NCBI GenBank assembly: GCA_016839585.1
Contig: JAEOTZ010000056.1
Coordinates: forward strand, 19,967-83,966
Source: Promethearchaeota archaeon
GTDB taxonomy: Archaea > Asgardarchaeota > Lokiarchaeia > Sigyniarchaeales > SOKP01
Length of the DNA stretch: 64,000 nucleotides
Direction of reading: 5' to 3'
Shown: in pieces, positions 1 to 64,000 of the stretch
How positions within the stretch are numbered: position 1 is the stretch's first letter
Layout: each line of letters starts with the position of its first letter
Program-made: the position numbers and the translations under genes
Notes under the pieces: generated by a model
What the model was told of the DNA's origin: nothing
The model's database searches: none
The model's input: the letters and a program-made list of their open reading frames with translations, nothing else

Positions 1-22
1 AGAACAATCTTATTATAAGTAA

Positions 23-502
23 TTAAAAATTATCTATTTCTCCGAGTATTGGTTTTTTTTCTTTTTCTATATATTTTTTCCGATTTTCTTCTATTTTAAA
101 ATCTCTCTGTGATTCTTCTAAGAATACAAGATCGAAAACTTCCTTTAACGCTACACAGATTAGCATTGCTTCTATAAGAGAAATCAGAAATGCCATCATT
201 ATTTCTAAATTATGTAAGTTTTTAAAGAAAATTGAAATAAAGAAAAAGAAATGAGGAGTATAAAGAATGGTAACTATTCCTAATCTTTTTCCAAATCTAA
301 TAATATTTTTATTCTCTAATTTAAAGACTTTTTCTAATCGAATAACTTCCATTAAGTAATATATACAAAACACTATATTTATAAAACATAGAATTACAAT
401 AAAATCTCTATCATGAGGATCCAATGCAATATAGGGTTTTAGAATAATTGATCCTATCATAAAAGTTAGTGAAAATAAAATTAAAACCAATCCTAAGGAC
501 AA
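23..502 (-). CDS. Hypothetical 4-TM membrane protein
   Basis: ORF with four hydrophobic segments and a charged C-tail. The frame is open upstream to an SD-like GGTGA near 540, so the true start may be at 532. Confidence 0.7.
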   Translation of the reverse strand: MSLGLVLILFSLTFMIGSIILKPYIALDPHDRDFIVILCFINIVFCIYYLMEVIRLEKVFKLENKNIIRFGKRLGIVTILYTPHFFFFISIFFKNLHNLEIMMAFLISLIEAMLICVALKEVFDLVFLEESQRDFKIEENRKKYIEKEKKPILGEIDNF

Positions 503-706
503 TAACCCATCATGAAAATCTTTATAATCTAAAGTATTATCACCTTAAATTAGAATGTAATCTTTCTCCAAATTGCTTAATACAATTAAAACTTTAATTT
601 TGATTTATATTTAGATCAAACCTTAAATCAAATAAAACTGCTTCTAATTAATATCATTTAATGATTAATTATGGTAATTTTTATTTTAGGGAAACTTTAT
701 CTAATT

Positions 707-988
707 ATGTCTATCACAAAGGAGCAAATTGCACTATTGCTTTATATTAAAAATATGCTTGCAGATTTAATCTATATTAATGGTGTAATTGCAACAGAAT
801 TAATTAAAGTAACAGAAAATACAGCTGTAATTCGTCGTGGAGAAGAATTTTTAAGTACAACTAATTGTCTTGCAGAGCATAAAGAACTAAACGAAAAAAT
901 AATTGAGATAGTTAAGAAATATAAGAATCCTGAGGATTTCATAAGCCTAGAAAAACATGTATTAACGCATTTAGACAATTCTGAATAA
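707..988 (+). CDS. Hypothetical protein
   Basis: ORF 671..988; likely start MSITKEQ at 707; co-oriented with the iscU-like gene. Confidence 0.6.
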   Translation: MSITKEQIALLLYIKNMLADLIYINGVIATELIKVTENTAVIRRGEEFLSTTNCLAEHKELNEKIIEIVKKYKNPEDFISLEKHVLTHLDNSE

Positions 989-1046
989 ATTAAAATAGAT
1001 TTTTATCCAAAAATTCAAATATTAACAATAGAGGTATAATTAATTT

Positions 1047-1487
1047 ATGTCTAAGGATGATTTTGATGAATTTGTTAATAAACTTCAAAAAGAGATTATT
1101 GACAAAGAGCTTAAGGAATTTAATGAGAGAATTATAGAATTGTTCCATAATCCGAGAAATTGGGGTAAACCACCCAATGATGAAATAACTGAAAGCCATA
1201 TTTATGAGGGTTCTTGTGGAGATACTATGCAATTTTTTTTAAAAATCAAAAATAATAAAATTGAAAAAGCTAATTTTATTACTGATGGATGTGGTGCTAC
1301 TGTTGCATGTGGAAGTCAAATAACTATGCTAATCGAGGGGAGATCGTTGGAATTTGCTGAAAATCTAAAATCAAAAGATATAGAAATGGCTCTAAATGGT
1401 CTTCCAGAAGATCATAAACATTGTGCTGAACTAGCTATAAGAACTTTAAGAAGGTTAATTGAAAAATATAAATATAAAAAAAATTAA
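1047..1487 (+). CDS. iscU: IscU/NifU-like Fe-S cluster scaffold protein
   Basis: HNPRNWG, SCGD, DGCGAT and KHCAELA motifs carry the three conserved Cys. Confidence 0.9.
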   Translation: MSKDDFDEFVNKLQKEIIDKELKEFNERIIELFHNPRNWGKPPNDEITESHIYEGSCGDTMQFFLKIKNNKIEKANFITDGCGATVACGSQITMLIEGRSLEFAENLKSKDIEMALNGLPEDHKHCAELAIRTLRRLIEKYKYKKN

Positions 1488-1496
1488 TCTTGTTTC

Positions 1497-2219
1497 ATGA
1501 TGGAAGATATTATAATTGAAAATATTGATATTCCTGTAAATTCAGGTAATATCAATCTTAAAGGTTCAATATATTATACCTTAGATACTCCATCAAAAGC
1601 TCCTTTTATTGTGATTTTAGGGGGTCTAAGGGATCATAGAGAAACTCCTTTTGTAAAATCTTATACTGAAAAATTTGCTAAAGCAGGATGTTATGTTCTA
1701 TCCTATGATTATCGGGCTCATGGAGAAACTAAAAAACAGACAGGTTCAATATGGTATAAAATGGTTTTACAAATATTTTCAGATATTCACTTAGTAATTG
1801 ACTGGATTATAGAGAAGCAATTCAATAGGCTTTTGGAAGAAAAAATATTTTTATTTGGCAGAAGCATGGGAGGCGCAATAATATTAACCCATGGGTATAC
1901 TGATCATAGAGTGAAGAGGAACATAGCCCTCTGCACAAGATATGATTATAGCACGACTACAATAAAGTTTCAAGAAGATATTATCAAAAAAATAAGTCCT
2001 AAATATTTTTTAAAAAAAGATCCTTTAAATAAAAGAATATTGATCGCGCATTGCAAGGATGATCAAAGAATCCCATTTGAAAATTTTTTTCAAATAAAAA
2101 AACAACTTGGATTAAATGATGAAAATGCAATTGAGTTTGATACTGGAGGACATTCTTTTAAAGGTCATCGAGAAGAAATTTTTAAATATTCTATTGAATT
2201 TCTAAAAGAGTTAGAATAA
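1497..2219 (+). CDS. Alpha/beta-fold hydrolase
   Basis: YDYRAHGE, nucleophile elbow GRSMGG, DQRIP and GGH catalytic-triad motifs. Confidence 0.85.
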   Translation: MMEDIIIENIDIPVNSGNINLKGSIYYTLDTPSKAPFIVILGGLRDHRETPFVKSYTEKFAKAGCYVLSYDYRAHGETKKQTGSIWYKMVLQIFSDIHLVIDWIIEKQFNRLLEEKIFLFGRSMGGAIILTHGYTDHRVKRNIALCTRYDYSTTTIKFQEDIIKKISPKYFLKKDPLNKRILIAHCKDDQRIPFENFFQIKKQLGLNDENAIEFDTGGHSFKGHREEIFKYSIEFLKELE

Positions 2220-2270
2220 AGAAAATTATAAATTAAAAAATGATAATATAATATTAAAAGGTGAAATTAG

Positions 2271-3173
2271 ATGGAAAAGATCTTAATCGTAGGACCCGCA
2301 TCTCAAATCCTTGGAGTAAAAATCGCAAAAGAGTTAGGAATTGAAGCAATAAATACTGAAGTTAAGAAATTTCCAGATGGGGAAAACTACCTAAGAATTA
2401 ATATTGAGGATGAAACTATAATAGCTGGAAAAGAAGTTATTATTATTCAATCAACAGGACCTAGTTCGAATAATAATCAAAATGCCAGATTAATGGAACT
2501 TTTTATGATGATTAATTCTGTTAAGCGTATGGGCGCATCAAAAATCATTGTTGTTGTACCCTATCTTGCATATGCTCGCCAAGATAAAATATTTAGGCCA
2601 GGAGAAACTCAATTTGGTCATGTTATTATACATATTATTAATTCCTTAGGTATAGATGAATTTTATACTGTAGATGTTCACGCTCCAGTGATTTTAGAGA
2701 AATGTTCATGTAAAGCAATTAATATTGACTCAATGAAACTTCTAGCAGATAATATAAAAACTCTTGGAGCAGAAGATATCGTTGTAGTATCACCTGATAA
2801 GGGAGGAATTGAGAGATCAAAAGCTTTTGCAAAATATTTTGGAGAAAGTGTTCCTGTTGACGTGTTCGAGAAAAGTAGAGATGTAAAAACAGGTGAAATT
2901 AAGATGTCAGGAAAGTTGAGCCTTAAAGGTAAAGATGTTGTTATTGCAGATGATATTATTGCAACAGGAGGTACTATGGCGACAGCAATTAAATTAGCTA
3001 GAGAAAGCGGAGCAAAAAGAATTTATGCTGTAGCTACGCACGCATTATTGTTAGATCAAGCTAAATATCGAATATTGAAAGCAGGCGCAGATAAAATAAT
3101 TGGTACTGACTCAATTGATAATGAAGTAAGTACAGTTTCTTTAGCAAAAATAATTGTTGATTATTTAAAATAG
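2271..3173 (+). CDS. prs: Ribose-phosphate pyrophosphokinase
   Basis: KFPDGE, PYLAYARQD, VSPDKGG and DDIIATGGT motifs; GGTGA SD 6 nt before ATG. Confidence 0.95.
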   Translation: MEKILIVGPASQILGVKIAKELGIEAINTEVKKFPDGENYLRINIEDETIIAGKEVIIIQSTGPSSNNNQNARLMELFMMINSVKRMGASKIIVVVPYLAYARQDKIFRPGETQFGHVIIHIINSLGIDEFYTVDVHAPVILEKCSCKAINIDSMKLLADNIKTLGAEDIVVVSPDKGGIERSKAFAKYFGESVPVDVFEKSRDVKTGEIKMSGKLSLKGKDVVIADDIIATGGTMATAIKLARESGAKRIYAVATHALLLDQAKYRILKAGADKIIGTDSIDNEVSTVSLAKIIVDYLK

Positions 3174-3185
3174 AGTATTTTTACC

Positions 3186-3728
3186 TTAATAGTTATGAAT
3201 TAAATCTAAAACTAATTTTCTAATTCTTTCTTTAAGATCTTCCTTAGTTGAATCATTTTTAATTGTGTAATCTGCATTATTTAAAACCTCTTCAAGACCA
3301 AATTCGATTTCTCTCTTATCTCTATCTTTTAAATCATCAATACTTTTTGGATCATCACTTCGAGCTCTTTCAAAAAGTCTTTTAAACCTTCTTTTCTCTT
3401 CTAGAACTATAGCAATTATAGGAAATTTCCAGTGTTTTCGAAAAACCTTTACTTCAGCCATAGATCTCAATCCGTCAATAAAAATAATGTTATTATATTG
3501 CTTATTTATTAAGTCTACACATTTTTCAGCAATTATATTAGGACCGTTATTTAACCTCAATTCCTTAGCAATTTTGCCTAAATTTTCACTAGTAGGTTCA
3601 AGCTTTCTTTTCTTTGCCTCATTTCTAATAATATCACCCATTATAATGACAGATCCTAAATTTCTTATTGCATCTATCGCTGTACTTTTACCAGCACCGG
3701 GAAGACCGCAAATAGCTAGTACTTTCAT
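3186..3728 (-). CDS. UPF0200-family nucleotide kinase (archaeal dephospho-CoA-kinase-like)
   Basis: GLPGAGKS P-loop, MGDIIR, DGLRS, RSDD and RDKREIEFG motifs. Confidence 0.85.
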   Translation of the reverse strand: MKVLAICGLPGAGKSTAIDAIRNLGSVIIMGDIIRNEAKKRKLEPTSENLGKIAKELRLNNGPNIIAEKCVDLINKQYNNIIFIDGLRSMAEVKVFRKHWKFPIIAIVLEEKRRFKRLFERARSDDPKSIDDLKDRDKREIEFGLEEVLNNADYTIKNDSTKEDLKERIRKLVLDLIHNY

Positions 3729-3826
3729 TTTTAAAGAAATTGGACATTAAAACAATTTATATATTAAATCTTTATTTAAATTCTATATAGAATAAGAAAT
3801 AAAGTTTTAAAAAAAAAAAGGAAATA

Positions 3827-4948
3827 ATGAAAAAGAAAAAGATAGATCCTTATTATTCACCTGCTCATTTGACATATAAAGCATATAGAAAAATTTGTGG
3901 TTATGCTATAAGATATGCAAATGATCATTTAGATGAGAGTAAATGGCGTGAAGTATATGGTATCTTAATAGGATCAGTAGAAAATGAAGCTGAAGTTAAA
4001 ATAAAAGATGCAATTCCAATGGTAGTTGGAGATAGAGCAGGTGTAAAATATGAAAATAAACAATACGTTGATATGGCACAAATTGATGCCTCAGTCTTTG
4101 AAAGATCTATCCAAGATAAAAGAAATGATTTTATAATTGGTTGGTGGCATACACATCCAGGTTTTGGTTTTTTTTATTCTCCAATTGATTGTATGACTCA
4201 ATTAGGTTACCAAATCCCTAATCCTTACGCTCTTGGATTAGTCTTTGATCATTGTGAAAGAAAATCAGATTCACATTTTTTAGGAGTAGCTGGGTTAAGA
4301 TTAAAAGATCCAAATAGAGGCATTTCTTCTACTTATAATCTTATCGAATTGAAATACGAGTTAAAGAAGGAAATAATGCTTAAAAATTCTGAAAAAGAAA
4401 TAGATAAAATCAATAAAAATATGAAGAAAGTAATAGAAGAAGTTAATTATATTGATCAGACACTCCGTAAGAAAGCACTGGCTCAATTACAAAGAAATTT
4501 TGGATTAATTTTAGTACCTAAGGAAGATATTGTAGTGACTGATAATGAACAAGAAGCTGGGGAGGATGAACGATATCTATATGAGTGGGATCCTGCGTTT
4601 TTCAAAAAATCATATCGAATTCCTAAATTTAGGGAAAAGATAGAGAAGGTAATATCAGATATTTACGACGAGTTGGATGAATTAATCGAAAAGAATGAGC
4701 ATGAAAAATATAAGTTAAGAAAAGAAAAACTGCAAAAAAAAGTCCAAAATATGTTAAAAAAACCTAATGAATGGTATGAACGATTAATGGAGGATTTTTC
4801 TAAAAGAATAGAAGTGATATTTCCCTATTACGATTACTTAGATACTAATGAGAGAAAAGTAATTGAATATTTTGAAGAAAGAAGTTCTGAGTATAATAAA
4901 ATATTGGAAGAGCTAAATTCTCGAGTAGAACTAAATTTTCTCGCCTAA
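3827..4948 (+). CDS. MPN+/JAMM metalloprotease (Rpn11/CSN5-like) with helical C-terminal extension
   Basis: EVYGILIG, then WWHTHPGFGFFYSPID, which is an intact H-x-H-x7-S-x2-D JAMM motif. Confidence 0.85.
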   Translation: MKKKKIDPYYSPAHLTYKAYRKICGYAIRYANDHLDESKWREVYGILIGSVENEAEVKIKDAIPMVVGDRAGVKYENKQYVDMAQIDASVFERSIQDKRNDFIIGWWHTHPGFGFFYSPIDCMTQLGYQIPNPYALGLVFDHCERKSDSHFLGVAGLRLKDPNRGISSTYNLIELKYELKKEIMLKNSEKEIDKINKNMKKVIEEVNYIDQTLRKKALAQLQRNFGLILVPKEDIVVTDNEQEAGEDERYLYEWDPAFFKKSYRIPKFREKIEKVISDIYDELDELIEKNEHEKYKLRKEKLQKKVQNMLKKPNEWYERLMEDFSKRIEVIFPYYDYLDTNERKVIEYFEERSSEYNKILEELNSRVELNFLA

Positions 4949-5163
4949 TTTATTTAAATTAATTTCTTAAAATATCTTAATTAGATATTAAGAACATTCG
5001 ACAGATTTAGAAATTTTTCAAATCTTATTTTAAAACTTAAATATTTCGAGATCATATATCAGTTTAAGAATTTAACAAAATTTTATATTAATTGGAGTAT
5101 TAATTGATATATCATACTTCTTTTAAATTAATTAGAAAATATTTTTACCAATGATATTCTATC

Positions 5164-5490
5164 ATGGCAAATGAGACAACACTCATCATAAAGAATAGAG
5201 CTGAAAAAGAAAAAACAATAAAAAATGCGATTTTTGCATTATCGGGTGGGAAAAAAGCCCTTTTGATAAAAGGAGAAGGAGAAGAAATCAGTACAGCTGT
5301 AGAAATTGCAGAAATTCTTAAGCATAGAATGTATCCTAGTGTAGAAATCGCCAATGTGTCTTTAGGGAGCCGTCCATTTTTTAACAAAGGACAAGGAGGA
5401 AACTACAATAGAAAAAATAGAAATAATAAAAACAAAAAAGATCTTATTTCTAAAATTGAAATTACGCTTAAAATGAAATCATATATTTAA
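5164..5490 (+). CDS. Alba DNA/RNA-binding protein
   Basis: IKGEGEEISTAVEIAEIL and ISKIEITL resemble the Alba KARG..IS.AVDVAE and S.IEI.L motifs. Confidence 0.75.
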   Translation: MANETTLIIKNRAEKEKTIKNAIFALSGGKKALLIKGEGEEISTAVEIAEILKHRMYPSVEIANVSLGSRPFFNKGQGGNYNRKNRNNKNKKDLISKIEITLKMKSYI

Positions 5491-5494
5491 TTCC

Positions 5495-5665
5495 ATGACT
5501 TCTAATTTTAAACACTTAGGTCCATTATTAGAAGAAACACGTACTCAAGCAGTTTGTGAGATATGTAAGAATTTTATTTATAAACGTGTTTATTTCGATG
5601 AAAATTCTAAGGAAAAAAGAAAAATTGTCTTTGTTTGCAAAAATTGCTTAAATAATAATGAGTAA
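5495..5665 (+). CDS. Small Zn-ribbon protein (56 aa, missing from the ORF track)
   Basis: ATG 4 nt after the Alba stop; MTSNFKHLGPLLEETRTQAVCEICKNF...VFVCKNCLNNNE with two CxxC pairs. Confidence 0.65.
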   Translation: MTSNFKHLGPLLEETRTQAVCEICKNFIYKRVYFDENSKEKRKIVFVCKNCLNNNE

Positions 5666-5684
5666 TAACTTAAAATCTTCTGTT

Positions 5685-6470
5685 TTAACGTTCTTTAGCT
5701 TTTATTTTACTTCTTTTATCAATAAACTTATTCCAATCAAATGCCAGAATGAAAAACATGATGGTAAGTGTAGCTATAAGCATTAAAGCTTCAGTTATCA
5801 CGCTTGAAACATCATTAAGTTCGACTTCAGAAGCAGAAATTCCTAAATTAATCAAAATAGGAAGAAAAACATAAAATAAGGTTGTAAAATTTTTACCAAT
5901 CCATCCAAAAAGAAGACACTTAAAAAAATTTATTTTTTCCTTTGACATTCCTAAAGCTATCCATAGCGGATCATCTGGAATTGGAAGAGCTGCTGCTATG
6001 AATATATATAGATACATACTTTTTGGATGTTCTAAAACTAATCTACCAAACCCTTGAACATTTTCTAAAGTTTTTGATTCTGATATTGAAGCCATTTTCT
6101 GAGCTCCTCTTCCCAATAAAAAACTTGTAAGTTCACCTAAAGCAGCACCTAGCCCACCAGCGATCCCAAGACCAAAGATTAGTATTAAACCACTATGCCC
6201 AAATTCTGTGATGATTGAATTTGAAAAGAAAAAGAGTATAAAGGGAAATGGCACAGGAAATCCGATACTAGCACTTCCAAGAAGACAAATAATAAGGGAG
6301 ATAAATAGTGCCCAAAAATAATTTGTACCTTCTGTTATATACGCTAATTTTTGTCTTGAATTATTAATAGCATCTTGAAAATCAGGGACAAATAAATATA
6401 ATAATAAGTAAATTATAACGCAAACATAAAATAGTAGAAATACAATTGAAAGTCTTCTCGAAACAGCCAT
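5685..6470 (-). CDS. DedA/VTT (SNARE-associated) family membrane protein
   Basis: GAALGELTSFLLGRG and AALPIPDD motifs; multiple TM helices. Confidence 0.8.
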   Translation of the reverse strand: MAVSRRLSIVFLLFYVCVIIYLLLYLFVPDFQDAINNSRQKLAYITEGTNYFWALFISLIICLLGSASIGFPVPFPFILFFFSNSIITEFGHSGLILIFGLGIAGGLGAALGELTSFLLGRGAQKMASISESKTLENVQGFGRLVLEHPKSMYLYIFIAAALPIPDDPLWIALGMSKEKINFFKCLLFGWIGKNFTTLFYVFLPILINLGISASEVELNDVSSVITEALMLIATLTIMFFILAFDWNKFIDKRSKIKAKER

Positions 6471-6496
6471 GTTTAAAACTAAATTTTTTGTTTAAT

Positions 6497-6883
6497 CTAT
6501 ACTCTAAGAATTTTAGTATTTAATCCATTCCTTGCTTTTAATAATAATTCGAGATTACTCATAACTTTTCCTACTATATTTACCTTATTTGACATTTCAA
6601 GAGCTTCTATAATTATTATTAATTCATCGGTTTTAGGATTATATACAATATCCCCCTCTTTCACTTCTGAAACTGATTTATTATTTAGTCCTTTATAAAT
6701 TTTTATACCTGGTAGTGTCCAGTATTTTTTAGAACCAAAGCTAAATCGTCCACGAAGAATAATTGGCATTTTATTAATTATAGCGTCTGCAGAAAAAGGC
6801 GATAGGTGTCTTTTAATTTGTCCTTTTAGCGTTCCAATGCCGTATAATTCAATTTTAATAGGTATTTGTCCTTGATCTGTCAT
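6497..6883 (-). CDS. Cyclophilin-like fold protein (TM1367/DUF369-like)
   Basis: LSPFSADAIINKMP, VKEGDIVYNP and VNIVGKV patterns. Confidence 0.6.
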   Translation of the reverse strand: MTDQGQIPIKIELYGIGTLKGQIKRHLSPFSADAIINKMPIILRGRFSFGSKKYWTLPGIKIYKGLNNKSVSEVKEGDIVYNPKTDELIIIIEALEMSNKVNIVGKVMSNLELLLKARNGLNTKILRV

Positions 6884-6990
6884 ATTTTATAAATAAAGTA
6901 AATACAGATTTATATATTGTTTCAAAATGAAAATTATTTTAAACTTCAAAAATTGTGCTTTAAAGGTATGAATATGCTTTAAATTTTAAT

Positions 6991-7005
6991 AAAAACATTT
7001 AAATA
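6991..7005 (+). promoter_or_regulatory. Putative BRE-TATA promoter for the 7030-7495 RNA
   Basis: aaaaaca-TTTAAATA ends about 25 nt upstream of the 5' arm of the terminal stem. Confidence 0.4.
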
Positions 7006-7029
7006 GTCAAATTGTTATATATTTAATTG

Positions 7030-7495
7030 GATGGATAATAGGTCTAATAATGCATTGGAGTAGTTACATAAAATCAAATCAAATAACAACAAATTTGTAA
7101 CAATATTTCTAATGTAATCGTTATTTCCGACAATATTTTTTTATTTGATATCTCAAGGAGTAAATAAATACTCTGTATCTTTTCTAAAGTTATTTCATGA
7201 TGTTCCTGTAGTATCTTATACAGTAGAACTAAATATAAACATCTAAGCGAGCAGTTTTAATGGATTTACGCTTATATTACTGATGAAAATAGAGATTCAC
7301 ACACTTTGTTACTCAAATTCTTGTCGAGCGTGTATTTTTTTTTTGAAACACGAGACATTAAAACAGAGTCTAACATTAAAAAATGTGTGCTAAAGAATAG
7401 GAGCTTTGATTACAGATTTGTTTCATATGGGTATAATATCGTTAATTCCTTACTTACTACAAATCTGAGTAATATCTGAGTTCCTATTGTCCATC
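7030..7495 (+). ncRNA. Candidate large structured non-coding RNA (family unassigned)
   Basis: No plus-strand ORF in the track. 13-bp end-to-end stem (7030-7042 with 7483-7495), many internal helices with G-U pairs on the + strand, upstream TATA and an 11-T tract directly after. Confidence 0.5.
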
Positions 7496-8376
7496 TTTTT
7501 TTTTTTAATATTATAATTAGACAAATCCAATTTAGAATCAATATCATAAAATTCAAATCTATTATCAATTTCAACGGCAATTATTTTTTCTCCATTATTA
7601 ATCATATAATTAATAATTTCCCATATTGTGTTTACTGAGACTTTTCCTTTTAATTTTAAAAACTCACTCACTATTTTGAAATTAAATAAGAATACTGGTA
7701 TTGCTTGCCTTATAAACTCTATATCTTGAAAAACTCTCAAATCTTCTTGTTGAATTGCTCTTAAAAAGGTTTTCGAATTTTTTCTTTCAATTTGGATAAT
7801 TGATATGAACTTGGGGGATTTTTGAATAATCTTGTTATGTTTTTCTTTTAAAATATTAACTTTTATTTTTCTGTAAAAAATTATTGGATATTCTTGAATG
7901 AGATTAGAATTATTCATTAGTGTAATAATAAGTTCATTTAGAAGACTAAACTCAAATATTGTGTCTCCAGGAATTACGAGAAATAGATTACTTTTCTTAA
8001 AAATCATATTATTCTTAGTTATAGATAAGAATGAATATAAAGGACCTAACTTATAATCAATACCTGAATCAATAATTAATAATCTAGCTGTTAGGTATTT
8101 TTTTGTTTTTTTAAGTGAAGAAATAAATTCATCAATTTGATATCCTAAATGTCCTTTAATTACTGCTATTTGGTTTATTCCTAGCTTTATAAAATTATTT
8201 ATGGTATGATGTAAAATCGTACTATTATTTAAAGATTTAATTTTCAATAATGGTTTTGGTATATTTTGAGTGATTTCCTTGAAGCGTGTTCCCTCTCCTG
8301 CGCATAAAATAATAATTGAGATTTTACTTCGAATTTCATTCTTCAGTGGTAACAATTGTATTCCCTTCCTTATCAA
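7450..8376 (-). CDS. Sugar-phosphate nucleotidyltransferase (NTP_transf family)
   Basis: IILCAGEGTRF...PKPLL, PGD and FYDID motifs; start uncertain because it overlaps map. Confidence 0.8.
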   Translation of the reverse strand: MIRKGIQLLPLKNEIRSKISIIILCAGEGTRFKEITQNIPKPLLKIKSLNNSTILHHTINNFIKLGINQIAVIKGHLGYQIDEFISSLKKTKKYLTARLLIIDSGIDYKLGPLYSFLSITKNNMIFKKSNLFLVIPGDTIFEFSLLNELIITLMNNSNLIQEYPIIFYRKIKVNILKEKHNKIIQKSPKFISIIQIERKNSKTFLRAIQQEDLRVFQDIEFIRQAIPVFLFNFKIVSEFLKLKGKVSVNTIWEIINYMINNGEKIIAVEIDNRFEFYDIDSKLDLSNYNIKKKKMDNRNSDITQICSK

Positions 8377-9253
8377 TTACTATTGTGTGCTCTTGTTGAG
8401 CTACGGGTTCACGAGTTCTTTCTATTAAAATAGGATATTTATCAAGGATTTGTTTTCTTAGAAAATCATTAACAATTCTCATTATTCTATTCTTAGGTAT
8501 TAAATTGTTATTTTCAATCCATCTTGGTGAAAATGGAAGTCGTCTAAAGTTTTTTTCAATTTTATTCATATAGTTTTGTAGCTCATAGGGCATATTTTTC
8601 TTTACTTTTTTAACAAATCGATATATATAGGCATGATCTCCATTTTCAACTAATCCTTCTCCTGAAGTTGCAAATGGTTCACATGCAAATGCATCTCCAG
8701 ATTTTAATATATTGTTATGCCTTTTTTCCAAATAATTTGGTATAAATGGGCCTGCATGGAGATTATATTGCTTCAATTCATGACCGCCAAGATTTCTAAT
8801 TGGTTTTAAGCCATAGCTTTTAATTTTATCTTCAATTGCACCTCCTAACTCATATAATTTAGTACCAGGCTTAAATAGAGCAATTGCAGCTTCAAGACCT
8901 TCTTCTGCCGCATCTATATAATTTTGTAGCTTTGGATCTCCATCAATATTTATTGTAAAAGCAGAATCTGCTATATAACCGTTAAAGTGAGACCCCAAAT
9001 CAATTTTTAACAAACCTCTTTCTGGAACAATAGTATCATCATCAATTGGCGGACTATAGTGGGCAGCTATCTCATTTAAAGACATATTAATAGGAAAAGA
9101 CAAATTTGCACCGTTTTTTATAATTTCAGCTTCACATTTATTAGCAATTTCTAAAAACAATGCACCAGGATGAATAATTTTTCTTGCTAACTTCTTGGCA
9201 GCTATTACTGCTTTTCCAGCCTTAATATAATCTTGAATATAATCTTCACTCAT
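8336..9253 (-). CDS. map: Methionine aminopeptidase type II
   Basis: AAHYSP, KIDLGSHFNGYIADSA, NLGGH, LHAG, CEPFAT and QQEHT motifs. Confidence 0.95.
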   Translation of the reverse strand: MSEDYIQDYIKAGKAVIAAKKLARKIIHPGALFLEIANKCEAEIIKNGANLSFPINMSLNEIAAHYSPPIDDDTIVPERGLLKIDLGSHFNGYIADSAFTINIDGDPKLQNYIDAAEEGLEAAIALFKPGTKLYELGGAIEDKIKSYGLKPIRNLGGHELKQYNLHAGPFIPNYLEKRHNNILKSGDAFACEPFATSGEGLVENGDHAYIYRFVKKVKKNMPYELQNYMNKIEKNFRRLPFSPRWIENNNLIPKNRIMRIVNDFLRKQILDKYPILIERTREPVAQQEHTIVIDKEGNTIVTTEE

Positions 9254-9293
9254 AATTTAAATATTAATAAGGTTATTTTTAGATTTTAAAAAA

Positions 9294-10613
9294 CTAAGGA
9301 GTTAAGCGATCTGGAGTACGTGGATAAAATATTGATTCCCGAATATCATCTAATCCACATAAAAAAGTGATCCAACGGTCTATCCCTAAGCCAAATCCAG
9401 CATGAGGTGGCATTCCAAAATCAAATACTTTAAGGTGGGACTTAAAAGATATAGGATTTAAGCCTTTAGATTCAAGCGCAGCAATTAGGTGATCTTTATT
9501 ATGGACTCGCGATCCACCTGAAGTTAATTCAAGCCATCCCATTTGTAAGTCGAAAGATTCACTATATTTTGGATTTTTGGAATGCATAATATAAAATGGT
9601 TTTATTATCATTGGCCAGTGAGTAATATAATAATATTCTGTTAATTCATTCCCTAATTTACGATAAGCTTCTGTTGATATATCTTCACCCCATTCTATAT
9701 TTAGACTAAATTTGTTTTCTATTAGTTCAAGGATCTCATCATATTTATATCTGGGAAAAGGAATTTCAGGAATAATGGTTTTATTCTCCATATTTAGAAA
9801 TCTTAAAGCAGTAATTTGATTTTCTCTGATATCCTTAATAACTTTATGAACTAGTTCTTCTAATACCGTAAGAACATCATACATATTTGAAAACGCCATC
9901 TCAACATCTAAAGTAAAAATTTCACATACATGTCGCCTGGTACGACTTTTCTCTGCCCTGAAAGCTGGGCTAATTTCATAAACCCGTTCGTAAACACCAC
10001 TAAGTTGTTCTTTGTAAAGTTGAGCAGATTGTGTTAAAAAAGCTTCTTTATCAAAATACATTATCGGAAATAATTCTGTACCTCCTTCTGTGGCTGAACC
10101 AATTATTTTTGGAGTTGTTATTTCTGTGAAGTCTCTCTCAGTTAGAAATTTTCTAATAGAATTTAACACCTGACCTCTAATATCAAAAATTGCTTGATTT
10201 CTCTGTGATCTTAAATCTAAAGGTCGATTATTTAATCTCAAATCTAATTCAGATATAGTTTCCCCCGTCATATCAATAGGAAGTTTTTCAGGGGTTTTAT
10301 TTAGGATTTTAATATCTGAGGGGATTATTTCGATTCCTCCTGGAGCTTTTTTGAACGTTTTGACTTTACCCTTAACCATAATGCAATATTGATATCCAAG
10401 CTTAGCTTTTTCAAACAGCTCATCGGAAATATCACCTTTTTTTAAAGTAATTTGACGTTCTCCGTACTTGTCCTGAAGATTTATAAACTTTAAACCACCC
10501 AAATCTCTATAATTTCTAACCCATCCACCTAATATAACTTCTTGGCCAACTAATTCAGGAGAGACATCTTTAGTATAATGTGTTTTTCTCCAATCACCCA
10601 ACTCATCTAGCAT
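9294..10613 (-). CDS. aspS: Aspartate-tRNA ligase (archaeal type, probably non-discriminating)
   Basis: OB fold GWV..RDLGG, motif 2 FRAEKS.T.RH, motif 3 [14 protein letters not shown]; KAPGG loop has the Pro associated with the ND type. Confidence 0.93.
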
Positions 10614-10701
10614 TATTCTGTAGCCATTTGTATTTTTTTATAATTAATTTTGCAAAAAGTTGAATAAAAATTAAATTTTTGCCATCTTATTAAGTGGTAA
10701 T

Positions 10702-12267
10702 ATGATAAAATTTAATTGGGAAGGTAAAAGAAAAGCTATTGAATTTCTGAATTCACTGGAACATGAAAAAAAATACGAGTTTAAAGTAATTGAATCAATA
10801 TTGGCTCCTAAAAATGAAAATATTGAGCGTGACTCTAATTTAATTTATCAAAATGGTAAAAAAGAATTAAGAAATCTTAAAAAAGAGCAAAGTTGGGAAA
10901 ACCAGCTTTATTGGGGAGATAATTATGTAGTAATGAAATTTTTAATACAAAAATTTAGAGAAAAAATTAACCTAATTTATTTTGATCCACCTTTTGCTAC
11001 TGGTGGAGATTTCAATTACATAATACAAATAGGTGAAAGTGAAGCTTCTAAAAGTTCGAGTAAATGGTTAAGAAAAACTGCTTATAGTGATACTTGGAAA
11101 GAAGGTTTTGAATCATATCTTAATTTTATGTATGAAAGGTTATTGCTAATGAAAGAACTCCTAAGCCAAGAAGGAAGCATCTACGTACATCTTGATTGGC
11201 ATATGGGGCATTATATAAAGATACTTATGGATGAAATTTTTGGAGTTGATAATTTTGGAAATGAAATAATATGGGCATATCCAGCCGCTTCTGTCCAGAC
11301 TAGACGATTCTTTATACGTTCCTTTGATATTCTATTATTTTATACTAAATCAAATAATTACACTTTTAATGACGATCCTAATATTTATATGGAATATTCA
11401 GATCGAGTCAAGAAAGCATTAAAGAAAGATGATAAAGGGACTTACTATTATCGGGGTGGAAGCCATAATGGTAAGAAATTATCACAGAAAGTGTATATCA
11501 AAGAAAAAGGAATATTTCCACGAGATGTATGGAATGATATTCCCTATGTAAGAGCAAATACTATAGAATACCAAGGATTTTCTACTCAAAAGCCAGAACG
11601 CCTATTAAAAAGGATTATATTAGCATCTACAAATAAGAATGACCTTATTGCAGATTTTTTTTGCGGTTCAGGTACGACTTTAACAGTTGCAGAAAAACTT
11701 GATAGACGTTGGATTGGGTGCGATATTGCCAAGCACGCCATTCATATATCAAAGAAAAGACTGCTCGATATTTATAATAGTAATGATATGTTCAATTGGA
11801 AAAATATTTATGGAAAAGATATTGGTCCATTTAAGATTCTACAAATTAATGAACCCAAAAAAGTACAATTAATCCCTACAGAATTCTTGGCGAAAGGGAT
11901 TAACCATGAAATTAAGTTAAATACTTTCGAAAAGCCTAGTTTTAATGTAAAAATTGAAAAAAAAGATAATAAAGCATTTTGTGAATTGACTGATTATTCT
12001 TTTCCATATGAAAATTTAATTTCTGATAATCTTAAAAAAAATATCAAAAAATGGACGGATTGGATCGATTATTGGGCAATAGATTTTGATAATAAGAGTG
12101 ATATTTTCATTGTCATGTGGGTTTCTTATAGAACTCGTAAAAATCGAGGTTTAAAATTAATCTCAACACCTTATAATTTTTCTAAAAAAAAATCCTATAA
12201 GGTTTTAATAAAAGTTATTGATATTTTTGGTATAGAAACTGTCCAAAAATACAATATCGCACTTTAA
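10702..12267 (+). CDS. Site-specific N6-adenine/N4-cytosine DNA methyltransferase (beta class, Mod-like)
   Basis: LIYFDPPF catalytic motif, TQKPERLL, DFFCGSGTT SAM motif, C-terminal DWIDYWAIDF domain. Confidence 0.9.
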   Translation: MIKFNWEGKRKAIEFLNSLEHEKKYEFKVIESILAPKNENIERDSNLIYQNGKKELRNLKKEQSWENQLYWGDNYVVMKFLIQKFREKINLIYFDPPFATGGDFNYIIQIGESEASKSSSKWLRKTAYSDTWKEGFESYLNFMYERLLLMKELLSQEGSIYVHLDWHMGHYIKILMDEIFGVDNFGNEIIWAYPAASVQTRRFFIRSFDILLFYTKSNNYTFNDDPNIYMEYSDRVKKALKKDDKGTYYYRGGSHNGKKLSQKVYIKEKGIFPRDVWNDIPYVRANTIEYQGFSTQKPERLLKRIILASTNKNDLIADFFCGSGTTLTVAEKLDRRWIGCDIAKHAIHISKKRLLDIYNSNDMFNWKNIYGKDIGPFKILQINEPKKVQLIPTEFLAKGINHEIKLNTFEKPSFNVKIEKKDNKAFCELTDYSFPYENLISDNLKKNIKKWTDWIDYWAIDFDNKSDIFIVMWVSYRTRKNRGLKLISTPYNFSKKKSYKVLIKVIDIFGIETVQKYNIAL

Positions 12268-12287
12268 TTTTCTCTTAATCGATGGAA

Positions 12288-13673
12288 TTATTTAATAATT
12301 TCCCTAAGAAGCATAGTAGCATAAGATCCTTTTTGAATAGAAAATTCAATTTTTACTTTTCTCTTGTTCTGATAGAAATCATCCTCTGTAAATTCTATTA
12401 ACTTTAGATCAATTGGTTTTATCATCATCGCTCTAGTAGATCCTTTAAATTCGAATGTATCTAAGAGTTTTTGTTTAAAAATTTTTTGATTTATGTTTTC
12501 TTGTTCTATAATTACATCATAAATGGTTTTCATTAGTGGGAATTTGTTCATATCAGTATCATAACCAATAATTGGAGCTATTATAGACGCTCGATTGAGA
12601 TTCAGTGCCTGTTTTAGATATTCATCATAATCTCCACCATATATATAATTAACTTGAGTTATGTTACCATTATCATCATCAAGTATGCTAATAACATCAC
12701 CTTTTAAAGGTTCAAATAAAGAGAAACCTTTATGATATCTTAAAGAAATCATCTTATTAAATAGATAAGATTGGAAAGAACTTATTAACAATCTCTTTAA
12801 ACTAAAAGATAAAGATGATATACACCCTTCATAATCTCCAGGGTTCTCTATTAAATACTTTATCATTTTTCTTTCATAGAATAGACTATGTGGAAAATTC
12901 ACATATGCATTTTGATAATTTTTGTTTTTCTCCAGGTCTTTTCTTACTTTTATTGATTCCTGAGATTCTGTAGAATAAGTTGATGTTACAAATTCATTAA
13001 AAGCGTTTTTATAATCATTTTCTAATAGATATCGACCAATTAAGTGAGAATTCGGTCTAAAGGTACCAAATCTCTGGAGACCAAAATAATTAGGAAATCC
13101 ATATTTAATTAAGAAATTTAATATTTCTTTAATCTTGTTTTCTAAATTTTCCTTGCTTTCTATATTTCTAATTATTATAGTAAAATAATTACCCCAATGA
13201 CTTCCTAATTTAACAGATTTTTTAGAAGAAGTTATATCTCTGAAATATAAATCATTAAATTTTAAATTTCTTAGTTTTTCTATATAATCTCCTTTTATGG
13301 AAACTTTTTGAGCACTAATAGAACATTTATCTTTTAATCCAGAATATTGGATTAATTCTGAAGGGATTTTTAAGGTATTACTAATTTCTCTTATGGCTTC
13401 AAATGTATCCTTATTAAATTTAATTAAATTGAATGTAGTATATTTATTATTCGATTCTTCTGAAAAAGAGAAATTCTTCTTACCCTTATTTATTTTAAGA
13501 ATTTTTCCCTTATTGGTTATTTCTTGTACAATAAAATCCTTGTAAGTTTTTTTATATTCTCCACCAATACCATCTATTCTAGATGTAGCATAAGCTTCAA
13601 TTCCTACAAATTTTTCTAATTCTTTATTATCATTTTCAGCAAATAAGTAAGTTACATCCTCTTTTTCTAACAA
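12288..13673 (-). CDS. truD: tRNA pseudouridine(13) synthase TruD
   Basis: DFIVQEI, SGLKDK, GNYFTI, PNYFGLQRFG and KGSYATMLLRE motifs. Confidence 0.93.
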   Translation of the reverse strand: MLEKEDVTYLFAENDNKELEKFVGIEAYATSRIDGIGGEYKKTYKDFIVQEITNKGKILKINKGKKNFSFSEESNNKYTTFNLIKFNKDTFEAIREISNTLKIPSELIQYSGLKDKCSISAQKVSIKGDYIEKLRNLKFNDLYFRDITSSKKSVKLGSHWGNYFTIIIRNIESKENLENKIKEILNFLIKYGFPNYFGLQRFGTFRPNSHLIGRYLLENDYKNAFNEFVTSTYSTESQESIKVRKDLEKNKNYQNAYVNFPHSLFYERKMIKYLIENPGDYEGCISSLSFSLKRLLISSFQSYLFNKMISLRYHKGFSLFEPLKGDVISILDDDNGNITQVNYIYGGDYDEYLKQALNLNRASIIAPIIGYDTDMNKFPLMKTIYDVIIEQENINQKIFKQKLLDTFEFKGSTRAMMIKPIDLKLIEFTEDDFYQNKRKVKIEFSIQKGSYATMLLREIIK

Positions 13674-13694
13674 TTTTATAGCCTATTAATCTGA

Positions 13695-14051
13695 TTATAA
13701 TAATTTTAAATCTCCTGTAATCTTATCAATTTCTGTAGATAATACAGGTCCAATACCTACTGCTGTTGTTGTTCCTGGAGGTAATTGAGTAAGACCAGCA
13801 TCTTTTACGATAAAATATGGTAATTTATGTTTCTCAAGTTTAATAATCATATTATTCAATTCTTCCTTACTCTTTATTTTGAGAACTATCTTTTTCTGTC
13901 CAGAATTTTTCCAATTTTTCCAAACACTTTTATTTTGAAATCGAACTAAATCTGAAGCTGAAACACTAGCATGGCACGACTGGGCACACTTTTTACCAGT
14001 TCCCATTTCAAGATCTGTTCTTATTAAAATAACTTGCTTATATTCTTCCAC
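13695..14051 (-). CDS. pth2: Peptidyl-tRNA hydrolase Pth2
   Basis: [30 protein letters not shown] and [11 protein letters not shown] motifs. Confidence 0.95.
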
Positions 14052-14100
14052 GATATCTTAAACCTATTATATTTTAAGAAATTAGTAAATTAAATTCTAA

Positions 14101-14610
14101 CTATTGAAACTCAATCCTAGTAATATTTCCTGTTAGTTCTAAAATCAATTCTTCTAGTTCTTCTTTAGTAAATAGAATTTTATCTTTATCTTCCTCTCGA
14201 AGAACTGCCCTAAATTGAACATCACCAGTAGCTAAGAAGATTTCATTTAACGAGACCAATTTGCTAGGTGCAATTAATGCTTCTACTACTGGTCTAGGAT
14301 TACTTGTTTTTTCAATTAATATAGTTTCATCTATTTGATATGTTTCTTTTACCCAAGCTATTAATTCTGATGATATTTTAAGTTTATCTTTATTTCCAAT
14401 CACCAATATTACAACATCTTCGTAATCAATTGCTTTATGAAAAGAAACATTTTTTAGAAATTCAAATTTCTCAGAATCTTCCAATTCATTCAAATTTTTG
14501 GCTAAATCTAGCTCAAATTCCGTAATTTCTCCAGTATCTAATTTTTCCTGACAACTAGTGCATAAAAATCCCGAGTTTACACATGTCTTACAAGCTGGAA
14601 GAACTTTCAT
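14101..14610 (-). CDS. Archaeal NusA-like protein with N-terminal CxxC-x5-CxxC
   Basis: LPACKTCVNSGFLCTSCQEKLDTGEI N-terminus, typical of the NusA paralogue found beside pth2/truD. Confidence 0.7.
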   Translation of the reverse strand: MKVLPACKTCVNSGFLCTSCQEKLDTGEITEFELDLAKNLNELEDSEKFEFLKNVSFHKAIDYEDVVILVIGNKDKLKISSELIAWVKETYQIDETILIEKTSNPRPVVEALIAPSKLVSLNEIFLATGDVQFRAVLREEDKDKILFTKEELEELILELTGNITRIEFQ

Positions 14611-14627
14611 TCAATTTTGACCTAAAA

Positions 14628-14822
14628 TTAAATTTCTATAATCTCACAACCAATATTCCTTAATATACGTTCTGCTGATGTTGGATCTGTTTTATATGTA
14701 TAAAGATGTCTCTTGGTCCTAAGTTTGAGCTTAACTATATCTTTAATCCTCTTTACCCTACAATGAAATGCATACTCAGATAATTCTAAAAACTTATTCT
14801 CATCAAATATTTCTTTTGGCAA
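14628..14822 (-). CDS. rpl38e: Ribosomal protein eL38
   Basis: MPKEI.D...FL, VKLKLRTKRHLYT. Confidence 0.9.
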   Translation of the reverse strand: MPKEIFDENKFLELSEYAFHCRVKRIKDIVKLKLRTKRHLYTYKTDPTSAERILRNIGCEIIEI

Positions 14823-15012
14823 ATTTCCTCAGCTAAGTTTCAGTATTGTAATGATGTGTAGATCTATAATCTATAGAATTTTAATTTTATCATATTATTC
14901 AATAATTTTAAACAAAAATTTTATTTTGAATCATATTTTTTAAAAATTATTCCTATCTTAGTAATTTCTAAGTTAAATTTAAAATCAAAATAAAAAAGAA
15001 GAACTGAGTAAA

Positions 15013-15174
15013 TTGCCAATTGATGACCCAGTTAAGAGGAAAATTGCCAGGTATCATTTACTGGAAAAATCAGTATGTAGACGTTGCGGTGCTTTGAATC
15101 CTATCAGAGCCAAAAAATGTCGAAGATGTCACGGTAAAGACTTACGTTTAAAAAAAAGAGACCTTACAAAGTAG
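15013..15174 (+). CDS. rpl40e: Ribosomal protein eL40 (missing from the ORF track)
   Basis: TTG start; MPIDDPVKRKIARYHLLEKSVCRRCGALNPIRAKKCRRCHGKDLRLKKRDLTK. Confidence 0.93.
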   Translation: MPIDDPVKRKIARYHLLEKSVCRRCGALNPIRAKKCRRCHGKDLRLKKRDLTK

Positions 15175-15307
15175 TTTTGTTTGATTTTTTCTACTTATTT
15201 TAAGAATTTTAATCTTGACCTAAGATTATTGAATAACTTTTCAAAAATTTTTTAATGAAAACCTTAATACTCTTTTTCTTTAAATAGGTAGAAAATGAAA
15301 AGGTAAT

Positions 15308-15589
15308 ATGACAGAGAATCGTAAATTGTTATGTGAGGTTGTTTTTTCTGATCATAATTTAGGGTTATTAACAAGCTTAATAGGACATATAGATGAGAGT
15401 CAGTTAGATCAATTTTCAAACGGAGGAGGCAAGTTTATTACTTTAAAAGAAAAGCATCACCCACCCATTTATAAACCTGACATAAAAGAGATAATTATTT
15501 ATCGGGTAGATAAACATTCCACTATTGGTAAGGAAAAAATAGACTTGAATAATTATATCAAAAGCAACTTTAAAGTAAAAATTAGTTAA
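15308..15589 (+). CDS. Hypothetical protein
   Basis: 93-aa ORF with no recognised motif. Confidence 0.5.
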   Translation: MTENRKLLCEVVFSDHNLGLLTSLIGHIDESQLDQFSNGGGKFITLKEKHHPPIYKPDIKEIIIYRVDKHSTIGKEKIDLNNYIKSNFKVKIS

Positions 15590-15802
15590 AGATTTTTTTA
15601 TACTCCCTCAACTATTTATATTCTTCTTAGATTGTACCTTCTAATATTGAACTAATTTCAATATTTTATACTCTCAGCTTTATATTTAAAAAAAACAAAA
15701 AATTCGTAAACTTTTTTAATTTTATGACTTAGAGATCATTATATATATAATCATTAAAAATCAAAATTAAATCAAAATAAAATTTACAGAACGTGAAAAA
15801 TA

Positions 15803-17491
15803 ATGGCACAATTAGGTGGAACTCCTGTATTAATAATGAGGGAAGGCACAGAGAGAACACGCGGTAGGGATGCATTGGAAAACAATATTGCTGCCGCCAT
15901 AGTAATTGCAGAAGCAGTTAGAACATCATTAGGACCACGGGGAATGGACAAAATGCTTGTAGATCAATTCGGAGATGTAGTCATTACGAATGATGGTGCA
16001 ACAATTCTTAAAGAAATAGATGTTCAACATCCAGCAGCTAAAATGATGGTCGAGGTTGCAAAAACTCAGGATTCTGAAGTTGGAGATGGGACAACAACAT
16101 CTGTAATTCTTGCTGGAGAGCTTCTAAAGCGCGCTAAGAAACTTTTAGAACAAAAAATACATCCTACAGTGATTACAGAAGGTTTTAGGAAGGCATCAGA
16201 AAAAGCTATAGAAATTTTAGATAAGATGTCAATCAAAAGTGGCATTGACGATAAAATAGGGCTAAAAAACGCGGCTATGACATGTATGTCATCAAAACTT
16301 GTTTCAGAAAGTAAAGAACAATTAGCCCAAATCTGTATGAATGCTATTGAGGCTATTGCTGAAAAAGATGATAATGGTAATTGGGTTGCTGATATTGAAA
16401 AGGTTCAAATTCAAAAGAAAGCAGGAGAAAGCATAGATGATACTAGTTTAATTAAGGGTATCATTCTTGATAAAGAAGTCGTAAGTCCAGGCATGCCAAA
16501 AATCATTAAAGATGCAAAAATCTTACTCTTACAAAGTGCAATAGAAATTGAAAAGACAGAATTTGACACTAAACTCCAAATTACCAGCCCTGAACAAATT
16601 CAACAATTCCTTGATGAAGAAGAGAAAATGTTAAGGACTATGGTTGAGAAGGTCGTTAATTCCGGAGCTAATGTAGTTATCTGTCAGAAAGGAATAGATG
16701 ATATGGCTCAACATTTCTTATCTAAAGCTGGAATTATGGCTGTTAGAAGAGTAAAAAAATCAGACCTTGAAAAACTATCAAAAGCTACTGGTGGTATGAT
16801 CTTCACCAATCTTGATGATATAACTGAAAATACACTAGGTTGGGCAGGACTAGTAGAAGAACGTAAGATTATGAACGATAGCTGGATTTTTATTGAAGAA
16901 TGTAAAGATCCTAAATCTGTTGTAATTTTGATCAGAGGTGGTACTGAACTTGTTGTCGATGAGGCTGAAAGAGCCATTCATGATGCCCTTTGCGTAGTGA
17001 GAGATGTCGTAGAAGATCAAAAACTCGTTGGTGGTGGAGGCGCTCCAGAATTAGAAACTGCTATTCAATTGAGACAATATGCCTCTACCTTAGGAGGTCG
17101 TGAGCAATTAGCAGTAGAAATTTTTGCTGATAGCCTTGATATAATCCCAAAAACCTTAGCTGAAAATGCTGGCCTAGATCAAATTGATTCCTTAATGAAA
17201 TTGAGAGCATCACATCAAAAAGGCAATAAATTTGCGGGTCTTGATCTAGATACTGGCAATGTAATTGATGACATGGCTAAAGTGGGTGTCGTTGAACCAA
17301 CCGTAGTTAAAGTTCAAGCTATTAAAAGCTCGACCGAAGCAACTTCCATGATCCTTCGCATTGACGATGTAATTGCTGGTGCAAAAAGCGCGATGCCACC
17401 TGGAATGCCTCCTGGAGGTCCTGGCGGTATGCCGCCTGGGATGGGGGGTATGGGAGGTATGGGTGGAGGATATCCTCCAGATATGTATTAG
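15803..17491 (+). CDS. ths: Thermosome (group II chaperonin) subunit
   Basis: [23 protein letters not shown] and GGGAPE motifs; GGM-rich C-tail. Confidence 0.97.
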
Positions 17492-17510
17492 ATCTAATCA
17501 TTTTTTTTAA

Positions 17511-17595
17511 TTTATTTTTTCTTTCTATTTTTCTTATAGCTTTTAAACTATTTTTTGAGCAACTTTATATTCGATTAGATCTATTCCATCAATTT
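17511..17595. repeat. Dispersed repeat B, copy 1 (copy 2 at 23301-23385)
   Basis: ctttctatttttctt...ctattcc...aattt aligns without gaps to 23301-23385; on the minus strand it is a decayed gene 3' end with internal stops. Confidence 0.7.
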
Positions 17596-17658
17596 AATGA
17601 ATAATCTCGATAAGTAATAACCAGAAGTATATAATAATTTCCCAGAGACCTCTCGTTT

Positions 17659-18099
17659 TTATTCACTTTTTTTAAGGTTAAAACTATGTCTAAACTGTGC
17701 CATCATTTCCTCGAAAGTCTCCATCCATTTCTTAATGGCGCTTATTGTATTATCATATTCTATAATTTCAATACCATCAGGTAAATTAAATACGTCAATC
17801 GAGTCAGAATCGACTACCGCTTGGTTATACAGTATAGGAGATATATCCCTATATATTACTCGATTATTATAGCTCTCTGCCTTCTTGATTATATCCTGTG
17901 CCAAGTCATGAAGAGGTTCCCACATGTAATCTTCACAGGGGACTACCACCTGTCTAAAAAGAGTAGCTGCCTGTACCCAGTTTGGATCTTGATATTCATT
18001 CATCTCTTCTTCCAAAAGCTTTCTTATTTCATGCTCAATATACCCTTGGATATCAACACGAGTATCATACATCCTGTCTAATCCTGCCAATTTCCTCAC
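17659..18099 (-). CDS. Hypothetical protein
   Basis: ORF; SD GGTGA suggests a TTG start (MAGLDR) at 18090. Confidence 0.65.
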   Translation of the reverse strand: MRKLAGLDRMYDTRVDIQGYIEHEIRKLLEEEMNEYQDPNWVQAATLFRQVVVPCEDYMWEPLHDLAQDIIKKAESYNNRVIYRDISPILYNQAVVDSDSIDVFNLPDGIEIIEYDNTISAIKKWMETFEEMMAQFRHSFNLKKSE

Positions 18100-18214
18100 C
18101 TTTTAGATTTATAGTTTCTACTTCTCTGAATATTAATTAAATTTATAATTAGAATCATTTTCTTTTCATTATATTTAAAGAAAAATCTAATCACTCTTGA
18201 CGAAAATCAAAACA

Positions 18215-18572
18215 AATTCAAAGCTTAATCTAATAGTGGAGAAAGGTATATTTTTATAATACTTAGTGATTATTTATTCTAACAATCCATAAAATTATAA
18301 ATTAAGGTGATTAAAAATTACATTAAAATTTCCAAGTTCTATAATTTGTCCTAGTTGCAAAAAGGAAATTAGGATCGAACGCGATGAAAAGGGTATGCTA
18401 ATTACTGATGAACTTCTCACAATGCGAATAAGGACTCCACTTTATACAGTTCCCGGAAAAATAACAGATGCCCGTGTAGATATAAGTATATGCTCTCAAT
18501 GTCGCACGATAGTTGGAATCGGTAGAAAAATGTAAGTTCTTTTATTCATCCATAATCTAATTTATTCTTTTT
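18215..18572 (+). repeat. Dispersed direct repeat A, copy 1 (copy 2 at 26457-26822)
   Basis: About 350 bp of high identity covering the upstream region, SD, Zn-ribbon ORF and downstream T-tract. Confidence 0.9.
18317..18535 (+). CDS. Small Zn-ribbon protein, copy 1 (72 codons, apparent ATT start)
   Basis: ITLKFPSSIICPSCKK...ISICSQCRTIVG; in-frame TGA just upstream; GGTGA SD 6 nt before ATT. Confidence 0.6.
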   Translation: MTLKFPSSIICPSCKKEIRIERDEKGMLITDELLTMRIRTPLYTVPGKITDARVDISICSQCRTIVGIGRKM

Positions 18573-18672
18573 GTAGTTCTCTCATAATGGCTATAATGCT
18601 TGTAGGTAAAGTGATTCCAGCAATGACTAAAGCAATAATAAGTCCATATTTTTGTAAATTTTCGCGACTCAT
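18562..18672 (-). CDS. 36-aa single-TM micro-protein or gene remnant
   Basis: MSRENLQKYGLIIALVIAGITLPTSIIAIMRELQKE. Confidence 0.3.
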   Translation of the reverse strand: MSRENLQKYGLIIALVIAGITLPTSIIAIMRELQKE

Positions 18673-18980
18673 AAGTAGTATTGTGTATGGTTTGTTTATA
18701 AATTCATTTTTATTTTTATTCAATCCATTATAAAAAAACAGCTGTTATTATTGCGACAGCAATCCCCGCAAGTGTTACTATTATTGTTGGAACTTTTACC
18801 TTTTTCTCCCATTTTTTCTTAAATGCAACAATAGTAAGAACACATGCTATTGCTGATATTGAGATTGAAGTCCTATATCAAAATTAAATTTTTTATTTAA
18901 TAAAAAAAAAGTTGTTTTATTATTTTTTTGCTGATAATTTAGGTTAGGTATCACAAATTACAAGGAAAGATTTAAATAAA

Positions 18981-20471
18981 TCAGCTACTGCTAATTCCCT
19001 TCAAATAATTACGCTTCTGGAGTAAAATTTGAATTTGCTCATCTACACGAGCTAAATCCATTCGTTCAGATATTTTTCCTCCAGATGTTCTTAATTTTTC
19101 CCATTTGAGAAAATTTTTTGATAATTCAGTTTGCTCCTCTTCGATTCGTTTAGTTAATAAATTTAAACCATGTAAATGAGCAATATCTAAAGCTTGTGTT
19201 AATAACTCTTGAGCTTCCTTAAATTCAAAAGTCACTAACCTTAATTTAGCTTGGATTAAGTGCATTTCGGCAAGGAGCGAAAAAAGTTCTTCATTTTCGG
19301 CGATAAACCGAATTTTTTCAATGTAAGGTTGGACATTATCTAATTCTTTTAAATTGCTAGATTTCTTTAGGCGTATTAAATAAAGATCGCATAAATTTAT
19401 TAAAGCATATAATTGAAACTCTAGAAATTTAGTATCCTTATTAGCAACTTCCTTAAAGATTTTTTCTGCTTTTGATTGAGAAATCTCGCGAGAATCTTTT
19501 TTTAACAATGCAGCTTCTTGAAGTCGATAAATTAACTCATTAAATTTGAAAGTCCCTTGTTTAACAAGTTCTCCCATTCGATCGTGACATTGTTGAGCTT
19601 TTTCAAGAGAATTTGATTTTAAATAAGTATCAAAAAGAGAGGAAATTAAAAGAAAAGTTTTCCAACTATTAATTTTGTAACACAACGATAGTCCTCTTTC
19701 TAAATGTTCTATTGCTTGCTTAATTTCTCCCTTTTCAGTAAGTTCCATTCCTAAAGAGTTATAAGCCCCAATAATTTCTTGTTTATCGTTAAGTTCGATG
19801 GCTAGTGCTAAGTATCGTCTTTTATATTCTAAAGCACGATCACTTTCACCCTTAATACTATATATGATAGATAACCATTTAGTTGTTTGCAGAATTAGCT
19901 TTTTATCATTTATCTCTTTAGCAAGTTGAGAAGCTTCACAAAAAAACATTAAACAATGGGAAATATCACCCCAACTAAAATAACAACAGCCCTTACGTAA
20001 TAAAACATATCCCTTCATCATTTTGAATTCATGCGAGGATTTTTGATTGTTCCTTGCAAGCAATTCTTCTGCTTCATTAATCACTTCTAAAGAGTTACTT
20101 GGTTCAAGCATACTTCCAAAAATTCGACTCTTCAACATAAGAGAACTAATGATTTCGTAATCTGATTTCAATTCTTTACTTTCTTTGTAGGCGAGTTCAG
20201 CGTAATTCAAAGCTTCTTTAGTAGATAAAAGATCAAAAAGAATAGAACTCTTCAAAAAAGAATAATGAAATCTTTCATGAGTAGTTAGATTTCTATTAAC
20301 ATCAAAATTATTTAAAATTTTGAGAGCTTCTTTGAGTTTCCAATTATTTTTCAGATTTTCTGCCTGTTCTAATTCTTGATTATTAATAATCGGCATCATG
20401 GTCAACTCTAACCTCAATTTTGGAGTAAAATTCTTATTAAGCTTCTCTAAATAAAGACACCTCTTAATCAT
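18981..20471 (-). CDS. Tetratricopeptide-repeat protein
   Basis: Repeated TPR-like helices (e.g. GAYNSLGMELTEKGEIKQAIEHLERGL); likely start at 20399. Confidence 0.8.
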   Translation of the reverse strand: MIKRCLYLEKLNKNFTPKLRLELTMMPIINNQELEQAENLKNNWKLKEALKILNNFDVNRNLTTHERFHYSFLKSSILFDLLSTKEALNYAELAYKESKELKSDYEIISSLMLKSRIFGSMLEPSNSLEVINEAEELLARNNQKSSHEFKMMKGYVLLRKGCCYFSWGDISHCLMFFCEASQLAKEINDKKLILQTTKWLSIIYSIKGESDRALEYKRRYLALAIELNDKQEIIGAYNSLGMELTEKGEIKQAIEHLERGLSLCYKINSWKTFLLISSLFDTYLKSNSLEKAQQCHDRMGELVKQGTFKFNELIYRLQEAALLKKDSREISQSKAEKIFKEVANKDTKFLEFQLYALINLCDLYLIRLKKSSNLKELDNVQPYIEKIRFIAENEELFSLLAEMHLIQAKLRLVTFEFKEAQELLTQALDIAHLHGLNLLTKRIEEEQTELSKNFLKWEKLRTSGGKISERMDLARVDEQIQILLQKRNYLKGISSS

Positions 20472-21124
20472 TTCTTCATTATTATCTTTTTTTTTAGTTC
20501 AAAGAGAGCAGCGAGAGGTAAAGAGATGTCAAAATAAACAAAAGCCTCCTCTGTATTTAAATCTTCTTCCATTGCCAACTTTTGCAACTTCAAAATGTAT
20601 TCGGCATGGATATCCATTAGAGCTTCAGCGCGCTTTTTATCAAAATAGAACACAACAGGTGCAGGGATAAAGGATAAATATTCATCGTAGATATCTTTAA
20701 CTTTTTCAGGATCATCCAACTTGCTTTCAAGAAGATTCAGCAGTGGATCTAAATAACTCAACAATTTACTGATGTTATAACCTGTTTTTCGATAATGATT
20801 AATTACTTTTTTGTAAAAATTCTCCTCTTCTTCCTCTGCTTTTTTAAATTTTGGGTTAATTCTATAAATTTTTGGAGGAATTCTTCCTTTTATGACATTT
20901 TCAGGTGTTCTGCAGAGAAGAAGCCCCTCATTCTTCATTAGTTTTAGGTGCCTAGCGACCGTTGTTTTCCCTTGTTCTACATAATGAGTAATTTGAGTGA
21001 CATTCAATTCATTATGTAGTTCAAGGAGAGCCCATATATCAGATCTTATTCTGTGTTTAGCTATTAATTGGTCCCATTCTTCTTCAATTACATAAGTATT
21101 TTCTACATCTGACGAAATTTTCAT
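20468..21124 (-). CDS. Winged-HTH (ArsR-like) transcriptional regulator
   Basis: RSDIWALLELHNELNVTQI...KTTVARHLKLMKNEGLL. Confidence 0.75.
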   Translation of the reverse strand: MKISSDVENTYVIEEEWDQLIAKHRIRSDIWALLELHNELNVTQITHYVEQGKTTVARHLKLMKNEGLLLCRTPENVIKGRIPPKIYRINPKFKKAEEEEENFYKKVINHYRKTGYNISKLLSYLDPLLNLLESKLDDPEKVKDIYDEYLSFIPAPVVFYFDKKRAEALMDIHAEYILKLQKLAMEEDLNTEEAFVYFDISLPLAALFELKKKIIMKK

Positions 21125-21484
21125 ACCCTCTTTATAAATTTATTTTGGATATTAATATTACTCTTATTTTATTTTAATGTATAGAATTTTTCACATTTTT
21201 CATGATAATTTTACAATATATATACTATGGAATGTTATTAATTTTTACTTTTATATAATATATATTGATCTTAAATATAAAAATCTGATCGAAATATTTA
21301 TATGCAATACGTTCTGTTTAATATAATAATGGCACGATATTAGGATCAAGTCACAAAAATTTGTATAATCGAACGAAATTAATATAAATTAGTTTCTAAA
21401 AAAAAGGCAATTATAATGATTTTAGGAAAAGGATTCAAAAAAAAATAAAGAGTTAAATACAGAAAATAAGTAAATGGTGTTTTA

Positions 21485-23275
21485 ATGAATAAAAAAAAAA
21501 TACTGATTACTACTATAGTAATCCTGACTTTAAGCACTTTTGTGGATGTTATATTTTGTTCCTCGAATAGTAAAATTGATTTTCACAACAGACAATTGAA
21601 AATAGACAAAGATGATATCACAAATCTAAAATCCTCAACTGTTACTGTTAATACGACCGAAACTGACTTCTGGTATGATGGAGGAACAGCTTTTGGTGTT
21701 GATGTATCAGGGGGAAAAGCATATATAGCAGATGGGTTTGATGGATTAGAGATTATTGCTGTCTCAGATCCATCAGATATTTATGAAGTGAACCAATATC
21801 ATGATGGGGAGGGAGAAGCTAGGAAGGTCTTAGTTAGCGGGGATATGGCATACGTCGTAGAAAGATATTATGGAGTTCCGTTTGTTTGGCAAGCTATAGA
21901 GTATGTTGATCTTACATATGGAATTTTAGACTACCACCTCCAGGCTACTGAAACACGAAATATAGCACTCTCTGGTGACCTCTATGTGGCGAGTTGGCTT
22001 TATGGTGTAGAGGTATTTAGGCCCCCTCATCCAATATCTTTACCATACCCCCCGTACACGGAGTACCCAAGTATAATTGGTGCTTACTATAACGGTAATA
22101 ATGCGTCGAGAGATGTAACAATTTCAGATCAATACGTCTATGTTGCAGATGGTTTTTATGGTTTAGAAATCTATAATAGAACTGATCAGTCTCTAGTTGG
22201 ATATTATAATGATGGTGGTGATGCACTTGATATTTTTATTGTAGGAGATTATGCGTATGTTGGAGAAGGTTCTGATGGATTTGAGATAATTGATATTTCA
22301 GATCCTGCCCATCCAGAGGAACTAGGAAATTACAGTGATGGTGGTTATACATATGATATTTTTGTTGTAGGAGATTATGCGTATGTAGCTGATGGATCTG
22401 ATGGTTTGGAGATTATTGATATCTCAGTTCCTGCCCATCCAGTGGAAGTGGGAGGATATTATGACGGCAGTGGAACTGCCTATGAAGTTTTTGTTGTAGG
22501 AAATTATGCTTATGTAGCTGATGGGGATGATGGATTAGAGGTCATATATATTGATATTGTTGAACATTTTTTAGATGTCACTTCACCTACTGATTCATCA
22601 TATTGGCAGACAGGTGATAAATATCATATAAATTGGTATTGGGAAGGTGAAATCAATAATGTAAGGATTACATTACTTAAGGATGGTGCCTATGACCAAA
22701 CTATCAATGCAAACACTTCTAACGATGGAGATTACGAGTGGTCTGTACCTGGGGGGTTAGCTTATTCAAAACAGTATCAAATAAAAATAGAAGACGTTTT
22801 AGATCCGAGTGTGTTTGATTTAAGTAGTACCTTTGAAATATATACCAATACCATTACTGTATTAACACCAGATAGTACCACGTCCTGGGAAGCAGGAAAA
22901 TCCCAATACATTTACTGGGATTATACCGGCCGTATATCTACTGTTGATATCGTTCTGTATGAAGAAGGTAATTATGTGGATACAATTGAAACTTATATTC
23001 CGAATGAGGGTTCTTATTATTGGACAATCGATTCAAGTTTGGATGGTTCTACACGATACCAAATCAAAATCATGGAATCTGGAGATCCTAATATTTATAG
23101 CCTAAGCGATTATTTTACTATTGTAGAACCTCCCATTCAGAAGACGCCAATCTGGAAAGAAGGGTGGTTTTGGGCTATGATAGGGGCACTAGGCGGGTTA
23201 GTTCCCATTACTGCGATTATAGGGTATATAAGAAAGCGATTAAGGAGAAAAAAAAAGATTAAAAAAGAAATGTGA
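21485..23275 (+). CDS. Cell-surface LVIVD-repeat beta-propeller protein with two Kre9/Ser-Thr-rich Ig-like domains and a C-terminal TM anchor
   Basis: Signal peptide, YAYVADG.DGLEIIDIS repeats, two V.SP....W..G....I.W...NDG.Y.W domains, then TM plus basic tail. Confidence 0.85.
   Translation: MNKKKILITTIVILTLSTFVDVIFCSSNSKIDFHNRQLKIDKDDITNLKSSTVTVNTTETDFWYDGGTAFGVDVSGGKAYIADGFDGLEIIAVSDPSDIYEVNQYHDGEGEARKVLVSGDMAYVVERYYGVPFVWQAIEYVDLTYGILDYHLQATETRNIALSGDLYVASWLYGVEVFRPPHPISLPYPPYTEYPSIIGAYYNGNNASRDVTISDQYVYVADGFYGLEIYNRTDQSLVGYYNDGGDALDIFIVGDYAYVGEGSDGFEIIDISDPAHPEELGNYSDGGYTYDIFVVGDYAYVADGSDGLEIIDISVPAHPVEVGGYYDGSGTAYEVFVVGNYAYVADGDDGLEVIYIDIVEHFLDVTSPTDSSYWQTGDKYHINWYWEGEINNVRITLLKDGAYDQTINANTSNDGDYEWSVPGGLAYSKQYQIKIEDVLDPSVFDLSSTFEIYTNTITVLTPDSTTSWEAGKSQYIYWDYTGRISTVDIVLYEEGNYVDTIETYIPNEGSYYWTIDSSLDGSTRYQIKIMESGDPNIYSLSDYFTIVEPPIQKTPIWKEGWFWAMIGALGGLVPITAIIGYIRKRLRRKKKIKKEM
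22229..22560 (+). repeat. Intragenic tandem repeats (~126-129 bp LVIVD units)
   Basis: Units begin at 22229, 22355 and 22484 with high nucleotide identity. Confidence 0.8.
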
Positions 23276-23300
23276 ATTATTTTTTTTACTTTTATTTTAT

Positions 23301-23385
23301 TTATTTTTTTCTTTCTATTTTTCTTGCAGTTTTTTAGCTATGTTTTGGGCAAGTTCACATCCAACTATCTCTATTCCGTTAATTT
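23301..23385. repeat. Dispersed repeat B, copy 2
   Basis: Matches 17511-17595; minus strand reads EINGIEIVGCELAQNIAKKLQEK*. Confidence 0.7.
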
Positions 23386-23416
23386 CCCACTTAAGCTGTT
23401 TTAATTATGAATACTA

Positions 23417-23473
23417 TGAATATTGTTCTGCTAATTTAGAAGAAGAAGAAAGTTTTGAGAGGTTACGAGCCTA
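23417..23473. repeat. Dispersed repeat C, copy 1 (copy 2 at 26365-26421)
   Basis: tgaat.ttgttctgctaa...ttttgagag.tt.cgagccta is shared; Zn-ribbon remnant (KYCESCSANL in copy 2). Confidence 0.65.
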
Positions 23474-23612
23474 CAATAAAAGACTATATGAAGAAGAACA
23501 AAAACAGAAAAGTTAAATAATGAACTTATTTTTAATTTCATTTTTGTTATTATTTCTGCTAAAGATCCTTTAAGAGATTGGAATTTATTCCCATTAAGGA
23601 TCCAAAAACGTT

Positions 23613-24149
23613 TCACATTTTAGAGTCGCTCGTAGGAGGATCTATTTCTACCTTGTTCCGGTTGTATATCTCTGATATGATTTTAAAGAATGATGCTTTT
23701 CTTTCTCTAAAATGATCTTTTGTCTCACCCTTATGTTTATTTATAGTGAATTTACACTTTTTTGTCTTGTAGTTACCTTTTTTATCCAAAACGAGAGCAC
23801 GCTTTTTTCTTGCTTTTAGTACTACTTGTACTTGACCCGGTTTTTTCGGGATAATATTAGCTACGTCGTGCCATCTTACCCATTTATCTTTTATGCCACT
23901 AGCTTCACGAATTTTATCTAAAGCAATGGTGTGAAGAACCCCAGGAGCTACCGTGAACATACTCCAGGCAAAACCGTTTTCACTTACTATTAAGAAGCCA
24001 GTAACTGGGCTGCGGGCAGCACCGCTTTTAGCACGCTGGCATGCTGAGGTGATGATTGGATCGCCTATGGGGACATTATTCATTAAGCCTTCATACCTTT
24101 TAACTTTATTAGGAGGAACTTCCCAACCTTTTATTATTGGAGGAGTCAT
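23613..24149 (-). CDS. Hypothetical protein (basic, beta-rich)
   Basis: 178-aa ORF; GFLIVSENGFAW...KWVRWHDVANI is loosely PH-like. Confidence 0.6.
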   Translation of the reverse strand: MTPPIIKGWEVPPNKVKRYEGLMNNVPIGDPIITSACQRAKSGAARSPVTGFLIVSENGFAWSMFTVAPGVLHTIALDKIREASGIKDKWVRWHDVANIIPKKPGQVQVVLKARKKRALVLDKKGNYKTKKCKFTINKHKGETKDHFRERKASFFKIISEIYNRNKVEIDPPTSDSKM

Positions 24150-24330
24150 CTTTTTTATGTTCTTTTCGCCAAGAAAGTATATATTATAATATAAAAAGAT
24201 TTTTACTAATTATTTAAGATTTTATGTTTTCTGTTCTTCTCTTTTAAACAAAGAAGTAAAATATATTATACTCTTTATTTTTTTCAATATAAATTCAAAA
24301 TTAAATTAAAAAAAAAAAGAGAAAATTTTA

Positions 24331-26160
24331 TTATTTTTTTATTTTCCTGTAAAAGATTATTGATGCAAAACCGATAACCAGGAACGCTGTACTTATTAAT
24401 ACATATAAATCATATCCTGGTATAACTTCATCCTTATCTGCTTTAGCAGATATTAGATTATATTCAAAGATTACGGTATTTTCATCATTAAGTAGCTGAA
24501 CGGTCTTATAAATACCGAGAATTTCATCATATGTGCATTTTATTTGAAAATCTTCAATAGCTGTGCCATTTTGAGTAACAGTTAACCCAGATAATTCAGT
24601 TCCGGCGGGATATGAACGTCCTACTAAATAATAATAAGCGGGAACTGGTACAAACCACATCCAACTTCCCCAACTTCCATCTTCAGGATCGCAATATAAT
24701 CCCGTGCCTGTGGTATAACTTGGTTCTGCACTAAAACTAATAGTAGTCCAATCCCATACATCATAATACACATACCATAAGTTACCATCTAAGGTGATGT
24801 CATTGATTTTTCTTTTCATTTTAGCATCAAGCTGATTACAATCTGTTCCAAAAAGGGATTGTATATCAATTTCCCAAGAACCTCCAAATACATTTTCCAA
24901 TTCACCAGTATTCAATTTTGTCACTTTCCATTCGAATTCACTTCCAACAGGAATTTTAAACTCGAGGAGAATCACTTCAAAGATAGTGTCACCTGCTGAA
25001 TTTTTAATTTGGAAGAGGTCTGTAACACCAAGATTTTCATCATAAGTCCATATAGCTTCATAAGCTTCAACATCAGCATTGGTTTCGGTTACTATATTTC
25101 CTGAAGCACTAGTTCCAGCAGAATATGAAAGTTCCTCTAAAAATGTTACCACAGGGGTAGCAATTAGCCAAACAGATGGATTCCAAAAAAGTCCAGTTGG
25201 ATCCATAGGCAAACCATAAGTTACATCATCTCTATCTGGTAATAGTCCGTGCAATAATTCTTTATCCTTCCAATTCCATCCATCCACAATAATTTGATAC
25301 CAATCATCGAGACTAGGATAATTTAAAACAGAAACTATTTCAAATTTTGATTTATTACCCACTTCAGACGGAGCATTTAACGCCCACCAGCAATAATAGT
25401 CTAAAGCTAAATCCCAATCCGATCCAAAAACATCTTCTAATTCTGCTGTATTTAATTCAGTAACAATCCAGTTATAAGTTTCAATGGGTTGAATTTTTAG
25501 CTCAAATCCCCATAATTCGAAAATAACAGTATCAACATCGTTTTTAATCACAAAATTCTTGACTATACCAGTATTTTCATCATAAATCCAATTCACTTCG
25601 AAATTTCCTATATCAGTTCCAGTGTAATAAACAATATTATCATAAATGGAGTATCCCGTGTCATATGATACATTTGCAAGATATATACTTACTGGTCTTC
25701 CTATTATCCACACACTGGGATTCCAGAGCTCTCCCGAGGGATTCATAGGCAGGCTATAACCTTGATCATCTCTTACTGGAGTAGCTCCGAAAGTATTAAT
25801 TTTGTCTATCCATCCCCATCCATCATAAGTAATTCGCCACCAATCAGGATAAGAAGGATGATCCGTAATATTAACAATTGCAAATTTGGATTTCTGACCA
25901 AGAGCACTCGGTGCTACATCCCCACACCACCACATATAATCTCCTACATCAGTTGCCCAATCTCCACCAAACACACTATTTAATTCAGTAGTATCTAATT
26001 CTGTACACACGAATTCAAAATAATCATCAATTTCAAATCCAAGACTGTAATCACCTACAGCATTGGTTTTAGGTGTAGGTGATGCTACTCCTTGGAAGAT
26101 CACACTAGAAACAAGAAGGTTTAAGAGTACTACATAAATTATCCATTTTTTTGATTTCAT
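24331..26160 (-). CDS. Secreted three-repeat protein with Loki-CTERM-type sorting signal
   Basis: Signal peptide; three ~180-aa repeats (TELxTxELxxVFGxxW...YDENxG); C-terminal IPGYDL + TM + RKIKK. Confidence 0.85.
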   Translation of the reverse strand: MKSKKWIIYVVLLNLLVSSVIFQGVASPTPKTNAVGDYSLGFEIDDYFEFVCTELDTTELNSVFGGDWATDVGDYMWWCGDVAPSALGQKSKFAIVNITDHPSYPDWWRITYDGWGWIDKINTFGATPVRDDQGYSLPMNPSGELWNPSVWIIGRPVSIYLANVSYDTGYSIYDNIVYYTGTDIGNFEVNWIYDENTGIVKNFVIKNDVDTVIFELWGFELKIQPIETYNWIVTELNTAELEDVFGSDWDLALDYYCWWALNAPSEVGNKSKFEIVSVLNYPSLDDWYQIIVDGWNWKDKELLHGLLPDRDDVTYGLPMDPTGLFWNPSVWLIATPVVTFLEELSYSAGTSASGNIVTETNADVEAYEAIWTYDENLGVTDLFQIKNSAGDTIFEVILLEFKIPVGSEFEWKVTKLNTGELENVFGGSWEIDIQSLFGTDCNQLDAKMKRKINDITLDGNLWYVYYDVWDWTTISFSAEPSYTTGTGLYCDPEDGSWGSWMWFVPVPAYYYLVGRSYPAGTELSGLTVTQNGTAIEDFQIKCTYDEILGIYKTVQLLNDENTVIFEYNLISAKADKDEVIPGYDLYVLISTAFLVIGFASIIFYRKIKK

Positions 26161-26364
26161 AAAAATCGCTTTTTTATTTTATATTATTTAATTTCTTTCA
26201 AAAAGTAATTAAATATATATTAGATCTTCAAACGTATATATTAATATTAATGTTTTTTTTTTTTCTTGAAATAGGTTATTTTTAACTAATGATCGATAAC
26301 TACACTACTTCAATTTATAAGCTTCGAGTAACTCCCCGATGATAAGGAGTAATTTGAAATATTG

Positions 26365-26421
26365 TGAATCTTGTTCTGCTAACTTGGTAGAATAAAATGG
26401 TTTTGAGAGCTTGCGAGCCTA
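26365..26421. repeat. Dispersed repeat C, copy 2
   Basis: Matches 23417-23473. Confidence 0.65.
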
Positions 26422-26456
26422 TATTAATAAAACTCTTGATATTTTGAAATTAGGCT

Positions 26457-26822
26457 AATTCAATGCTTAATTTATTAGTGGAGAATTGTATATTTTTATA
26501 ATATTTAGTGATTATTTATTCTAGCAATCCATAAAATTATAAATGAAGGTGATTAAAAATTACATTAAAATTTCCAAGTTCTATAATTTGTCCTAGCTGC
26601 AACAAGGAAATTAGGTTCGAAAGCGATGAAAAGGGTTTGCTAAAGACTGCTGATCTTCTTACAATGAGAATAAGGACTCCACTTTATACAGTTCCTGGAA
26701 AAATAACAGATGCCCGTGTAGATATAACTATATGCACTCAATGTAGCACGATAGTTGGACTTGGTAGAAAAATATAAGTTCTGCTTAAATTTTATTCAGC
26801 TATAATCTAATTTTTTCTTTTT
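26457..26822 (+). repeat. Dispersed direct repeat A, copy 2
   Basis: Matches 18215-18572. Confidence 0.9.
26559..26777 (+). CDS. Small Zn-ribbon protein, copy 2 (apparent ATT start)
   Basis: ITLKFPSSIICPSCNK...ITICTQCSTIVG; frame and all four Cys preserved versus copy 1. Confidence 0.6.
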   Translation: MTLKFPSSIICPSCNKEIRFESDEKGLLKTADLLTMRIRTPLYTVPGKITDARVDITICTQCSTIVGLGRKI

Positions 26823-27036
26823 TAATTTCTATTTCTTCTCCTTCCATTATGGAAAATGGAAATACGCAACTGTAAAATAAAAATTATAAATATAATGTTA
26901 TTTAGGAGGGTTTAAAAAGCTTTTATTATTTAATAGGTATATCTATTATATGAAAAAGAAAAGAATGGTTTTTTTCTAGTTTTATAGGGTTTCTAGAGAA
27001 AAAAGAATAACACTAAGATTTCTAGAGAAGGTTGAG

Positions 27037-27756
27037 ATGAAGAATTTACTTGAATTAAAAAAAATTTATCATTATTATGGGAGTGCAAGGGTGCTTGAAG
27101 AACTCAATTTAAAAATTGAAGAGAAATCTCTAAATGCTGTTATTGGCCCAAACGGTGTTGGAAAATCAACACTCCTTAAATTAATAATTGGTTTAGAAAA
27201 ACCTAACAGAGGAAAAATAGAATTTATAGGTAAAAGAATAGATGGCTTAAAAGCTCATGAAATCACTAAAAAAGGAATCTCACTTTGTCCAGAACGTCGC
27301 AGATTATTCTATGATATGACTGTTTTTGAAAATCTTAAAGTAGGAGGGAAACTAGTAAAAAAAGAAAGCAGGAAAATCTTTAAAGATCAATTAAACTTTG
27401 TTTATGAGATATTCCCTCGTCTTAAAGAAAGAAAAAAACAACGAGCAGGAACCTTAAGCGGGGGTGAACAACAAATGCTTGCGATAAGCCGTACATTAAT
27501 GTCAAATCCAAAACTACTCTTGTTGGATGAACCTTCAGTAGGGTTAGCTCCAATTGTAAAAAAAAAGATATATGGTGCAGTTAAAAAAATAAAACAAGAA
27601 GGAACAACCACTTTATTGGTTACACAGGATATAATTTTTGCAATGCATGTTGCAGATATGATTCATGTACTAGAAGACGGCAAAATTGGAATAAGAGGAA
27701 CAAAAGAACAATTGGAAAAAGAACCTCGAATAAGAAAAGTATATCTAGGAATTTAA
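27037..27756 (+). CDS. livF: Branched-chain amino acid ABC transporter ATPase (LivF-like)
   Basis: GPNGVGKST, CPERRRLF, AGTLSGGEQQMLAI, LLDEPSVGLAP and VYLG motifs. Confidence 0.85.
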   Translation: MKNLLELKKIYHYYGSARVLEELNLKIEEKSLNAVIGPNGVGKSTLLKLIIGLEKPNRGKIEFIGKRIDGLKAHEITKKGISLCPERRRLFYDMTVFENLKVGGKLVKKESRKIFKDQLNFVYEIFPRLKERKKQRAGTLSGGEQQMLAISRTLMSNPKLLLLDEPSVGLAPIVKKKIYGAVKKIKQEGTTTLLVTQDIIFAMHVADMIHVLEDGKIGIRGTKEQLEKEPRIRKVYLGI

Positions 27757-27893
27757 GTGATTTAAAATTTTAAAAATTCTACTATGAAGCTATTAAGCTT
27801 CAAAAACAGCGTTATATCTAGGAAGACAATTCCCTTTAAGAAAATATTTAGGGTAAAAATGTCAAACTCAAAATCATTTGATGTTTTAAGCTA

Positions 27894-28454
27894 TCAATAA
27901 GGGAAACGGAATATACTCCATGGACCAAAAAGAGACAAGAAGAGTCCTATAAAATTTATAATAATCCCAAGAACTCCAAGAATGCTTCCAGTTTTCTCAA
28001 CGTCATTATAAGGTTCGAAAAGCTCTGCTTTTGAACTATTAACTTTAGCAAAAATGCCCATGATTAGACCCCCCACACGAAATAACAAGATCACGATTGC
28101 AATCACTACCATTCTTAAAGTATTATAAGAAGACCAATATAAGACCCTATAATAATTATAGCCAATAATCAAGGTTATTATTCCGATGAGGAGTGAGAAT
28201 ATACCCAATCCAAGGCACCATTTTGAATAAGTCCCTGGGATTCCTATTTGTCTTTGTTGTTTAACTGGTACATAAACTATTTTAGGTACAGTTACATTTG
28301 GAATTCTTTCAGTTTTGTAATCAGTTGCTTTAGAAGTGGTTCGAACTTCAGTTCCACAATTATGACAAAACTTTTGATCTGCTGCTATTTTTTCACCACA
28401 ATAAGAACAAAACATATTTTTTTTTCTATTTGAGATTTCTAATGTATAACGCAC
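27894..28454 (-). CDS. Zn-ribbon membrane protein
   Basis: FCSYCG...FCHNCG then three TM helices; likely start at 28415. Confidence 0.75.
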   Translation of the reverse strand: MRYTLEISNRKKNMFCSYCGEKIAADQKFCHNCGTEVRTTSKATDYKTERIPNVTVPKIVYVPVKQQRQIGIPGTYSKWCLGLGIFSLLIGIITLIIGYNYYRVLYWSSYNTLRMVVIAIVILLFRVGGLIMGIFAKVNSSKAELFEPYNDVEKTGSILGVLGIIINFIGLFLSLFGPWSIFRFPY

Positions 28455-28580
28455 TTAGTATTAGTTAATAATATTGAACAGCTAGCCTTTTAAACTTTCT
28501 CTATCTGTTCATTATATATTTAGAAAACCAATTCTTTCTACTTGACATCAATAAAAAAATAAAGAAAAAAGAAACTCATT

Positions 28581-28790
28581 CTAAGAATCTTTATTTAAAG
28601 TAAAAGTATAGCCTTCGTCTCTTAATATAATCAAAATTCCCTCTTTTCTAAATTTATGCATTAGCGGTTTAACTTCTTTTAGAGGGATGCCATAATTTTC
28701 AGCCATGACTTCAATCATGAATTTAGGAAATTTTTTATAAGTAAGTTGAAGAAACTGGAGCATTTCTAAAAAGGATTCTGAATAATCCAT
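28581..28790 (-). CDS. Small wHTH-like protein
   Basis: 69-aa ORF with SD; helix-turn-helix and wing pattern. Confidence 0.55.
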   Translation of the reverse strand: MDYSESFLEMLQFLQLTYKKFPKFMIEVMAENYGIPLKEVKPLMHKFRKEGILIILRDEGYTFTLNKDS

Positions 28791-28942
28791 TCGAGTACCT
28801 TCACCTCATAGATTCTTGAGTTATCATTGAAATTTATGTACTATTAAAAGTATATAAAGAAAAAACATTGAATCTGGATATAGGTCATATGTCAAATAAA
28901 GATGTTAAAATGATTACCCAAGAATAATAAGTAAATAATTAA

Positions 28943-29434
28943 CTAAGGCATTTCTAGAACAGATTTCCAAGCAGATATTTCCTTTTCCTTATCAATGTGA
29001 AAGGTTTTATCAATTTTTTCCCAGTTGATTTGGTTTAAAACCCCGCCCACAAAATTATCATTTATGGCATGAGCGATTCCTTTAATATATTCATCATTAT
29101 CACTATAAATGTTAATTCTAAGGACATGATTAGTTCCTTTCCTTGCATTAAATGCTGACACTCTAGCATCGACTTCTACAAATACCCATATTTCAGGTGC
29201 TAAATAATATATTTGCTTTTTGCGGGATGGTTTTGATTTGCCCATTTTTGTGGAATCATCTACGGAACTAAGATAGTCCCATATTTCATCAACAGTATCG
29301 GGAATAAAAGTATCGGTCATAAGATCCATTGAATGCCGAGCTTTATTAGCACCGGCATATAACACAGTTTTAGGAAAATTAAGAAGATTATTTTTTTCTG
29401 CAATTTTACGTAGTTTTTTTCCTATGTTCAACAC
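28943..29434 (-). CDS. Hypothetical protein
   Basis: 163-aa ORF; start ambiguous (GTG/TTG/ATA). Confidence 0.6.
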   Translation of the reverse strand: MLNIGKKLRKIAEKNNLLNFPKTVLYAGANKARHSMDLMTDTFIPDTVDEIWDYLSSVDDSTKMGKSKPSRKKQIYYLAPEIWVFVEVDARVSAFNARKGTNHVLRINIYSDNDEYIKGIAHAINDNFVGGVLNQINWEKIDKTFHIDKEKEISAWKSVLEMP

Positions 29435-29594
29435 CTCTAATATTTATTTATTTTAAGTTGATATAATTTTAATTTCTCATATATTTAAGCATTTTATCTA
29501 TTCATATTTCATATCCATAATTTTTAATAGATTAACATTTAATAATAATCTCAACTTAATTTAGCATATACCTAGAAAGCTAGAGGGTTTTAAA

Positions 29595-30392
29595 ATGAAA
29601 TTTATTGATTTGTCTATACCCATCTACAATGAAACTTTAGGCGAAATGCCTATAATGGCACCTCACATAGAATATAGCGATCATGATACTGGCGCTGAAC
29701 AGATGTCTTTTATATATCCAAAAATAAAACCAGATCAGCATTTACCTCTCGGGAAAGGTTGGGCAACAGAAACAGTTACATTAGGTACACATAGTGGAAC
29801 GCATATGGATGCGCCGTGGCATTATGCCCCAATTCAAGATAGAGAAATTGGAGAAAAAAAAGTAATGACAATTGATGAGATTCCCCTAGAATGGTGCATT
29901 GGTCCGCTCATTGTGTTAGATTTAAAAGACAAAGAAGACGGATATGTTATGACACCTGAAGATATAGACCAAAAGTTAGATGATATAGGGCATAAATTAC
30001 AGGAGGGAGATATTTTGTGCCTTAATACTAATGCCGCTAAATATTTTGGAACTCCAAAATACATGTATTATGGAGCGGGAGTAGGAAAAGAGGGAACTTT
30101 GCATATAGTAAGGCATGGAGTTCATGTCGTAGGAACAGACGCGTGGTCGTGGGATCCACCACTACCATTAACAGCAAAAAAATGGAAGACAACAGTAAAA
30201 GCTAAAAATCCTGATCCTTCTATAATTTGGGAAGGTCACTTTGCCGGGATTGAATTAGGATATTTTCAAATGGAAAAATTGACCAATTTAGATAAAGTGC
30301 CTCCCGTTGGGGCAATAATTTATTGTTTTCCCATTAAAATTGCGAAAGCTAGTGCTGGTTGGGTTAGGGCTGTTGCTACAATTCCCGAATAA
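29595..30392 (+). CDS. Cyclase / kynurenine-formamidase-family metal hydrolase
   Basis: THSGTHMDAPWH motif, VGTD, EKLTNL. Confidence 0.9.
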   Translation: MKFIDLSIPIYNETLGEMPIMAPHIEYSDHDTGAEQMSFIYPKIKPDQHLPLGKGWATETVTLGTHSGTHMDAPWHYAPIQDREIGEKKVMTIDEIPLEWCIGPLIVLDLKDKEDGYVMTPEDIDQKLDDIGHKLQEGDILCLNTNAAKYFGTPKYMYYGAGVGKEGTLHIVRHGVHVVGTDAWSWDPPLPLTAKKWKTTVKAKNPDPSIIWEGHFAGIELGYFQMEKLTNLDKVPPVGAIIYCFPIKIAKASAGWVRAVATIPE

Positions 30393-30421
30393 ATATTGAA
30401 TTAAATTAGAAAAAAAAAATT

Positions 30422-32644
30422 TTATTCTTCTTCTTTAAATATATCTTCTACTAATTTGGCATCATCTTTAAAGTAAATGAGGGCACCACTCCATTCTTTC
30501 AGCACTTCTGAGTATTTTTCTTCAAAGGTTTTGACAAATTCTTTTAAGTGTCCTCTTACTTCCGCACTTTCATTTCCTTTTATAAAGAGAGCGCCAAAAA
30601 TACGTTGACCATACTCTAAAAGAATTGTAATGTCGCCATGGTCAATTTTTTTCAATACTTCGGTAGATTTAGTCATTTCTTTAATAAACGAAGTAATTGC
30701 TGAAAACATTCCTGATACTAGTCCCGGATCTTGGGTAGATTCTCTAACAAAAGGATAATTAAATATTCCCCGACCATCATCATAAATTATATATAATCCT
30801 TGTTTTTCTACTCTTTCATAAGTGAAAGAAAATTCAGGTTTCCAGATACTTATTAGATTATTAAAAAAGAGATATTTAAGAGTAAAGAACAGTCTCTTTT
30901 TTTCATTTTCATCTATTGGTTTAAGCTGCTCTAATAATGTATCCTTTTCCAAAATACTCAATAAAACCTTAATTTCTTCTCGTTCTTGTTCAATATCCTT
31001 TAAATCTATATCTGGTTTTTTCGCAATTAGGTATTGAATTTCTCCTTCAGAATAATCTTTGTATGTGATATAATCGCCAACTGAGGCAAATATTGTACTT
31101 TCTATTCGGCTTTCATCAATTGGGAATTTAATACTTCTAAAATCCTTTTTAAGATAAAAAATTATCAAACCCCAAATGATTATATTGAACACATACCTTG
31201 TAAATAGATAAGGAACTGCCAAAAAACCTAATAAGCCAGAGAGATTAGCATCTAAGGCAGCGGTTCTAAAGGTATAAAAGTTGAATCCAAATATAGTAAA
31301 AAAACTTGTTTGACCTGTTATCCAGTATTCTTCTGGAGCAAAGTTAATCAGAGCTGGTGCTTGTAGAAACCCAAATAATATGGAAACTAGGATTATTACT
31401 GGCAAAAATGATGTAAAGCTTAAGAATAGACTTTTTAAATATTTTAAGGTATAAACCAAAAATATAATTATTATAATTAAAGGCACAACTTGTAAAGCAA
31501 AAAAATTGAAAATTACCATCGAATCAAATAGAATTGAGTAGTTAAGAGTTGGATCCACAATATCAGGAATGAATTTTCCTGAATCAATAATAGAATCAGG
31601 ATCTTCGAATGAAATAAGGTACATGGGATTAAATGCGATCATATTTAAAAGTAGAAATATGAATACTGCCAAAAAACTAAATACTATTCCATAATAAAAG
31701 TTTGTAAAATTTGTTTTTCTAATTTTTTCTTTTTTATGTTTCCACCAATCTAATATTTTAATAAAGATGAGAAGAGCTATTGGTTCAAAGATATTAAGGA
31801 ACAAAACGAAAATTATTGAAGCCATTATAAAATATGCGAAGAAATAAAGCATTATTGGAATTGAATCTGTATATTGGACAATAAATAATAAGATAGATAA
31901 AATCGATATCGGTGCTCCTACTGAATAAAGACTTTTGTATGTATCTCTTCTCATATCCTCTCCAATATATCGACCCTTTAATGTAATTTGTGAGATATAA
32001 ATTAACTCTATGCTTAAGATGAAGATTGCAAGATATACAAACAGAATTTCAAGAAACCACCCTAATGGTGTTTCACTGGTAAGCACTGGATCACTTTCTT
32101 TTCCTGTCACAGTTAAAATCACTTGTAAGAGATAAAGTGATATAGGCAAAAGTACAATCATTAGCTTTAGTATCTCTTTTTCCCTAGCCCAATTATTTTT
32201 TATTAATTCTTCTCGAATAAGTTTATAAGGACTGTCACTTAACTGGTAAGTTAATAGTGTTAAATTGAATTTAATAGGTCCTTCTTCTTTTCTTAACCGA
32301 TTCCAAACATAAAAAATTGATAAAAAAGGGGCAACAAAAAAAATGAACGGTAATGTAACTAAGGGGTAATAGGCAAATAAAGAAACTAACGACCCTAAAT
32401 GAGAAAACATATATCCTAATCCAACTACATCATTTTGGCTTTCTAATTCTTCAGGATCTAGTTTTACTTGATAAATTATTGGAAGAACCCAGTATATCAA
32501 ATAAAAAACTAAAATTCCAACATAAATTCTAAGATATAGGTTTCTTATAGCTTTTTTTCGAATAAAGAAGTAGGGTATTAATAAAATTAAAATTGGAATT
32601 GCATTTACATATGTAGTAAATAAAATTTCAGGAGCATTCATCAT
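30422..32644 (-). CDS. Multipass membrane protein with C-terminal longin-like domain
   Basis: About 12 TM helices, then GLYIIYDDGR..F...DPGLVSGMFSAITSFIKEM...IDHGDITILLEYG, an Asgard longin-like pattern. Confidence 0.75.
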   Translation of the reverse strand: MMNAPEILFTTYVNAIPILILLIPYFFIRKKAIRNLYLRIYVGILVFYLIYWVLPIIYQVKLDPEELESQNDVVGLGYMFSHLGSLVSLFAYYPLVTLPFIFFVAPFLSIFYVWNRLRKEEGPIKFNLTLLTYQLSDSPYKLIREELIKNNWAREKEILKLMIVLLPISLYLLQVILTVTGKESDPVLTSETPLGWFLEILFVYLAIFILSIELIYISQITLKGRYIGEDMRRDTYKSLYSVGAPISILSILLFIVQYTDSIPIMLYFFAYFIMASIIFVLFLNIFEPIALLIFIKILDWWKHKKEKIRKTNFTNFYYGIVFSFLAVFIFLLLNMIAFNPMYLISFEDPDSIIDSGKFIPDIVDPTLNYSILFDSMVIFNFFALQVVPLIIIIIFLVYTLKYLKSLFLSFTSFLPVIILVSILFGFLQAPALINFAPEEYWITGQTSFFTIFGFNFYTFRTAALDANLSGLLGFLAVPYLFTRYVFNIIIWGLIIFYLKKDFRSIKFPIDESRIESTIFASVGDYITYKDYSEGEIQYLIAKKPDIDLKDIEQEREEIKVLLSILEKDTLLEQLKPIDENEKKRLFFTLKYLFFNNLISIWKPEFSFTYERVEKQGLYIIYDDGRGIFNYPFVRESTQDPGLVSGMFSAITSFIKEMTKSTEVLKKIDHGDITILLEYGQRIFGALFIKGNESAEVRGHLKEFVKTFEEKYSEVLKEWSGALIYFKDDAKLVEDIFKEEE

Positions 32645-32723
32645 TATTCACATGTATTTTTTTATTAAATAAAATGTATTTAAAATAAAGTATGCAAATT
32701 TTAATATAATAATTTAGTTATTT

Positions 32724-33842
32724 TTGAATATTTTTAATTTTAATATGCCAAAGAATAATAAAATTGGAATTGTTGTTGATGATGACTTTGCTTCGAAGAA
32801 TATTCCCCCATATCCACATCCAATCTTTCTTTCTTACGAAACTCCTCTTAGGATTAAATCTATTTTGACTCACTTTGAAAATAGAAAAATTTTCGATAAT
32901 GAAAATATAATTAAACTAAAACCTAAACTAATAGATGAATCAATAATTAACTTGGCTCATACAAAATATCATATTGATTCTATTAAAAATCTCTCAAATT
33001 TAGGTAGTGGCTTTCTTGGCGAAGAAATCTACATCACAAAAGACACCTTTTTACTAGCAAAAAAAGCAATTGGAGGTACTATACAAGCAATTGAGAGTGT
33101 AATAAATCAAGATGTAAATCAATCGTTTGCTCTTATAAGACCACCAGGACACCATGCTTTGAGAGAAAAGGCTTCTGGATTTTGTATATTTAATAATATA
33201 GCAAATTCAATTATATTTTTACGGGAAAAACTCAATTATAAAAAAAAAATTGCAATTATTGATATTGATAGTCATTTTGGTGATGGATTAGTACAATATT
33301 TTTATGATGATCCAAATGTGCTTTATTTTTCTATTCATGAATTTGATTTTGTAGAGGGAGAAATAGGTTTTATAAATGAATTAGGTGAGGGTGATGGTCT
33401 AGGCAAAAGTATTAACTTTCCAATACCAATGCACTGTACAGATGATATATTTTTAGAATTTATGGACATACTTGAACCATTATTAAATGAATTTTGCCCT
33501 GATCTAATAATTATTGCTGCTGGATTTGATATGCATTTCTCAGATCCAATAGGAAACTGTAGTTTAACATCTAATTCTTATTTCAAATTCACTAAGAGAA
33601 TTTTAAAAATATCAAATGATATATGCATGGGCAAATTAGTATTTGTTTTAGAAGGTGGCTATAATTTAATAGCATTACCATTCTGTGTCCATGCTGTCAT
33701 AAATGCACTTTTAAATGAAGAATATGAACCACCCACTTTTGAGAATATTGAATTCTTAGAAAAGTGTAAAATTGAAGATATAACTAAAATAAAAAATTCT
33801 TTAAAAAACTTATTAGCTAATTACTGGATTTCAATACAATAA
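32724..33842 (+). CDS. Histone deacetylase family protein
   Basis: RPPGHHA, GFCIFNN, DIDSHFGDG, AGFD..DP and LEGGY motifs; likely start at 32745. Confidence 0.93.
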   Translation: MNIFNFNMPKNNKIGIVVDDDFASKNIPPYPHPIFLSYETPLRIKSILTHFENRKIFDNENIIKLKPKLIDESIINLAHTKYHIDSIKNLSNLGSGFLGEEIYITKDTFLLAKKAIGGTIQAIESVINQDVNQSFALIRPPGHHALREKASGFCIFNNIANSIIFLREKLNYKKKIAIIDIDSHFGDGLVQYFYDDPNVLYFSIHEFDFVEGEIGFINELGEGDGLGKSINFPIPMHCTDDIFLEFMDILEPLLNEFCPDLIIIAAGFDMHFSDPIGNCSLTSNSYFKFTKRILKISNDICMGKLVFVLEGGYNLIALPFCVHAVINALLNEEYEPPTFENIEFLEKCKIEDITKIKNSLKNLLANYWISIQ

Positions 33843-33857
33843 GAAAAAATTAAGAAA

Positions 33858-34259
33858 TTAAACAAATCTAGTTAGTTTTTGGGCGTACTCTTGCGAAATA
33901 AAAAGTGTATCCCTAGGTCCCACTTTTGGATTTATATAGCAAATTAATGCTCCTGTTCCCCCGATAGGGATGGGACAAATAATAATATGCCCTTTTCCTG
34001 TTATATTCGTTCCTATTTTTCTTTCTTCTGTGTTTTCTACGATCATATATTTTATAGCCTGAATAGTAATATTTGTCATTCCTTTTTGACCAAGCTCTAG
34101 TTTAGTATTAAGCAACTCGTTAATCTGATCTAGATCGTTAGAAACATCCCAGTTTTCAGTTTGAGTGAGTAGAATACCATCTTTATTTAAAATTGCTATC
34201 CCAAAAATATTTTGCTCTTCATTTAATAACTCATCAATAATTACTTCTATTTCAGACAT
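33858..34259 (-). CDS. Profilin (Loki-type actin regulator)
   Basis: GIAIL...G...TQTENW, IKYMIVENTEERKIGTNITGKGH and CPIPIGGTGAL match Lokiarchaeal profilins as recalled. Confidence 0.88.
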   Translation of the reverse strand: MSEIEVIIDELLNEEQNIFGIAILNKDGILLTQTENWDVSNDLDQINELLNTKLELGQKGMTNITIQAIKYMIVENTEERKIGTNITGKGHIIICPIPIGGTGALICYINPKVGPRDTLFISQEYAQKLTRFV

Positions 34260-34363
34260 TATAATTACCAAAATATTATATTATCAAATTATTATTTAAT
34301 AAATAAATTATAAATTTAAATATACGTTTAAAAATAATTTCAAATTTATGACGGTGAAATTGA

Positions 34364-34906
34364 TTGGCATTCAGAATGTGGAAAAAGGCAATACTTCTCT
34401 CTTTACGTGAAAAAAAGATATTCACAGTTTTTGCATTGATATATACTATTTTAATATTTTTATCAAGTTTATTCATAGAATTGGGAATTGGGGGTCAATT
34501 AGGAGAATCTGCTCTATTTTTTATCTTGATCTTTTTTACTACTAGTTTAATTCTTTCTCTACTCTATGCTTGGATTTTGGTGTCTAGAAGAAGACGAGTT
34601 TGGGCTACATTCAAATGTATTGGTTATACAAATAAAAATATAATTATATTGGTATCAGGAATTATATTATTTACTACATTGATGGGATTTTTTATTGTAA
34701 TTGAAGTTCTATTTCATTATGCTGCTATTGTCGCTTATCTAAATTCAGCAGAAATTAATTTAGATATTAAAATTTTAATAGGATTAGTCCCAGTTATTGT
34801 AACTAGTGGAATGTTCATATTTGTTCAACTAATTGCCCTTATTGTTGTTTATAGAAAAGTGTTAAAAGTAAGACCAATAATTGCATTAAAAAGAGTAGGA
34901 GGGTAA
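34364..34906 (+). CDS. FtsX/MacB-like ABC permease (short)
   Basis: RRRRVWATFKCIG motif, four TM helices, PIIALK C-terminus; GGTGA SD before TTG. Confidence 0.75.
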   Translation: MAFRMWKKAILLSLREKKIFTVFALIYTILIFLSSLFIELGIGGQLGESALFFILIFFTTSLILSLLYAWILVSRRRRVWATFKCIGYTNKNIIILVSGIILFTTLMGFFIVIEVLFHYAAIVAYLNSAEINLDIKILIGLVPVIVTSGMFIFVQLIALIVVYRKVLKVRPIIALKRVGG

Positions 34907-34919
34907 GGAGGAAAAAGAA

Positions 34920-35612
34920 ATGGTATTTGCAAAAGATATTATGATTGAGGCAATTGATATAAATAAGGAATATAGACGGGCAGGAGCCATTATCAGAGCA
35001 TTAGTAGATATAAATTTAAGAGTAAAGTCTGGGGAGTTTGTAATAGTACAAGGACCAACCGGGTGTGGAAAAAGTACTCTCCTTAATGTATTATCAGGTT
35101 TAGATTTGCCAGATTCGGGTAGAGTTATTTTTGATGGGGAAAATATAGCACGAGCAACAGAAGATAGATTAAGTAAAATTCGGCGTCAAAAAATTGGTTT
35201 TGTATTCCAAGATTATAACCTTGTTAATTCATTAACAGCAATCGAAAATATAGAAGCATTATTATGGCCGACAGTCTTAAGTAATAAAGAAATAGAAAAT
35301 AGATCAATTGCAGCATTAAGAGATGTTAATCTTCTTGAACGTAAAGACCACCATCCTGTTCAACTAAGTGGTGGTGAAAAACAAAGGGTTGGATTAGCGA
35401 GGGCAATTATTCATAGACCTAGGGTTATCTTAGCAGATGAACCAACTGGAAATTTAGATCCTGAATCAGAAACACATGTAATGGAGTTATTAAAGAAAAT
35501 TAATAAGGACACAGAAACAACAGTTATAGTAGTTACTCATCGTACGCACTTGAATAAATATGCTGATAAAATTATTAAAATGGATAAGGGAAGAATTATT
35601 AAAATTGAATAA
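34920..35612 (+). CDS. ABC ATP-binding protein (LolD/FtsE-like)
   Basis: GPTGCGKST, IGFVFQ, LSGGEKQRV and ADEPTGNLD motifs. Confidence 0.92.
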   Translation: MVFAKDIMIEAIDINKEYRRAGAIIRALVDINLRVKSGEFVIVQGPTGCGKSTLLNVLSGLDLPDSGRVIFDGENIARATEDRLSKIRRQKIGFVFQDYNLVNSLTAIENIEALLWPTVLSNKEIENRSIAALRDVNLLERKDHHPVQLSGGEKQRVGLARAIIHRPRVILADEPTGNLDPESETHVMELLKKINKDTETTVIVVTHRTHLNKYADKIIKMDKGRIIKIE

Positions 35613-35836
35613 TATCTAATTCTGTTTTATTATCATTTTTTTTGCTTGAATTTCTCAATCTATATATTTATCTATCAAATTTTTATAATCTGAAAATAGA
35701 TAAAGATTTTTTTCTTAAATTATTGTATGTTCAATAAGATAGATGGATTTTCAAAACAAAAATATAAATATATTAAGAGTTTTTGAAATACTATTAACTA
35801 AACTAAAATCAAAGTTTAAATTAAAAATTAGGTAGG

Positions 35837-36604
35837 GTGTTAAAAATCGGAAAAAAGCGTGTGATTCTATCAGGTTGTGCTGGAATGTGTTGTCTATTAC
35901 CAATGGCATATATAAGTTTTCGGTTTCTAAATTTGACAGAAGGAGTTACTGGTGGATTATTGGAGAATTTTGAGGATGCTTTGGGTACATTGACGGGACT
36001 TATAGGTTTTGGTGGACCTTTTTTAGAAATTGTAGCTGGAGGTTTTATTGGAATGGCTATGATTTTTTTATTTCCTATTCATTGGTGTATATATTACCGC
36101 CCTGAAGATGTAGGGTTAATTATTGCGGTTACTGTTCCTTGGATTTTATCTTGTGCCATCACGAGTGGCTTATTTGCCCATTCTCCTCGAGGTGGTATTA
36201 ACACTAGTCTTGCTATTGGTTTTGGATATATGATTCCACTATCGATTATTTATCTAGTATTAGCTGTTGCATTTCCAATAGGTTCAGCAGTTTTAGATGG
36301 GTTATTATTGGGATTGGCAGACTTACCATTTTTACTTGCTATACTTACGTCAATCTTTGAGGGCTGTTTGGTGGGGGCTGTTTTTGGAGCATTTATTGGT
36401 AGTTTGAAATATAAACCCGGGAAAGCAAAACCAAAGGTTAAAAAAGTTAGAGACAAAGAAGCCGAAATTTCAGAACCTACTTTTGAAAAATTAGGAAAAG
36501 TAGAAGAGGCAGAAACTATTTCACCTTTTTGTACGAACTGCGGAGCTAAACTTGCTCCAGACGATGATTTTTGCACTAATTGTGGAAAAAAATCTAAAAA
36601 ATAA
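35837..36604 (+). CDS. Membrane protein with C-terminal Zn-ribbon
   Basis: About five TM helices followed by FCTNCG...FCTNCG. Confidence 0.75.
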   Translation: MLKIGKKRVILSGCAGMCCLLPMAYISFRFLNLTEGVTGGLLENFEDALGTLTGLIGFGGPFLEIVAGGFIGMAMIFLFPIHWCIYYRPEDVGLIIAVTVPWILSCAITSGLFAHSPRGGINTSLAIGFGYMIPLSIIYLVLAVAFPIGSAVLDGLLLGLADLPFLLAILTSIFEGCLVGAVFGAFIGSLKYKPGKAKPKVKKVRDKEAEISEPTFEKLGKVEEAETISPFCTNCGAKLAPDDDFCTNCGKKSKK

Positions 36605-36763
36605 TTTTTTTTAAATTACTTAATCTATTTTTATCCACCTATTTTATTTATTATTAGATTTGATTTCCATAAATTAGATACTTATATTTTAATTCCAAGA
36701 AAAATATTATATTAAGTTATACCATTATATTAATAATGAAAATTCAAACAATAAGATGATATT

Positions 36764-37795
36764 ATGCCGAAAGAGGTAAAAGGGGTATTATTTAGCCGTT
36801 TGGTTGTTTTAATTTCTATTGTTCTTATCCCTATAATCACATTTTTAATCTATAATTTTGCTGGTTTTGAATTATGGTTTTCAAATGATCCAGATTTGGA
36901 GTTTTTGATTATTAACCTTTTATGTCCCTTAGTTTTTAGTATTTCATGGTTATTTTTCATAATTTTATTTGCTAACCGTTTTGCTGAAACTATCGATTCT
37001 ACAGATAGAGTGGTGGGGGTAATTCCCTTAAGATTGAAATTGTTTTATGGTATAAATGCCGTTTATATACTTCTTATTTTTGTATTTCCGTTAATCACAC
37101 CTGTTGTTTCAGTTTTAACCTTTGCTTCCTTTGGGTGGCAATTAACAACCTTTAGAAAAGAACGATGGGAGGAGGACACGAAAGTTTCTTTATTAACTAA
37201 AATTATTATGATTATAGCTTCAATCATCCCTGTCTTCTGTGGAATCGTTATTATTCCAGAATATATTAAGTTATCAATATTTTTATTATGGGATATTTGG
37301 ATTCCATTACTTGATCCGATTTACATAATCTCATATTGTTTATGTACAGCTCTAGCAATTGGATCATTATTTATCTTATTTGCTAATTCAGGCATAAGTG
37401 AATATGAGCAAATATTTGTAGATACTTCAAAAACAAAAAAAATGATACAGATTAAAATTTTGGAAGTAGCTTTATTCGTTTTCTTCTTATTTTTGGCTTT
37501 TTATGAATTTGCTGTGATAGATCTATTCTATAATGCTGGATTTATAATTGTTCTTATAGTCTCAATAGTCAACTATTTTAGTGGGAAACAGAAAACAAGT
37601 AAATTTCGAGGTCATGTGATGGGATATATTCTAGCTGCAATTTTTATGGGCTCCAATTTAATATTCATTTCGGATACAGCATTCTCAGATTTTATGAAAG
37701 TCTCGAGTCTTATCATCTCTGGAATATTGTTTATTTTAGTATTTTTATATACATTCATTCACCTAGAGGAACCTGAACTAAAATATAATCACTAA
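36764..37795 (+). CDS. Hypothetical multipass membrane protein
   Basis: About nine hydrophobic helices. Confidence 0.75.
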   Translation: MPKEVKGVLFSRLVVLISIVLIPIITFLIYNFAGFELWFSNDPDLEFLIINLLCPLVFSISWLFFIILFANRFAETIDSTDRVVGVIPLRLKLFYGINAVYILLIFVFPLITPVVSVLTFASFGWQLTTFRKERWEEDTKVSLLTKIIMIIASIIPVFCGIVIIPEYIKLSIFLLWDIWIPLLDPIYIISYCLCTALAIGSLFILFANSGISEYEQIFVDTSKTKKMIQIKILEVALFVFFLFLAFYEFAVIDLFYNAGFIIVLIVSIVNYFSGKQKTSKFRGHVMGYILAAIFMGSNLIFISDTAFSDFMKVSSLIISGILFILVFLYTFIHLEEPELKYNH

Positions 37796-38107
37796 TTTTT
37801 TTTTATTTTTAATTTTAAGTTAATCCTGATATATTCATGTTAAAAATTAAGCTGATTTCCTGAATATATTAAATTAGATTAAAAAAATATCATTTTAAAA
37901 TAAGCGAGATTAATAAAAATATTTATTCTATTAAATTTCGCCTCAATCGATAAGAATTTGTTGATTAAATATTTTACTTTAATATGAGTTAAATTATCCT
38001 AAAATTTTCTACTATATTAGAATATAAATTATTAAAAAGCTAAATTTTATTTATAATTTTAAGATTAAAATTAAAATTTATTTAAAAAAAATAAGGGTTA
38101 GAAAAAA

Positions 38108-40165
38108 ATGAAAATAATAAATGCTAAATCCTTAATGGTTCTTTCTTTGTTTCTTACCTCGATGATAGCAATGCCAGTTATGGTATCTGCTGACGATGAT
38201 AACAAGTTTGATTTTGATCAGTGGGGAGGTAATGAGGATTTTTTTAATAGTTTTCAGGGAGGTTTTGGAAGTATGTTAGGAGGATTAGGTTATGCTGGAA
38301 ATCTATTAGGACATGTGTTCCTGATGTTGTTTCATCAAGCATATGAGAATTTTTCTGCCAGTGAGATGATGTCAGGGGTCTATGTATTAAGTGCATTTAA
38401 TGAAACTTCAACCCCAGTAAGAATTAATGATTTTGGACCTGTTGGCGAAACGGAGATCCATCTTTTACCAGAACATTATGCTAATCATTCAGGCATTTCT
38501 GGAACAGCTTACTGCGTAGTAAATAAGAGTGGTTCATATGAATATAGTATGACTGTGGGAGCAGGAGTCACACTAATAATTTGGGATAACGACCATTCAT
38601 TCATAAATGCTGTCAAAAAATTATTTAATTTCTTTAAAACATTAGAAGAGAGCGATTTAGATGGAGAAGAAATTCCTGAGGATCTTATTAGAGAAGGAGT
38701 AGAACTAATTGTTTGGTTTTTAATCCATATAAATGACATTTTCACTGGTGATGAACTTTTTATATTGAATCCCATTACCTGGCAGAAATTAGAAATTACT
38801 CCAATAAATTTTCAAATAACAAAAACATGGTACCATTCAGGTAATACAATAATTGGAGACGGTGATGATGTTGAGCTTGAAGTAGCCTATCCATCAATAC
38901 TAAGTCCTTTGAATATGGAAGCCGATGCCAGAAAAGATATTTATATGCAATGGTTATTGAGAGATACAGAAATTATAAATTCCGGTAAAAAATTATACTG
39001 GACAGCATTTACCTTCGATTTAATTGAATTTTGGATGAAAAATTTTGAAATTCATATTGATATAGCAGAACTTATTGACATTGGAAGTGGAGAGGGGGGA
39101 GATCCTGCGAAAGCGTTTCAGGGATGTGATATTGAATTTTACCTATTTTCCCATCATTTAGCTGGTGCTTTCCTCTATAATGATTTAAATTTTGATCGTG
39201 AACTTACTGTGAACTATACAGATACAACAGTAACAATTGACGGTGAGGATAAAGATATATCATATCCAGTGAGTTCTGAACTTACTCATAGAATAGTTTT
39301 AAGAAGTGTAGACAAGTACAATTTTACACTTCCAACTAAGAATGATGATAATACTATTTCATGGGGATTACGATTACAAGATGTTAATATCTCTGCTGTT
39401 CCTGTTGGGATTGATTTAGATTCCTATCTAGCCGCACCTCAAGAAAATCTAGATTATATGCAATTTGGATTTACTTTTGATCCAGAAAAGAATGTAGAAG
39501 GGGCAGATGCCGTAGGGAAAATAAAACTAGACCAAAACTTTACTCCATGGAATAATAATACTGATCCCTACGCAAATGCTGATATTATAGATTTGGATAT
39601 GGCAATAATTTATGTGTCAACTATATTACATTTCCACTTAAATGTAGCAACTTCTGGCGACGTTACGCCTCCTGATGCAAACTTAGATGATTTTTATGAT
39701 GATGATCCTAATGATGACGATTATGTTAAAGAGACTCATGAATTAAAGGTTGGAAATTACCTTGGCGGCTCAGAGCCACTAGATTTCGTTGATATTGCAG
39801 GACCCTATTATGATTATGGTAATGTAACCCTCCCTAGACGTGATAATGCAAGTACTTCTATCATCCCTCTTGCTGTATGGACTGGTGAAATGGAAAGACA
39901 TGATACATTTGTACCACCAAGTGAAACAGATGTAAAACCTTTTGCCACTGATATTAGGGTTAATATAAGTTTCACTGTAGTAGCTTACGCCGTTTGTTAT
40001 CCTGAATTTGAGGATGGTACTGGCATCTGGCATGATCCAACCTTCAGTGTTTTTATGACTTTTCAAACCCCAGAGTTCTGGGCATTAATAGTATTGATTG
40101 CTGGCATTGGATTAGTCGGTGTTGCTACTATCCTAATAAAAAGAAGAAAGGACATGAGAGTCTAA
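38108..40165 (+). CDS. Large acidic extracellular protein with C-terminal TM anchor
   Basis: Signal peptide, IWHDPTF motif, TM plus KRRK tail. Confidence 0.8.
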   Translation: MKIINAKSLMVLSLFLTSMIAMPVMVSADDDNKFDFDQWGGNEDFFNSFQGGFGSMLGGLGYAGNLLGHVFLMLFHQAYENFSASEMMSGVYVLSAFNETSTPVRINDFGPVGETEIHLLPEHYANHSGISGTAYCVVNKSGSYEYSMTVGAGVTLIIWDNDHSFINAVKKLFNFFKTLEESDLDGEEIPEDLIREGVELIVWFLIHINDIFTGDELFILNPITWQKLEITPINFQITKTWYHSGNTIIGDGDDVELEVAYPSILSPLNMEADARKDIYMQWLLRDTEIINSGKKLYWTAFTFDLIEFWMKNFEIHIDIAELIDIGSGEGGDPAKAFQGCDIEFYLFSHHLAGAFLYNDLNFDRELTVNYTDTTVTIDGEDKDISYPVSSELTHRIVLRSVDKYNFTLPTKNDDNTISWGLRLQDVNISAVPVGIDLDSYLAAPQENLDYMQFGFTFDPEKNVEGADAVGKIKLDQNFTPWNNNTDPYANADIIDLDMAIIYVSTILHFHLNVATSGDVTPPDANLDDFYDDDPNDDDYVKETHELKVGNYLGGSEPLDFVDIAGPYYDYGNVTLPRRDNASTSIIPLAVWTGEMERHDTFVPPSETDVKPFATDIRVNISFTVVAYAVCYPEFEDGTGIWHDPTFSVFMTFQTPEFWALIVLIAGIGLVGVATILIKRRKDMRV

Positions 40166-40301
40166 AAAATATTTTTTTAATATATTTTATTTTTTTTTTA
40201 TTTTTATTTTCTTGAAACTTTATCCTACAAAGTTTTAAATTTTGATATATCTAAATGATATAAAGAGAAAAAAATTTTACAAGTATCAGTGAGAAGAAGA
40301 A

Positions 40302-42092
40302 ATGCCAATTAAGTTAGATGATACTTATCAAGTAGATGAAAATAAACAATGGTTTAAGAAATGGTGGCCTGAGGGAGTCCCTTTTAATACTACATTTGAA
40401 GAAAAAACTACAAATGAATTTTTAGACAAACAAGTGGTGAAGCATTCTAATGAAAATTTAATTTGGTTTTTAGATACATGGATTTCTTATAAACAATTTC
40501 AAGAGTATGTAAAATCATTCGCTACCGCATTAGCTAATTTGGGTATTAAAAAAGGGGATGTTGTAGCAATACACTTACCTAACTGTCCTCAATACATAGT
40601 AGGGTATTATGCTATTACTAGAATAGGAGCTATTGCTAGTGGAATTAATCCCACTTACCAACCTATGGAAATATTACATCAGCTTGACATTATTAAGCCT
40701 AAACTTTTAATTGTATTAGATGCTTTATATAAAACTTACATAAAACCTATAGTTGAGGAATCAAGTTTGGAAATAATTGTTTATACTAATCTAGCAGATC
40801 TTACGGATATAATTAGTGTAAAAAAGATAGTTGGCAAATTTGTAAAGAAGATTCCTACAGGGAAAGTTGATTATCCTAATGCATATAGATTTAAAGATCT
40901 TTTAAAAACTAAGTCAAATGTTCCAGAAATTAAGATTAATGTTAAGACCCATCCTGCAACTTATATAATGACCGGTGGAACCACAGGTTTGCCAAAAGCA
41001 GCAGTTTTAACGCATTTTAATGTAGTATCAAATGCTAATCAATGTAAATTATGGTTAGGTGGAGAAAGACCATGTATAGGAAATATTGGAATACTTCCAT
41101 TATTTCACAGTTTTGCTCATACAGTAGTTATGAATACAACTATAGCAGTTGGAGGTTGGATCATGCTCTTTCCAAGTCCTCCTTCACAAACAGAATTATG
41201 TGAAGAAATCGAAAAATTACCATGTACAGAAGGTTTAATTTATGCGGGTACTGAAATGTTATTTAAAAGGCTAGCCGAACTTAAAAGGTTAAAAAAAAGA
41301 TACCCGGGAGTTATGGGAAAATTAATATTATGTGTTTCAAGTGCCGGTCCATTGCATAAAGCGGTACATGATGCTTTTATTGAAAACACAGGTGGTAGAA
41401 TTGTTGAAGGTTATGGACTATCAGAGGCTAGTCCTGCAGTAAGCGCTGGTAATTTATTTGGTGAAAGTCCAATTGGCAGCATAGGTATGCCATTCCCAGG
41501 AACAGAATGGGGTATCTGGCCTACGGAAGATTTCAATTCAGGTCCTATATGTGTAGGAAATACAGATGAAAAAAATTTTGGTATTGAACATTCAGGAGAA
41601 ATTTGTGTCGCAGGTCCTCAAGTTATGTTAGAGTATTTAAACGAACCAGATGAGACTGCTGAAGCAATTTTAGAATACAAAGGTAAATTATGGTTATTAA
41701 CAGGAGATATTGGTTTTATGAATGAAGATGGTACAATAGTAATTAGAGATCGAAAGAAACAGCTTATTAAACATAAGGGTTATTCTGTATTTCCTAAAGA
41801 AGTAGAAGAACTCCTAATGAAACATCCAGATATTACAGAAGCTGCTGTAGCAGGACTGCCCCATGAAGAATATGGAGAAGTTATAAAAGCATGGGTTTCA
41901 ATAAAAGAAGATTGTCATTTATCACCTCAGATAATAAAAGAATGGGCTACTGAAAATATGACACTTTATAAAGTCCCTTATTCTATTGCTATTGTTGGAG
42001 AATTACCAAAAAACGTCATAGGAAAGGTTCAGCGTAGAGCACTACAAATTAAAGATCCGTTATACATTGAAAAATATGGAAATTCTCAATGA
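40302..42092 (+). CDS. Long-chain fatty acid-CoA ligase (AMP-binding)
   Basis: MTGGTTGLPKA, EGYGLSE, TGDIG, DRKKQLIK and PKNVIGKV motifs. Confidence 0.92.
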   Translation: MPIKLDDTYQVDENKQWFKKWWPEGVPFNTTFEEKTTNEFLDKQVVKHSNENLIWFLDTWISYKQFQEYVKSFATALANLGIKKGDVVAIHLPNCPQYIVGYYAITRIGAIASGINPTYQPMEILHQLDIIKPKLLIVLDALYKTYIKPIVEESSLEIIVYTNLADLTDIISVKKIVGKFVKKIPTGKVDYPNAYRFKDLLKTKSNVPEIKINVKTHPATYIMTGGTTGLPKAAVLTHFNVVSNANQCKLWLGGERPCIGNIGILPLFHSFAHTVVMNTTIAVGGWIMLFPSPPSQTELCEEIEKLPCTEGLIYAGTEMLFKRLAELKRLKKRYPGVMGKLILCVSSAGPLHKAVHDAFIENTGGRIVEGYGLSEASPAVSAGNLFGESPIGSIGMPFPGTEWGIWPTEDFNSGPICVGNTDEKNFGIEHSGEICVAGPQVMLEYLNEPDETAEAILEYKGKLWLLTGDIGFMNEDGTIVIRDRKKQLIKHKGYSVFPKEVEELLMKHPDITEAAVAGLPHEEYGEVIKAWVSIKEDCHLSPQIIKEWATENMTLYKVPYSIAIVGELPKNVIGKVQRRALQIKDPLYIEKYGNSQ

Positions 42093-42226
42093 GGTTTTAT
42101 TAAAAACAAGCATTATAATGAACAACCCCAAAAACATTATTTTTTTTTTTATTTTTCAAGATATCTTAAAATATCAAAAAATAATAAATAATTTTAAAAA
42201 TAATATAAAGATAAAGAAGTGCATAG

Positions 42227-42258
42227 ATTCTAGTGTATAATTTCTAGTACACTAGAAT
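42227..42258. promoter_or_regulatory. Inverted-repeat operator candidate upstream of a wHTH regulator
   Basis: ATTCTAGTGTA-N10-TACACTAGAAT is a perfect 11-bp inverted repeat and contains a nested TTCTAGT-ac-ACTAGAA palindrome. Confidence 0.55.
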
Positions 42259-42327
42259 AGTAATTAATAAAAATATAAGTTTTTTTTAATAAAATAAGAA
42301 ATAAATAAAACTTAGAGAGACAATATT

Positions 42328-43254
42328 TTGTCAGAAAAACCAGAAATAGAAAAACTTGAAATAGAGGCTGCGAAACTAGAAGGAGTAAAAGTAAAAGATA
42401 ACGAGCTTTTATTAGTTGATGAATTTGTTCAAGATTATGCTCCAGAAATTGCTCACATTTATGATTTTAGAGAGGATGAATCAGAAGAACAACAAATTAA
42501 AACAGGACGACTTCATGAAAACCGTATCTTAGGTATTATCTTAAAATTTTACCTAGCAGGTAAAAAGAAAATTACTACAACTGAAGTTGAGCAAGAGTAT
42601 AAAAGATATTATAAAGAAATTGCTCGTTCTACAATTTCGACTTACTTAAATATGCTAAAAAAAGAATCCACATTATATAAAGAAAGAGATGGTAGAGTAG
42701 TTTATTACATTTTTTATGAAGATCCTCCAAAAAATATTAAGCCATTTTGGTTTACTAGAATTTTTTGTATTGTTCCAGCTTACTTTGATAGAGCAATATA
42801 TTTTTCGAAATTTTATCTAGAGTCTGAATTATATACTCAAGAATACATTAAACGAACCAGCAATGGAAATAAACAACTATTAAACAAGAATTTCAAATTT
42901 CTGACTGGTTTAATTGTTTTAAATATTTTAAAAAATAGAAGTTCAAAATGTGTACTTTGTCAATTTAGTAAACGAGAAATTTATAATACTTTACAGGAGG
43001 TAATATCGGTTGCAATTAAAGACCGATCTGATGTTTTACCTGAAGAATTGTTAGATATTCTAATCCATGAGTATTCAGAAATCCCTATATTTAATGGGAT
43101 CAATATTGAATGTCAAGAAACAGAAAAACTAATACTTGAAAAGATCTTTAAATTTGCTGACAATTATAAAAAAGATTTAGAATTTCAGATAATGGTTTCA
43201 AGTAGAAGACAAGATATAAGATTACAACAAAAAGAAATTATGGAACAAGAATAA
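42328..43254 (+). CDS. Winged-HTH domain transcriptional regulator
   Basis: ITTTEVEQEY...IARSTISTYLNMLKKESTLYKERDGRVVYY. Confidence 0.7.
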   Translation: MSEKPEIEKLEIEAAKLEGVKVKDNELLLVDEFVQDYAPEIAHIYDFREDESEEQQIKTGRLHENRILGIILKFYLAGKKKITTTEVEQEYKRYYKEIARSTISTYLNMLKKESTLYKERDGRVVYYIFYEDPPKNIKPFWFTRIFCIVPAYFDRAIYFSKFYLESELYTQEYIKRTSNGNKQLLNKNFKFLTGLIVLNILKNRSSKCVLCQFSKREIYNTLQEVISVAIKDRSDVLPEELLDILIHEYSEIPIFNGINIECQETEKLILEKIFKFADNYKKDLEFQIMVSSRRQDIRLQQKEIMEQE

Positions 43255-43328
43255 ATACAATCCATAAGATAAATTATAATTTATTTCCTTACTTATAAAA
43301 TAAGATTTTAAGTGTTCTTTGATAAACA

Positions 43329-43859
43329 CTAAAGCAGATTAGATTTTTGCATCATTAAACTTGTTAGTGCTTGAAATGTTTCTTCAACATTTTCTCCTGT
43401 TTTAGAACTACACTCTATAAAACCGTCTACTCCTCTTGATTTTGAAATATTAATTCCTTCCTCTCCAGAGATTTCACGATCATCAATTAAATCTGCCTTC
43501 CCGCCAACTACAATAACAGGAAATTGATCTTCTGATCTAATTTCTTTTTTAACAACTAATAACCAATCATCTATGTGAGCCAAACTCGAGTAATTTGTGA
43601 CATCGTACATGAAGAGCGCCCCATTTGCACCCCTAACATATGTTGGCAACAGGAATCTAAACCTTTCTTCTCCTCCAAAATCCCAGATCTGAAGTTTCAC
43701 TTTCTTTTCATTAATTTCCAAACTTTTTACTTCAAAATCCACTCCTATTGTCATCTTAGAATCTGATTTAAACAAATTAGTAAGGAACCTTTGGGTTAAA
43801 GTAGTTTTTCCGGTTCCAGCATCACCGAATATGACAACTTTATATGTTGCGTCGTACAT
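43329..43859 (-). CDS. Rab-like small GTPase
   Basis: GDAGTGKT, TIGVDF, WDFGGEERF, GKADL and CSSK motifs. Confidence 0.93.
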   Translation of the reverse strand: MYDATYKVVIFGDAGTGKTTLTQRFLTNLFKSDSKMTIGVDFEVKSLEINEKKVKLQIWDFGGEERFRFLLPTYVRGANGALFMYDVTNYSSLAHIDDWLLVVKKEIRSEDQFPVIVVGGKADLIDDREISGEEGINISKSRGVDGFIECSSKTGENVEETFQALTSLMMQKSNLL

Positions 43860-44332
43860 TAACTTTCTCTTCCGAATCTTTATTTTGGTTAAATTTTTAT
43901 AATTGAGGGAGGTATTTTTTATCTTTTTTAATTATATAGATATTTTACATTTAAATTTTATTTTTAAGGATTAATGTTTTAATAGATGGTTATTCTTTTA
44001 AGATTTCTATGTTTAATATGTAATTCATATATATAAATGTTTTAAAGCATTATAAATAAAATATCGAATTATAATTTATAATTTTAATGTAATAATTTTA
44101 AAACTTATGTCGTAAGTAATACTTATTTCCTATTTTCAATTTATTATATAAGTTAATAATTCTGTTTTTTCTATAATTTGTATAAATTTTGGTCATGAAA
44201 ATATGGTAAGAAAAGTAGATTGGATAAAATATTTCAAAATCGATCTGGAAGAAAACAAAAAATTCATTAATTTACTTGGAGCTAAAAAGGTATATGCTAT
44301 GGGCCTGATGCCAATCCGAGGTCCAATGAGTT

Positions 44333-44728
44333 TCAGGAAGTTAGAGTTTTAGTTTTCATTGAAACTGTAACTGCAGCATTACATACAATAATATTATCTG
44401 ATGTATCACCTAATTCCTTAATCATGATTCCTTGAGCAATTAAACCACCTTTCACAACTTCAATTGATTTTTCACCAAATGGAATGGCCTTTAAAACTTT
44501 CTTTTTATCGATATTATCCGGATATGGAGCACCAATCTTTACATGAACCTTCATTTTCAATAAATCTTTTGGCTCTTTTAATCCGCAAATTTCACTTAAT
44601 CCTGTTAGACAATTATTAGAAATTGCATTCTTGACTGCTTTTACAGCAGCATTAGTGCAATCATCATTATGTCCGTGCTGGTCTACACCACTACCAAGCT
44701 GCAAAATAAACCTATTCTCACTGGGCAA
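44333..44728 (-). CDS. Lin0512-family protein
   Basis: LGSGVDQHG..DCTNAAVKAV..AI, VLKAIPFG and CNAAVTV motifs. Confidence 0.85.
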   Translation of the reverse strand: MPSENRFILQLGSGVDQHGHNDDCTNAAVKAVKNAISNNCLTGLSEICGLKEPKDLLKMKVHVKIGAPYPDNIDKKKVLKAIPFGEKSIEVVKGGLIAQGIMIKELGDTSDNIIVCNAAVTVSMKTKTLTS

Positions 44729-44835
44729 ATTTGCATCACTCCTAACAGATAATCTATAATTAAATAATTATATAATAAGAAAGATCAAATAATATTATTA
44801 ATAAAATATAATGAAAAATCAAAAGAAATTGGTAG

Positions 44836-45951
44836 GTGATTATGAATTCTAAAAGTTCTTATGAAATTGATGAGACAATTTACCAGCGATTTGAAGAGAA
44901 AAACAATATGATTTATCGCCGTTTATGGGATAAATCTTTACCAACCTATGGTCAAATGTTTTTTACTAATATTCAAAAGCATATTGATTCTAAAAAAGAA
45001 GGATATTCCCGAATTGATTTTAATCTTGTTAAATCAGGGTGGACTGTTTATGAAAAATTTCCATTTGCATTTGCATGGAGAAGAAAAGATCATTATACTG
45101 GAGATTATGGGCGCAAATGGACAAAATCACAATTTAAAGTTGAAAATCTTGATGATTTTACCAAATTAGTAAAAAAAACTGTATCTTTTTATGGTGCATC
45201 GTTGGTAGGATTTGCTGATATTGATGAGAGATGGATTTACAAAACAGGATTTATCAGACCAGAAAATAAAAGTGAAGAGGATTCTAAAGGGAAAGTAAGA
45301 GATGGTGTACAAAGTGTTTCTATTCTTGAGCAGTCAATTAATTTGCCAAAAGGTATAAATAAAGCTATTGTAATGGCAATTGAAATGGATAAAGACGCTA
45401 TCTCAACGGCACCTGCTCAACCTGCAGCCGCAGCCTCAGCTCTAGCCTACTCCAAGATGGCTTTTACAATAGCATGTGTAGGTGAATTTATAAGGAACTT
45501 AGGATATAGAGCTGTACAATGTGGAAATGATACTGCGTTAAGTATACCCCTAGCTATTGATGCAGGATTAGGTGCATTAGGGAGATTAGGTTTGTTAATA
45601 ACCCCTGAGTTTGGTCCAAGAGTAAGAATTTGCAAAGTATTTACGGATTTACCATTAAGATCTGACAGCCCTAATCTTGAATTTATAAGAAAAGTTGAAG
45701 ACTTTTGTAAGGATTGTTATAAATGTGCTGAAGCATGCGAAACTGAAGCAATCACTAAAGATAAAGAACCTAAATTTAAAAGTGAATCAATAAGTAACAA
45801 TTCTGGTGTAAAGAAATATTATGTTAATGCTGAAAAATGCTTTGAGTTTTGGATTGAAAATAGTAGTGACTGTGGGGCATGTATTGCAGTTTGCCCATTT
45901 TCAAAGATTATTAATTATCTAACCCCTAATGAGTTCTGGAAATTAGATTAA
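44836..45951 (+). CDS. Reductive dehalogenase-like cobalamin / 2x[4Fe-4S] protein
   Basis: FYGASLVG, FIRNLGY, IPLAIDAGLG.LGR.G.LITPEFGPRVR, CxxCxxCxxxC and CGACIAVCP; no TAT leader. Confidence 0.85.
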   Translation: MIMNSKSSYEIDETIYQRFEEKNNMIYRRLWDKSLPTYGQMFFTNIQKHIDSKKEGYSRIDFNLVKSGWTVYEKFPFAFAWRRKDHYTGDYGRKWTKSQFKVENLDDFTKLVKKTVSFYGASLVGFADIDERWIYKTGFIRPENKSEEDSKGKVRDGVQSVSILEQSINLPKGINKAIVMAIEMDKDAISTAPAQPAAAASALAYSKMAFTIACVGEFIRNLGYRAVQCGNDTALSIPLAIDAGLGALGRLGLLITPEFGPRVRICKVFTDLPLRSDSPNLEFIRKVEDFCKDCYKCAEACETEAITKDKEPKFKSESISNNSGVKKYYVNAEKCFEFWIENSSDCGACIAVCPFSKIINYLTPNEFWKLD

Positions 45952-46056
45952 ATAGAATAATCAAAAATTTTATGAGCTATTTTTGATATATTTAACAAAA
46001 CAGATAAAGTTTCAATCCTTTATTATTAGATAATTTGATTATTTTATTTTTGAAAA

Positions 46057-47772
46057 ATGAATATTGTTGATAAAAAAACAATCGCAGAATTTTTAGGTGA
46101 ATATGTAACCTATATCTCAGTAGAAGAACTTGAGAGTATAATTGAAATTCCTCCTCCTGAAATTAGTTATACATATGCATTTCCATGCTTCCAATTAGCT
46201 AAGTGGGAAAAAAAAGCTCCAAATATTATTGCAGAAAACTTACAGAAGAAATTATCTTTAACAGATTACTTAGAAAGTATTGAAGCAATAGGTCCTTATC
46301 TCAACTTTAAAATTAAATCTTCAATAATTTTGCAGAGTATTTATGATCTTGAGGGAGATTATGGTAGAATTTATGAAGAAGCAAAGAAAGAGAAATCTAA
46401 ACCGTCAAAAATTGTAATAGAATATCCTGCTCCTAATACAAATAAACCTCTTCATTTTGGTCATATTCGAAATATACTTTTAGGTCGTTCTATTTCAAAT
46501 CTTTTGAGATATAAAGGGGATAACGTGTTTGAAGTTAATTTATATAATAATAGAGGGATTCATATCTGCAAATCTATGCTTGCATATAAGAAATGGGGTA
46601 AAAAAGAAGAACCAAATGTAAAAAGTGATCACTTTGTAGGAGACTATTACGTTAAATATGTTCAAACGGAAAAGAAAGATAAACATTTAATAGATGAAGT
46701 TTATGATTTGCTAAAATTATGGGAGAGTGGAGATAAGGAGACCAGAGAGTTATGGACAAAAATGAATAAATGGGCGATTGATGGCTTTAAAGAAACCTTC
46801 AAAAAATTCAATATAAATTTCGATAAAGAGTATTTTGAATCGGAAATATATGAAAAAGGTAAAGAAATTGTTCTTTCGAACCTTGAGAAAGGTATCTTTG
46901 AAAAAACCGAAGACGGAGCTGTTTTTGCTAATTTAAAGGAAAAATATAATTTACCTAATAAAATTTTACTTAGAAGAGATGGAACTTCAGTCTATATTAC
47001 ACAAGATATTTATCTAGCATTCCTTAAAAAACAAGATTTTGATTATGATAAGTCAATTTATGTTGTTGGAAATGAGCAGGATCTATATTTTAAACAACTT
47101 TTTGCTGTTTTAGATTTGATTGGATTTAAAGAAGATAAATATCATCTTTCTTATGGAATGGTTTCTTTACCAGAAGGAAAAATGAAAAGTAGAGAAGGTA
47201 TTGTTGTAGATGCAGACGAGATAGTAGAAAAAATGGAAATGCTTGCTTATGAAGAAGTCAATGAAAGATATCCTGAACTATCAGAAGAAGAAAAAATAAA
47301 AAGAGCTAATGTTATAGGTATGGCAGCTTTAGCATTTTTCATTTTGAAATTTAATCCAAAATCAGAATTCATATTTAATCCAAAAGAAAGTATATCATTT
47401 GAAGGAGAAACAGGACCATATATTCAATATTGCTATGCAAGAATAGAATCCATAATCTCTAAATCAAAAGAGAGGATTAGCTCTGAGATTAATTGGGCTT
47501 TATTAAACCATAATTTAGAGCAAAATTTAATTAAACAGTTAAGTTACTTCCCCGAGATTGTGGATACTACAGCTAAAAATTATAGTATACATTTAATACC
47601 TCAATATCTTCTAAACTTATGCCAAATTTTTAATTCTTTTTACAGTGTTTGTCCTGTTATCTCAGATAATAAAGAATTAGAGAAAGCAAGATTATTATTA
47701 ATAAAATGTGTACAGATTGTAATAAAGATTGGATTAGATATTATGGGAATAGAAATACTCAATAAAATGTAA
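46057..47772 (+). CDS. argS: Arginine-tRNA ligase
   Basis: PNTNKPLHFGHIRN (HIGH), GKMKSREG and FEGETGPYIQY motifs. Confidence 0.95.
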   Translation: MNIVDKKTIAEFLGEYVTYISVEELESIIEIPPPEISYTYAFPCFQLAKWEKKAPNIIAENLQKKLSLTDYLESIEAIGPYLNFKIKSSIILQSIYDLEGDYGRIYEEAKKEKSKPSKIVIEYPAPNTNKPLHFGHIRNILLGRSISNLLRYKGDNVFEVNLYNNRGIHICKSMLAYKKWGKKEEPNVKSDHFVGDYYVKYVQTEKKDKHLIDEVYDLLKLWESGDKETRELWTKMNKWAIDGFKETFKKFNINFDKEYFESEIYEKGKEIVLSNLEKGIFEKTEDGAVFANLKEKYNLPNKILLRRDGTSVYITQDIYLAFLKKQDFDYDKSIYVVGNEQDLYFKQLFAVLDLIGFKEDKYHLSYGMVSLPEGKMKSREGIVVDADEIVEKMEMLAYEEVNERYPELSEEEKIKRANVIGMAALAFFILKFNPKSEFIFNPKESISFEGETGPYIQYCYARIESIISKSKERISSEINWALLNHNLEQNLIKQLSYFPEIVDTTAKNYSIHLIPQYLLNLCQIFNSFYSVCPVISDNKELEKARLLLIKCVQIVIKIGLDIMGIEILNKM

Positions 47773-47799
47773 GACTTAAATTAATAAAAAAGATTTATT

Positions 47800-48711
47800 A
47801 TGAATTTTTTTGATTTCGGAGAATTGATAGATAAAGACACTGAATTTGTCATTTTTGGAATACCTTGGGATTACCTAACTTCAATAAAGGGGCCAAACTC
47901 TGCCATTGCGCCTCAAAAAATACGAAATGTGACTGAGAATTTAGCTCTTACATCTGAAATGGGCTATAAGATTCCTAATTTAAAAGTTATTGATATTGGA
48001 GATGTTAATATCGAACCCAAAAACGTAGAGAGGAATCTCAAAGAAATTGAAAATTTTGTCAGAAAGATATTTGAAGAGAAAAAAGACATAGTCTCTGTAA
48101 TGATTGGAGGAGATCATTTCTGTACTTACCCTGTAATTAAAGTAATCGGGAACAATTTTGATAATAAAGATAAATTTGGAGTTTTAGTTTTTGATTCTCA
48201 CTTAGATCTTTACGAAGAATGGGATAAAGGCATTTACTCACATGCAACAATCTCCCATCGAATTTATGATATGAAATTTATTAATAATAAAAATCTTTTA
48301 ATCGTAGGAACGAGAGATATTGATATTCCTGAGTTAGATATAGCAAATGAAGAGAAAATTGCATATTTAGATGCCTATAAGTTAACTGAAATTGGTTTAA
48401 GTGAATATATTAAACAAATAATTGATTTTTTTAATGATTCAGATATTAAAAACCTCTACGTCTCTATCGATATTGATGCTTTAGACCCTTCTATTGCCCC
48501 TGGTACGGGTTTTGCTATCCCTGGAGGATTTTCTTACCGTGAGATATGGATTATTTTAAGAGAATTAACTAAAAATTTTAATATTAGAGCATTCGACTTG
48601 GTTGAGGTTGCTCCAAATTTGGATAATGCTAATAATATGACTTGTAATTTAGCAGCTAAGTTAATTATAGAATTTATATCATTTATAGCTGAAAAAAATG
48701 GTAAGATTTGA
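47800..48711 (+). CDS. speB: Agmatinase (ureohydrolase family)
   Basis: GGDH, DSHLD, SIDIDALDPSIAPGTG and DLVEVAP motifs. Confidence 0.88.
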   Translation: MNFFDFGELIDKDTEFVIFGIPWDYLTSIKGPNSAIAPQKIRNVTENLALTSEMGYKIPNLKVIDIGDVNIEPKNVERNLKEIENFVRKIFEEKKDIVSVMIGGDHFCTYPVIKVIGNNFDNKDKFGVLVFDSHLDLYEEWDKGIYSHATISHRIYDMKFINNKNLLIVGTRDIDIPELDIANEEKIAYLDAYKLTEIGLSEYIKQIIDFFNDSDIKNLYVSIDIDALDPSIAPGTGFAIPGGFSYREIWIILRELTKNFNIRAFDLVEVAPNLDNANNMTCNLAAKLIIEFISFIAEKNGKI

Positions 48712-48714
48712 ATA

Positions 48715-49662
48715 ATGGATAAAAATTTTAAAGATAAATTGAAGAAAGTAAACCAATTTAAAGTAACAGACGAAATAGATATAATCAGCCTTATTAATTC
48801 TTTAAAAGAGACCGGTTTTAATGCTAAAAGATTAGCTTTAGCTTGTCACATCTATAAAGAGATGATTAACGATAAAGAATGTACGAAATTTTTTGGCTTG
48901 GCTGGTGCTATGGTTCCTGCTGGAATGCAAGGAATTATTCATGATTTTGTTAAAGAGGGATTTATTGATGTGTTAGTTTCTACTGGAGCAAATTTAACGC
49001 ATGATCTTGCTGAGTGTTTAGGTTTTCATCATTTACAAGGTGATATTAATCCTAATAATATTGACGATGCTAACTTACTTAGCGAAGAGATGAATAGAAT
49101 TTATGATGTTTTTTTGCCAAATAAAGTCTATGAGGGAATAGAGGATTTTATATCTCAGCTGAAAATCCCAGACAATACCATGTCAGTAAGCTCATTTTTA
49201 AAATTTTTAGGAGAGCATTTACCTAAAAGTTCAAATTCAATTTTAAGAACCTGCGCAGATAAGGATGTCAAGATCTTTTGCCCTGCTTTTACTGACTCTG
49301 GATTAGCGATGCAGTTAGGCTTTCATCATAAAAATTTAAATTTAAACCACTTCAAAGATATGCTAGAAATGGTTGATATTGCGTGGGATGCTAAAAAAGC
49401 CGGAGTTTGCATAGTTGGAGGGGGAGTTCCTAAAAATTTTATAATGCAATCATTACAAATTTGCCCAAATTCGGCTAGCTATGCAATTCAAATAACTATG
49501 GATAGACCAGAACCAGGTGGATTAAGTGGTGCTACATTAAGAGAAGCAATATCTTGGGGGAAAGTTAATAAAAATGCAAAATATACAACACTTATATCAG
49601 ATGCCACAATTGCTTTACCACTAATATTTTGGTTTTTGAAAAAATCAAAAAATAACAAGTAA
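48715..49662 (+). CDS. dys: Deoxyhypusine synthase
   Basis: TGANLTHD, NRIYD, GGGVPK, GGLSGA..EAISWGK and DATIALP motifs. Confidence 0.92.
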   Translation: MDKNFKDKLKKVNQFKVTDEIDIISLINSLKETGFNAKRLALACHIYKEMINDKECTKFFGLAGAMVPAGMQGIIHDFVKEGFIDVLVSTGANLTHDLAECLGFHHLQGDINPNNIDDANLLSEEMNRIYDVFLPNKVYEGIEDFISQLKIPDNTMSVSSFLKFLGEHLPKSSNSILRTCADKDVKIFCPAFTDSGLAMQLGFHHKNLNLNHFKDMLEMVDIAWDAKKAGVCIVGGGVPKNFIMQSLQICPNSASYAIQITMDRPEPGGLSGATLREAISWGKVNKNAKYTTLISDATIALPLIFWFLKKSKNNK

Positions 49663-49695
49663 TTATTTAAATTGTCTTAATTATAGAAATCTTTA

Positions 49696-50157
49696 TTATA
49701 ATATCCCTTTTAGTTTTTGATCAATAGTTTTTGTATCAGTTCCAAAAACTTTATCAAGATTTTGCTTAAAATTCCTAAATTGAGAAACTTGTGATAAATT
49801 CTTACCAGTATTAAGCGATTTAAATTCTTTTAAGATTTTATGTAATGATGGTTGAACTATTTTCTGAATATACTTGTCAATCTTCTTCTCTTTATCTAAT
49901 ATGGCGTAAGAAATCAGAAGTTCAGGTTCATTACTATTATCAGATAATATTTTATCCCCAATAAAAGCTATAGTAAATTTTTTTCCTTCAAAATATTCAA
50001 CTAAACCCTGTGAAAAGGCACTTTCTGCAAAATTTAGGAAAGCAGTTAACAATCCACTTCTTAAATCTACATCGATTTTTCCAAGACTAGTTTTATGATA
50101 ACTTTTCTTTACTACAGTAAATCCTCTAAACAATAATCCAGCTTCTCGGACGACCAT
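49696..50157 (-). CDS. Longin-like small protein (Asgard type)
   Basis: DVDLRSGLLTAFLNFAE resembles the D..L.SG...AI..F..E longin helix. Confidence 0.55.
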   Translation of the reverse strand: MVVREAGLLFRGFTVVKKSYHKTSLGKIDVDLRSGLLTAFLNFAESAFSQGLVEYFEGKKFTIAFIGDKILSDNSNEPELLISYAILDKEKKIDKYIQKIVQPSLHKILKEFKSLNTGKNLSQVSQFRNFKQNLDKVFGTDTKTIDQKLKGIL

Positions 50158-50401
50158 ATTGAGATTTAAATCTATTGATTTTTTTAACTAATTGAAGAAT
50201 TTCCAAAAAGTAATTTATTTAATAATTTAAATATAACAATCCAATTTAATAAAATCTTTCCTCATTAAAAAGAATTAGAGATTCATTATGTTTACCTACT
50301 AAAAAATACATAATCGTATAAATTAATCTATTTCCAGTCAATTCCAATTTTTAAGAGGTTAAACAACAAGAATTTTTATATTTTATATATTTCTTAAAAC
50401 T

Positions 50402-51589
50402 ATGATTACCAAAGATAAAGTTAAGTTATGTGCTGAAAATATTGCCAGAAGCATAAATATAAAAAAAGATGGCGAATTCATTCTTATAAGAGGAGGTGCT
50501 TATTCCCAAGAATTATTAGAAGAGATAGGATTAACCGTTTTAAGAAAAGGAGGGATTCCTCATATCTCATATACATCAGATTACTATACAGAAACTATTT
50601 TTCAAGATGATCAAATCAAAGTTGAGACACTAGAAAAAACTCCCTTACATTATCTAAAAATGATTGAAAATATAGATGCTTATATCGTTATCGAGCCTTT
50701 AGGGGATCCTTCAATTACTACTAAAGCACCAAGAGAAAAAGTAGATGCTGCTGCTAAATCTAGAGCTCCTATTCGAGAGATTCTTTATGGTTTTAAGGAA
50801 GAATATGCCCCTGGTAAAAAATGGTGCTATGCTGCCTGGCCCTCAAAAAAAGCCGCAGAATTCTATAATATAGATTATGATTTATATGAAAAGTTTATTG
50901 TCGGAGGAATGAGTGTTCCTTATGATGAAATGAATAAACTTACAAAAAATTTAGGAAGATTTTTCGATAGAGCTAAGAAAGTGTATGTAAAGGATGAATT
51001 TGGAACTGATTTTTGGGTTTCAATAGAAAACAGAAAAAAAATTCTTGATGATGGAATCATTTCAGATGAACAAATTGAATTAGGAGATTTAGGGGGTAAT
51101 TTACCGGCTGGAGAAGTATTTTTCCCACCTAATGAAAAACAAGGTGAGGGTAAACTCTTTTGTCCTTTAACTAAAGATAGATTCACAGATAAAATCATAA
51201 GAAATGTTGAATTAAGTTTTAAAGAGGGAAAATTGTTAATAGATAAAACAACTGCCGATACTAACTTAGAAGATTTAATTGCTTCTTTTAAAAAATGTGA
51301 AGAAATGGATAAAGAGAATAAAGTACCTGAACTTAGAACTTATAATGTTGCTGAACTTGGAATAGGGTGTAATCCGGAAATTACACGAGCAATTGGATAT
51401 ATCCTTACTGATGAAAAGATAATTGGGAGTGTACATTTAGCATTTGGATTTAATAAAAGTTTTGGGGGAACCTCCGCATCCCAAATGCACTGGGACTTTG
51501 TAACTGCTCCTAAAGCTAATATTACTGTTGAATATCAGGATGGGTCCAAAAAATTAATAATGGAAAATGGCAAATTAACTGAAAAATAA
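50402..51589 (+). CDS. Aminopeptidase (peptidase M29)
   Basis: NLPAGEVF, AELGIGCN, DEKIIGSVHLAFG and HWDFV motifs. Confidence 0.9.
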   Translation: MITKDKVKLCAENIARSINIKKDGEFILIRGGAYSQELLEEIGLTVLRKGGIPHISYTSDYYTETIFQDDQIKVETLEKTPLHYLKMIENIDAYIVIEPLGDPSITTKAPREKVDAAAKSRAPIREILYGFKEEYAPGKKWCYAAWPSKKAAEFYNIDYDLYEKFIVGGMSVPYDEMNKLTKNLGRFFDRAKKVYVKDEFGTDFWVSIENRKKILDDGIISDEQIELGDLGGNLPAGEVFFPPNEKQGEGKLFCPLTKDRFTDKIIRNVELSFKEGKLLIDKTTADTNLEDLIASFKKCEEMDKENKVPELRTYNVAELGIGCNPEITRAIGYILTDEKIIGSVHLAFGFNKSFGGTSASQMHWDFVTAPKANITVEYQDGSKKLIMENGKLTEK

Positions 51590-51605
51590 GGGTATTAGTG
51601 AAAAA

Positions 51606-52079
51606 CTAAGTTAATTTTTCAATATATTGGAGTACTTTTTCTAATACTTTTTTTTTAAATGTTATTCGGTCTGTCTTGAAATTGTATTTCTCCACAATAC
51701 ATTCTTTTTCATTTGAAAAACCAATAAAAACCAGCCCTATTGGCTTTTCTGGTGTCCCACCAGTTGGACCTGCAATACCACTAATACCAATACCAATATC
51801 TACATTTGATTGTATTCTAATATTTTCTGCTAACTCTCTTACAATTTCTTCGGATACTGCACCATTTTCTTCAAGAGTATTTGGATCTACATTTAATAGG
51901 TCTATTTTTGCTTGATTATTATAGCATACAATACCCCTTTCAAATACATTCGAAGCACCTGAAACATTGGTAAACATATTCGAAATATAACCTCCTGTAC
52001 ATGATTCTGCTACAGCAATTCGAATATTTTTTTCTGAAAAATTTTTAATTATCTTCTCGATTCTTCTTAAAATAGCCAA
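51606..52079 (-). CDS. pncC: CinA/PncC-family NMN deamidase
   Basis: AESCTGG, GAVS and SGIAGPTGG..EKP.GLV motifs. Confidence 0.9.
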   Translation of the reverse strand: MAILRRIEKIIKNFSEKNIRIAVAESCTGGYISNMFTNVSGASNVFERGIVCYNNQAKIDLLNVDPNTLEENGAVSEEIVRELAENIRIQSNVDIGIGISGIAGPTGGTPEKPIGLVFIGFSNEKECIVEKYNFKTDRITFKKKVLEKVLQYIEKLT

Positions 52080-52088
52080 TTTACATCA

Positions 52089-52535
52089 TTACCTTTTTAT
52101 CTCAAATTTTTTACCACATGAATTGCAATATTGCCCCTTTTTGCTCATAGGATTTCCACAGTAAGGACAAAACAATTTTGGAGAATTTTTTTTAATAGGG
52201 GCAAGTGATTTATAGATATCTGGTTCTTTTTCTCCAAAAGGTTGGTATAACAAATTTTTTTCAACAACTTTCTGAAAACATCTAGGACAATACTGCTTTT
52301 TCTTAATAGCATAATAGAAGACATAGGGATTGATTACCATAAAAAACCACATAAAATATAAAAAGAGAATAATCCCAGAAAAAATAAAAGAAGTTATAAC
52401 GGTAATAGTGGTTAAAATAATTAATATCATAACAGAAAAAATACCAAATATTTTGATATTAAATTTTGGTCTTGTTGGAAAGACGTTCATTTTACAACTT
52501 TCACAGAACTTCATTTCGTTTATATCTTGACTCAT
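52089..52535 (-). CDS. Membrane Zn-ribbon protein (LITAF-like topology)
   Basis: CxxC, hydrophobic hairpin, CxxC, plus a C-terminal double-CxxC ribbon. Confidence 0.7.
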   Translation of the reverse strand: MSQDINEMKFCESCKMNVFPTRPKFNIKIFGIFSVMILIILTTITVITSFIFSGIILFLYFMWFFMVINPYVFYYAIKKKQYCPRCFQKVVEKNLLYQPFGEKEPDIYKSLAPIKKNSPKLFCPYCGNPMSKKGQYCNSCGKKFEIKR

Positions 52536-52702
52536 ATTTCTCTATGGAAACATTTAAAACAATTTGCTATTATTATAAAAAATACCATAAATATAAATTA
52601 ATAACAAATAAAAATAAATAATTAAATAATATCTTATACTTTTGAAATTTTAAAGCAATAGTATAGATTTATTCGGAAAAAAAATTTTACAGAGTGATTT
52701 AA

Positions 52703-53271
52703 ATGAGAAATAATGAAGATAAAAAAGGCTTCGTCTTCAAAATCACAGATCTATTGAAAAAATTCAGTAGAGTGAACTTATTGGCGACGGAGCAGTAGGG
52801 AAAACCTCATTAATCAAAAAATACACTCAAGGGAGTTTTCAAAGGGACTACATTAAAACATTAGGAGCACAATTTTCAAAATATGATGAGGAGATTGAAG
52901 GAGATAATTGTAAATTATTTTTCTGGGATATTGCTGGTCAGGATGAATTCAATTTCATGCGTCCTACCTTTTATAAAGGCTCAAAAGCTGCTATAATAGT
53001 TTTTTCATACACTGATGATGATAGTTTTGACCATATCCCCCAATGGCATGATGATATTATAAAATATTGTGGTGATCTCCCAATAGTTTTATTTGGAAAC
53101 AAAATTGATTTAATCAAAAAAGAGGATTTAGATGATGCGAAGGCTAAAGAAATTGTAAAAGAAAGAAGTTTTCTTGGATATTATAGAACAAGTGCTAAAA
53201 CAGGAAGTGGAGTATATAAAGCATTTCAGGCAATAATTAAAGAATTATATTATAGATATAAAGAAGATTAA
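52703..53271 (+). CDS. Rab-like small GTPase interrupted by a 29-nt BHB intron (join 52703..52748, 52778..53271; 179 aa)
   Basis: Spliced product MRNNEDKKGFVFKITVIGDGAVGKTSL...TLGAQF...WDIAGQ...GNKID...TSAK has all G1-G5 boxes. The unspliced frame stops at TAG 52796. Confidence 0.88.
52749..52777 (+). other. Bulge-helix-bulge (tRNA-endonuclease-type) intron in an mRNA
   Basis: UCAC/GUGA 4-bp central helix, 3-nt bulges AG^A and AC^U, 9-bp intron stem UCUAUUGAA/UUCAGUAGA closed by AAAA. Confidence 0.85.
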
Positions 53272-53275
53272 TAAA

Positions 53276-53575
53276 ATGCATGAAGATTTTGGGCAAGATT
53301 ATCCTAAGATATTATTTTTTTCATCGAATCATTGCGCTCCTTGTAGACCAGTTGAAGAAATGCTGAAAAAAATAAACATTTCATTGTTTGGAAAAAAATT
53401 AAGAATAGAAAAAATATTGATTGATCTTGAAGAAAACCGAGGATTTACACAAGAATATCGAATCACCTCTGTGCCAACATTAGTTATAGCAGAAAAAAAA
53501 TTAGCAGTAAACATTCAAGAAGAAGATATAATTGACGCAATTTTATATGCGTTTATAGCATCTGTAAAAATATAA
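53276..53575 (+). CDS. Thioredoxin-fold protein
   Basis: HCAPC active site and ITSVPTL cis-Pro loop. Confidence 0.85.
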   Translation: MHEDFGQDYPKILFFSSNHCAPCRPVEEMLKKINISLFGKKLRIEKILIDLEENRGFTQEYRITSVPTLVIAEKKLAVNIQEEDIIDAILYAFIASVKI

Positions 53576-53639
53576 TTTTAAATAAAAAATATTAAAAAGA
53601 TTTGAATAAAGTAAGGAATAAAATTTTAAGTGAATTTGT

Positions 53640-54119
53640 ATGGATCGACCACTATTATCTAAAATTTTGGCTCAAATGAAAAAGAATTTAAAAGAAGGAA
53701 AATCAATAGGAGATATGAAGGTTGGGGCTTTATTAGCTTTAGGACACCAACTAGAAGCGATTTTCTATTATTTAGGACACGAATTAGGGACAATTCTAAA
53801 AGTCAAACAAATTACTGATGTAAACAAAATACCTGATGAATTAAAAAAGACGATCTCTGAATATAATCTAGGAGATGTTGAAATTACAGATAGTTCAGAT
53901 GAAATAGTACAATTAAAGTTGAAAGGGCATTCATCCATCAAGGATTTAATTAATAAAGGAATCAAAACAACTGGTAGTTTTTGTTCATTCGAAGCGGGAT
54001 TGCTAGCTGGAGTTGTAGAAAAAATAAGCGATCATCATTGCTTTGCCCAGGAATTAGAATGTAGTTTGCAATCAGATAAGGGATACTGTGAATTTATGAT
54101 AGTTTTTCAAAAAGAATAA
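53640..54119 (+). CDS. V4R-domain protein (Bet3/TRAPP-related fold)
   Basis: YYLGHELG, FCSFEAGLLAG and ELEC...G.CEF, the V4R Cys/Glu pattern. Confidence 0.8.
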   Translation: MDRPLLSKILAQMKKNLKEGKSIGDMKVGALLALGHQLEAIFYYLGHELGTILKVKQITDVNKIPDELKKTISEYNLGDVEITDSSDEIVQLKLKGHSSIKDLINKGIKTTGSFCSFEAGLLAGVVEKISDHHCFAQELECSLQSDKGYCEFMIVFQKE

Positions 54120-54222
54120 GTTCAATTTATTCGAATATTTAACAAGAAACTTGAGTCGAAAATTATTAATAAGTATAAACTATATTGTGAATATAAAATA
54201 AAACTGTAAGTTTTGATCAACA

Positions 54223-54750
54223 ATGAGCGAACCAGCATATATATTAAAAATAGTTCTTCTTGGAGAGGCTAATGTAGGTAAAACTTCGTTACTTTACAGG
54301 TGGATCGAAAATAAATTTAGAGAAAATTACAAATCAACCTTAGGAGTTAATCTTCTAAAAAAAGATATGAATATAACTGGATATGGTGAGGTTTCTGCTC
54401 AAATTTGGGATTTAGGAGGTCAAGAATCTTTTAAATCTCTCAGAAGATTATACCTAGAGGGAGCTAATGGAGCATTATTGTTATATGATGTGACAAATAA
54501 AGAATCATATGAAAAACTTGATGAATGGATACAAAGCTTTAAAGAAGATAGAGAAAATGAACCTATCATTTTAATTGGGAATAAATCAGATTTAAAAGAT
54601 AAAATTAAAATTACTGATAAAGACGCTAATGAATTCGCAAAAAGAAATAAAGTGGATATAATTATTACATCAGCTAAAACAGGGAAAAATGTGGAAAAAT
54701 CATTTATTGAATTGACTACAAAAATCTTAAAGAAGATTTCAAAAGAATAA
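54223..54750 (+). CDS. Rab-like small GTPase
   Basis: GEANVGKT, TLGV, WDLGGQ, GNKSD and TSAK motifs. Confidence 0.93.
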   Translation: MSEPAYILKIVLLGEANVGKTSLLYRWIENKFRENYKSTLGVNLLKKDMNITGYGEVSAQIWDLGGQESFKSLRRLYLEGANGALLLYDVTNKESYEKLDEWIQSFKEDRENEPIILIGNKSDLKDKIKITDKDANEFAKRNKVDIIITSAKTGKNVEKSFIELTTKILKKISKE

Positions 54751-54992
54751 AAGTCTAAGAATATAACCAAACTAAATTATTTACATCTTTAATTTTTACA
54801 AGGATATTTCAAAGTGAAAATGTAAATATCAAAATTTGGTGATTTTAGCACATATCTTTTTTAAATCAACTATGTCTTTTTAAATAAATTTAAATAAAAA
54901 CCTTTATTTAAATAAAATTATAAAAAATACCATGAAAGAAAGAATATATTTTTTTATTAAATTTCAAATCACAATTATCTTACCTAATTATT

Positions 54993-55685
54993 ATGTCAGA
55001 AGAAAATAATGAATTTAATGAGGATTCTGAAGAAAAATTCGAAGAAAAAATTGAAGAGGAAGAGGAGGGATTCGAAGGGGAGTATGATTATGAAACTAAT
55101 TTAGATTATAAAATAGAGAATGTTGTAGCAACAGTAGTTGTTGAAATTACAGAAAAGATTGATCTAAACCAGATTGCACGGCGCCATGCAGAGGTCGAAT
55201 ATAATCCAGAACGGTTTCCTGGTCTTGTAATGCGGATTGAAAAACCACGTGCGACTATTTTAATATTTTCTACTGGAAAAATGGTTGTAACGGGACTTAG
55301 ACAAGCATCCGAAGCTGAACGAGTCGTTGATAAAGTTGTAAAAAACATAAGAAAAGCTGGAATTAGACTAGCTAATCCAGAAATAACGATTCAAAACATT
55401 GTGGCCTCAGGTGATCTACATACAAATATAGATCTCAATATGGCCGCTATTGTGATGGAATACGCAATGTATGAACCAGAGGTATTTCCTGGGTTAATTT
55501 ATCGTATGCAGGACCCAAAAACTGTTTTCCTAATCTTTTCAACTGGTAGAATTGTTTGTACAGGAGCAAAACGAAAAGAGGTTGTTAGAGAAGCAGTTTT
55601 AAAATTAAATCAACAAGTTCGAGATTTAGGTGTTGCTAAAAAAGATATAGGAGAATCAGAATATCAAGATATAACTTTCATCTAA
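54993..55685 (+). CDS. tbp: TATA-box binding protein
   Basis: Two repeats IENVVA...YNPERFPGL...LIFSTGKMVVTG; acidic N-terminal extension. Confidence 0.97.
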   Translation: MSEENNEFNEDSEEKFEEKIEEEEEGFEGEYDYETNLDYKIENVVATVVVEITEKIDLNQIARRHAEVEYNPERFPGLVMRIEKPRATILIFSTGKMVVTGLRQASEAERVVDKVVKNIRKAGIRLANPEITIQNIVASGDLHTNIDLNMAAIVMEYAMYEPEVFPGLIYRMQDPKTVFLIFSTGRIVCTGAKRKEVVREAVLKLNQQVRDLGVAKKDIGESEYQDITFI

Positions 55686-55785
55686 ATCTCTTATCTTTTT
55701 TGATTTTTTAATCCATTTATTGTAATATTCAAGTTGTATTATTTAGATTCTTATAAACTTTCAGAGAATATATTTAAACTTATAT

Positions 55786-56124
55786 TTAGATGACTTTCTT
55801 TTCATTAATAGCATTAATAGAAACAATATATTCATCATATAATGCATGTAATAACTTGGATTCTTTAGCTTTATTAAATGTTAAAAGAAAAAGTCGGTTT
55901 AATGATTTCTCATTATTGATTTCATAAATATCATCATTAATTCCTAAGTGATCACTATTTTGATCAAGAAAATTACACAAAATGTATCTGTTTTCTCTTC
56001 TCAAATTCACTTTATTCAAGGCTCCAAACATTTTTAAGATTAAAGGTCCTTGATATTTAATTTTCTTATGATTGATTGATTGAAAGAATTTAAGGTATTC
56101 ATTTCTTTTTATAGGAACCGACAT
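55786..56124 (-). CDS. Hypothetical protein
   Basis: 112-aa ORF with no recognised motif. Confidence 0.6.
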   Translation of the reverse strand: MSVPIKRNEYLKFFQSINHKKIKYQGPLILKMFGALNKVNLRRENRYILCNFLDQNSDHLGINDDIYEINNEKSLNRLFLLTFNKAKESKLLHALYDEYIVSINAINEKKVI

Positions 56125-56256
56125 AAATAATGAATTTTTAAAATAGTTATTGAAAAGAAGTAATATTAGGATAATATAATATAGAAATAGTTACAAGATT
56201 ACTTACTTAGCTTTAAGCTATTCAATTAAAAACAAGTATTAAATTAAAAAAATATT

Positions 56257-56529
56257 TTAAAATGCATATTCAAATCCTTTAAATTCATTTTTAGACCCTT
56301 GCAATTCATAGTCAACTTTTTCTACTTGAGCATATTTAGGTCCTTTCTTTGAAAATTCTAATAATTCAAATAATTCATTTTCAGGGCCTTCTGCTTCAAT
56401 AAGTACACTCCCATTGGGCATATTTTTAACATATCCAGTTATACCTAATTTCCGAGCAATTTTTCGAGTGGTATATCGAAAAAAAACGCCTTGAACAAGC
56501 CCATATACTTTAATTTTAATTCTTTTCAT
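56257..56529 (-). CDS. acyP: Acylphosphatase
   Basis: GLVQGVFFR, GYVKN..NGSV and GP motifs. Confidence 0.93.
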   Translation of the reverse strand: MKRIKIKVYGLVQGVFFRYTTRKIARKLGITGYVKNMPNGSVLIEAEGPENELFELLEFSKKGPKYAQVEKVDYELQGSKNEFKGFEYAF

Positions 56530-56574
56530 ATAATAAGTAAAAAGATATTTAATTTTTTAATTTGGATACCTCAA

Positions 56575-57210
56575 TTATAATTCTAAGTAATATATATCCT
56601 TATTTGGGTTGTATCCTATAACTTTATTTTTAAGCAGAGTTTCAATAACACTCATTAACCACTTGTTACTCGTATGAATGTTTTTTTTTAATTCATTTAA
56701 CCTAATTTCTTCATTTATAGCTAAAAGAAACAAGACTTTGCTTTTAACATTTAATTGATTAGAATTTGTAATTTTATTAAATTTCACTTCAAAATCATAT
56801 TCTCTTGTTTTTAGATATGCTACTTCATTGCTTAGTTTAGAGATAACTTCCTCAGTAGTTCGAAAGACATCTAAACTTATATGAAACATACTTTCTAATC
56901 TCTTCTTTAAATTTTCTCCTTTCTTCTCTTTATCAAGCTCTTTGTTAAATTCTTCGAGGAGTTCTAAATAGTCGTTACCATCATCATATTTGGTCAAAAC
57001 TAAAACAATTATCATTTCTTTGTTTTCATTATAATATGAAACAGAATTCCACCCTCTTTCTTCAGTGATAATATAAGATTCTGTAAAATTATGCGAAATT
57101 TGTAATTGTTGGACAATAGAAATTGGAATTTCTAGGTCATCTGGATATTTCATATAAACAGTGCCGCCTTCAACCTCATCCCATTTAATTAAGCAGATCC
57201 CTATAGGCAT
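56575..57210 (-). CDS. uDENN/longin-like protein with coiled coil and C-terminal wHTH
   Basis: ICLIKWDEVEGGTVYMKYP N-terminus; C-terminal KVLFLL...IETLLKNKVIGY wHTH-like segment. Confidence 0.55.
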   Translation of the reverse strand: MPIGICLIKWDEVEGGTVYMKYPDDLEIPISIVQQLQISHNFTESYIITEERGWNSVSYYNENKEMIIVLVLTKYDDGNDYLELLEEFNKELDKEKKGENLKKRLESMFHISLDVFRTTEEVISKLSNEVAYLKTREYDFEVKFNKITNSNQLNVKSKVLFLLAINEEIRLNELKKNIHTSNKWLMSVIETLLKNKVIGYNPNKDIYYLEL

Positions 57211-57403
57211 CCTTGTTAGCAACCTAGTCTTTAATTTTAAAACAAAGTCTTTTACTATAATAATTTAAATTTTCATTTATTTAATTAAGCAAATATGATA
57301 TCCTAATATTTATATTTGACTGCAAACCAATATCATGGAATAATATACAAAGAATATATCTAAAAAAATAAATATAACAAAACCAATGTGTTATATAATA
57401 AAG

Positions 57404-57679
57404 ATGCCTGTTTATTACGTGTATATTCTGGAGACCATTGGAAAAAACAAGAAGAAAAGATTTTATACCGGATATAGTAATGATCTTTATAGGAGATTAT
57501 CTGAACATAAAAAAGGAACTGGAGCTAAATTTTGTCGTGGTAAAAATCAAATTGAATTAAAATATTTTGAAACATTTACCAATAGAAAAGAAGCAATGAG
57601 AAGGGAAATAGAAATTAAGTCATTATCTAGACAAAAGAAAAAGGAATTAATTAGTACTATTAATATTAATTTGGTTTAG
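57404..57679 (+). CDS. GIY-YIG nuclease family protein (UPF0213)
   Basis: YYVYIL...FYTGYSNDL.RR..EH..G.GAKF and AMRRE..IK motifs. Confidence 0.88.
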   Translation: MPVYYVYILETIGKNKKKRFYTGYSNDLYRRLSEHKKGTGAKFCRGKNQIELKYFETFTNRKEAMRREIEIKSLSRQKKKELISTININLV

Positions 57680-58492
57680 TTGAATAATTTGTCAAACGAG
57701 CAAAACTTTTTAATCTGCTTGGCTGGATTACCAGCTTCGGGAAAGTCTATTTTTGCTAATGAATTAAGGGAGATTCTTGAAGAGAAATTTACTAATTTTA
57801 AGGTTAAAATTATTGATCCAGATAAGATAAGGCAAACAATAACCCAAAATAAATTTGATCATAAAAAAGAACACTTAGTCAAAGAAAAGAATCTTCAGAT
57901 AATAAAAAGAGAATTAAAAAAAAGATCTGTAGTTATTAGTGATGATTTAAATTATTATTCGAGCATGAGACATGATTTAAAAAAAATTGCAGATGAGTTA
58001 GATCTTAATTTTTTTATAATTCACATCTCTACTCCACTTGAAGTTTGCCTAAAGTGGAATGAAAAGAGAGGAAAACCTATTCCAAATAAAATAATTAAGA
58101 GAATTAGTAAAAAATTCGACGATTTTAATAAATATAAATGGGATACGCCATATGCTGTATATAATATGAACCAAACACTAGATTTAAATGATAGCCTTAT
58201 AGATTTTGCTAATCGCTTACATTTAAATGTAAAACAGTCTAAAAAAATATTAGAAAGAGAAGCAGAATTTAGACATGATTCCACTCTTTATAAAGAAAAA
58301 TTGGATAAAATCACTCGTAATTATGTAGGAATACTATTACTTAATTCCAACTATATTCCTCTAAAAAATAAAATTATTAAATTAAGAAAGGAATTTTTAA
58401 AAACCAAAAAGAATGAATTTTTAAGCGAATCAGAAATTCAAAATTCATTTCAGACATTTTTAGAGGAATCCTTAAACATCAAAATATTATAA
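57680..58492 (+). CDS. pstK: O-phosphoseryl-tRNA(Sec) kinase (PSTK) / KTI12-like kinase
   Basis: GLPASGKS, DKIR, DDLNYYSSMR, WNEKR and YKWD motifs. Confidence 0.75.
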   Translation: MNNLSNEQNFLICLAGLPASGKSIFANELREILEEKFTNFKVKIIDPDKIRQTITQNKFDHKKEHLVKEKNLQIIKRELKKRSVVISDDLNYYSSMRHDLKKIADELDLNFFIIHISTPLEVCLKWNEKRGKPIPNKIIKRISKKFDDFNKYKWDTPYAVYNMNQTLDLNDSLIDFANRLHLNVKQSKKILEREAEFRHDSTLYKEKLDKITRNYVGILLLNSNYIPLKNKIIKLRKEFLKTKKNEFLSESEIQNSFQTFLEESLNIKIL

Positions 58493-58607
58493 GAACTGGT
58501 TTATTTGATTTTTATTTAAAATAAAGAAAAAGAAAATAAACCATAATTCCTTTAATAACTTGAAAAAAGATATTTTTATTTCTATAATTAAGATATTACT
58601 TGAAATT

Positions 58608-60887
58608 ATGAACCAAGAAAATAATAATAATAGCATCGCTAAATTGAGAATTGAGCGATTGGAAAAAAGCAGAAGTGGACGTTCTTTATGTTATATTGAC
58701 CAACAAATAATGAGCGAATTAGCATTAAATACTGGTGATATAATTGAGATAAGAGGGAAAAAGAAAACTACAGGTATTGCTGTTGCGAGTGCTACAGATA
58801 GGGGAAAAAATATCATTAGATTAGATGGGCTTCAAAGGCTAAACGCAGGTGCTACTATTGGAGAATTTGTATCCATTCAACATGCAGAAGTGTATCCCGC
58901 CATTGAGATTGTTCTAACTCCTACTAGACCAAATATTGATTTAAAAAGGCAAGCAGAAGCAATTAAAGGTAAACTCATTGATAAACCGGTAGTTATTGGT
59001 GATATTGTTGATGTCTTAGGATCTTTTGTGCAAAAAGGTAGCTCTGATAACCCGATGGAGGATATTATGAAGATGCTTCCATGGGGTAGCAAAAAAAGAA
59101 CAACATTAGGAATATTAAGATTGATAGTAGAAAATTTAAAACCCTCAGATAAAGTTGTAAAAATTACTCGTGACACTTTAATAAAGGTTAATAAAAGAGT
59201 TGCCGTTTTAAATGTTTCAGGTGGAGTTGTTACTTATGATGATGTTGGAGGGTTAACTGATGAAATTCAGAGAATAAGAGAAATGGTTGAGTTACCTTTG
59301 AAACATCCTGAACTTTTTCATCGATTAAATATTGACCCTCCTAAAGGTGTTTTATTTTATGGACCTTCTGGAACAGGAAAAACATTGATGGCAAAAGCAG
59401 TATCTCAAGAATCTAATGCTTATTTTATCACGATTAATGGTCCAGAAATTATGAGCAAATTTTATGGAGCAAGCGAAGGGCGTCTTAGAGAAAAATTTAG
59501 AGAAGCAGAAGATAATGCACCTTCTATCATTTTTATTGATGAAATTGATTCAATTGCTCCAAAAAGAGTAGATACTTCTGGAGAAGTAGAAAGACGAGTT
59601 GTTTCCCAATTACTCGCTTTAATGGATGGTTTACAAGGAAGAGGTGAAGTAATTTGTGTAGGTGCCTCAAATAGAATCAACTCTATTGATGAAGCATTGA
59701 GACGCCCAGGACGATTTGATAGAGAAATTGAATTTGGAGTTCCTAATGTAAATGGTAGGAAAGAAATCCTTCAAATTCATACAAGAGGAATGCCACTCCT
59801 CGAAGATGTCAATCTCGATAACTATGCTGAGATAACTCATGGGTTTGTTGGTGCTGATATAATGGCAGTATGTAGAGAAGCTGCAATGTTTTCTTTAAGG
59901 AGAATCTTGCCAAAAATTAATTTGGATGAACCAATTCCAAGTGAAATTATTCAAGAATTGAAAATTAAGGATACAGATTTTGTAAAAGCAATTAATATGA
60001 TAGAACCATCAGCCATGCGAGAAGTTATGGTTGAGATCCCTAATATAGCTTGGGAAGATGTAGGTGGTTTAGAAGATATTAAACAAGAGTTAAGAGAAGC
60101 AGTAGAATGGCCATTGAAATATCCAAAATTGTTTGAAAGAGCAGGAATACGCCCCTTAAATGGAATCCTTTTATTTGGACCACCTGGATGTGGAAAAACA
60201 CTATTAGCTAAAGCAGTTGCAACTGAAAGTAAGTCAAATTTTATCGCAATAAAAGGACCTGAGATCTATTCTAAATGGGTTGGAGAAAGTGAACGAGCTG
60301 TTAGAGAGATATTTAGAAAAGCGCGTCAAGCAGCTCCTTCAATTATATATTTTGATGAAATTGATGCAATAACTTCTGGTAGAGGAAATTTTGAAGGAAC
60401 TCATACATTTGCTTCAATTGTAAATCAAATCCTGGTAGAAATGGATGGTGTGGAAAATCGAAAAGGAATCATAGTCATTGCTAGCACTAATCGTCCAGAT
60501 ATAGTAGATCCTGCATTTCTAAGACCAGGACGATTTGATCGTTTAATATATGTAGAATCTCCTGATTACGAAGCAAGATTAAAAATCTTAAAAGTCCATA
60601 CTAAATATATGCCATTAGGAAAAGATATTTCTTTAGAGAGAATCGCCCAAACTACTGAAGGATATAGTGGGGCAGATTTAGAAAATGTATGTCGTGAAGC
60701 AGGAATGCAAGCAATTAGAGAAGAATTAGATAAATTAAAAGAAATAAAACAGAAATATTTTGATTTTGCACTCTCTAAAATTAAATCTACTTTACCAAAG
60801 GAAGTAATAGAGAGATATGAGAATATGGCAAAACAAATAACAGAATCTCGGAATATAACAGAGTCTAAATCCGATTTATATAGATAA
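58608..60887 (+). CDS. cdc48: CDC48/VCP AAA+ ATPase
   Basis: N-domain plus two AAA modules ([23 protein letters not shown] twice). Confidence 0.96.
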
Positions 60888-60959
60888 CTAAAATTTCTTT
60901 ATTTAGCTTTTTATTTGTTTTTTGTTAGTAAAATCCTAAATTAATTTTGTAAAATTTTA

Positions 60960-61652
60960 TTAACGAAATTTTCCATTTTTGTCCCTTGATCTTTGCTTTG
61001 TTTTTTTCTTCATCAGTTTTGAATGATTTTCTATAGCACATTGGGGACACCATGTACCTTTAGGCTTTGATGGTTTACCCCTTATATCATTTGGAGGTGC
61101 ATACCATGAATAATGATGTTTATTACAATACCATTTTAATTTAATTAATTCTCCAAAATAATGTGTAGATATTAATTTACCATTCCTACTCTCAGCCAAT
61201 TCCTGTAATTCTTTAACTTTATCAGGTTCGCTTAAATTAAATTTTCTCCAATTAATCTTTTTATCATTTTTAGGAAGTGAAACTCCTTTTTCTTCACACT
61301 TTTTTCGGATATAATCTTCCATCTCATCAATAGGAATTTTGTAAAGCTTACCATTACGCCATTCATATCCAACTTCAATTAATATAATTCCATGCTTTTT
61401 ACACATGTTCCTTTTATATTCGTCTATTGCTAATCTCTTTTTAAATTCCTTTAGATCACTTCGATGAAAAAAGGATTGATATTTATAATGTTGAATTCCA
61501 TGTCGTTCAAAAGCTATTTTTAATTCTCTATTATACCCATCAAGGTGAAGTCCATATTTCTTTAACCATTCTAAATTAATTTCTGTTTTAAATGGTACTT
61601 CAAAAAGTTCCTCAAAAAATGCTCTACATATTCGCTCTGCTCTTTCTTTGAA
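60960..61652 (-). pseudogene. 5'-truncated PD-(D/E)xK (Vsr/DUF559-like) endonuclease with C-terminal Zn-ribbon
   Basis: Frame is open for 82 codons upstream of the ATG at 61406 (ERICRAFFEELF...LHLDGYNRELKIAFERHGIQHY...) with no NTG start; C-terminal KWYC...WCPQC. Confidence 0.7.
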
Positions 61653-61658
61653 CTAAAA

Positions 61659-62810
61659 TTATAACTCTTTAAAAAATTCTTCAATTCTATCCATAGCTTC
61701 TTTAATTTTATCTATAGCAGTCGCATAAGATATCCTTACCATATAATTTGAGAAAGAACCAAAGGTTTCACCTGGTATAATCGCAACACCCTTTTTTTTC
61801 ATGATTTCACTTGAAAACTCTGATCCTGTCATATTAAACTTTTTTAATGAAGGCATTATGTAAAAAGCACCACGAGGTTTAACAACATCAAATCCCATAT
61901 TTTTTAATCTATCATAAACAAGATTTCGCCTTTCGTCAAAACTTTTTAAAATCTTCTCAAAAAATTTTATATCCATCTTTAAAGCTTCTATAAAACCGTA
62001 TTGAGCAGCATGATTTGTACCAGCAACAGTGTATTGATGAAATTTTTCCATCAAATCAATTATCTCTTTTGAAGCTACAGCATAGCCTAACCTAAATCCA
62101 GTGGCAGAAAATAATTTTGACATTGCATTGGTTGTAATAGTGCGATTAATCATTCCATTAAAAGAAGCAGGACTTAAATGTTTCAAACCATCATATAGAT
62201 AATTTTCGTAAACTTCATCTGATATTATAAACATATCATTTTCATTAACTATATCGACAATTTCATTAAGCTCTTTAGAACTAAATGCATATCCTGTGGG
62301 ATTATTTGGTGAATTGATAATAATTGCTTTAGTTTTCTCTGTAATTGCCTTTTTCAATTTTTCTAAATTTGGACTAAAATCAGAATTTCTTTCAATTTCT
62401 ACTATTTTTACACCAAAAAAAGACGCGATGTAGAAATATGAAAGGAAGTTAGGAGAGAATAAAATTAACTCATCTCCAGGATTGAATAGTGAGGCATATG
62501 CAAGGCAAAGAGCTTGGCTTCCACCATTAGTAACGATAATGCTTTCTTTCCAATTAGTCTCAATATTATTAACTTTTCTTAATTTGTTTTCAATTAATTC
62601 TAATAATTCAGGAAGGCCTCTCGTTGGCGCATAAGCAGTAACTCCTTTTCTTAAAGCTTCAATTGTTCCTCGAATTGCTGGTTCGGGAGTTGGAAAATCA
62701 GGTTGACCAATTCCAAGGCTTATTACATCCGATCTTCCTAATGCTATATCAAATAATTCTCTTATCTTAGATTTTGGAGCTTTAGATAGATTTTGAGATA
62801 GTTCTTTCAT
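61659..62810 (-). CDS. PLP-dependent aminotransferase class I/II
   Basis: LGIGQPDF, NSPNNPTG, SDEVY and SKLFSATGFRLG motifs. Confidence 0.93.
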   Translation of the reverse strand: MKELSQNLSKAPKSKIRELFDIALGRSDVISLGIGQPDFPTPEPAIRGTIEALRKGVTAYAPTRGLPELLELIENKLRKVNNIETNWKESIIVTNGGSQALCLAYASLFNPGDELILFSPNFLSYFYIASFFGVKIVEIERNSDFSPNLEKLKKAITEKTKAIIINSPNNPTGYAFSSKELNEIVDIVNENDMFIISDEVYENYLYDGLKHLSPASFNGMINRTITTNAMSKLFSATGFRLGYAVASKEIIDLMEKFHQYTVAGTNHAAQYGFIEALKMDIKFFEKILKSFDERRNLVYDRLKNMGFDVVKPRGAFYIMPSLKKFNMTGSEFSSEIMKKKGVAIIPGETFGSFSNYMVRISYATAIDKIKEAMDRIEEFFKEL

Positions 62811-62901
62811 AATTTATTCACTTATTTAATCTTTTTTAAATAGTTCGCTTTTTATAAGAATGCTTAATAATAAGAAAATAAGACTGAACTATTGGAGTTC
62901 T

Positions 62902-63468
62902 TTAAACATTTATGCCAAAATTCTTCAAAATTCGATTGACCAAAAGTGAGAATGCTTCTTCAATATTTTCTCCGAGTTTTGCACTAGTCTCTATAAAATT
63001 ACTTGCTTTAATTTTTTCTGATAATTCTTTTCCATTTTCAGCTGGTACAGCCCTCTGTTTTTTTAAGTCACTCTTATTACCAATTAAAATATAAGCGCCT
63101 TCTTTTTTTACATATCTTTTAAAATCTTTTAACCATTTTGAATTTATACTGTCAAACGTATGATATCGTGTAATATCATAAACTAAAAATGCACCAACAC
63201 ATCCCTGAAAATACATACTCCTTATCACGCTGTATTTCTCTTGTCCAGCTAAATCCCACATTATTAATCTAACTTTCGTGTTTATATCTTCTAAATTCAC
63301 ATCTTTACGAATTATATTCGCACCTAATGTTGGTTTGTAATCTTCTTCAAAGAAACTTTCACAATATCGTGTAATAAGGCTTGTTTTACCCACAGCAGCA
63401 TCACCGAGTAAAACAATCTTAAATACATATTCTTTTACGAAGCTTTCTTTAATTTCTTCTGTTGTCAT
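62902..63468 (-). CDS. Rab-like small GTPase
   Basis: GDAAVGKT, TLGA, WDLAGQ, GNKSD and ETSAK motifs. Confidence 0.93.
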   Translation of the reverse strand: MTTEEIKESFVKEYVFKIVLLGDAAVGKTSLITRYCESFFEEDYKPTLGANIIRKDVNLEDINTKVRLIMWDLAGQEKYSVIRSMYFQGCVGAFLVYDITRYHTFDSINSKWLKDFKRYVKKEGAYILIGNKSDLKKQRAVPAENGKELSEKIKASNFIETSAKLGENIEEAFSLLVNRILKNFGINV

Positions 63469-63496
63469 TCTGCAATTTATATATTTAGTTATAACA

Positions 63497-64000
63497 TTAT
63501 TTAATACTTTCAATTTTTAATTTTAAAACAAAATTATTATGTTGAGGATCATTTACATTTTCGCTTTTTCCATAGCAATTTATTCGATAATCAGTTGTTA
63601 ATGCTTTTTCTAAGGAATGCATAATAAATCCTTTAAATAATTCACATGATACACCTATTTCAGAACAGAAAATACATTTTTCGACTTTAACTGCAAACAA
63701 ATTATTAGATTTTTCTATAATTTCAACTTTCCAATCTGTTAAGATTAATTCATTTATTTCATGTATTATCTCTTCAAAACTTTTTCCGAATGGAAATAAA
63801 TAAAATGAAAATTTCTTTCCAATTTCAAAAAGTAATTTGTTAGAATCAAATAATAGACAATTTTGAGCAGCAATAATTTTTTTAAAAGAAAAGAAATCGA
63901 TAGTACCATTAGGATCGACATCTCTCATATCCTTCAGATGTATCAAACCTGCTTCTTTTAGAATAGATTTCATTCCATCATAATCAAGATTGTCTAAATA
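63497..64000 (-). CDS. V4R/Bet3-fold-like protein (frame open to the window edge, possibly partial)
   Basis: LFEIGKKF, VEKCIFC and CELFKGFI..SL patterns; no stop between 63973 and the window end. Confidence 0.55.
   Translation of the reverse strand, partial: YLDNLDYDGMKSILKEAGLIHLKDMRDVDPNGTIDFFSFKKIIAAQNCLLFDSNKLLFEIGKKFSFYLFPFGKSFEEIIHEINELILTDWKVEIIEKSNNLFAVKVEKCIFCSEIGVSCELFKGFIMHSLEKALTTDYRINCYGKSENVNDPQHNNFVLKLKIESIK

What the first reader, a model, noticed from the sequence alone, without database searches (positions are those of the whole stretch)
52703..53271. tRNA-type (bulge-helix-bulge) intron inside the mRNA of an Asgard Rab-like GTPase
Seen in sequence: the gene starts MRNNEDKKGFVFKIT, then shifts frame and stops after 31 codons (TAG 52796). 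The P-loop (IGDGAVGKT) and the rest of the GTPase lie in another frame. The intervening RNA folds as a textbook BHB: exon arm CAAAA/UAUUG (one A-A mismatch), central helix UCAC(52743-46)/GUGA(52772-75), two 3-nt bulges AGA(52747-49) and ACU(52776-78), and a 9-bp stem UCUAUUGAA/UUCAGUAGA with an AAAA loop. Established: archaeal splicing endonuclease EndA cuts after the second nucleotide of each bulge and RtcB ligates. Applying that rule removes exactly 52749-52777 (29 nt) and joins ACA-G|TT-ATT, giving FVFKITVIGDGAVGKT. This matches the YVFKIVLLGDAAVGKT of the intact paralogue at 62902 and yields a 179-aa protein with G1-G5. BHB introns in archaeal mRNAs are rare; the crenarchaeal cbf5 intron is the classic case. 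Inference: splicing is obligatory for expression, so this eukaryotic-signature GTPase may be gated by EndA/RtcB activity, mechanistically reminiscent of the frameshifting non-spliceosomal HAC1/XBP1 introns. Such introns would be mis-annotated as truncated genes.
Basis: partly seen in the sequence, partly recalled or inferred. Interest (0 to 1): 0.95.

Follow-up and report, generated by a model that had tools for sequence, protein, structure and literature searches.

The report
tRNA-type mini-intron in Asgard GTPase gene
A small Ras/Rab-like GTPase gene of a Loki-type Asgard archaeon is interrupted by a 29-base hairpin shaped like the motif that the archaeal tRNA-splicing enzyme cuts; comparison with relatives shows the gene is alive, so its messenger RNA is almost certainly spliced, which is very rare in archaea.

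Summary
The exons are 52703-52748 and 52778-53271, separated by 29 nt (52749-52777) that fold as a near-textbook bulge-helix-bulge (BHB). Cutting by the EndA rule gives a 179-aa Ras-family GTPase.

- All 54 species of the genus have one orthologue. 45 have no intron and read exactly the predicted junction (FKITVIG). Nine carry an insert.
- There are two intron types, 29 nt and 30 nt, with the same architecture. Their cut sites lie 2 nt apart.
- Eight more intron-bearing copies lie on metagenome contigs.
- Both types keep the BHB through compensatory changes.
- Intron-bearing genes are under strong purifying selection (dN/dS 0.04-0.10, the same range as intronless ones).
- The insert is present in contigs of a run from an independent study.
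- The genome encodes two EndA paralogues and RtcB.
- At least four other genes' inserts in this genome (E2, RNase HII, PFK twice) have the same build.

No RNA data exist, so splicing is inferred and not observed. This scan had already flagged BHB mini-introns in other genes of this genome. I found no paper describing them in Asgard mRNAs.

The parts
52690..52702 (+). Conserved upstream motif CAGAGTGATTTAA just before the start codon. It is probably the ribosome-binding region.
   Evidence: The same (A/G)AGTGA(T/A)TTAAATG context precedes the ATG in nearly all 54 orthologues. That marks the exon 1 ATG as the real start.
52703..52748 (+). Exon 1: 15 codons (MRNNEDKKGFVFKIT) plus the first base (G) of the Val codon.
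   Evidence: Against intronless L021 (95% identical) exon 1 has 6 synonymous and no amino-acid changes.
52730..52740 (+). 5' strand of the outer (exon) helix: UUCGUC and UCAA.
   Evidence: In the MFE fold it pairs with 52781-52791. It is 100% paired in 8 distinct type A sequences, with G-C to G.U changes.
52743..52746 (+). Central 4-bp helix, exon strand (UCAC).
   Evidence: Pairs with 52772-52775. 100% paired across type A sequences. The Ile codon ATC that supplies it occurs in 3 of 3 type A genes but only 2 of 45 intronless genes.
52747..52749 (+). 5' three-base bulge AGA. The predicted cut is between 52748 and 52749.
   Evidence: Applying the EndA rule here gives the conserved Val codon; shifting the cut by one base either way would give Leu or Asp (my reading).
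52749..52777 (+). Intron, 29 nt, type A. Build: 1 bulge base, 9-nt arm, 4-nt loop, 9-nt arm, 4-nt central-helix strand, 2 bulge bases.
   Evidence: Absent from 45 of 54 orthologues. Present unchanged in Logan contigs of two other runs, one from another study. Single copy in the genome.
52750..52771 (+). Inner (intron) hairpin: 9 bp (52750-58 with 52763-71) and loop AAAA (52759-62).
   Evidence: Two of the nine pairs show changes on both sides (U-A to A-U, A-U to G-C), and 95.8% of cells are paired.
52772..52775 (+). Central 4-bp helix, intron strand (GUGA).
   Evidence: GUGA changes to GUGG in two species, which keeps U.G pairing.
52776..52778 (+). 3' three-base bulge ACU. The predicted cut is between 52777 and 52778.
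   Evidence: The MFE fold widens this to a 5-nt loop side, ACUUA, so this side is relaxed and not strict.
52778..53271 (+). Exon 2: the last two bases of the Val codon, then IGDGAVGKT... to the stop at 53269-53271. It holds all of G1-G5 (GDGAVGKT, switch-I T, DIAGQ, NKID, SAK).
   Evidence: translation; Pfam Ras PF00071, 8e-44, profile positions 5-160 of 162.
52781..52791 (+). 3' strand of the outer (exon) helix: UUGG and GACGGA.

Best explanation
The 29 nt at 52749-52777 are a bulge-helix-bulge (archaeal tRNA-type) intron inside the coding sequence of a Ras-family small GTPase gene of a Loki-lineage Asgard archaeon.

Proposed mechanism:
- The gene is transcribed from its normal start.
- The exon sequence UCAC pairs with GUGA at the intron's 3' end, forming the 4-bp central helix.
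- A 9-bp intron hairpin and a weaker exon-exon helix flank that helix, which exposes two 3-nt bulges.
- The splicing endonuclease cuts after the second base of each bulge. Here it is probably an (alpha-beta)2 heterotetramer of the two EndA paralogues.
- RtcB joins ...ACAG to TTATT..., restoring the frame, and a 179-aa GTPase is translated.

Shown in silico: the structure, its conservation, the exactness of the junction, selection on both exons, the genomic reality of the insert, and the presence of the enzymes. Inferred: cleavage and ligation in the cell.

The intron is most likely a tolerated, heritable element that is often lost and not a regulatory device. A second intron type (30 nt, same architecture, cut 2 nt upstream) occupies the same spot in other species of the genus.
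For: - Orthologues: one orthologue in each of the 54 species of the genus. 45 are intronless and read FxFKITVIG(D/N)G, and all 54 give 178-181 aa after removal of the insert. The closest intronless one has ACAGTTATT, identical to the predicted ligation product.
- Type A structure: three genus genomes plus six metagenome contigs. Over 8 distinct sequences, 97.8% of cells pair, against 38-47% when the partners are slid, and 2 pairs show compensatory changes.
- Type B structure: 6 genomes. The central helix GAUY/GAUY pairs in 100% of cells. 5 of the 9 inner pairs show changes on both sides, and the covariation score exceeds 500 of 500 shuffles.
- Selection: dN/dS between intron-bearing genes is 0.04-0.10 at dS 0.3-2.0. 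Intronless pairs give 0.04-0.07. There are no other stops or frameshifts.
- Exon codon choice tracks the intron. ATC is used in all type A genes against 2 of 45 intronless. AAG is used in all type B genes against 9 of 45.
- Genomic reality: a 378-nt contig and a 527-nt contig from two other runs, one from another study, carry the insert. No DNA joint skips it.
- Machinery: two EndA catalytic-domain genes (201 and 200 aa; by my reading only the first keeps the His) and one RtcB.
- Same build elsewhere in this genome: 30-32-nt inserts split the E2 motif FPE|NYPF, the RNase HII motif DEAGRGP, and the PFK motifs GGGDCPG and IGGDDTLG.
Against: - No RNA evidence: no RNA run holds the locus.
- The 3' bulge and outer helix are not strictly canonical. 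The MFE fold shows a 2x5 internal loop, and the strict form needs a lone A-U next to an A.A mismatch.
- For type B the BHB is the MFE fold in only 1 of 6 sequences, although it costs only a few kcal/mol more in the others.
- The outer-helix pairs never vary in a way that tests them, because they lie in coding sequence.
- Relatives are not independent, so the shuffle statistics overstate the support.
Confidence: 0.85

Rival explanations
1. Translational recoding: the mRNA is not spliced, and the ribosome hops over the 29-30-nt hairpin as in phage T4 gene 60, producing a full-length GTPase.
For: A stable hairpin begins right after the last exon 1 codon. The gene is under purifying selection in both exons, which requires some way of reading through.
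Against: - The conserved Val codon is split G|UU across the insert, so hopping could not produce it.
- There is no matching take-off and landing codon pair. After ACA the only ACN downstream, ACU at 52776-78, is out of frame with exon 2.
- In the unspliced frame the first stop comes 15 codons after the junction, not directly after a take-off site.
- The conserved features are exactly those of an EndA substrate: a 4-bp helix and two 3-nt bulges, in two unrelated intron sequences.
Confidence: 0.04
2. A dead or dying gene: the insert is a small insertion that inactivated this one of about 50 Ras-family paralogues, and the fit to a BHB is fortuitous.
For: The genome has about 50 Ras-family paralogues, so losing one could be tolerated. 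Most orthologues lack the insert.
Against: - dN/dS is 0.10 between the two closest intron-bearing genes and 0.05-0.09 between type B bearers at dS up to 2.
- Seventeen intron-bearing sequences were seen, and the nine genus genes examined have no second lesion.
- Exon 1 has only synonymous changes against its closest intronless relative.
- The insert itself changes by structure-preserving substitutions.
Confidence: 0.04
3. The intron is real and spliced by EndA/RtcB, and it also works as a regulatory gate: the GTPase is made only when splicing capacity allows, as with HAC1/XBP1.
For: Splicing would be obligatory for a functional product. The cbf5 authors proposed a negative-regulator role for their intron (PMC2738675). 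In Haloferax, removal of the HVO_1309 5'-UTR intron appears important for that gene's expression (PMC7714728).
Against: - 45 of 54 orthologues have no intron, including the sister of the window's lineage. Any gate is therefore dispensable.
- Similar inserts sit in unrelated housekeeping genes: RNase HII, PFK and E2. That fits a neutral or selfish spread.
- No Ire1-type signal is present.
Confidence: 0.07

Closest known systems
cbf5 pre-mRNA intron of Crenarchaeota (Aeropyrum, Sulfolobus, Desulfurococcales; Watanabe 2002; Yokobori 2009, PMC2738675)
   Same: A BHB intron inside the coding sequence of an archaeal protein gene. It must be removed for a functional protein, it has a patchy distribution read as gain and secondary loss, and the host has a broad-specificity EndA.
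   Different: A different phylum (Asgard) and a different gene (a Ras-family GTPase, a eukaryotic-signature protein). Two intron types lie 2 nt apart at one site within one genus. Several other genes in the same genome are interrupted too. cbf5 splicing was shown by RT-PCR; here it is only inferred.
HVO_1309 5'-UTR BHB intron of Haloferax volcanii (PMC7714728)
   Same: An mRNA cut at BHB sites by the tRNA-splicing endonuclease. It is the only other archaeal mRNA substrate reported in that paper.
   Different: That intron lies in the untranslated leader and does not interrupt the reading frame. It was shown in vivo and in vitro. The host has a homodimeric-type EndA that needs strict BHB motifs.
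BHB introns of Asgard tRNA genes (bioRxiv 10.64898/2026.10.13.758758)
   Same: The same lineage, the same motif and the same presumed enzymes. That preprint reports two EndA paralogues in 44 of 60 genomes and many independent gains. Here ARAGORN finds only 29 tRNA genes, 18 of them with introns.
   Different: Those introns are in tRNA genes. In my term search of its text the preprint has no occurrence of 'mRNA' and mentions protein-coding genes only as neighbouring markers.
HAC1/XBP1 unconventional splicing in eukaryotes
   Same: A short, frame-changing, non-spliceosomal intron in an mRNA, with the exons joined by a tRNA-type ligase (RtcB in animals). This comparison rests on established knowledge and was not tested here.
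   Different: HAC1/XBP1 are cut by Ire1 at twin stem-loops and not by the tRNA endonuclease at a BHB. That system is stress-regulated, and no regulation is evident here. The resemblance covers only how it works.

Membership tests
Archaeal bulge-helix-bulge (EndA-type) intron | A 4-bp central helix with a 3-nt bulge at each end, on opposite strands and each 3' of its helix strand | tested here: met
   UCAC/GUGA with bulges AGA and ACU. The helix and the 5' bulge are in the MFE fold. The central helix pairs in 100% of cells in both intron types.
Archaeal bulge-helix-bulge (EndA-type) intron | Flanking helices on both sides (strict hBHBh') | tested here: inconclusive
The inner helix is a solid 9 bp. 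In type B the outer helix is weak. A relaxed form would need a broad-specificity EndA.
Archaeal bulge-helix-bulge (EndA-type) intron | Cutting after the second base of each bulge yields the functional RNA | tested here: met
   The predicted product reads ...KITVIGDGAVGKT and is 179 aa. 45 intronless orthologues read the same, and L021 has the identical 9 bases at the junction.
Archaeal bulge-helix-bulge (EndA-type) intron | The structure is maintained in evolution (covariation) | tested here: met
   Type A has 2 pairs and type B has 5 pairs with changes on both sides. Slid controls pair far less.
Archaeal bulge-helix-bulge (EndA-type) intron | The host encodes a splicing endonuclease and an RtcB ligase | tested here: met
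   PF01974 matches at C2:77426-77650 and C39:1832-2080 (103 and 69 bits). PF01139 matches at C7:4311-5618 (561 bits).
Archaeal bulge-helix-bulge (EndA-type) intron | A spliced RNA and an excised (often circular) intron are observed, or the transcript is cleaved by EndA in vitro | not testable with these tools
   No RNA run holds the stretch.
Ras-superfamily small GTPase (Pfam PF00071) | G1-G5 motifs and a profile match over the whole domain | tested here: met
   Exon 2 matches at 8e-44 over profile positions 5-160 of 162. GDGAVGKT, DIAGQ, NKID and SAK are present. Exon 1 supplies the beta-1 strand FKITV.
Eukaryote-type Rab subfamily | A C-terminal Cys prenylation motif and Rab-specific motifs | tested here: not met
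   The C-terminus reads ...ELYYRYKED with no cysteine. Rab-specific motifs were not examined. Only 'Ras/Rab-like' is justified.
Programmed translational bypass (T4 gene 60 type) | Matching take-off and landing codons, with a stop directly after the take-off codon | tested here: not met
   No in-frame matching codon pair exists. The Val codon is split across the insert. The first stop lies 15 codons downstream.
Ire1-type (HAC1/XBP1) intron | Twin stem-loops with conserved 7-nt loops at both splice sites | tested here: not met
   Both splice sites lie in 3-nt bulges of a single BHB, not in hairpin loops. The definition of this motif is from my own knowledge.

The most novel reading that the evidence does not exclude
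This intron is one member of a large, undescribed population of 25-40-nt BHB mini-introns in protein-coding genes of Loki-lineage Asgard archaea. They are repeatedly gained and precisely lost, here as two types 2 nt apart at one hotspot. If so, routine enzymatic mRNA splicing by the tRNA machinery exists in the closest prokaryotic relatives of eukaryotes, and current gene calls in these genomes systematically truncate such genes.
Probability: 0.6. Interest if true: 0.9.

Novelty: new member of a known kind. Interest (0 to 1): 0.8.

Why it matters
BHB introns in archaeal mRNAs have been documented for cbf5 in Crenarchaeota and for one Haloferax 5' UTR (PMC2738675, PMC7714728). This case is well supported by comparative evidence, lies in an Asgard archaeon, and sits in a eukaryotic-signature small GTPase.

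- It comes with clear presence/absence variation across 54 species. That gives a natural experiment on intron gain, loss and sliding.
- It shows that gene finders will mis-call such genes. Here they would produce a 31-aa stub plus a 104-aa fragment.
- It makes a long-standing question directly testable with one RT-PCR or a metatranscriptome search: did the archaeal ancestors of eukaryotes already splice mRNAs enzymatically?

Tried and rejected
- RNA evidence: no RNA holder is listed for window 50000-56000, so splicing could not be observed. Reads were laid on DNA contigs.
- Ab initio census of mRNA BHB introns in the genome, combining a BHB motif with ORF fusion and a codon-usage score. Five versions were tried. 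In every version the hits equalled the controls in which the removed length was changed by 1-2 nt (for example 394 against 385-426). The method cannot separate real introns from adjacent-gene noise in this 29% GC genome. This is not evidence against other introns.
- An exact-pattern scan of metagenome contigs for type A found nothing. The protein-guided scan did find more copies.
- A 24-nt similarity of the intron to C49:6866-6889 lies inside an uninterrupted ORF and is chance. The intron is therefore not a repeated element in this genome.
- Four other Ras paralogues have no start codon upstream (C61:24630+, C68:4407-, C20:11258+, C29:4028-). None showed a convincing BHB.
- A joint alignment of types A and B fails, because MAFFT aligns them by exon sequence and the two structures are offset by 2 nt. 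The types were analysed separately.
The register 2 nt upstream does.

Full report
**What is in the sequence.**
- An ORF starts at ATG 52703, reads MRNNEDKKGFVFKIT, runs on out of frame and stops at TAG 52796-52798.
- The P-loop and the rest of a small GTPase lie in another frame, from 52780 to the stop at 53269-53271. That piece matches Pfam Ras (PF00071) at 8e-44 but starts at profile position 5, so it lacks the first beta strand.
- Between the two pieces the RNA folds as follows:

| Element | Positions |
|---|---|
| Central helix | UCAC 52743-46 with GUGA 52772-75 |
| 5' bulge | AGA 52747-49 |
| Inner stem (9 bp) | 52750-58 with 52763-71 |
| Loop | AAAA 52759-62 |

- This is both the minimum-free-energy and the centroid structure (-19.2 kcal/mol; shuffles average -8.8; z = -4.0).
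- On the 3' side RNAfold prefers a 2x5 internal loop followed by UCAA/UUGG and UUCGUC/GACGGA. The strict 3-nt bulge ACU needs a lone A-U pair next to an A.A mismatch. The motif is therefore canonical on the 5' side and slightly relaxed on the 3' side.
- The layout is the one found in pre-tRNAs: outer strand, central strand, bulge, inner hairpin, central strand, bulge, outer strand. This point rests on established knowledge of the 37/38 tRNA intron.
- Cutting after the second base of each bulge removes 52749-52777 (29 nt). The result is a 179-aa ORF reading ...FVFKITVIGDGAVGKT....

**The orthologue test.**
- Exon 2 finds exactly one close orthologue (74-95% identity) in each of the 54 species genomes of the genus. 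I fetched all of them.
- 45 have no insert and read G-F-x-F-K-I-T-V-I-G-(D/N)-G without interruption. After removal of the inserts all 54 give proteins of 178-181 aa.
- The closest intronless relative (L021, 95%) has ACAGTTATT at the site. Those are the same nine bases the EndA rule predicts for the ligated window sequence. Shifting the 29-nt deletion by one base either way would put Leu or Asp in place of the invariant Val.

**Two intron types.** Nine of the 54 species carry an insert.
- Type A is 29 nt and occurs in G000, G057 and G065.
- Type B is 30 nt with an unrelated sequence. It occurs in G019, G068, G048, G012, G049 and G069.
Shifted 2 nt upstream it has the same architecture as type A: central helix GAUY (from the exon, AAG-ATY) with GAUY (at the intron's 3' end), bulges ACU and A-N-N, a 9-position inner helix, and a 5-nt loop.
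- Type A is built 1+9+4+9+4+2 bases and type B 1+9+5+9+4+2.
- Ligation of type B again gives K-I-T-V-I-G.
- A protein-guided scan of metagenome contigs added six more type A and two more type B copies from several projects.

**Structure conservation.**

| Measure | Type A | Type B |
|---|---|---|
| Distinct sequences | 8 | 6 |
| Cells paired | 97.8% | 85.9% |
| Cells paired when partners are slid | 38-47% | 15-68% |
| Central helix paired | 100% | 100% |
| Inner pairs changed on both sides | 2 (U-A to A-U; A-U to G-C) | 5 of 9 (e.g. CGAU/AUCG, CAAU/AUUG, UGGU/ACCA) |
| Shuffles reaching the covariation score | 4 of 500 | 0 of 500 |

- Type B also has two positions that form a conserved U.U internal loop.
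- The sequences are related, so these shuffle counts are indicative and are not probabilities.
- The exon half of the motif leaves a trace in codon choice. Ile is ATC in all type A genes but in only 2 of 45 intronless genes. Lys is AAG in all type B genes but in only 9 of 45 intronless genes.

**The gene is alive.**
- Nei-Gojobori dN/dS between intron-bearing genes is 0.10 for G000 against G057 at dS 0.30. It is 0.05-0.09 among type B bearers at dS 0.6-2.0.
- Intronless pairs give 0.04-0.07.
- Exon 1 of the window differs from L021 by six synonymous changes and no amino-acid change.
- A conserved AGTGAT-TTAA-ATG context precedes the start codon in nearly all orthologues.
- Both exons are therefore translated in one frame, which requires that the insert be removed or skipped.

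**Not an artefact.**
- Logan contigs from another sample of the same study span the insert: 378 nt, positions 52593-52970, with no difference.
- Contigs from a run of a different study also span it: 527 nt, positions 52592-53117, with one substitution and one extra A, both upstream of the ATG.
- No DNA joint skips the insert.
- The other 16 intron-bearing sequences come from independent assemblies.

**Machinery.**
- The genome (99% complete) has two EndA catalytic-domain genes and one RtcB.
- The C2 product (201 aa) keeps the Tyr, His and Lys positions. The C39 product (200 aa) lacks the His by my reading.
- This fits an (alpha-beta)2 enzyme, the type known to accept relaxed BHB motifs (PMC5829648). 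A preprint reports that type in 44 of 60 Asgard genomes (10.64898/2026.10.13.758758).
- ARAGORN finds only 29 tRNA genes, 18 of them with introns. That is consistent with heavily interrupted tRNA genes.

**Context in the genome.** Notes from this scan had flagged BHB mini-introns in other genes of this genome. I checked four of them myself.

| Gene | Position (minus strand) | Length | Motif restored |
|---|---|---|---|
| E2 | C5:68318-68349 | 32 nt | FPE\|NYPFQPP |
| RNase HII | C52:9654-9683 | 30 nt | DEAGRGP |
| PFK | C62:43464-43494 | 31 nt | GGGDCPGLN |
| PFK | C62:43149-43178 | 30 nt | IGGDDTLG |

- The E2 insert has central helix CCAG/CTGG and two AAA bulges.
- The RNase HII insert has the same 1+9+5+9+4+2 build, with one central mismatch.
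- The GTPase intron is therefore one of a set.
- My own attempt at an unbiased census failed, because signal equalled control.

**Evolution.**
- On the gene tree, G000 and G057 (type A) are sisters, and their next relative is intronless. G065 (type A) sits elsewhere.
- Five type B genes are scattered through a 13-member clade among eight intronless genes. G019 (type B) lies in another clade.
- Within type B, intron similarity roughly follows the gene tree.
- The simplest reading is vertical descent with at least five precise losses, plus at least one further gain or transfer. The cbf5 intron was interpreted the same way (PMC2738675).
- Whether A and B are independent insertions at a BHB-prone spot (the exon reads GATCAC) or one intron that slid by 2 nt cannot be decided.
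- The intron sequence is single copy in this genome.

**Mechanism and rivals.**
- Best explanation (0.85): EndA cleavage at 52748/52749 and 52777/52778, followed by RtcB ligation.
- Ribosomal hopping (0.04) fails on the split Val codon and the absence of take-off and landing codons.
- A pseudogene (0.04) fails on selection and on 17 intact intron-bearing copies.
- A regulatory gate (0.07, a sub-case of splicing) has no support, because most orthologues and the sister lineage lack the intron.

**Literature.** Five searches of the held library found only two mRNA cases: cbf5, and the Haloferax HVO_1309 5' UTR. Nothing was found on Asgard mRNAs. The library is not complete, so this is absence in what was searched.

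**Limits.**
- No RNA data are available.
- The outer helix is untested by covariation, because it lies in coding sequence.
- The tree is a gene tree, not a species tree.
- The Asgard/Loki assignment rests on indirect evidence. The genome has eukaryotic-signature content: five UQ_con matches (none in the 14 control genomes) and about 50 Ras-family genes. The relatives found lie on marine-sediment contigs. No marker-gene phylogeny was made.

Noticed in passing
L061:1816-1847 (= G000:C5:68318-68349, minus strand): A 32-nt BHB insert splits a ubiquitin E2 (UQ_con) gene. Central helix CCAG/CTGG with two AAA bulges. Removal restores FPE|NYPFQPP.
   Followed up: partly
L058:2078-2107 (= G000:C52:9654-9683, minus strand): A 30-nt insert with an in-frame TAG sits inside the RNase HII motif DEAGRGP. 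It has the same 1+9+5+9+4+2 build as type B here, with one mismatch in the central helix.
   Followed up: partly
L059:2475-2505 and L059:2160-2189 (= G000:C62:43464-43494 and 43149-43178, minus strand): Two inserts (31 and 30 nt) lie in the phosphofructokinase gene. Removal restores GGGDCPGLN and IGGDDTLG.
   Followed up: partly
G000:C2:58875-58904 (+), G000:C22:8920-8949 (+), G000:C42:29142-29174 (-): Three more strict BHB motifs (8-11 consecutive inner pairs) whose removal leaves an open frame across the junction. They are possible further mRNA introns. They were not checked against homologues.
   Followed up: no
window 53276-54750 (+): Directly downstream on the same strand lie a thioredoxin-like protein (53276-53575), a V4R/DUF2507-like protein (53640-54119; both Pfam matches are below the gathering score) and a second intact Ras-family GTPase (54223-54750). 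This may be an operon of two GTPases with partners.
   Followed up: no
window 52089-52535 (-): A 148-aa protein with a membrane stretch matches the LITAF-like zinc-ribbon domain (25.2 bits, cut-off 23.8) and also double zinc ribbons. The LITAF domain is mostly eukaryotic.
   Followed up: no
whole genome G000: ARAGORN finds only 29 tRNA genes in a 99%-complete genome, and 18 of them are called with introns. Many tRNA genes are probably hidden by multiple or non-canonical introns.
   Followed up: no
G000:C61:24630 (+), C68:4407 (-), C20:11258 (+), C29:4028 (-): Four Ras-family paralogues have frames with no ATG/GTG/TTG upstream of the P-loop region. No convincing BHB was found. They may use other starts or be decaying.
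   Followed up: partly
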